Part shown: piece after piece, positions 1 through 24,332 of the stretch | How positions within the stretch are numbered: position 1 is the first letter of the stretch | Layout of the letters: each line of letters opens with the position of its first letter | Source of the DNA: Nanobdellota archaeon | Lineage (GTDB): Archaea; Nanobdellota; Nanobdellia; Pacearchaeales; GW2011-AR1 | Assembly (NCBI GenBank): GCA_038045365.1 | Contig: JBBSYH010000003.1 | Location: forward strand, 1-24,332 | DNA length: 24,332 nucleotides | Direction of reading: 5' to 3' | The notes under the pieces: generated by a model | What the model was told of the DNA's origin: nothing | What the model saw: only the letters and a program-made list of their open reading frames with translations | The model's database searches: none | Made by a program: the position numbers and the translations under genes

Positions 1-334
1 ATCTATTTTCTCCCAATTCTAAATTAACTCCTGCTCTTTCAGAAGGAACTTCATCAGTAGTTGAATGGTTTTCTATAAAGTTGTGCTGAATGACTATTAC
101 AGTCATTAAAATAGGGGCAGACCATAGAGCTTTTAATCCTCTGAAATCTATAACTCTGTCTTTGATTTTTATAAATATAGTTTCAATTCTATAATTATGA
201 ATTTTTGTTTTTCTTACATTTTGTATTTTATGCTCAATAGTTATACCTCTAAATATCGTAGAGGAATTAAAGTGGAAAGAAGGACAGAATTTAGAAGCTG
301 AAATTAAGAAAAATAAGCTGATTGTGAAGAAACC
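1..334 (-). pseudogene. Open frame leaving the left window edge; possibly the C-terminal part of an IS4/IS5-type DDE transposase, or the N-terminus of an unrelated gene
   Basis: The minus-strand frame has no stop from 334 to 1 (about 110 codons, unusual in AT-rich DNA). It is absent from the ORF track because it leaves the window. Translation near 195-100 reads HNYRIETIFIKIKDRVIDFRGLKALWSAPILMTVIVIQHNF, resembling the R-x-x-IE-x-x-F-x-x-x-K block around the catalytic Glu of IS4/IS5 transposases. No upstream DD region is in frame, and the only in-frame ATG is at 106. Confidence 0.25.
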
Positions 335-338
335 TTAA
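231..338 (+). pseudogene. N-terminally truncated AbrB/SpoVT-type antitoxin fragment
   Basis: The frame translates as CSIVIPLNIVEELKWKEGQNLEAEIKKNKLIVKKP*. This matches the swapped-hairpin core of the two intact AbrB-type VapB genes in this window (xVxxPxxxxxxLxxKEGdxL). The frame is closed by TGA at 198-200 and has no start codon. No toxin gene follows. Confidence 0.4.
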
Positions 339-402
339 ATTTTTTTTAAAATTCCAGACGTTTACTTAACAACTCCGTTTTAAATTAATTAATATGCAAA
401 GC

Positions 403-410
403 ATTAAAAA
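403..410 (+). promoter_or_regulatory. TATA-like box for tRNA-Arg
   Basis: ATTAAAAA is centred about 27 nt upstream of tRNA position 1 (434). This is the same spacing seen at most genes in the window. Confidence 0.4.
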
Positions 411-433
411 AGGTACGCGTTCTCTAAATTTAA

Positions 434-505
434 GGGCCTATAGTTTAGTGGACAGAATCCAGCGCTTCGGACGCTGTGACCGAGGTTCGATTCCTCGTAG
501 GCCTA
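434..505 (+). tRNA. tRNA-Arg (anticodon UCG)
   Basis: A hand-folded cloverleaf fits. Acceptor GGGCCTA/TAGGCCT has a G1-U72 wobble. Anticodon stem is CAGCG/CGCTG with loop CTTCGGA (U33, anticodon TCG). T-arm is CGAGG-TTCGATT-CCTCG and the discriminator is A505. No CCA is encoded and there is no intron. Confidence 0.9.
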
Positions 506-515
506 TTTAACAAGA

Positions 516-523
516 TTTAATAA
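516..523 (+). promoter_or_regulatory. TATA box of proS (leaderless transcript predicted)
   Basis: TTTAATAA is centred 26 nt upstream of the ATG at 545. No SD-like sequence lies between them. Confidence 0.45.
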
Positions 524-544
524 TACTTACCCACATAAAGAAAT

Positions 545-2017
545 ATGGTTGAAAAAAAAGAAGAGAAAGACAACAAAGGATTGACAGTTAAGAAAAATGA
601 AAATTTTTCTGAATGGTACAGTCAGATTGTGCAAAAGGCAGAGCTGGCTGATTTGAGATATAATGTCAAAGGATTTTTAGTTTTCCAGCCTTGGTCTGTA
701 ATGGTTATGGAGAAGATATATAAATTTTTTGAGGATACACTGCAAAGTAAGCGGCATAAACCTTATTGGTTTCCAGCAGTTATTCCAGAGAGCAATTTAA
801 CAAAAGAAAGTACACATATCAAAGGATTTAAGCCAGAAGTTTTTTGGGTGACTTATGGGGGAGATAGGAAATTTGAAGAGAGACTTGCTTTAAGGCCTAC
901 TTCAGAGACTGCTTTTTATCAAATGTTTTCCTTGTGGATACGCAGTTATAATGATTTGCCTTTTAAGACATACCAAAGAGCAAATGTTTTTCGTTATGAA
1001 ACAAAAGCAACCAGACCTTTTTTAAGAAGCAGGGAATTTCATTGGATTGAAACACATTGTGTGCATGCTACAAAAGAGAATGCTGAAAATCAAGTAAAAG
1101 AAGATATGCAGACTACAAAAGAAATATTAAATGATATTTTTGGGCTGCCCTTTATCTTTTTTGAGAGGCCAACATGGGATACTTTTCCTGGAGCGGAGAA
1201 AACTTTTGCTGCAGATGTATTGAATCCTGATGGGAGAGTTGTGCAGCAGCCTTCTACGCACTTGCTCTCACAAAAATTTTCAAAAGGATTCGATGTAAAA
1301 TTTAAAGATAAAGAGGGAAAAGATAAATATGGATGGATTACATGTTATGGGCCTGCTATCTCGCGCATATTTGCAAGCATAGTAATTGTTCATGGTGATG
1401 ATAAAGGTTTGAGGTTGCCTTGGGTTCTTTCTCCTGTGCAGATTGTTGTTGTGCCTGTTAGTGATGATGTAAAAGTTGCTGAAAAAGCAAATAATTTAGT
1501 AAGCAAACTCAAAACACATTCATTTTCAGTTGAGTTGGATTCTAGCGGGAAGAGTGCAGGAGAGAAGTTTAATTATTGGGAAATGAAAGGAGTTCCTATT
1601 CGCATAGATATAGGATTAAAAGACATAAAAGAAAAAAGCGTTACTGTTTTTAGAAGGGATTTAAATGAAAAAAAAATTGTTAAAGAAGAAAATTTAATTG
1701 ATTATCTTAAAAAAGTCTCTCAGGAATTTGACAGCAATTTAAAAAAACAGGCAGATAAAGTTTTTGATGACAGAATTGTCAGTGCTCTGGATTTGAAAAG
1801 AATAAAGCAGGTTATTGAATCTGGAAAAATTGTTAGATGCGGATTTTGTTCTGTTGAGGAAGAGGGAGAAGAGTGCGCTAAAAAAATTGAGGAAGCGACA
1901 GGGGGAAAAGTCAGGGGAAGGAAGTTTGATGAGATTGGAAGAGGAAATATTGGCGGAAAATGTGCTGTATGCGGGAAAAAAGCCAAGGAAACAGTTTATA
2001 TTGCCAGGGAATATTGA
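545..2017 (+). CDS. proS: Prolyl-tRNA synthetase, archaeal/eukaryal type
   Basis: The 490-aa ORF carries class IIa blocks typical of this ProRS type (LALRPTSETAFY, FRYETKATRPFLRSREFHWIETH). It has an anticodon-binding domain and a Cys-rich C-terminal domain (CGFC...CAVCG) ending in ...IAREY with a terminal Tyr. Confidence 0.93.
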   Translation: MVEKKEEKDNKGLTVKKNENFSEWYSQIVQKAELADLRYNVKGFLVFQPWSVMVMEKIYKFFEDTLQSKRHKPYWFPAVIPESNLTKESTHIKGFKPEVFWVTYGGDRKFEERLALRPTSETAFYQMFSLWIRSYNDLPFKTYQRANVFRYETKATRPFLRSREFHWIETHCVHATKENAENQVKEDMQTTKEILNDIFGLPFIFFERPTWDTFPGAEKTFAADVLNPDGRVVQQPSTHLLSQKFSKGFDVKFKDKEGKDKYGWITCYGPAISRIFASIVIVHGDDKGLRLPWVLSPVQIVVVPVSDDVKVAEKANNLVSKLKTHSFSVELDSSGKSAGEKFNYWEMKGVPIRIDIGLKDIKEKSVTVFRRDLNEKKIVKEENLIDYLKKVSQEFDSNLKKQADKVFDDRIVSALDLKRIKQVIESGKIVRCGFCSVEEEGEECAKKIEEATGGKVRGRKFDEIGRGNIGGKCAVCGKKAKETVYIAREY

Positions 2018-2069
2018 ATTGGTGCGGATTTTATGCAATTAAAAGCAAACAACAGCTGTTCAAACAATT

Positions 2070-2447
2070 TTATTTTACAAACTCTACTCTTTCAAAATCC
2101 TTAAATTGCTCATCTCCTGTAAGAAATAAGATGTTATACTTCTTTGCTAAAATATACCCTAAGCAATCTATATAAGAGAGTTTACGAGTATAATTTTGAT
2201 GCCGAAAGGACGTCGCAAGTTTGATTGTTTCATCATCAATTTCAACGCAGAATTCTCTAAATCGCTCAAATGCGCGATTTGCTTCTTCTTTCCCGTATAC
2301 TCGCAAAAGGACATAGTGCAGTTCCATTAATTGGAGTTTCGTTGTGATAATGCTCACTTCGAATATATATTTCTTGTAATTTGGATTCTGATGAAGCAAT
2401 TCGTAAAGCGCATATGTATCGAAGAAGAAACATTGGTTTAGTCCCAT
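2070..2447 (-). CDS. vapC: PIN-domain toxin (VapC-like)
   Basis: The 125-aa ORF has an N-terminal FFFDTYAL acidic motif and a C-terminal LTGDEQF motif typical of PIN domains. It overlaps the upstream AbrB-type gene by 10 nt. Confidence 0.8.
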   Translation of the reverse strand: MGLNQCFFFDTYALYELLHQNPNYKKYIFEVSIITTKLQLMELHYVLLRVYGKEEANRAFERFREFCVEIDDETIKLATSFRHQNYTRKLSYIDCLGYILAKKYNILFLTGDEQFKDFERVEFVK

Positions 2448-2650
2448 CCTTCTCTCGCCAGATCTTTTGCCTCTTGACCAGACATTTTTCTCTTTTTAAT
2501 CATCCCATAGATGTCTGAAAGATTTGCTTTCTTGACTACTTCTATAAGAAGCGTATCATTTTCTTTCATATTCTTTTGTTCAATGAGTGTGCTTGGTACA
2601 ATTACTGCCATTGAATTTCCCCATCGTTTAAGTTTTACTTCAATTGCCAT
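2438..2650 (-). CDS. vapB: AbrB/SpoVT-family antitoxin (VapB-like)
   Basis: The 70-aa ORF contains KRWGNSMAVIVPSTLIEQKNMKENDTLLIEV, the looped-hinge-helix signature. It is translationally coupled to the PIN gene. A TATATATAAA box lies about 26 nt upstream (2671-2680). Confidence 0.8.
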   Translation of the reverse strand: MAIEVKLKRWGNSMAVIVPSTLIEQKNMKENDTLLIEVVKKANLSDIYGMIKKRKMSGQEAKDLAREGWD

Positions 2651-2752
2651 AGTTATACATTAGTATCATCTATATATAAACATTTTGGTTTTGGAATAAT
2701 ATGTCTCAATGAAAAGCTTGGTTCATCAGAGACTTTCAATTTAAATTTAGCG

Positions 2753-3418
2753 CTACTCTTGTTCCTTAAAACCTCTCCAGAATTCATAAAACGGACCGGA
2801 TAAGAAACCCCATGAGAATCCCCAAATCAACTCTTCAATTGGAGTACCGAATACAAGTAACCCACTGATATTATTTAATTTCCACCAATCATCTATAATT
2901 GCGGGATATATACCAACAAAGAAAATATAGAATACTAACATTATTAGTGCTACCAAAATACCGCTTCCTATTGCATTTTTTAATAAATCATGTCTTTTAG
3001 TGATAACAATGGCACCAGCAACCAAAAATACAATTGATGAAGAATAAATAGAATTTATCTTGAAAACAAAGGTCAAAATAATTAATAAAAATAAACAGAT
3101 TAGTCCAATAAATGCAAGAGTTTTTGATTGTTCTCTTTTTGTTTTCCTCATCTTCTTAATAAAGAACTCTTCGTAAGCAACACTTCCTATACCTCCAATA
3201 AAAAAAGAGAATAATAAATCTTCAATTCCTACTCCAAAAATAGAAAATAAATACTCTGGGTGCCAATAATCTCTAAGATAGAAAATTGCTGATAATGGTC
3301 CCATTGGAGCAACAATTAAGCTCATTATTAACATTTCTTTTCTTAAAAATTTCTTATGCAGGAATAGGACTAGCCAAACTATAAAGAAAAACATTGTCCC
3401 AATAAAATATTGAAGCAT
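2753..3418 (-). CDS. Polytopic membrane protein; possibly lycopene-cyclase-domain family (two-repeat type)
   Basis: The 221-aa ORF has about 7 hydrophobic segments. Two related motifs sit at the ends of the two halves (GVGIEDLLFSFFIGG and GTPIEELIWGFSWGF), reminiscent of the P-x-EE-hydrophobic motif of CrtYc/CrtYd-type domains. The family call is tentative. Confidence 0.6.
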   Translation of the reverse strand: MLQYFIGTMFFFIVWLVLFLHKKFLRKEMLIMSLIVAPMGPLSAIFYLRDYWHPEYLFSIFGVGIEDLLFSFFIGGIGSVAYEEFFIKKMRKTKREQSKTLAFIGLICLFLLIILTFVFKINSIYSSSIVFLVAGAIVITKRHDLLKNAIGSGILVALIMLVFYIFFVGIYPAIIDDWWKLNNISGLLVFGTPIEELIWGFSWGFLSGPFYEFWRGFKEQE

Positions 3419-3568
3419 GAATATATCAATATTTACTCATTTTTTAATGTTTTTGTTTTAGAATTGCCTGTTGTTGAATTATCTGGATATCTTGCCCCTC
3501 TACTAACCTTTAACTTAGTAATACAACTGCATAGACATGTTTTTATAGAGATTTCATTTTATTAAATA

Positions 3569-4834
3569 ATGGATATGTCGAGATTTGAGCCTGGAGATGA
3601 AGTTAGATTGCGTCTTGCGCAGGAAGAGCTTGATGGAACTATACTGGAGAGTGCAGATAAGAATATTGTATTGATAAAGCTGGAATCAGGATATAATATT
3701 GGAATTCCTAAAGAAAATATTTTGGCTGGGAGAGTTTTAAAGAAGTTTAGCGGGAGAGAATGGAAAGATGTAGTTCAGAAAATTAATCCAGAATTGCCTT
3801 GTATTGGACTTGTTATTACAGGAGGGACAATTGCCTCAAAATTAGATGCAAAAACAGGCGGAGTAAAACCACTTACGAATGCAGGAGAATTAGCTTTGTT
3901 TTATCCTGAATTGTTTTCTATGGCGAATGTCATTGTAAAGAATGAATTTTTAATATCTTCAGAGTCAATGTCGAGTTATCATTGGATAAAGATTGCAGAA
4001 AGTGTCAAGGAATTGCTTGATGACTCTAAAGTTAAAGGAGTGATTGTTACACATGGGACAGATACATTGCATTATACTGCTGCTGCTCTTTCTTTCTTTT
4101 TGAAAAATTTGAGTAAGCCTGTTGTTTTGACATATTCGCAAAGAAGTATTGACAGGGCGAGCAGTGATGCGTATTTGAATTTACAATGTGCTGCAAAAAT
4201 GGCTTTGTCAGATTGTGCTGAAGTGATGCTTGTTGGACATGCAAACTTAAATGACGAGTTTTGTCATGCTTTAAAGGGAGCTAAAGTACGGAAGATGCAT
4301 TCGAGCAGAAGAGATGCTTTTCAGCCTGTTAATTGCGAGCCAATCGCTAAAGTGTGGTCTGATAGAATTGAATTTATTTCAAAATATAAAAAAAGAAATG
4401 AGGGAAAAACTGAATTGGATGTTTCATATACTGACAAAGTTGCTCTTGTGAAATTTTATCCGGGGCAGGATCCATCTATTCTTGACTTTCATGCTTTAAA
4501 ATATAAAGGGATTGTTCTGGAAATGAGCGGTTTGGGGCATGTTGCTGCATCAGATTCTATGCAGAGCTGGGTTCCTAAACTGAAGAAACATATTCATGAC
4601 GGATTTATTATTTGTGCAGCAGCGCAGACTTTGCATGGGAGGCTTGACCCTTATGTATATGGCAATGGGCGCGAGTTAGCTGAAGCAGGAGTTATTTTTT
4701 TAGAGGACATGCTTGTTGAAACAGCTCTTGTGAAATTGGGCTTTGTTCTTGGACATTATGGATGGAAAGGCAAAGTAAAGGAAAAAATGCTGGAGAATTT
4801 TGCTGGAGAGTTGAATGAGAGATTGACTATTTAG
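3569..4834 (+). CDS. gatD: Glutamyl-tRNA(Gln) amidotransferase subunit D
   Basis: The 421-aa ORF has an N-terminal GatD-specific domain followed by a type I asparaginase fold with VITGGTIAS and THGTDTL motifs. A TTTTATAG box lies about 25 nt upstream of the ATG. Confidence 0.9.
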   Translation: MDMSRFEPGDEVRLRLAQEELDGTILESADKNIVLIKLESGYNIGIPKENILAGRVLKKFSGREWKDVVQKINPELPCIGLVITGGTIASKLDAKTGGVKPLTNAGELALFYPELFSMANVIVKNEFLISSESMSSYHWIKIAESVKELLDDSKVKGVIVTHGTDTLHYTAAALSFFLKNLSKPVVLTYSQRSIDRASSDAYLNLQCAAKMALSDCAEVMLVGHANLNDEFCHALKGAKVRKMHSSRRDAFQPVNCEPIAKVWSDRIEFISKYKKRNEGKTELDVSYTDKVALVKFYPGQDPSILDFHALKYKGIVLEMSGLGHVAASDSMQSWVPKLKKHIHDGFIICAAAQTLHGRLDPYVYGNGRELAEAGVIFLEDMLVETALVKLGFVLGHYGWKGKVKEKMLENFAGELNERLTI

Positions 4835-4865
4835 AAATTAAGGATTAAGGGATGCAACTTAAAAA

Positions 4866-5117
4866 TTATCTTTTATAGATTCTATTCCTCTTATCAAAAA
4901 CCCTCACCCAGATTATTTTTCTTTCATTGTCAATATCTATTAATGCCCTAAAATCTCCGATTCTTATTTTATAATAATTTCCTTCGTAGTGTTCAATATG
5001 TCTGAAAGGATTATCTGCTACTTCTCTGAACTTTGACTTTATTCTCTTCTGAATATCTAGCTGGAGTTTTCTAATAAATTTAGTTGCTTGATTTGAAAAT
5101 CTTACCTCATAAATCAT
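4866..5117 (-). CDS. relE: RelE/ParE-family toxin
   Basis: The 83-aa ORF contains ...ADNPFRHIEHYEGNYYKIRIGDFRALIDIDNERKIIWVRVFDKRNRIY, typical RelE-superfamily core strands. Its start overlaps the upstream small ORF. Confidence 0.8.
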   Translation of the reverse strand: MIYEVRFSNQATKFIRKLQLDIQKRIKSKFREVADNPFRHIEHYEGNYYKIRIGDFRALIDIDNERKIIWVRVFDKRNRIYKR

Positions 5118-5280
5118 TTAAAGAAGTATAATTGTCCTCTTTTTCCACTCTTGCTTTCGCTAATTCTTTCTTTGCCCAAGAAGTTAATTTTCCTTCATAC
5201 AGTAAAATCCTATTTAGTAGTTCTATTTGTTTTTGTAATTTTAATATATCTTGATGCACTGTATCTATAGTTGTTTCCAT
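5107..5280 (-). CDS. Small antitoxin partner of RelE (57 aa, below the ORF-track size cut-off)
   Basis: Hand translation gives METTIDTVHQDILKLQKQIELLNRILLYEGKLTSWAKKELAKARVEKEDNYTSLNDL*. Its stop overlaps the relE ATG by 11 nt (AATGATTTATGA). The TATA box at 5303-5310 is at the correct distance. Confidence 0.7.
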   Translation of the reverse strand: METTIDTVHQDILKLQKQIELLNRILLYEGKLTSWAKKELAKARVEKEDNYTSLNDL

Positions 5281-5302
5281 GCTTTATCTAAAACAGCAGG
5301 CG

Positions 5303-5310
5303 TTTAAATA
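5303..5310 (-). promoter_or_regulatory. TATA box of the relE-antitoxin operon
   Basis: TTTAAATA (near-palindromic) is centred 26-27 nt upstream of the ATG at 5280. Confidence 0.5.
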
Positions 5311-5374
5311 ACTTACGAAAACTGAACTGACTGCATTAGAAAAATATGTTTTACATATCCAGAATAAAGTGATT

Positions 5375-5855
5375 ATGGATTCAAAGGATGATTTTTTAAT
5401 TGAACGAGCAGAACATGAGATTGCTGTAATTATTATATAAACTGAGTTCTAATTCTCCTGAAAAAACAGCATTAAATGTTCCTTTAAGCAGTACTTTTTA
5501 TAGCGCAGTTATAAGCCATGCTCATTATGCAATATTTTATAGCGCAAAATATTATCTTTTATCTAAAAATATAGCAATACAAGAACAGGGACAGCATAAT
5601 TTTGTATATCAAAAGTTCAAGAAACTTGTCAAAACAGAAGCATTAGATGATGAACTTTTAAATATTTATGAAGATGTAAAAGTTAAAGCAAAAACATTAC
5701 TTTTAATTTTGGAAGATGAAGAGGAAAAGCGAACAGAATATACCTACAAAACCTATCCTCAGGCAAATAATGAGCCTGCTGAAAAGTCAATTGAAAATGC
5801 CAAGTTCTTTGTTGCACATATAAGAAAATTCGCTGAAAAAAGTAGAAGTAGCTAA
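5375..5855 (+). pseudogene. HEPN-domain gene disrupted by a single-base frameshift
   Basis: ATG 5375 opens MDSKDDFLIERAEHEIAVIII*, with a stop at 5438. The +1 frame from 5430 to 5855 is open for 141 codons with no Met. It reads ...FYSAVISHAHYAIFYSAKYYLLSKNIAIQEQGQHNFVYQKF...EEKRTEYTYKTYPQANNEPAEKSIENAKFFVAHIRKF. This layout is HEPN-like: helix pair, conserved H, R..Y block and C-terminal helix. Removing T5438 fuses the two frames. Confidence 0.65.
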
Positions 5856-5880
5856 AAAGTTATTTTTCTAAAAGAAATAA

Positions 5881-6552
5881 TCAACTAAATTGTGAAAGAC
5901 ATTTGTTTTTTGTGCTCGTGGAGATAATACGGTTGCATAACTTTTGGTCTTGTCGCGCTTTGGCTGCTATCTCTAAACATTGGTCTACATATGGTTCTAA
6001 AGATGATATTTTTTTGCACCAATTAACAGCATCTGGAACTTGTTCTACAAAGTTGATAAAGCAGTAAAATCTTGTATCTCCGTTAATTCCTGCATTAACT
6101 GAAACTTTCTCGCAATAAGTGTAATCTTTGATAAGTTCAGCATAGGTAGCATAGCAACCAGAATCGCCAGTTGATTTAAACTCCTTTTCACAGCTCTTTA
6201 GATCTGTCTTTTCCAACTTCATTTTTATAGAACTGGCATTTGATAGATTTTCGTAAGAGGAAAAGAGCATTGTTGTTGCAATAAATAGTACAATCCATAT
6301 TATCCTAAGGATAAAACATAGCCTTGAGAATTTTTCTTTCTTAATGAAAAACCCTACTATTGATACTATAGCTAAAATAATTCCAATTACATATAAAATA
6401 AAATATAAAGGTAATAAAATATCGCAGGAAAAGCTAGATCCTGTTACAAAGCTACATCCAAATGACTTAAAGATGAATGCAAATGTTCCAAAAATAATTG
6501 ATAATACGAAAAAGACATTAAGAATAACTTTTCCTACAGTCTTGTAGTCCAT
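5881..6552 (-). CDS. Membrane protein with Cys-rich extracytoplasmic C-terminal domain
   Basis: The 223-aa ORF has three N-terminal hydrophobic helices followed by a roughly 110-aa domain with 9 regularly spaced Cys (CEKEF...GCYATY...YCEKV...YCFINF...WCKKI...QCLEI...LCNRI...KCLSQ). No family was recognised. Confidence 0.7.
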   Translation of the reverse strand: MDYKTVGKVILNVFFVLSIIFGTFAFIFKSFGCSFVTGSSFSCDILLPLYFILYVIGIILAIVSIVGFFIKKEKFSRLCFILRIIWIVLFIATTMLFSSYENLSNASSIKMKLEKTDLKSCEKEFKSTGDSGCYATYAELIKDYTYCEKVSVNAGINGDTRFYCFINFVEQVPDAVNWCKKISSLEPYVDQCLEIAAKARQDQKLCNRIISTSTKNKCLSQFS

Positions 6553-6566
6553 GGTATCTTATATCT

Positions 6567-7721
6567 TTATAGATTTATAAATATTTTGTCGGAATTTTTA
6601 GATTGTATTATTTTATTGATTTTGTTGATTATTTTAGGCCAGACAAACTGCTTTACAGAGAGGCGCGCTGTATTTTTTATTTTTTGAGCTTTTGACGAAG
6701 AGAGTGAAAGTGTTTTGTCGAGGAGGGATGCGAGTGCTTTTGCATTTGCCACAGGGAAGAGAAATCCGTTTTTGCTGTCTTGGATAAGATCAGAATTGCC
6801 TGGATTTTTACTGGCAAGGACGAGCTTGCCTCTTGCTAATGCCTCAACTAATGATTGTGGCATACCTTCACTTATTGAAGGCAGAATAAATATTCTTGCC
6901 TCATCGATTTTCTTTATTTTTTCTTTGATGTCAAGAATAGGATGAGAGAAAATAACGCGATTTGCCAGATTAAGAGAAAAAATAAGAGCTTTTAGTTTTT
7001 GCAGATAATTTGATTCTGTCGGGCCGACAATTTCCAATTTTATGGATTTATCATTTATTAAAGGAAGAGCTTTAATTGCTGTTTCTAAGTTTTTTATTGG
7101 AGAGATTCTTCCGAGAAAAAGAATTTTATTTTCTTCTTTTGTTTTTGCTTTTTTGATTTTAAAGAATTCTTCAGGAATGCCATTTGGAATGTAAGCAATT
7201 TTCTCTTTGGGGATTTTTAGTCTTAATAAGTAAGGGATTTCCCAATTAGTTATTGCTATTATTTTTGTGAATTTGTTTAGTTTTTTTCTAGCAATGAAAG
7301 AATCGTAAAATGAAACTGCTATTTTTGATAAAAGAGAGCGCGTTTCAGAACGCTCGAATGGAGCATGAGTTACTAGGAAGACAGGAATTTTCAAATGATT
7401 ACCTATTTTGAGAGCGCGAGTTGTATGTGTGTGCCTATACGCATGGGTAATGATTATATCTGGGTTGAAAGCAAGAGCTTCTTTGTCAAACTTCCATGAC
7501 GAGAAACTTTCACCGCCAAGTTTATGCGCTGGAAAACGAGTGATTGAAACAGAGCCAAGAGAATCTCTTGAAGAAGCTATTTCTGATGAGCCCTTTGTGT
7601 GATTTGTGGAAAAGATTGCTACTTTATGGCCTTTTTTTGCTAACCTTATGGATTCCTCGCGAACGCGCGCGAATACACCGCATGTTCCTGCGCTGTAAGT
7701 TGTCAGTTCAAGTATTCTCAT
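6567..7721 (-). CDS. GT-B fold glycosyltransferase (GT4 / Glycos_transf_1 type)
   Basis: The 384-aa ORF has an N-terminal MRILELTTYSAG..G Rossmann-like start. The C-terminal half carries LFLGRISPIKN and the E-x7-E region (PSISEGMPQSLVEALARG). Confidence 0.85.
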   Translation of the reverse strand: MRILELTTYSAGTCGVFARVREESIRLAKKGHKVAIFSTNHTKGSSEIASSRDSLGSVSITRFPAHKLGGESFSSWKFDKEALAFNPDIIITHAYRHTHTTRALKIGNHLKIPVFLVTHAPFERSETRSLLSKIAVSFYDSFIARKKLNKFTKIIAITNWEIPYLLRLKIPKEKIAYIPNGIPEEFFKIKKAKTKEENKILFLGRISPIKNLETAIKALPLINDKSIKLEIVGPTESNYLQKLKALIFSLNLANRVIFSHPILDIKEKIKKIDEARIFILPSISEGMPQSLVEALARGKLVLASKNPGNSDLIQDSKNGFLFPVANAKALASLLDKTLSLSSSKAQKIKNTARLSVKQFVWPKIINKINKIIQSKNSDKIFINL

Positions 7722-7839
7722 TTATTAACATTGAGAGCTTAGATTTTAAAGCTTTTGTCAAACAGACTATAGATTTTCAACAGAGTAAATTAATTCTAAA
7801 GATTTATAAACTATAATTTCTATGGTAAATATAGTTACT

Positions 7840-8052
7840 ATGGAAATTACAACAATACAGTTGAGCAAGGAAATGAAGAATAAGATAGCTACATTTGGAA
7901 CAAAAGGGGAAAGTTACGAAAAAATTCTTAAACGAATATATTCAATGGCTGTAAAGGAGCAATTAAGGGAGTTTTTAATGTCTGAAGAGGGCTTTGTTCC
8001 AATTGAAGAAGCAATTAAAGAGGCAGACAATAAATGGCCAAAGTCGAAATAG
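7840..8052 (+). CDS. Small antitoxin, archaeal VapB-like (PF02697-like) N-terminus
   Basis: MEITTIQLSKEMKNKIATFGTKGESYEKILKRI matches the xTIxLsxExxxxLxxxKxxgESfsxxIxxL pattern of archaeal putative antitoxins. The track start is 7822. However, TTTATAAA at 7803-7810 predicts a transcription start near 7833, which favours ATG 7840. The ORF overlaps the downstream toxin gene by 19 nt. Confidence 0.65.
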   Translation: MEITTIQLSKEMKNKIATFGTKGESYEKILKRIYSMAVKEQLREFLMSEEGFVPIEEAIKEADNKWPKSK

Positions 8053-8360
8053 ATGAAAGCCTTAAAAATGAGATTCTTAGGAAATTTAAACAGGAATCCA
8101 AGACAATTTTCAGACAGATGCAATCTTTAGAAGAGAATCCTCATAAAGGTAAAACTTTAGGAGAAGTAGGAGGAATAGTGATAAAAGAGATTAAATACAA
8201 ATCATTTAGATTTTATTTTATAACTGATGGTTATAAGTTAAGAATAATGGAGCAATCAAAACTTACTGATTTATTGATAAGATTTGTAAGAATGTCTAAT
8301 AAAAAAGACCAGCAAAAAACAATAAATGAAATTAAAAAAGTTCTTATACATTTTGGTTGA
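8034..8360 (+). CDS. RelE/ParE-like toxin
   Basis: The 108-aa ORF contains LEENPHKGKTLGEVGGIVIKEIKYKSFRFYFITDGYKLRI, following the usual ENP..Gk.L...l.g....r.g.yR..Y pattern. It is coupled to the upstream antitoxin-like gene. Confidence 0.65.
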   Translation: MAKVEIDESLKNEILRKFKQESKTIFRQMQSLEENPHKGKTLGEVGGIVIKEIKYKSFRFYFITDGYKLRIMEQSKLTDLLIRFVRMSNKKDQQKTINEIKKVLIHFG

Positions 8361-8468
8361 TAGGTTTTAATTTATACAGATGAAGTTTGGAGTTAATGTT
8401 TATTTTTTATAGGACTTTTGAATCTAAATGTTTAAAAAGGCAAAAAACAATTATTTAATTGGTGTTCA

Positions 8469-8930
8469 ATGGGAGCAAAATCAGTCGAAAATCATTTATT
8501 TTTTTTGAAAGAACGTTTGCAATTTAATTCATTAAAGCAAGGCAAAGTTTTAGTGCTTAATTCTGCTGCTAATTATGATATTGATGGGAAAAAACATTCT
8601 ATTGATGTTGCATTGGGCATAGCAAAGGGAATGCCGAAGAGGAATGATCTTTATTTGATGTCTTTTTTATTAACTGATTTGCCTGAAAGTAAGGAATTTT
8701 ATGATTTAGTCAATGAAAAGTGCGAGGCAGATGGGACGCAAAGATGTTTTGTAAGTTGTTTGGATGAAAGATTAGTAGCTTATACTCCGCGTAAAGATCA
8801 GTTGCATCATGCAGCACTCTGCCATCCTCTTACATTAAGTGATGTTCGCAAGGATTTTGATTATCATCATATGCAAAGGATTTTTACAACAACTACGCTT
8901 TATACTCTATCACCTAATTCTTTGAAATAA
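8469..8930 (+). CDS. Hypothetical protein (153 aa)
   Basis: The ORF is long for AT-rich DNA. TTTAAAAA at 8431-8438 is at promoter distance. No family was recognised. Confidence 0.55.
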   Translation: MGAKSVENHLFFLKERLQFNSLKQGKVLVLNSAANYDIDGKKHSIDVALGIAKGMPKRNDLYLMSFLLTDLPESKEFYDLVNEKCEADGTQRCFVSCLDERLVAYTPRKDQLHHAALCHPLTLSDVRKDFDYHHMQRIFTTTTLYTLSPNSLK

Positions 8931-9073
8931 TTATGTCAAGGAACTTGAAGAAAACCTTGCCTTTCAAGGCAAGGTTGTTCCTTGAGCATCCAAAAGTCCT
9001 AAACAAACCATGGGCTAAAGCCCATGGTCAAACACAAGGACTTTTTGATGTTGTAACTTAATAGAAGTTACAA
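8931..9073 (+). repeat. Multi-hairpin repeat element, copy 1 (long form)
   Basis: The 11-mer TTATGTCAAGG plus a 75-nt core (8975-9049) recur at 17377-17462 with one mismatch. Copy 1 has an extra 33 nt (8942-8974). Perfect stems seen: TCAAGGAAC/GTTCCTTGA, AACCTTGCC/GGCAAGGTT, CCATGGGC/GCCCATGG and TTGTAACTT/AAGTTACAA. There is also a 14-bp imperfect stem, CATCCAAAAGTCCT/AGGACTTTTTGATG. Confidence 0.85.
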
Positions 9074-9082
9074 TTAGAAAGA

Positions 9083-9090
9083 TTTAAATA
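9083..9090 (+). promoter_or_regulatory. TATA box of the nucleotidyltransferase gene
   Basis: The consensus-like TTTAAATA is centred 26 nt upstream of the ATG at 9112. Confidence 0.5.
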
Positions 9091-9111
9091 GTTAAAAAAA
9101 GCCAGAATATT

Positions 9112-9858
9112 ATGGTGTTTAAACATTTAGAAGACAGTATTCCTGAAGGGAGAGTGGAAACTTATTTGCAGGTATTTTCAAATCTTCATGAACCAACTAA
9201 GACAGTTTTAGCATACTCTTTGGATTTAGCAGCGCATTTTAATAATTTGGGTTTAAACAGAGAGTATGTTTTATTTGGAGGATATGCAGTTTTATCCCAT
9301 TTAATGAAAGATAAGGGAGAGAATATTGCTAGTGTTTGGAGGGGCTCTAATGATATAGACATGGCTGGAAATATGAAGGTCTTGAATGCTATAAGATCAG
9401 GGTATAATATCAAAAGCTGTTTAGAAAGCCCGAATTTAGAAGATAAGGCGACTATTAAATTAGCAGCTGATGAAAACGAAGAATGCAAGATAGATTTCTA
9501 TAAAGGTAATTTTGCAGAAAAATTTGGAGATATAGAAACAAATATTCATTTTGGTATTCCAGTTAATGTGATAAGCCCATTATCTCTTATTAAAGGCAAA
9601 TTAATTACTCCGAAAGGAGAATTGCAGCATACAGGAGATATTATTGGAATGCTCTATGTTTTAGAAAAGAGAGGTTATACATCAAAGCAAATTACTGATT
9701 ATCTTTCAAGAACCGGTGAATCTAAAAATTTGCATGACAGGCTTAAGATAGGAAGAGAAGAATTCAAAAGCGACAGATTAGGAATTTTTCCTACTGAACT
9801 TTTCTTGAGAGAACTAGACAAGAGACTACACAAAAGCAGGCCAATAACCAAAAAATAA
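9112..9858 (+). CDS. Pol-beta-fold nucleotidyltransferase, AbiEii/DUF1814-like
   Basis: The 248-aa ORF contains VLFGGYAVLSHL...WRGSNDIDM, which fits the hGG-x(n)-R-x-S/T-x-DhD NTase signature of AbiEii-type toxins. A later block, VISPLSLIKGKL...GDIIGML, resembles the second conserved block. The subfamily call is tentative. Confidence 0.55.
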   Translation: MVFKHLEDSIPEGRVETYLQVFSNLHEPTKTVLAYSLDLAAHFNNLGLNREYVLFGGYAVLSHLMKDKGENIASVWRGSNDIDMAGNMKVLNAIRSGYNIKSCLESPNLEDKATIKLAADENEECKIDFYKGNFAEKFGDIETNIHFGIPVNVISPLSLIKGKLITPKGELQHTGDIIGMLYVLEKRGYTSKQITDYLSRTGESKNLHDRLKIGREEFKSDRLGIFPTELFLRELDKRLHKSRPITKK

Positions 9859-9876
9859 ATTTAGTTTACCATAACA

Positions 9877-9884
9877 TTTAATAT
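9877..9884 (+). promoter_or_regulatory. TATA box of gatE
   Basis: TTTAATAT is centred 26-27 nt upstream of the ATG at 9907. Confidence 0.5.
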
Positions 9885-9906
9885 CTCTTTTCTCTAATGT
9901 TTCTAT

Positions 9907-11346
9907 ATGGAATACACAAAGATAGGATTAAAGACAGGGCTTGAGATTCATCAACAGCTTGATTGCGGAAAGCTTTTCTGTGCTTGTCCTGGATATTTAA
10001 GGAATGATGAGCCGGATTTTACAATTATGAGGAAATTGCATGCTGTTGCAGGGGAAACAGGAGAAATTGATGCTGCGGTCTCTCATGAAATGGAAATTGG
10101 GAGAAAATTTTATTATCAGGGATATAAAGATAGTATTTGTTTAGTAGAGATTGATGAAGAGCCACCACATTTTATTAATGAACTGGCTTTAAATGAAGCG
10201 CTGAAAATTGCTTTATTGTTAAATTGCGAGATTTATCCTATTATACAAATTATGAGAAAGACAGTGATAGATGGGAGCAATACATCTGGTTTTCAGAGAA
10301 CTTTGCTGTTAGCGCATTCTGGTTTTGTAGAGACATCATTTGGAAAAGTAAAAATTGATACTTTATGTTTAGAAGAAGATTCTGCGAGGATTATTAGCAA
10401 GGATAAAGATAAGGCAGTTTATAGACTTGACAGACTTGGAATTCCACTTGTTGAAATTGCAACTGCCCCTGTTTTAGATACTCCGGAGAAAATTAAAGAG
10501 ACAGCGCTTAAATTAGGAGAAATATTAAGAGCTTGCAAAGTGAAGAGGGGAATTGGAACTATAAGGCAGGATGTTAATATGAGCATAAAGGGGCATGAAA
10601 GAGTTGAGATAAAAGGTTTTCAGGATGCTTCAATGATGATTGAAACTATTAGGAAAGAGACAGAGAGACAACAGAGAGAGCTGGGAGAAGGAAAGAAAGA
10701 AGGAGAAGTGAGAAATGCGCTGGAAAATGGCGAAAGTGAGTTTTTGAGGCCCTTACCTGGAAAAGCGAGAATGTATCCTGAAACAGATTTGTTGTTATTG
10801 AGAATTGGAAGAGAGAGAATAAATGAACTGAAGAAAAAACTGCCGAAACTTAAGCATGAGATTCGCGATGAATTACGAAAGAAAGGATTAAGCGACGAGA
10901 TGATTGGGCTTGTGTTGGACGGGCATCTTGATGAATTTGAAGTTTTGTTAAGAGTTTATGATAAGGACGCGAATCTTGTGGCGAAGATGGTTAGTTTGTG
11001 GAGAAATGAGTTTGCCAGTAAACTGAAAAAAAGTATTGGTGAAATAGAAGAGATTTTGAGTGAGAGAGTTTTAGAGAAAGTTTTGGAGGAAATTATAGCA
11101 GGCAGAGTTAATGAAGGAGATACAAAAGGAATATTGTTTAGAATTGCTTCAGGAGAAAATGTTTCAGATGCATTGAAAATTGATAGAACAGGACATGATG
11201 TTTTAGAGGAGCAGATTGCGCAGATTGTCAAGGAAAATCCAGGATTGAGCGCAAATGCTTATATGGGTTTGGTTATACAGAAACTTGGGAAAGGAATTGA
11301 AAAAAGAAAGGCGATGGAGATACTGGAAAGATTAATGAAAAATTGA
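9907..11346 (+). CDS. gatE: Glutamyl-tRNA(Gln) amidotransferase subunit E, short form
   Basis: GatE-specific blocks are present: GLEIHQQLDCGKLFCACP, KLHAVAGETGEIDAAV, CLVEIDEEPPH, MRKTVIDGSNTSGFQRT, GIGTIRQDVNMSI and FLRPLPGKARMYPETD. A helical domain and YqeY-like tail follow. The ORF is only 479 aa. Confidence 0.88.
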   Translation: MEYTKIGLKTGLEIHQQLDCGKLFCACPGYLRNDEPDFTIMRKLHAVAGETGEIDAAVSHEMEIGRKFYYQGYKDSICLVEIDEEPPHFINELALNEALKIALLLNCEIYPIIQIMRKTVIDGSNTSGFQRTLLLAHSGFVETSFGKVKIDTLCLEEDSARIISKDKDKAVYRLDRLGIPLVEIATAPVLDTPEKIKETALKLGEILRACKVKRGIGTIRQDVNMSIKGHERVEIKGFQDASMMIETIRKETERQQRELGEGKKEGEVRNALENGESEFLRPLPGKARMYPETDLLLLRIGRERINELKKKLPKLKHEIRDELRKKGLSDEMIGLVLDGHLDEFEVLLRVYDKDANLVAKMVSLWRNEFASKLKKSIGEIEEILSERVLEKVLEEIIAGRVNEGDTKGILFRIASGENVSDALKIDRTGHDVLEEQIAQIVKENPGLSANAYMGLVIQKLGKGIEKRKAMEILERLMKN

Positions 11347-11390
11347 TGAAAAAACATTAGTTTTATAAACGCTCATTTTTTTAGTTCTAA

Positions 11391-11678
11391 ATGAAATGGT
11401 ATTATATTGCTTTAATTGTAGCTGTTTTAGCTGTAGCTTTCTTTTTAGGGTATTTTTCTAATAAAATAGTTTTAACTGGAAAAGCAGTTGAAGAATTGGA
11501 AAACATAAGTAAAAATTATTCTTGGACAACTGCCATTTGCAACAGCAATAGAGAGTGCATTGATGTTCATGTGAAATGTGAAGGCGGAAAAGTTGTTTCT
11601 ATGGAGCCTGTTTCAAAACTTATAGAGTTTTCTGAGAGTTGGATAGATCAAAGAGAAGAGATAAAGTTTTGTGAATAA
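11391..11678 (+). CDS. Small N-terminally anchored Cys-containing protein
   Basis: The 95-aa ORF has one N-terminal TM helix (YYIALIVAVLAVAFFLGYF) and five Cys in the soluble part. TTTATAAA at 11362-11369 is 26 nt upstream of the ATG. Confidence 0.6.
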   Translation: MKWYYIALIVAVLAVAFFLGYFSNKIVLTGKAVEELENISKNYSWTTAICNSNRECIDVHVKCEGGKVVSMEPVSKLIEFSESWIDQREEIKFCE

Positions 11679-11731
11679 TTTTATAATAAATAATTTTAAA
11701 TATAAGTGTTACTTATGTATTTTGGGGATAT

Positions 11732-12229
11732 ATGGAGTATCAGAGTATTTTTCATGAAAGAATGGTAATGCCACGAGATTCTTATTTTCAAGGAAATAAC
11801 CTTTCTCCAGAGCATCGTGCAATGATTAGTGATAAAAATGACAGATGGAAAGTTGCATTCATTGATAATATTCCTTATTATGTCCAGAAAGAAATAGGAT
11901 ATGCGTTTGGAGTTAGTGATGAAGAGAGCAGAAAGCATTATGCTACTATGTGCTCTGTTTGGTTGCATGGGGAGAAGTATTTTCTTGGTGAACATCTAAA
12001 ACGCGAGCCAACACCCTTAGAAATTGTCAATGATGTGGAGAGATTTCACATTGGCGAGCGTTTTCGTTTGTTTTATATATTGCAATTTCCGGAGAAAATG
12101 AAGATTTATCCAGATGTTTCATCAGAGAGGAGACTGGCAGCGCGCGGATTCTTGTCGCGTGCTAAAGAAATAAGCGGAGGACAGTATAATAATTTTTTTC
12201 CTGACAATGATGAAAGAATAGCTGCTTGA
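11732..12229 (+). CDS. Hypothetical protein (165 aa)
   Basis: The ORF is long, with TTTAAATA at 11695-11702 upstream. No family was recognised. It contains locally G+C-richer codons (for example gcagcgcgcggattcttgtcgcgtgc). Confidence 0.6.
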   Translation: MEYQSIFHERMVMPRDSYFQGNNLSPEHRAMISDKNDRWKVAFIDNIPYYVQKEIGYAFGVSDEESRKHYATMCSVWLHGEKYFLGEHLKREPTPLEIVNDVERFHIGERFRLFYILQFPEKMKIYPDVSSERRLAARGFLSRAKEISGGQYNNFFPDNDERIAA

Positions 12230-12275
12230 TGATAGTTTTAAATATGAGATAATAGTCTTATTTTTTGCTTGTTAG

Positions 12276-12656
12276 ATGGAAAATAATTTAGAGAGTAAGG
12301 AGAAGAAAGACGAGCCTCCAGATATACGATGGACTTATGCAGAGAACATACTAAAAAAGGTCTTCTCTAAGACAGAAGATAGCGAGCTGATTTGCAGGAT
12401 TTTTTCTATGGTTAAGGAAGATAAAGATTCTTTACAGAAGTATAGCTCTTGTGTATTAGATGATAATAAAAGATATAATACTTTTCAAATCAGCAATTCA
12501 CTTAGTTTAATGAGGGAGATGCGTAAGTCTCTGTATAATGATGGGCTTCTTGGAATGAATGAGTCTGTCGGCTCCTTTATAATAGATAGAATTCAGCCTG
12601 TTTTAAGGGCATTTTATATTGAGAAATACTGCAGGAGAGGAGCATCGTGTTTTTGA
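12276..12656 (+). CDS. Hypothetical protein (126 aa)
   Basis: The ORF runs in the same direction, 46 nt downstream of the previous gene. TTTAAATA lies at 12237-12244. No family was recognised. Confidence 0.55.
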   Translation: MENNLESKEKKDEPPDIRWTYAENILKKVFSKTEDSELICRIFSMVKEDKDSLQKYSSCVLDDNKRYNTFQISNSLSLMREMRKSLYNDGLLGMNESVGSFIIDRIQPVLRAFYIEKYCRRGASCF

Positions 12657-12658
12657 TT

Positions 12659-13036
12659 TTAATAAGGATTACTCACTTTCAGTTCTGGAATTCCTGCAAA
12701 ATCTTCTACATTTCGCGTTAAGAGTTCTGTCTTATGAACCAAGGCAGTTGCAGCTATTATTGCGTCAGGAATATCAAGATTATGCGTTCTTCTTATATCT
12801 CCCGCAAGCTTAGCAATTGGATTGTTTATATCAACTTTAGTAAAATGATTAAGCATTTGAATCACTTTTGATCTTGTTAATGCATCATTGCAGCTTTTTC
12901 CTGAAAGCAGTTCGGTTTCTGTTAATGCAGAAAAGGAAGCATTGTTTTCTTGTGATAAAAAAGACTGAAAAAATTCGACTGCTGGTTTATATCCTCGAAT
13001 ATGATCGATAAAAATGCTTGAGTCAATCATTACCAT
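12659..13036 (-). CDS. vapC: PIN-domain toxin (VapC-like)
   Basis: MVMIDSSIFIDHIRG... carries the acidic N-terminal PIN motif, followed by SALTETELLSG and DIPDAIIAATAL blocks. The track start at 13063 would overlap vapB by 34 nt. ATG 13036 or 13030 gives the classic short TA overlap (TGGTAATGA). Confidence 0.8.
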   Translation of the reverse strand: MVMIDSSIFIDHIRGYKPAVEFFQSFLSQENNASFSALTETELLSGKSCNDALTRSKVIQMLNHFTKVDINNPIAKLAGDIRRTHNLDIPDAIIAATALVHKTELLTRNVEDFAGIPELKVSNPY

Positions 13037-13281
13037 TGTAAAGCTTTCTGTCTTTTTCTCCATTCTTTCCTCACTCTTTTTTGATATTCTGTCCCTGTTT
13101 CCTTCACGCTTTCCCAGATGCCTGCTGCTGCCATGATAGAATCTTTTTCAGATTTAAGAAGAGATACATTATTTCCGTCAACTATGAAGAGAACTTCGTC
13201 TCCTTCTTTCACTCCAACTATCTTTCTTACATCTTTTGGCAGTGTTACCTGAAAGTTTCTTGTTATTTTTGCGATTCCCAT
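13030..13281 (-). CDS. vapB: AbrB/SpoVT-family antitoxin (VapB-like)
   Basis: The 83-aa ORF contains KITRNFQVTLPKDVRKIVGVKEGDEVLFIVDGNNVSL. Confidence 0.8.
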   Translation of the reverse strand: MGIAKITRNFQVTLPKDVRKIVGVKEGDEVLFIVDGNNVSLLKSEKDSIMAAAGIWESVKETGTEYQKRVRKEWRKRQKALQW

Positions 13282-13453
13282 TGAAATTCTAGTTATTAAA
13301 TTTAGTTAATTTTACTAATAATAATTACTATTTAAATGTTTGTTTTTAATTGGGTTGGTGATTAATTTTAATTTCTTCAATTTTCTTTATAGTTAGGTCA
13401 ATTCCTGCTTCCAATTCAGGATGCCAATGATTGTATCCTCAAGTGTGAATAAA

Positions 13454-13461
13454 TTTATAAA
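13454..13461 (+). promoter_or_regulatory. TATA box of the gatC-orf96-gatA cluster
   Basis: TTTATAAA is centred 26 nt upstream of ATG 13483. This makes the TTG at 13462 listed in the track implausible as a start. Confidence 0.5.
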
Positions 13462-13482
13462 TTGCTGCTTTCTGCTTTTGGT

Positions 13483-13725
13483 ATGGTGGGAACATCCGAA
13501 CAGAAGAGAAAGCAAATAGAAAAAGAAGCACGGGAAATTTTGAGAAAATTCAGTTCTGCTTTGGGAAAAGTTAAAATTAGCGATAAAAAAAAGAAAAAGT
13601 TATCTGGTGGATATAGAGAAGAAGGAGAAGGGACAAGAGAAGATAAGGATTTTAGGATGAGAATGTTTGAAAATGCTCCTGAAAAATATGGTGATTCTAT
13701 AATCGCAGAGAAAAAGGAATGGTAG
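13483..13725 (+). CDS. gatC: Asp/Glu-tRNA amidotransferase subunit C-like
   Basis: The 80-aa ORF has ILRKFSSALGKV... followed by ...REDKDFRMRMFENAPEKYGDSIIAEK. This matches the GatC pattern (il..f...l...; REDe......l.NAP....g.f.vpk). It lies upstream of gatA. Confidence 0.6.
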   Translation: MVGTSEQKRKQIEKEAREILRKFSSALGKVKISDKKKKKLSGGYREEGEGTREDKDFRMRMFENAPEKYGDSIIAEKKEW

Positions 13726-13729
13726 AATT

Positions 13730-14020
13730 ATGAAAAAGGAAGATTTGGATAGAAATATTTCTGTAAAAGCGTCAAAGCAAATATCAGAAATTAAAAAAGG
13801 CAATAAAGTAAAAATTGATGGAAAAGATTATGAAGTAGATGCGCATTATGTTTTAATTGACCATGCAGGCACAAAGGAAATGGCAATTGAGCTGTTTGAC
13901 AAAGAGGATAAAGATTATCAGCTGCGTTATTTTTCAGATCAAGTTGAAAAAACTCTTGAGCTATATGAATTGCAGGAGATTATTTATGTCAAGAAGCAAT
14001 TTTCTAAGATTGAGTGGTAA
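13730..14020 (+). CDS. Hypothetical 96-aa protein between gatC and gatA
   Basis: The ORF starts 4 nt after the gatC stop and ends 29 nt before gatA. The segment IKKGNKVKIDGKDYEVDAHYVLIDHAGTKEMAIELFD resembles the SH3/KOW-like N-domain of aIF5A/EF-P, but this is by eye only. Confidence 0.6.
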   Translation: MKKEDLDRNISVKASKQISEIKKGNKVKIDGKDYEVDAHYVLIDHAGTKEMAIELFDKEDKDYQLRYFSDQVEKTLELYELQEIIYVKKQFSKIEW

Positions 14021-14049
14021 GATTTAATAACTTTATTATATAAAAAAGA

Positions 14050-15366
14050 ATGGGATTTTATATGGAAGCAGAAGATAAAGTAGTGAAATACCTGAAAAAG
14101 ATAAAGAAGGAGAATAAAAAAATTAATGCTATTTTGCATGTTAATGAGAATGCTCTTGAAGAAGCGAGAAAGATTGATGAAAAAGTAAAGAGAATAGGAA
14201 AGAAAGGAAGATTGTATGGATATGTGATTGCTGTAAAGAGCAATATTAATGTTAAAGGAATGATATGCAACTGCGCTTCTAAAGTTTTGGAAAATTATAT
14301 TGCTCCTTATGATGCGACTGTGATTTCAAAAATAAAGGCAGAAGATGGAGTAATAATTGGAATGACTAATATGGATGAGTTTGCTGCAGGCAGCAGCGGG
14401 GAGAACAGCGCTTTTGGAGCAACACAAAATCCTTCTGCTTTTGGGAGAATTTCTGGAGGAAGCAGTTCTGGAAGTGCGGCTGCTGTTGTTGCTGGATTTT
14501 GCGATGTTGCTTTGGGAAGCGATACAGGAGGAAGCATTAGAATGCCTGCTTCACATTGCGGAGTTGTAGGAGTGAAGCCGAGTTATGGTTTAGTGAGCAG
14601 ATATGGGCTTATTGATTTGAGTATGAGCTTAGATCAAATAGGAGATTTGGCAAGAAATGTTGAAGATGCTGCACTGGTTTTAGATGTTATTAGGGGTAAA
14701 GACGAGAGAGATGCAAATACTTTTGATTCTAGAAAAATAGAGATAGAAAAAATTAACAAGATAAAAGTTGGAATTTTGAGAATTAAAGGAGTTGATTCTA
14801 AAATACAGAAAATTATTGATAAAAAAGTTGAAGAAATAATCAAGAAAAATGGATGGAGCTTAAAGAATATTGAAATTAAGCATATTGAACTGGCTGTTCA
14901 GACATATTATCCTCTTGTTTATAGCGAATTTTTTTCTGCGACGCGGAGATTTGACGGCAGGCGTTATGGGAAGAAAATAGAAGATTTTTGCGGCGAAGAA
15001 GTTTTAAGAAGAATTTTTGGAGGAAGGGAAATTACGAAAGCTGAATTTGAAGGTGCTTATTATGAGAAAGCATTGGCTGTTAAAGAATTAATTAAAGAGG
15101 AATTTGAGAAAGCTTTTGGAGAAGTAGATTGCTTAGTATTACCGACCTCTCCTGGATTGCCTTGGAAGATTGGAGAAAGAAAAAAGATGAAAGTTGAAGA
15201 GATTTATGCTTTAGATGCTTTAACTATTCCGGCGAATCTGGCTGAAATTTGCGCGATTTCTCTGCCTGCAGGAAAGATTAATGGGATTCCTATAGGTATG
15301 CAGGTGATGTGTGCTAAAGAGAAGGAAGGAAAGATGCTAGGAATCGCAAAAGCATTTAGTAATTAA
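14050..15366 (+). CDS. gatA: Asp/Glu-tRNA amidotransferase subunit A (amidase signature family)
   Basis: The 438-aa ORF has the amidase signature GGSSSGSAAAVVAGF...GSDTGGSIRMPAS and the catalytic Lys context AVKSNINVKG. An alternative start is ATG 14062. Confidence 0.9.
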   Translation: MGFYMEAEDKVVKYLKKIKKENKKINAILHVNENALEEARKIDEKVKRIGKKGRLYGYVIAVKSNINVKGMICNCASKVLENYIAPYDATVISKIKAEDGVIIGMTNMDEFAAGSSGENSAFGATQNPSAFGRISGGSSSGSAAAVVAGFCDVALGSDTGGSIRMPASHCGVVGVKPSYGLVSRYGLIDLSMSLDQIGDLARNVEDAALVLDVIRGKDERDANTFDSRKIEIEKINKIKVGILRIKGVDSKIQKIIDKKVEEIIKKNGWSLKNIEIKHIELAVQTYYPLVYSEFFSATRRFDGRRYGKKIEDFCGEEVLRRIFGGREITKAEFEGAYYEKALAVKELIKEEFEKAFGEVDCLVLPTSPGLPWKIGERKKMKVEEIYALDALTIPANLAEICAISLPAGKINGIPIGMQVMCAKEKEGKMLGIAKAFSN

Positions 15367-15387
15367 TGTGCAATTTGGAAAAAAGAA

Positions 15388-15397
15388 TTTTATTTTT
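15388..15397 (+). terminator. Oligo-T tract downstream of gatA
   Basis: TTTTATTTTT begins 22 nt after the gatA stop. Archaeal termination typically occurs at T-runs. Confidence 0.35.
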
Positions 15398-15417
15398 CTG
15401 ACTGCATCACCGCTAAT

Positions 15418-15425
15418 CTTATAAG
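15418..15425 (+). promoter_or_regulatory. TATA-like box of the MBL-fold gene
   Basis: CTTATAAG is centred 26 nt upstream of the ATG at 15447. Confidence 0.4.
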
Positions 15426-15446
15426 GGCTTTTTTGTTTGTATTAAA

Positions 15447-16118
15447 ATGAAGATAGGACATATTGAGCTTGCTTTTTTAGGACATTCTGGATTTTTAATT
15501 ACAAATGAAAGAGGAGAGAGAATTGCGATTGATCCTTATAATTTGCATGAGAAGATAGAGAAAGCAGATTATATATTTATCACTCATAGTCATTATGATC
15601 ATTGCAGTATAAAAGATGTTGTTAGTATATCGAAGAAGGGAACTGTCATAGTAATTCCTGCAGATGTTCAGAGTAAAATTACAAAAATAGAAGGAGTTGA
15701 AATGCATGTTATTGAAGCTGGAGAAGAAATAAGTTTTGGGGAGTTTAAAGTAGAAGCTTTACCAGCATATAATATAAATAAAATTTTTCATTCAAAAGCA
15801 GACGGATGGATAGGATACTTAATAAAATTTAATAATGTAATAATTTATCATGCTGGAGACAGCGATAAAATTCCTGAGATGGAAAAGTTAACTGGATATG
15901 GAAAACATGAGAATGATTTTATTGCTTTACTTCCTGTTTCTGGGACTTATGTAATGACTGCGGAAGAAGCTGCTGAGGCAGCTGTTCTTATAAAGCCAAG
16001 TGTTGCAATACCTATGCATTATGGAGCAGGAGTTGCAGGGACAAGAGAAGATGCTGAAAATTTTGTGAAACTTTGCAATGCAGCTGGCGTGCATGCAGAG
16101 ATATTAGAGAAAATATGA
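15447..16118 (+). CDS. Metallo-beta-lactamase-fold hydrolase (UPF0173-like)
   Basis: The 223-aa ORF has the FITHSHYDH motif (H-x-H-x-D-H), later His/Asp ligand positions (YHAGDS, IPMHYG) and typical size. Confidence 0.8.
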   Translation: MKIGHIELAFLGHSGFLITNERGERIAIDPYNLHEKIEKADYIFITHSHYDHCSIKDVVSISKKGTVIVIPADVQSKITKIEGVEMHVIEAGEEISFGEFKVEALPAYNINKIFHSKADGWIGYLIKFNNVIIYHAGDSDKIPEMEKLTGYGKHENDFIALLPVSGTYVMTAEEAAEAAVLIKPSVAIPMHYGAGVAGTREDAENFVKLCNAAGVHAEILEKI

Positions 16119-16243
16119 TGGAATAGACTGATTGGATTGTTAAAAAAAAGAGAAATTTTCGCTTTTGATATGCATATTTCTAAATAGACAAATATAAATA
16201 CCAGTTATTTCTAGTATATTGAATAAAATTGTGTGAAATTGAA

Positions 16244-16250
16244 AGGAGGT
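16244..16250 (+). promoter_or_regulatory. Shine-Dalgarno sequence of ftsZ
   Basis: AGGAGGT lies 7 nt upstream of ATG 16258. This is one of the few leadered genes here, with a candidate TATA box ATATAAAT near 16192-16199. Confidence 0.6.
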
Positions 16251-16257
16251 AGAAGAT

Positions 16258-17337
16258 ATGGTTTTAGATTTTGCAAAAGAAGCTTTACAAAATGTATCTA
16301 CTCACAGTATTAATTTTGATGAATTAAGAGCTGGAAAAGCAAATATAAAAGTTTTTGGCGCTGGAGGCGCGGGATGCAATGCAGTAACATGGCTTTTTAA
16401 TAAAGGAATAAATGGCGCTACAATCTATGGACTTAATACAGATGCTTTACATCTTAGTATAACTAAGGCTGATGAGAAAGTTCTCATAGGAAAAGAGCTG
16501 ACGAGAGGACTTGGATGTGGCGGATATCCTACGAAAGGCAGAGAAGCTGCGAAAGAATCTTTATCTGAACTTAAGAAAGCTGCGAGCGGAGCTGATATGG
16601 CTTTTGTATTGGCAGGAATGGGCGGAGGAACAGGGACAGGAGCTGCACCAGTTGTAGCACAACTGGCTAAAGAGTCAGGAGCTGTTGTGATTGGAGTAGT
16701 TACAATGCCTTTTGAATGCGAAAGAGCAAGAGTTGACAAAGCTGAATTCGGATTGCAGGAATTAACTGAAGTTTGTGATACAGTTATAATAATTGACAAC
16801 AATAGATTAGTTGATATTGCGGGAAATCTTCCAATGGAGCAGGCCTTTGCAGTTGCAAACGAGCTGGTAAGTACAATGATAAAAGGAATTGTGGAAACAA
16901 TTACCTTGCCTTCATTGATTAACTTAGACTATGCTGACGTTTCAGCCATTATGAAGAACGGAGATGTTGCAGTTATTGGAGTTGGTGAATCTGATGGAAG
17001 CACAAGAGTTGACGAAGCTGTAAGACAAGCTTTAACACATCCCTTATTGGATGTTGATTATAAGGGAGCAACCGGGGCATTAGTCCATATAACATGCGGT
17101 CCTGACTTTAAGCTTGAAGAATTTGCAGGTATCGGAGAGCAAGTTACAGAAAATATAAGTCCAGATGCCCAAGTAATTATTGGAGCAAGAATTAATAAAG
17201 ATTTTGCTAATAAAGTAAGAGTTATTACAATAATGACTGGAGTGCAATCGCCTTATATAACTGGAAGAAAAGCTACTAGACAAGATATGCGCATTGGTTC
17301 TGAGATGTCTGATTTAGGTATTGAAGTATTCAGGTAA
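16258..17337 (+). CDS. ftsZ: Cell division GTPase FtsZ
   Basis: The 359-aa ORF has GAGGAGCNAV, the tubulin signature GMGGGTGTGAAPVVA, and the NDAL/T7-loop region. Confidence 0.95.
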   Translation: MVLDFAKEALQNVSTHSINFDELRAGKANIKVFGAGGAGCNAVTWLFNKGINGATIYGLNTDALHLSITKADEKVLIGKELTRGLGCGGYPTKGREAAKESLSELKKAASGADMAFVLAGMGGGTGTGAAPVVAQLAKESGAVVIGVVTMPFECERARVDKAEFGLQELTEVCDTVIIIDNNRLVDIAGNLPMEQAFAVANELVSTMIKGIVETITLPSLINLDYADVSAIMKNGDVAVIGVGESDGSTRVDEAVRQALTHPLLDVDYKGATGALVHITCGPDFKLEEFAGIGEQVTENISPDAQVIIGARINKDFANKVRVITIMTGVQSPYITGRKATRQDMRIGSEMSDLGIEVFR

Positions 17338-17378
17338 AGCTTAAGCTTTTATATATAAATTTATTTTTTTTCTTTTTT
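17336..17378 (+). terminator. ftsZ 3' palindrome plus long oligo-T tract
   Basis: A perfect 14-nt palindrome AAAGCTTAAGCTTT (17336-17349) is followed by T8-C-T6 (17364-17378). Confidence 0.5.
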
Positions 17379-17462
17379 ATGTCAAGGTTGTTCCTTGAGC
17401 ATCCAAAAGTCCTAAACAAACCATGGGCTAAAGCCCATAGTCAAACACAAGGACTTTTTGAT
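17377..17462 (+). repeat. Multi-hairpin repeat element, copy 2 (short form)
   Basis: This copy is identical to copy 1 except for the 33-nt indel and G to A at 17439, which creates a C-A mismatch in the apical stem. It lies between convergent ftsZ and the nitroreductase gene, and supplies the last codons and stop of the latter. Confidence 0.85.
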
Positions 17463-18004
17463 TTTATAAAGACTGGTTTTTTATTTTTATCCCATTCTTC
17501 CCAAAAAATAGAGGATTCTAATGTTTTTTTTCTTTTATGAGGGGATTTTTCTTTTTCATAGCCTACTGGAATTACTGCTTCAATTTGAATATGTGCGGGA
17601 ATTTTAAGAAGTTCTTTTATTAGTTTATCAGTGTATGCACCAACCCAACATGCGGAAATTCCTAGATTAATAAGTTTAAGCAGAAAAGTTTGAATTGTTG
17701 CACCTGCTTGTTGTCTACTGTAAATACGGCCTCTTTCCCCATATAGATTTTTAAGATGAATGTTATCTGAACAAACTGCGACAAGTGTTTTTGATTCCAA
17801 TATCCATTTTTGCTCTGAAAATTCTGCTATTTTGCTTATTTTTTCAGGGTCTTCAATAATAATAAATTTTAAATTATTGTGATTGCCTGCGAATGGAGAT
17901 TGGAGCGCAGAATCTATTGCTTGAAGTATATCTTTCCAATCCGGCTTTTTGCTTTTGAAAGAGCGTACAGATCTTCTTTTCTGAATTACAGAGTCAAATT
18001 CCAT
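17441..18004 (-). CDS. Nitroreductase-family protein
   Basis: The 187-aa ORF starts with the RRSVRSF motif and shows a typical NADH-oxidase/nitroreductase fold pattern (QSPFAGNHNNLKFIII, QQAGATIQ, ISACWVGA). Confidence 0.8.
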   Translation of the reverse strand: MEFDSVIQKRRSVRSFKSKKPDWKDILQAIDSALQSPFAGNHNNLKFIIIEDPEKISKIAEFSEQKWILESKTLVAVCSDNIHLKNLYGERGRIYSRQQAGATIQTFLLKLINLGISACWVGAYTDKLIKELLKIPAHIQIEAVIPVGYEKEKSPHKRKKTLESSIFWEEWDKNKKPVFIKSKSPCV

Positions 18005-18041
18005 TAATAGTTAAGATAAATTGGATATAAAAATATGATGG

Positions 18042-19130
18042 TTAAAGTTTTATTTCAGCGTTGGCTATAAGCTGATTTTTGTGGTAAAGAACAATATATT
18101 GCCCTTCTGCTATGGCTTCTACTAGTTTTGAAAAGATAAAAATGTATTTTTTTGACTTTTTTAAAGCGCCATCATGCAATTCTCCAAGATGTCTGATTCG
18201 AGCTTTAAGATGAGGAGGGATTTTTTCTTTTGGATTTATAAAGTGCAGGTTTTTCAGGAAAACTTGCTTTTTTGCCAAGGAAGGATGAGATTCAGGAGCA
18301 ACAATAAGTACATTAGATTTTAATTTTTTTTCAGCGATATAGAAGCGTTTTTGAGATAGATTTATCGGCTTTTTAATTTCAATTCCAATATGAGTGCCTG
18401 TTTTTTGTCCTATCGTATAAAAAAATATTCCTTTATGAGTTCCTATCACTTTTCCTTCTGGTGTTTTCACTATTCCTGGCTTTTCTCTAATTTTCCTTTT
18501 CAAAAATTTTTGCATATTCTGTTCTCCTATAAAGCAAATTCCTGTTGTTCCATGCTTGTTCCAGTTTGGAAATTTATTTTGTTTTGCTATTTTTCTAACA
18601 TTTTGTTTTTTCAAGTTTCCTAATGGGAAAATAGTATGTGAAAGATCTTTTTGCGAGAGATCTGATAGAAAATATGACTGATCTTTTGATTTATCTTCTC
18701 CTGCAAGAAGTTTATAGCCTTGAAGAGTTTTTTTGATTTTTGCGTAATGGCCCGTAGCTATATAATCGGCATTGTATTTTTTTGCGATTTTCCAAAGTAT
18801 AGGAAATTTTATTATTTTGTTGCATGCTATATCTGGATTAGGGGTTTTTCCTAAAGAATATGATTTTAACATTGGTTTTAGAATATTTTTTTTGTATTCT
18901 TTTTCAAAATCCAAAAAAATTAGAGGAATATCCAGTAATGCAGAGATTTTTTTTGCTATTTTTAATTCATCTAGATATAAACATTCCCCTGTAAATTTAT
19001 TTTTTGCATTAGAATAAACTTTTAGAAAAACTCCTATAACATTATATCCTTGTTTTTTTAAAATGAGCGCAGCTACGCTGGAATCTACTCCTCCTGACAT
19101 GCCGAGCAAAATTGTTTTTTGTTTTTTCAT
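18042..19130 (-). CDS. mnmA: tRNA 2-thiouridine(34) synthase MnmA (bacterial type)
   Basis: The 362-aa ORF has the PP-loop GMSGGVDSSVAA and catalytic Cys contexts NPDIACNK and GICFIGE. The C-terminal barrel domain is present. Confidence 0.85.
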   Translation of the reverse strand: MKKQKTILLGMSGGVDSSVAALILKKQGYNVIGVFLKVYSNAKNKFTGECLYLDELKIAKKISALLDIPLIFLDFEKEYKKNILKPMLKSYSLGKTPNPDIACNKIIKFPILWKIAKKYNADYIATGHYAKIKKTLQGYKLLAGEDKSKDQSYFLSDLSQKDLSHTIFPLGNLKKQNVRKIAKQNKFPNWNKHGTTGICFIGEQNMQKFLKRKIREKPGIVKTPEGKVIGTHKGIFFYTIGQKTGTHIGIEIKKPINLSQKRFYIAEKKLKSNVLIVAPESHPSLAKKQVFLKNLHFINPKEKIPPHLKARIRHLGELHDGALKKSKKYIFIFSKLVEAIAEGQYIVLYHKNQLIANAEIKL

Positions 19131-19206
19131 GAAAACACTATGAAAATACGATATAAAAATACATTGTTAAGTTAGTAGAAAGATTTTTAATTAAGAAGTC
19201 TTATTA

Positions 19207-19419
19207 ATGAATATGGCGGAAAAAGTACAAACTGGAGGAGTGATGGAATTTTATCATGATAAATATACTGGAAAGCTTGATAATAAAAGGAAAAGAGCGA
19301 TTGAGCAGGGATACAGAGAATCTGAGGAAAGGAAAAAAAGAGAAAAAAGAAGAAAGATTATTGTTTGGATAATTATAATAATAATTGTATTGTTTTTTTT
19401 GCTCTTGCTTCTTTTATAA
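19207..19419 (+). CDS. Small tail-anchored membrane protein
   Basis: The 70-aa ORF has a charged N-terminal part (KRKRAIEQGYRESEERKKREKRRK) followed by one C-terminal TM helix (IIVWIIIIIIVLFFLLLLLL). TTTTTAAT at 19184-19191 favours ATG 19213 as the start. Confidence 0.45.
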   Translation: MNMAEKVQTGGVMEFYHDKYTGKLDNKRKRAIEQGYRESEERKKREKRRKIIVWIIIIIIVLFFLLLLLL

Positions 19420-19420
19420 A

Positions 19421-19493
19421 CGTCCTCGAGAGGACTCGAACCTCCGACCCCACGGTTAACAGCCGTGTGCTCTACCAGCTGAGCTACGAGGAC
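19421..19493 (-). tRNA. tRNA-Asn (anticodon GUU)
   Basis: The reverse complement folds as GTCCTCG-TA-GCTC-AGCTGGTA-GAGC-A-CACGG-CTGTTAA-CCGTG-GGGTC-GGAGG-TTCGAGT-CCTCT-CGAGGAC-G. All stems pair. No CCA is encoded and there is no intron. Confidence 0.93.
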
Positions 19494-19516
19494 ATAATTG
19501 TAGAAAAAGAAGTTGT

Positions 19517-19524
19517 TATTTAAA
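19517..19524 (-). promoter_or_regulatory. TATA box of tRNA-Asn
   Basis: TTTAAATA on the minus strand is centred 27 nt upstream of tRNA position 1 (19493). Confidence 0.5.
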
Positions 19525-19611
19525 GATTGCCATGAGCCAATATTATTGCGTAATTTTTTCACAATTCTCATTTTTTCTTTGTTTTTTTAAATTTTCAATT
19601 TTTGGCAAACA

Positions 19612-19619
19612 TTTATAAA
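19612..19619 (+). promoter_or_regulatory. TATA box of the 23-aa basic peptide gene
   Basis: TTTATAAA is centred 26-27 nt upstream of 19642, the first base of the GAGGTGAT SD element. Confidence 0.45.
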
Positions 19620-19653
19620 GAAAAAGATATTAAATTAATTAGAGGTGATTAAG

Positions 19654-19725
19654 TTGGCAAGTAAAAAAAGAAAAAGTTCTCGTAGTTCTTCTAGAAGAAA
19701 GAAATCATCGAGAAAAAAAAGATAA
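19654..19725 (+). CDS. 23-aa ultra-basic Ser/Lys/Arg peptide (TTG start)
   Basis: TTG-GCA-AGT... translates as (M)ASKKRKSSRSSSRRKKSSRKKR*. GAGGTGAT (19642-19649) lies 4 nt upstream of the TTG, and a TATA box sits at promoter distance. The ORF is too short for the ORF track. It may be an eL41-like or other nucleic-acid-binding micro-protein. Confidence 0.45.
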   Translation: MASKKRKSSRSSSRRKKSSRKKR

Positions 19726-19744
19726 TGGTTAATTAATTGTTTTT

Positions 19745-20239
19745 TTATTTTATTTTATATTTTTTTCTTGATGTGTTTGTTTTTTCAAGGTAATGATAAA
19801 CATTAGCTTGTTTTGAGCCTCTAATGAGGCTAGCTAATGCAGTTGTCGCTTCATCTATTGAGTCGGTTGGGCCGATAATGCCCACTTCATTGTTTTTTAT
19901 TATTATGCTGCACCTTGCTATTTCCTGAATTGTTTTTTTTGTTTGCCCTTCCGAACCGATTAATCTTGCCCTTACTTCATAGAGATTTTTTCTTCTTGTG
20001 AAATTTTTTATTGATAGTTTTCTAAATATCATCTCTTCATTGAGAAGCGAAAGAGCTTTTTTTGCTGAGAAGCCAAATGTCATTGCTTCCATGACTCTTG
20101 TTGTTTCATATTCTTGGATAGGCGAACCTTCTATAGTTATTTTTTTGCCTTGGATTGATATTGAAACATTCAGTTTTTTTTCTAAGTTTTCTTTTTCTCT
20201 TTTTATTACTGAAGCTTTTTCAAAATAAATTATTTCCAT
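19745..20239 (-). CDS. KH-domain RNA-binding protein (archaeal Dim2/Pno1-like)
   Basis: The 164-aa ORF has two KH-like modules, including LIGSEGQTKKTIQEIARCSIII (G-x-x-G loop). It sits in the conserved archaeal neighbourhood aIF2beta-DUF424-KH. Confidence 0.75.
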   Translation of the reverse strand: MEIIYFEKASVIKREKENLEKKLNVSISIQGKKITIEGSPIQEYETTRVMEAMTFGFSAKKALSLLNEEMIFRKLSIKNFTRRKNLYEVRARLIGSEGQTKKTIQEIARCSIIIKNNEVGIIGPTDSIDEATTALASLIRGSKQANVYHYLEKTNTSRKKYKIK

Positions 20240-20283
20240 TTTAATTAAATGAAAGAGGAGTTTTTATAAGTTACTGGTATTGT

Positions 20284-20580
20284 TTAAATTAGTTTTAAGG
20301 CAAAAGGAATTCCTTTAATGTTTGATATATTTTCTTTTACTATTATTCCTGCTTTTACTGCTGCTTCTACTGACTTTTTTCCTACAATGTTAAATGTAGA
20401 GTTTTCTATATCTAGTTTTTGCATCAAATCAATTGCTTTTTTTTCATCTACTTCGAATCCCTTATAGAAGTTTTCTTTTATATCAAGCTGTTTTTTCCCT
20501 TCTTCAAATGTTTTTCCAATTATATCAGAGTCGCATATTGCGACAACATCCATGTATGATTTGTGGATTTTTATGAACAT
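20284..20580 (-). CDS. DUF424-family protein
   Basis: MFIKIHKSYMDVVAICDSDIIGKTFEEGKKQLDIKENFYKG...NIVGKKSVEAAVKAGII matches the DUF424 pattern. The track start at 20622 would overlap aIF2beta. ATG 20580 lies 1 nt after the aIF2beta stop. Confidence 0.75.
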   Translation of the reverse strand: MFIKIHKSYMDVVAICDSDIIGKTFEEGKKQLDIKENFYKGFEVDEKKAIDLMQKLDIENSTFNIVGKKSVEAAVKAGIIVKENISNIKGIPFALKLI

Positions 20581-20581
20581 T

Positions 20582-20992
20582 TCATATTTTTCTTTTAATT
20601 GGAGATTTTGCCCCACATGCAAGGCAATGCTTGAATTTTATACCTTTTTCTACAATTATTTCAGTATCTGGTTTTTTACATTCTGTACAGAGCACAAATT
20701 CTTTTGTATAAAGAGCTATTTTATCGTTTACTTTTTCAGAGTTAAGCTTAGTGTTTAGTATTAGACGGCCATTTTCAATTTTTCCTGAAACAGCAAGTTC
20801 TCTTTGAAGAAATTTTGCAAAGTGATTAATATCTCTTCTTAGATAGTCTGCAATTGGCAAAATATTAGTAATAATTGTATTTTTTCCTGAGATTAAGCCT
20901 GAAACTTTTGGCACGTCAAATCTTTCAGAGTTTGTTTTTACTACTTTTATTTTGCCGTATGCTTTGCTTAGAAGTTCTTCGTAAGATTCCAT
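20582..20992 (-). CDS. eif2b: Translation initiation factor aIF2 beta subunit
   Basis: The 136-aa ORF has an N-terminal helix (YEELLSKAY), a central domain (RFDVPKV...GKNTIITN...FAKFLQRELAVSG) and a C-terminal zinc ribbon (VLCTECKKPDT...CLACGA). Confidence 0.92.
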   Translation of the reverse strand: MESYEELLSKAYGKIKVVKTNSERFDVPKVSGLISGKNTIITNILPIADYLRRDINHFAKFLQRELAVSGKIENGRLILNTKLNSEKVNDKIALYTKEFVLCTECKKPDTEIIVEKGIKFKHCLACGAKSPIKRKI

Positions 20993-21062
20993 AATTATGG
21001 TGGTTTAGGCAAGTTTAAAAGCTTAACTAAATTTGTATATTCGCTGTTAATTTAAATAAAAT

Positions 21063-21641
21063 ATGAATGTGAAAAAAATAGTTTTGGGAATAGGAATATT
21101 TATCGTATATTTGCTGGTTTTAAATTATGGAATTGAGGCCTTTTATGCTTCACCGCAATATCAGGATTATTGTTCTGGAGCAGAACATATTGGAAAATAT
21201 TCTTTGAGATATGATGTTCCGGATTCAGTTTTCAACTGTAATTTTTCCAGACAACTACAGGAACAAGCGAATACTTGTTATGCTGAACAAGGCATTCCGA
21301 TATATGAATATAACGATGCCGGATGCACGACTAGTCTAAAAGAATGTAATTTTTGCGATAAGAAATATAACGAGGCTAATTTAGCTCATTCTAAAATAGT
21401 TTTTGCTATTGCACTAATTGCCGGGATAATTACTCTGCTAGTTGGGTTTACAGTTCTATCTGTTGAGCCTGTCGGCAGTGCTTTGATGGCTTCTGGTGTT
21501 GGAGCAATATTCTATGGTTCTGTAAGAAATTGGGAAAATCTTGGAAATATATGGAGATTTTTACTTTTGCTTGTTGCTTTTATTTTGTTAATATGGATTG
21601 CTTTGAGATTGAACAAAAGAGATAGCCGAAGACGCAGTTAA
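21063..21641 (+). CDS. Membrane protein with Cys-rich loop domain
   Basis: The 192-aa ORF has an N-terminal TM helix, a roughly 90-aa domain with 8 Cys (YCSGAE...NCNF...TCYAEQ...GCTTSLKECNFCDKKY), then about three C-terminal TM helices and a basic tail. Confidence 0.65.
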   Translation: MNVKKIVLGIGIFIVYLLVLNYGIEAFYASPQYQDYCSGAEHIGKYSLRYDVPDSVFNCNFSRQLQEQANTCYAEQGIPIYEYNDAGCTTSLKECNFCDKKYNEANLAHSKIVFAIALIAGIITLLVGFTVLSVEPVGSALMASGVGAIFYGSVRNWENLGNIWRFLLLLVAFILLIWIALRLNKRDSRRRS

Positions 21642-21658
21642 AATATCTGCTTTTCATC

Positions 21659-22270
21659 TTATCCTAGCCAGCATATTTTTCCTGGGCGCGGTTCGTAAGC
21701 TATTCCATCTTCAAGGAGTTTTTTAATCTCTTGGTTTATTGTGTCTGGATGCTCTTTAAGCTCCAAAATTAATTTTTCAATCTCAATACCTCCTGTTTTT
21801 TCAGACTCCTTTATCATTTTAAGTATTTTATCTTTAAGAGCAAGAAGCTGTATTTTGTCGTGTGCTTTTGGCTGTTCAGCCTCAATTTCTAATTTCCTTA
21901 TTAGAAGATAGGACGAGTCTTTCTTTTTTATTATTTCAGGAGCAAGATAAATTTCATTGTTCCAAGATTTAACAAGTCCAACTACTAGAACAGTATCTCC
22001 TTGATTTAAATCTGAGAATTTTTCAGTATTTTCCCCGAATGCTTTAATTTTTATCTGGCCTGTTGCATCATCAAGAGTAATTGAACCGAATTTTTTCTCT
22101 CCTTCTTGTATATATTTTTCTATTATATTTGCTATAAGATTTACTCTGAATATTTGATTGTTTTCTATTTCCAAGAATTTTAATGTGTTTCCATCAAAAA
22201 CTTGTTTTCCTGAAAGTATTGAGCCAACCCTCAATTTTTGCGCAGTATGTCTTTTTAAATTTTCTTCCAT
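21659..22270 (-). CDS. OB-fold ssDNA-binding protein with C-terminal winged helix (RPA32/RPA2-like)
   Basis: The 203-aa ORF has an OB-fold region (FRVNLIANIIEKY...ITLDDATGQIKIKAFGE...GDTVLVVGLVKSWNNEIYL). The C-terminal segment IEIEKLILELKEH...LLEDGIAYEPRPGKI is wH-like. It lies 43 nt downstream of mcm. Confidence 0.55.
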   Translation of the reverse strand: MEENLKRHTAQKLRVGSILSGKQVFDGNTLKFLEIENNQIFRVNLIANIIEKYIQEGEKKFGSITLDDATGQIKIKAFGENTEKFSDLNQGDTVLVVGLVKSWNNEIYLAPEIIKKKDSSYLLIRKLEIEAEQPKAHDKIQLLALKDKILKMIKESEKTGGIEIEKLILELKEHPDTINQEIKKLLEDGIAYEPRPGKICWLG

Positions 22271-22313
22271 AATTTTATTTGTAAATGACTCCTTTTAAGT
22301 TTTTAGATTGTTT

Positions 22314-24332
22314 TCATAATCTTTGAATAAACCCTTTTTTTGGCTTAAATATAATAGAAGATTCTTCTAATTTTCTTAAAGCATCTTCTAATTCAATGCT
22401 AGAAATCTTTCCTTCTAAAGATTTTTCAAGTTCTTCTATAGGAATTAGTTTTCCGAGCCTTGATTCAAGCTGAGATATGTTTTCCCTTACAATATGTATT
22501 TTATTTTTAGTAGATGTGGTAATGCCAATAATTACTTTATCAATGTCAAATGTTTTTGCTTCTTCGTCGTATCCAACTTGAGTAAGGGATATTTTAAGAA
22601 GTTCTATTGCTTTTCTCGCGTCTTCTCTTTTAACTTCATTGCTCATCCTCATTTTAGCATGCGCTTCAGAGAGACGAACTATTCCTTCAAGCTGTCTTGC
22701 TGTTATAGGTATTGGTTTTATTGCAGAATCAGAATTTATAGATTGGTTTCTTAGCCTGATATAAAATTCTTTTATTTCTTCAATTGCTTCATCTGTTAGC
22801 TTTGGCTTATATTTTTTTCTAGTGTATGAAATATATTTTCTAATTAATTTTGCGTCTATTACGTCCCTGATAACTTCTTGCTTGTGCTCTTCTAAGACGT
22901 GAGAAGCTATTGCTTCATCTTGGATTTTATTTGGTATATCTTTAATTACAAAGATTACATCGAATCTGCTTAACAAGGCAGGAGAAATATCAATTTGTTG
23001 CGGAATTGGAGTATATGGGTCAAATCTTCCAAGTTTTGGATTGCCTGCAGCTAATACACTTGTTTCTGCACGAAGAGTGGCTTGAATATTTGCTTTAGAT
23101 ATTGTTACTGTTTGTTGTTCTAGAGCTTCGTGCATTGCGCTTCTGTCTTGCTCATCCATTTTCTCTATTTCATCAATGCATACTGTTCCTTTATTTGACA
23201 AAACCATTGCTCCTGCTTCAAGAGACCATCCTCTTAGAAATTCGTCTTTTACAACAGCAGCAGTCAGACCAGCAGCAGTTGCTGCTTTTCCTGAGACATA
23301 GCGGCCTTTTGGGGCAATTGTTGATGTGAATTTGAGCATTACTGATTTTGCAACTCCTGGATCTCCAACAAGAAGTATATGCATATCTCCTCTTGTCTGC
23401 CCGCCATCAGATTTAATTTTTTTCACTCCTCCAAAAAGCTGAAGAAGTATAGCTTCTTTTATATTATCAAATCCATAAATGCTTGGAGCAATACTCTGTG
23501 AAAGCCGTTTGTAAATGTTTGGACTAGCAGAGATTTCTAAAATTTGCTCTATGTCTTCTTCTGAAATGTTAAGATCTTCAAAAGTTTCTTCTAGTGGAAT
23601 TATATTGTTTGCTTCAAGAGCAATATCAAATCTAGTTGATATAGATCCGGTTTGTAAGGGTACAGGAATTTCTTTTAATATACCATATAATTTTACTTTG
23701 CTTCCCGGAGTTGTTTTTTCTTCCATTTTAGAATCTACTAAATCTTCTTGGAGAAAGACATTTATTCTTCTTGGCTGTTCTCCTCCATCTAAAGAGTCGG
23801 GTGATTCTTCTATTACCAAGCGTTGTGTGTCAACCATTTCTTTAGAAAGAAGTTTGAATGGGCTTTTCCAGCCACATGAGCATCTGCTAGGCTCTCTAAA
23901 TTTTTTATCTATTTGCATAACTGATAGAGTTGCACCGCAATTAGGACATTCGAATTTTGCATTTACTACTTGAGGACGTACATCAGAAGCTTGCCTTACT
24001 ATTCCTTCCACCCAAATTAATTTGTTAAGATGTTTTGCTCTGATGTCTCTTATTTTTATATTGAATGAACTTTTTGGAAGTTCAATAAATCTTATTCTGG
24101 GTTTTTTTACTAATCCTGACTCTTCCAATGCATTTTCAAGAACAGAAATTGTTTGTTCTGGAGAATCTTCTATGCTGTCAGAAAGCATTAGTGAAAATTC
24201 AGCTATCTGCTGAAAACTTAACATTATTATATGTTCTTCTGCCCTTAAGGAATAGCCTATTTCTTTTTTGTGAGCATCAAAAAATCTTTTTGCTTCTAAA
24301 ATGAGTTCTTCCTGTTTTTTCTTTTTTTCCAT
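22314..24332 (-). CDS. mcm: Replicative helicase MCM
   Basis: The 672-aa ORF is complete, with its ATG at the last base of the window. It has a Zn motif (CPNCG...CSCG), Walker A (LLVGDPGVAKS), Walker B (CIDEIEKM), sensor 1 (VLAAGNP), Arg finger (SRFD) and a C-terminal wH domain. No intein is present. Confidence 0.97.
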   Translation of the reverse strand: MEKKKKQEELILEAKRFFDAHKKEIGYSLRAEEHIIMLSFQQIAEFSLMLSDSIEDSPEQTISVLENALEESGLVKKPRIRFIELPKSSFNIKIRDIRAKHLNKLIWVEGIVRQASDVRPQVVNAKFECPNCGATLSVMQIDKKFREPSRCSCGWKSPFKLLSKEMVDTQRLVIEESPDSLDGGEQPRRINVFLQEDLVDSKMEEKTTPGSKVKLYGILKEIPVPLQTGSISTRFDIALEANNIIPLEETFEDLNISEEDIEQILEISASPNIYKRLSQSIAPSIYGFDNIKEAILLQLFGGVKKIKSDGGQTRGDMHILLVGDPGVAKSVMLKFTSTIAPKGRYVSGKAATAAGLTAAVVKDEFLRGWSLEAGAMVLSNKGTVCIDEIEKMDEQDRSAMHEALEQQTVTISKANIQATLRAETSVLAAGNPKLGRFDPYTPIPQQIDISPALLSRFDVIFVIKDIPNKIQDEAIASHVLEEHKQEVIRDVIDAKLIRKYISYTRKKYKPKLTDEAIEEIKEFYIRLRNQSINSDSAIKPIPITARQLEGIVRLSEAHAKMRMSNEVKREDARKAIELLKISLTQVGYDEEAKTFDIDKVIIGITTSTKNKIHIVRENISQLESRLGKLIPIEELEKSLEGKISSIELEDALRKLEESSIIFKPKKGFIQRL

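Follow-up and report, generated by a model that had tools for sequence, protein, structure and literature searches.

The two hairpin-rich intergenic segments in the window (the whole 24,332-nt stretch of DNA analyzed here) are, in our reading, copies of a non-coding and non-autonomous IS200/IS605-type element of about 119 nt, that is, a PATE or, loosely, a MITE. We place the probability of this reading at roughly 0.6. The repeat and its hairpins are real, and a mobile element, not an RNA gene, is what they most likely represent. The kind of element is already known; its unusual features are loops that are inverted between copies and a hairpin that is found across domains. The host is a groundwater DPANN archaeon with a GC content of 33% (contig Hain_H41_01um_R3_338, 71.5 kb, Hainich aquifer), to whose proteins NCBI gives the name “Nanoarchaeota archaeon.” Genes in the window include those for MCM, eRF1, aIF2-beta, GatB/GatD, and FtsZ, along with several toxin-antitoxin pairs.

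Within the window, the repeat spans 8962-9056 and 17375-17469 (95 nt, 94% identity), and a search found only these two copies of the unit there. As the first-pass annotation had proposed, a 75-nt core differs between them at a single position (G9026 versus A17439), the 11-mer TTATGTCAAGG lies 5' of both, and every stem that it listed sits where it had been placed. It had also described a two-copy element, which is true of the window but not of the population. We scanned metagenome contigs with a query that combined the apical hairpin with a portion of the lower stem, and the eight stretches returned all came from Hainich assemblies. Aligned with the window copies, they place a unit of 117-119 nt at no fewer than 10 distinct insertion sites with unrelated flanks, where L120 and L125 count as one site and L126 holds two copies. 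The contigs represent one groundwater Nanoarchaeota (DPANN) population, with a GC content of 32-34% where they exceed 2 kb and a coverage of about 7 in the seven longer ones. L126 belongs to the same NCBI MAG as the window, the accession of the ATPase beside its copies (MEK6928469) being close to that of the window nitroreductase (MEK6928378); the coverage of the two contigs in one assembly is 5.66 and 5.84. Four other assemblies have the sequence of copy 2 at the same locus. Along the 71-kb source contig, a walk from 22.6 to 64.3 kb revealed no further copies, and within 42 kb of this contig there are the two known copies only. Viral contigs searched with two patterns gave 0 matches. Three of the contigs with the unit (L002, L121, and L125) are short and have ends that fall inside it, within hairpin 2, as expected of a repeat that breaks assemblies.

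Across the 10 sites, the copies are at least 95% identical and differ in two loop states, one deletion, three point changes, and nothing else; copy 1 and L124 are 100% identical over 119 nt. Both orientations of the element occur. The limits of the unit are (TT)ATGTCAAGGAAC…AAGGACTTTTTGAT, giving 117 nt, or 119 nt with the leading TT, and the flanks diverge immediately beyond (Table 1). The termini can also be written as ATGTCAAGG… on the left and …CTTTTTGAT| on the right. The 33-nt difference between the window copies had been taken for an insertion in copy 1. Since nine of the ten sites carry the long form and copy 2 is the short exception, it is instead a deletion in copy 2. The deletion is bounded by direct repeats, CAAGG at 8937-8941 and 8970-8974, and slippage between the two would account for this later loss.

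Table 1. Positions of the element copies, their hairpins, and adjoining features in the window.
Feature	Position	Strand	Basis or remark
Copy 1, full-length form, TT-ATGTCAAGGAAC...AAGGACTTTTTGAT	8931..9049	+ (probable top strand)	Boundaries from 10 sites with unrelated flanks
Copy 2, 86-nt deletion derivative lacking the 33 nt equivalent to 8942-8974; loop TAAA, variant A17439	17377..17462	+	Alignment
Hairpin 1, left-end-like, compound	8936..8985	+	Fold; outer stem 8936-8944 / 8977-8985, inner stem 8953-8961 / 8968-8976
Hairpin 1, center dinucleotide	8964-8965	+	TC in copy 1; GA in two other copies
Hairpin 2, right-end-like, compound	8987..9050	+	Fold; lower stem 8987-9000 / 9037-9050
Hairpin 2, internal loops	9001-9006, 9029-9036	+	
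Hairpin 2, apical 9-bp stem	9007-9015 / 9020-9028	+	
Hairpin 2, apical loop TAAA	9016-9019	+	Flipped state; TTTA in 6/10 copies
Perfect 9-bp hairpin, TTGTAACTT/AAGTTACAA	9051..9073	.	Unique flank, outside the repeat
Nitroreductase gene	17441..18004	-	ORF and Pfam match; last six codons SKSPCV plus TGA (17443-17441) from the element

The unit consists of two adjacent compound hairpins, each with a lower stem, an internal loop, and an apical hairpin, and both termini are close to one of them: hairpin 1 starts 3-5 nt from the 5' end, and hairpin 2 extends to the 3' end. The 20-nt tip of hairpin 2 reads CCATGGGC-TTTA/TAAA-GCCCATGG. G9050, which is paired in copy 1 alone, lies outside the repeat. 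Copy 1 folds at -65.9 kcal/mol into three hairpins (z = -10.6 against shuffles), while the fold of copy 2 is weaker (z = -3.3 on the + strand and -4.7 on the - strand); fold strength is about equal on both strands. The run of five T residues that had been noted at the end of both copies belongs to the lower stem of hairpin 2, whose 3' arm (CTTTTTGAT) it forms, and is not a separate terminator. The hairpin that had been described just downstream of copy 1 exists but is not part of the element, as neither the other copies nor the other examined loci of this genome contain it. It is followed at 9083-9090 by TTTAAATA, probably the promoter from which a 248-aa ORF with no Pfam match is transcribed as a leaderless mRNA; the ATG of this ORF (9112) lies about 25 nt further on.

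Such structure could also be maintained at the level of RNA. A small-RNA gene family, or a functional 3'-UTR or terminator module in which RNA structure is selected, would be in line with the very stable fold and the consistent placement at gene 3' ends, and IS200/IS605 ends do yield RNAs in other organisms. We nevertheless regard this explanation, which takes up the first-pass proposal of a new small RNA, as very improbable. The TATA-like octamers on which it drew, TTTATACT (8899-8906) and TATATAAA (17352-17359), are present but lie in non-repeated flank outside the unit. Octamers of this type centered 23-29 nt upstream were seen at 3 of 9 sites, compared with 27.6% of all window positions, which is a chance frequency; the copies share no promoter, and the element has no TATA box of its own. 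The orientation of the copies relative to neighboring genes is mixed, the loops occur in both orientations, and copies interrupt ORF ends. On the + strand, the point variants produce a C·A mismatch in copy 2 and T·G in L126b, which is not consistent with a single RNA strand. Because the copies are identical apart from the loop states, the deletion, and the point changes, there is no covariation among them, and many copies without stem covariation are among the findings that the first-pass annotation had itself named as refuting its proposal. Its remark that no known RNA-family signature is recognizable holds as well: an Rfam 15 scan of the window (E <=1) returned only two tRNAs and one chance snoRNA match inside the MCM gene, and a scan of six related loci returned nothing relevant. 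The snoRNA match (23760-23858) is to a Drosophila C/D model and reaches 27 bits, where the gathering score is 101 (E = 0.35). An H/ACA guide RNA, suggested by the succession of lower stem, pocket, and upper stem, was considered and rejected, given that there is no ACA box on either strand, no K-turn (the upper stem is perfect), and the same architecture on both strands.

The insertion sites provide a different line of evidence. Copies are almost always found at gene 3' ends and mostly between convergent genes (copies oriented alike). Three unrelated opposite-strand ORFs (the window nitroreductase and those at L119 and L121) enter the unit by 22 nt in the same frame, and all end in …SKSPCV* on the TGA of the unit (window 17441-17462). 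Among nitroreductase homologues, the tails are unrelated and variable at this place, and the C-terminal tail of the window protein does not align with them. ORF read-in combined with variable homologue tails has the look of an insertion rather than of a conserved gene. No homologue of the nitroreductase is closer than 67% identity, which is too distant to serve as an empty site. The targets are T-runs, belonging either to the oligo-T terminator of an upstream gene or to the AAA-rich tail of an opposite-strand gene. The 5' flank ends in TT at eight of nine sites (P ~3e-6), the 3' flank starts with TT at seven of ten (P ~2e-4), and TT is present on both sides at six of the nine complete sites. 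GC skew is positive on the top strand of the element at 8 of 10 sites, an orientation bias that is not formally significant.

TT on both sides could represent a target duplication of 2 bp; IS200/IS605 elements produce no such duplications, and this counts against the IS200/IS605 reading. If so, the unit would be a classical MITE that was moved by cut and paste by a DDE transposase, with TT as the duplicated target and the hairpins as incidental features. The enrichment of TT in both flanks fits such a mechanism, as does the nitroreductase tail that one would obtain by removing the element and one TT, a plausible …FIKKEKK*. The first-pass suggestion of a MITE-like unit is also borne out insofar as there are dispersed, near-identical copies in both orientations, assembly breaks, an internal deletion, and insertions at ORF ends. 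The unit is not a classical MITE, however, because it lacks terminal inverted repeats: none of 10 bp or more were found in it, and its 5' end (ATGTCAAGGAAC) matches the reverse complement of its 3' end (ATCAAAAAGTCC) at only 6 of 12 positions. Moreover, the flanks do not match at three sites, whose 3' sides read GT, AT, and AG, insertion within a T-run yields TT on both sides with no duplication, and the hairpin is tied to Y1 rather than DDE transposases. On balance, we consider a DDE-mobilized MITE unlikely. Two further candidates for paired or arrayed sites were rejected. The window copies are not the attL and attR of an integrated element, as the 8.4 kb between them hold housekeeping genes (GatB, a GatA-like amidase, an MBL-fold protein, and FtsZ), and they are not integron attC sites, as there is no cassette array and the other copies are solitary.

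To follow the hairpin beyond this population, we scanned one genome per species with the apical 18-mer CCATGGGCTAAAGCCCAT. This resulted in 107 stretches from about 50 genomes of both domains (L003-L109). Archaea account for twelve of the genomes, including nine from DPANN, and CPR bacteria for three; both DPANN and CPR are strongly over-represented. In the archaeal and CPR matches, the identical hairpin sits atop a genome-specific lower stem, inside a dispersed repeat of 99-137 nt, while many of the bacterial matches are REP-like repeats. The apical hairpin adjoins Y1 (HUH) transposase genes at five loci and a TnpB gene at one. In an Altiarchaeota genome (L010), a left-end hairpin lies 137 nt upstream of the transposase gene (Y1_Tnp, Pfam E = 1e-28), and in Nanoarchaeota H43 from the same aquifer (L063), a right-end hairpin lies 9 nt past the stop codon (Y1_Tnp, Pfam E = 2e-27). 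Three loci of Bacteroidota (L004, L059, and L067) have the hairpin near a RAYT-like Y1 gene. At the sixth locus, from an archaeon (L048), a left-end hairpin is found 88 nt upstream of a gene for TnpB (OrfB_IS605 with Cas12f-like TNB). The apical 20-mer of hairpin 2 recurs without change as the right-end hairpin of the IS200-like element at L063 and as the left-end hairpins at L010 and L048, the likeness to these being confined to the tip and the motif ATGTCAAG. The start of the unit, ATGTCAAGGAAC, resembles the left ends of L048 (AATGTCAAGAAAA-CCATGG…) and of a Woesearchaeota repeat (AATATGTCAGAAATC…).

The TnpA of L063, an IS200/IS605 family transposase by its NCBI name, has 639 homologues, many of them on contigs of 0.5-1.3 kb. 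The layout of the real IS200-like elements emerges from copies with different flanks: a T-rich flank, the left end TAAAGTCTC, a compound hairpin with a TTTA tip, tnpA, and the right end. The right end is GGACG-[8-bp stem]-TTTA-[stem]-AGGATGTCAC|, where the stem varies (CCATGGGC, CTATGGGC/GCCCATAG, and CCTCGCAC/GTGCGAGG) and the loop and flanks are fixed. Five of the eight stem pairs show compensatory change, and 100% of the cells are paired. T-runs precede the real left ends. The unit fits this plan in three ways, with its T-rich 5' flank, its left-end-like start ATGTCAAGGAAC, and its right-end-like hairpin with the same tip. Compared directly, the Nanoarchaeota IS200-like elements (L063, L133-L146) share with the unit an identical right-end hairpin, CCATGGGC-TTTA-GCCCATGG, a compound left-end hairpin, the T-rich 5' flank, the aquifer, and the assembly. 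Unlike the unit, they contain a 128-aa tnpA, and their loop is always TTTA on the sense strand. Their termini, TAAAGTCTC… and …AGGATGTCAC|, also differ from those of the unit, ATGTCAAGG… and …CTTTTTGAT|, as do the IS200-like termini recovered in the form TAAAGTCTC… and …GGATGTCAC|. Hairpin 1 has no GC-TTTA-GC tip, and the left-end hairpin begins 3-5 nt from the end in the unit versus about 9 nt in the real IS elements. One TnpA of the IS200-like family (P0127) is in the same assembly as the unit copies at similar coverage, with ends unlike those of the unit. Neither a Y1 TnpA nor any transposase gene with the exact ends of the unit was found in about 100 kb of this genome, and five look-ups of TnpA homologues for a partner IS yielded related ends but no matching ones. 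A GGATGTCAC motif upstream of the L119 copy has no adjoining hairpin and is probably there by chance.

The bacterial matches also bring to mind repeats that are kept by their hosts. A REP/REPIN-like sequence, maintained by a domesticated RAYT-type Y1 transposase, would be host-associated and not derived from an IS parasite. The same hairpin forms canonical REPs with adjacent CTAC/GTAG in Aliiglaciecola and occurs beside RAYT-like genes in Bacteroidota, and a Haemophilus influenzae REP, GTAGGGTGGGCTTtAGCCCACC, has 14 nt in common with it (PMC2817692). The bacterial REP/RAYT systems share with the unit a GGGC-TTTA-GCCC hairpin core, an association with Y1 HUH transposases, and an intergenic position at gene 3' ends; in contrast to them, the unit has no GTAG, far fewer copies, a greater length, and two hairpins (PMC2817692). 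Neither GTAG nor CTAC occurs in the unit, the number of sites seen is low (about 10), and a 119-nt module of two hairpins is not a palindrome of 20-40 nt or an inverted doublet of these. The nearest archaeal transposases are of the IS200 type, with 128 aa, and are themselves multi-copy on short contigs, and no RAYT was found in the examined loci of this genome. We thus find it improbable that the unit is a REP-like sequence in the keeping of a RAYT. Elsewhere, the 18-mer hairpin reaches considerable numbers: it is arrayed in tandem in Aliiglaciecola (periods of 47, 76, and about 111 nt; adjacent CTAC/GTAG), Saprospira grandis has 11 loci, and one Roseobacteraceae MAG has more than 20.

Among known systems, the IS200/IS605-type mini-element that we favor has its counterpart in the PATEs, which were first described in Haloquadratum walsbyi as deriving from IS200/IS605 (IS605-type) transposons and whose properties, including repeat-mediated core deletions, have been documented (PMC3119063). 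Four features place the unit among PATEs as defined there: it has no terminal inverted repeats, its near-terminal palindromes are related to IS200/IS605, it is non-coding, and it forms a homogeneous multi-copy family (PMC3119063). Like PATEs, it is too short for a protein, its copies are more than 95% identical, it has a palindrome in common with real IS200-type elements, one copy has undergone a repeat-mediated internal deletion, and there is a short sequence preference on the 5' side (PMC3119063). It differs from them in its host, a DPANN (Nanoarchaeota) archaeon, in having two end hairpins that are dissimilar and compound, in having no partner IS found with matching ends, and in the inversion of its loops between copies. 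MITEs occur at high density in some DPANN genomes and are, like the unit, small non-coding intergenic mobile repeats in a Woesearchaeota/Nanoarchaeota-type genome; the survey that reported them demanded terminal inverted repeats (PMC11602168). As the unit has none, it would probably have been missed there, and MITE surveys with this requirement would overlook elements of its kind in general.

We propose the following mechanism. A Y1 (HUH) TnpA encoded elsewhere would recognize the hairpins of the folded, single-stranded top strand (the + strand in the window), excise the unit as single-stranded DNA, and paste it 3' of a T-rich target (…TT|). The usual targets would be oligo-T tracts at gene 3' ends or, on the opposite strand, lysine-rich tails made of AAA codons. 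Effects on the host, such as hairpins at mRNA 3' ends and new stop codons, would be a by-product.

On the same strand, the apical loop of hairpin 2 is TAAA or TTTA in otherwise identical copies. Window copies 1 and 2, L122, and L124 have TAAA, whereas L119, L120 (the same site as L125), L121, L123, and both L126 copies have TTTA. At the center of hairpin 1, L120 and one L126 copy have GA, and seven copies have TC. Of the four combinations that the two loops could form, three were seen; the state of one loop does not depend on that of the other, nor does either depend on the orientation of the element. The state is constant per locus across independent assemblies. Because the states are mutually reverse-complementary and there are no intermediates, inversion is far more parsimonious than paired point mutations, and what the aligned copies look like is a physical flip-flop of the loops. 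Template switching or recombination across the perfect stems is the likely cause; small hairpin-associated inversions are known in chloroplast DNA. We also considered a variant common to copy 2 and L126b as proof of inversion, but it is ambiguous, as it can be explained by an inversion plus one substitution or by two substitutions. Since real IS elements invariably show TTTA in this loop when read on the tnpA-sense strand, the window copies are in the non-canonical state, and with their loops inverted to TAAA, both may be immobile. Hairpin tips are hot spots of nested change in related sequences, too. The right-end hairpin loop at L146 (607-711) holds a 38-nt insert with its own hairpin, and one Saccharibacteria copy (L013) has CCACTGGCTAAAGCCGGTGG where two others (L054 and L105) have CCACTGCAGTGG.

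The identification removes a false lead, in that the segments are not a new structured RNA gene, and adds a hairpin-ended IS200/IS605-type mini-element to the little-studied DPANN mobilome. Elements of this kind fragment assemblies of metagenomes and, in very compact genomes, reshape the 3' ends of genes. An identical 20-nt transposase hairpin in about 50 genomes, together with the loop flip-flop, provides handles on how Y1 transposases recognize hairpins. A more speculative idea, to which we give little credence at present, is that the GC-TTTA-GC-tipped hairpin marks a cross-domain guild of Y1-transposase elements (DPANN, CPR, Bacteroidota, and Proteobacteria) and that, in this DPANN host, the element goes beyond a parasite, in that the loops flip frequently and copies are kept as gene-end modules. 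If this were true, frequent flip-flop would be direct evidence of hairpin extrusion in vivo and of an on/off switch for mobility, and the retained copies would determine the stop codons and 3' ends of genes where hardly any intergenic space exists.

Several other features of these contigs were recorded along the way. A stretch of 471 nt is 89% identical between L119 (9800-10270) and L113 (1663-2133), two loci that are otherwise unrelated; it overlaps a 294-aa ORF with no Pfam match and may be a paralogue or another repeat. On the source contig lie genes for GatD, for a GatE-like protein with GatB_N only, for a GatA-like amidase, and for a second, full GatB (window 3569-4834, 9907-11346, and 13730-15366; L110 6473-7855). 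Further genes there code for several toxin-antitoxin pairs of the PIN/MazE and ParE kinds and for an MnmA of bacterial type (18042-19130).
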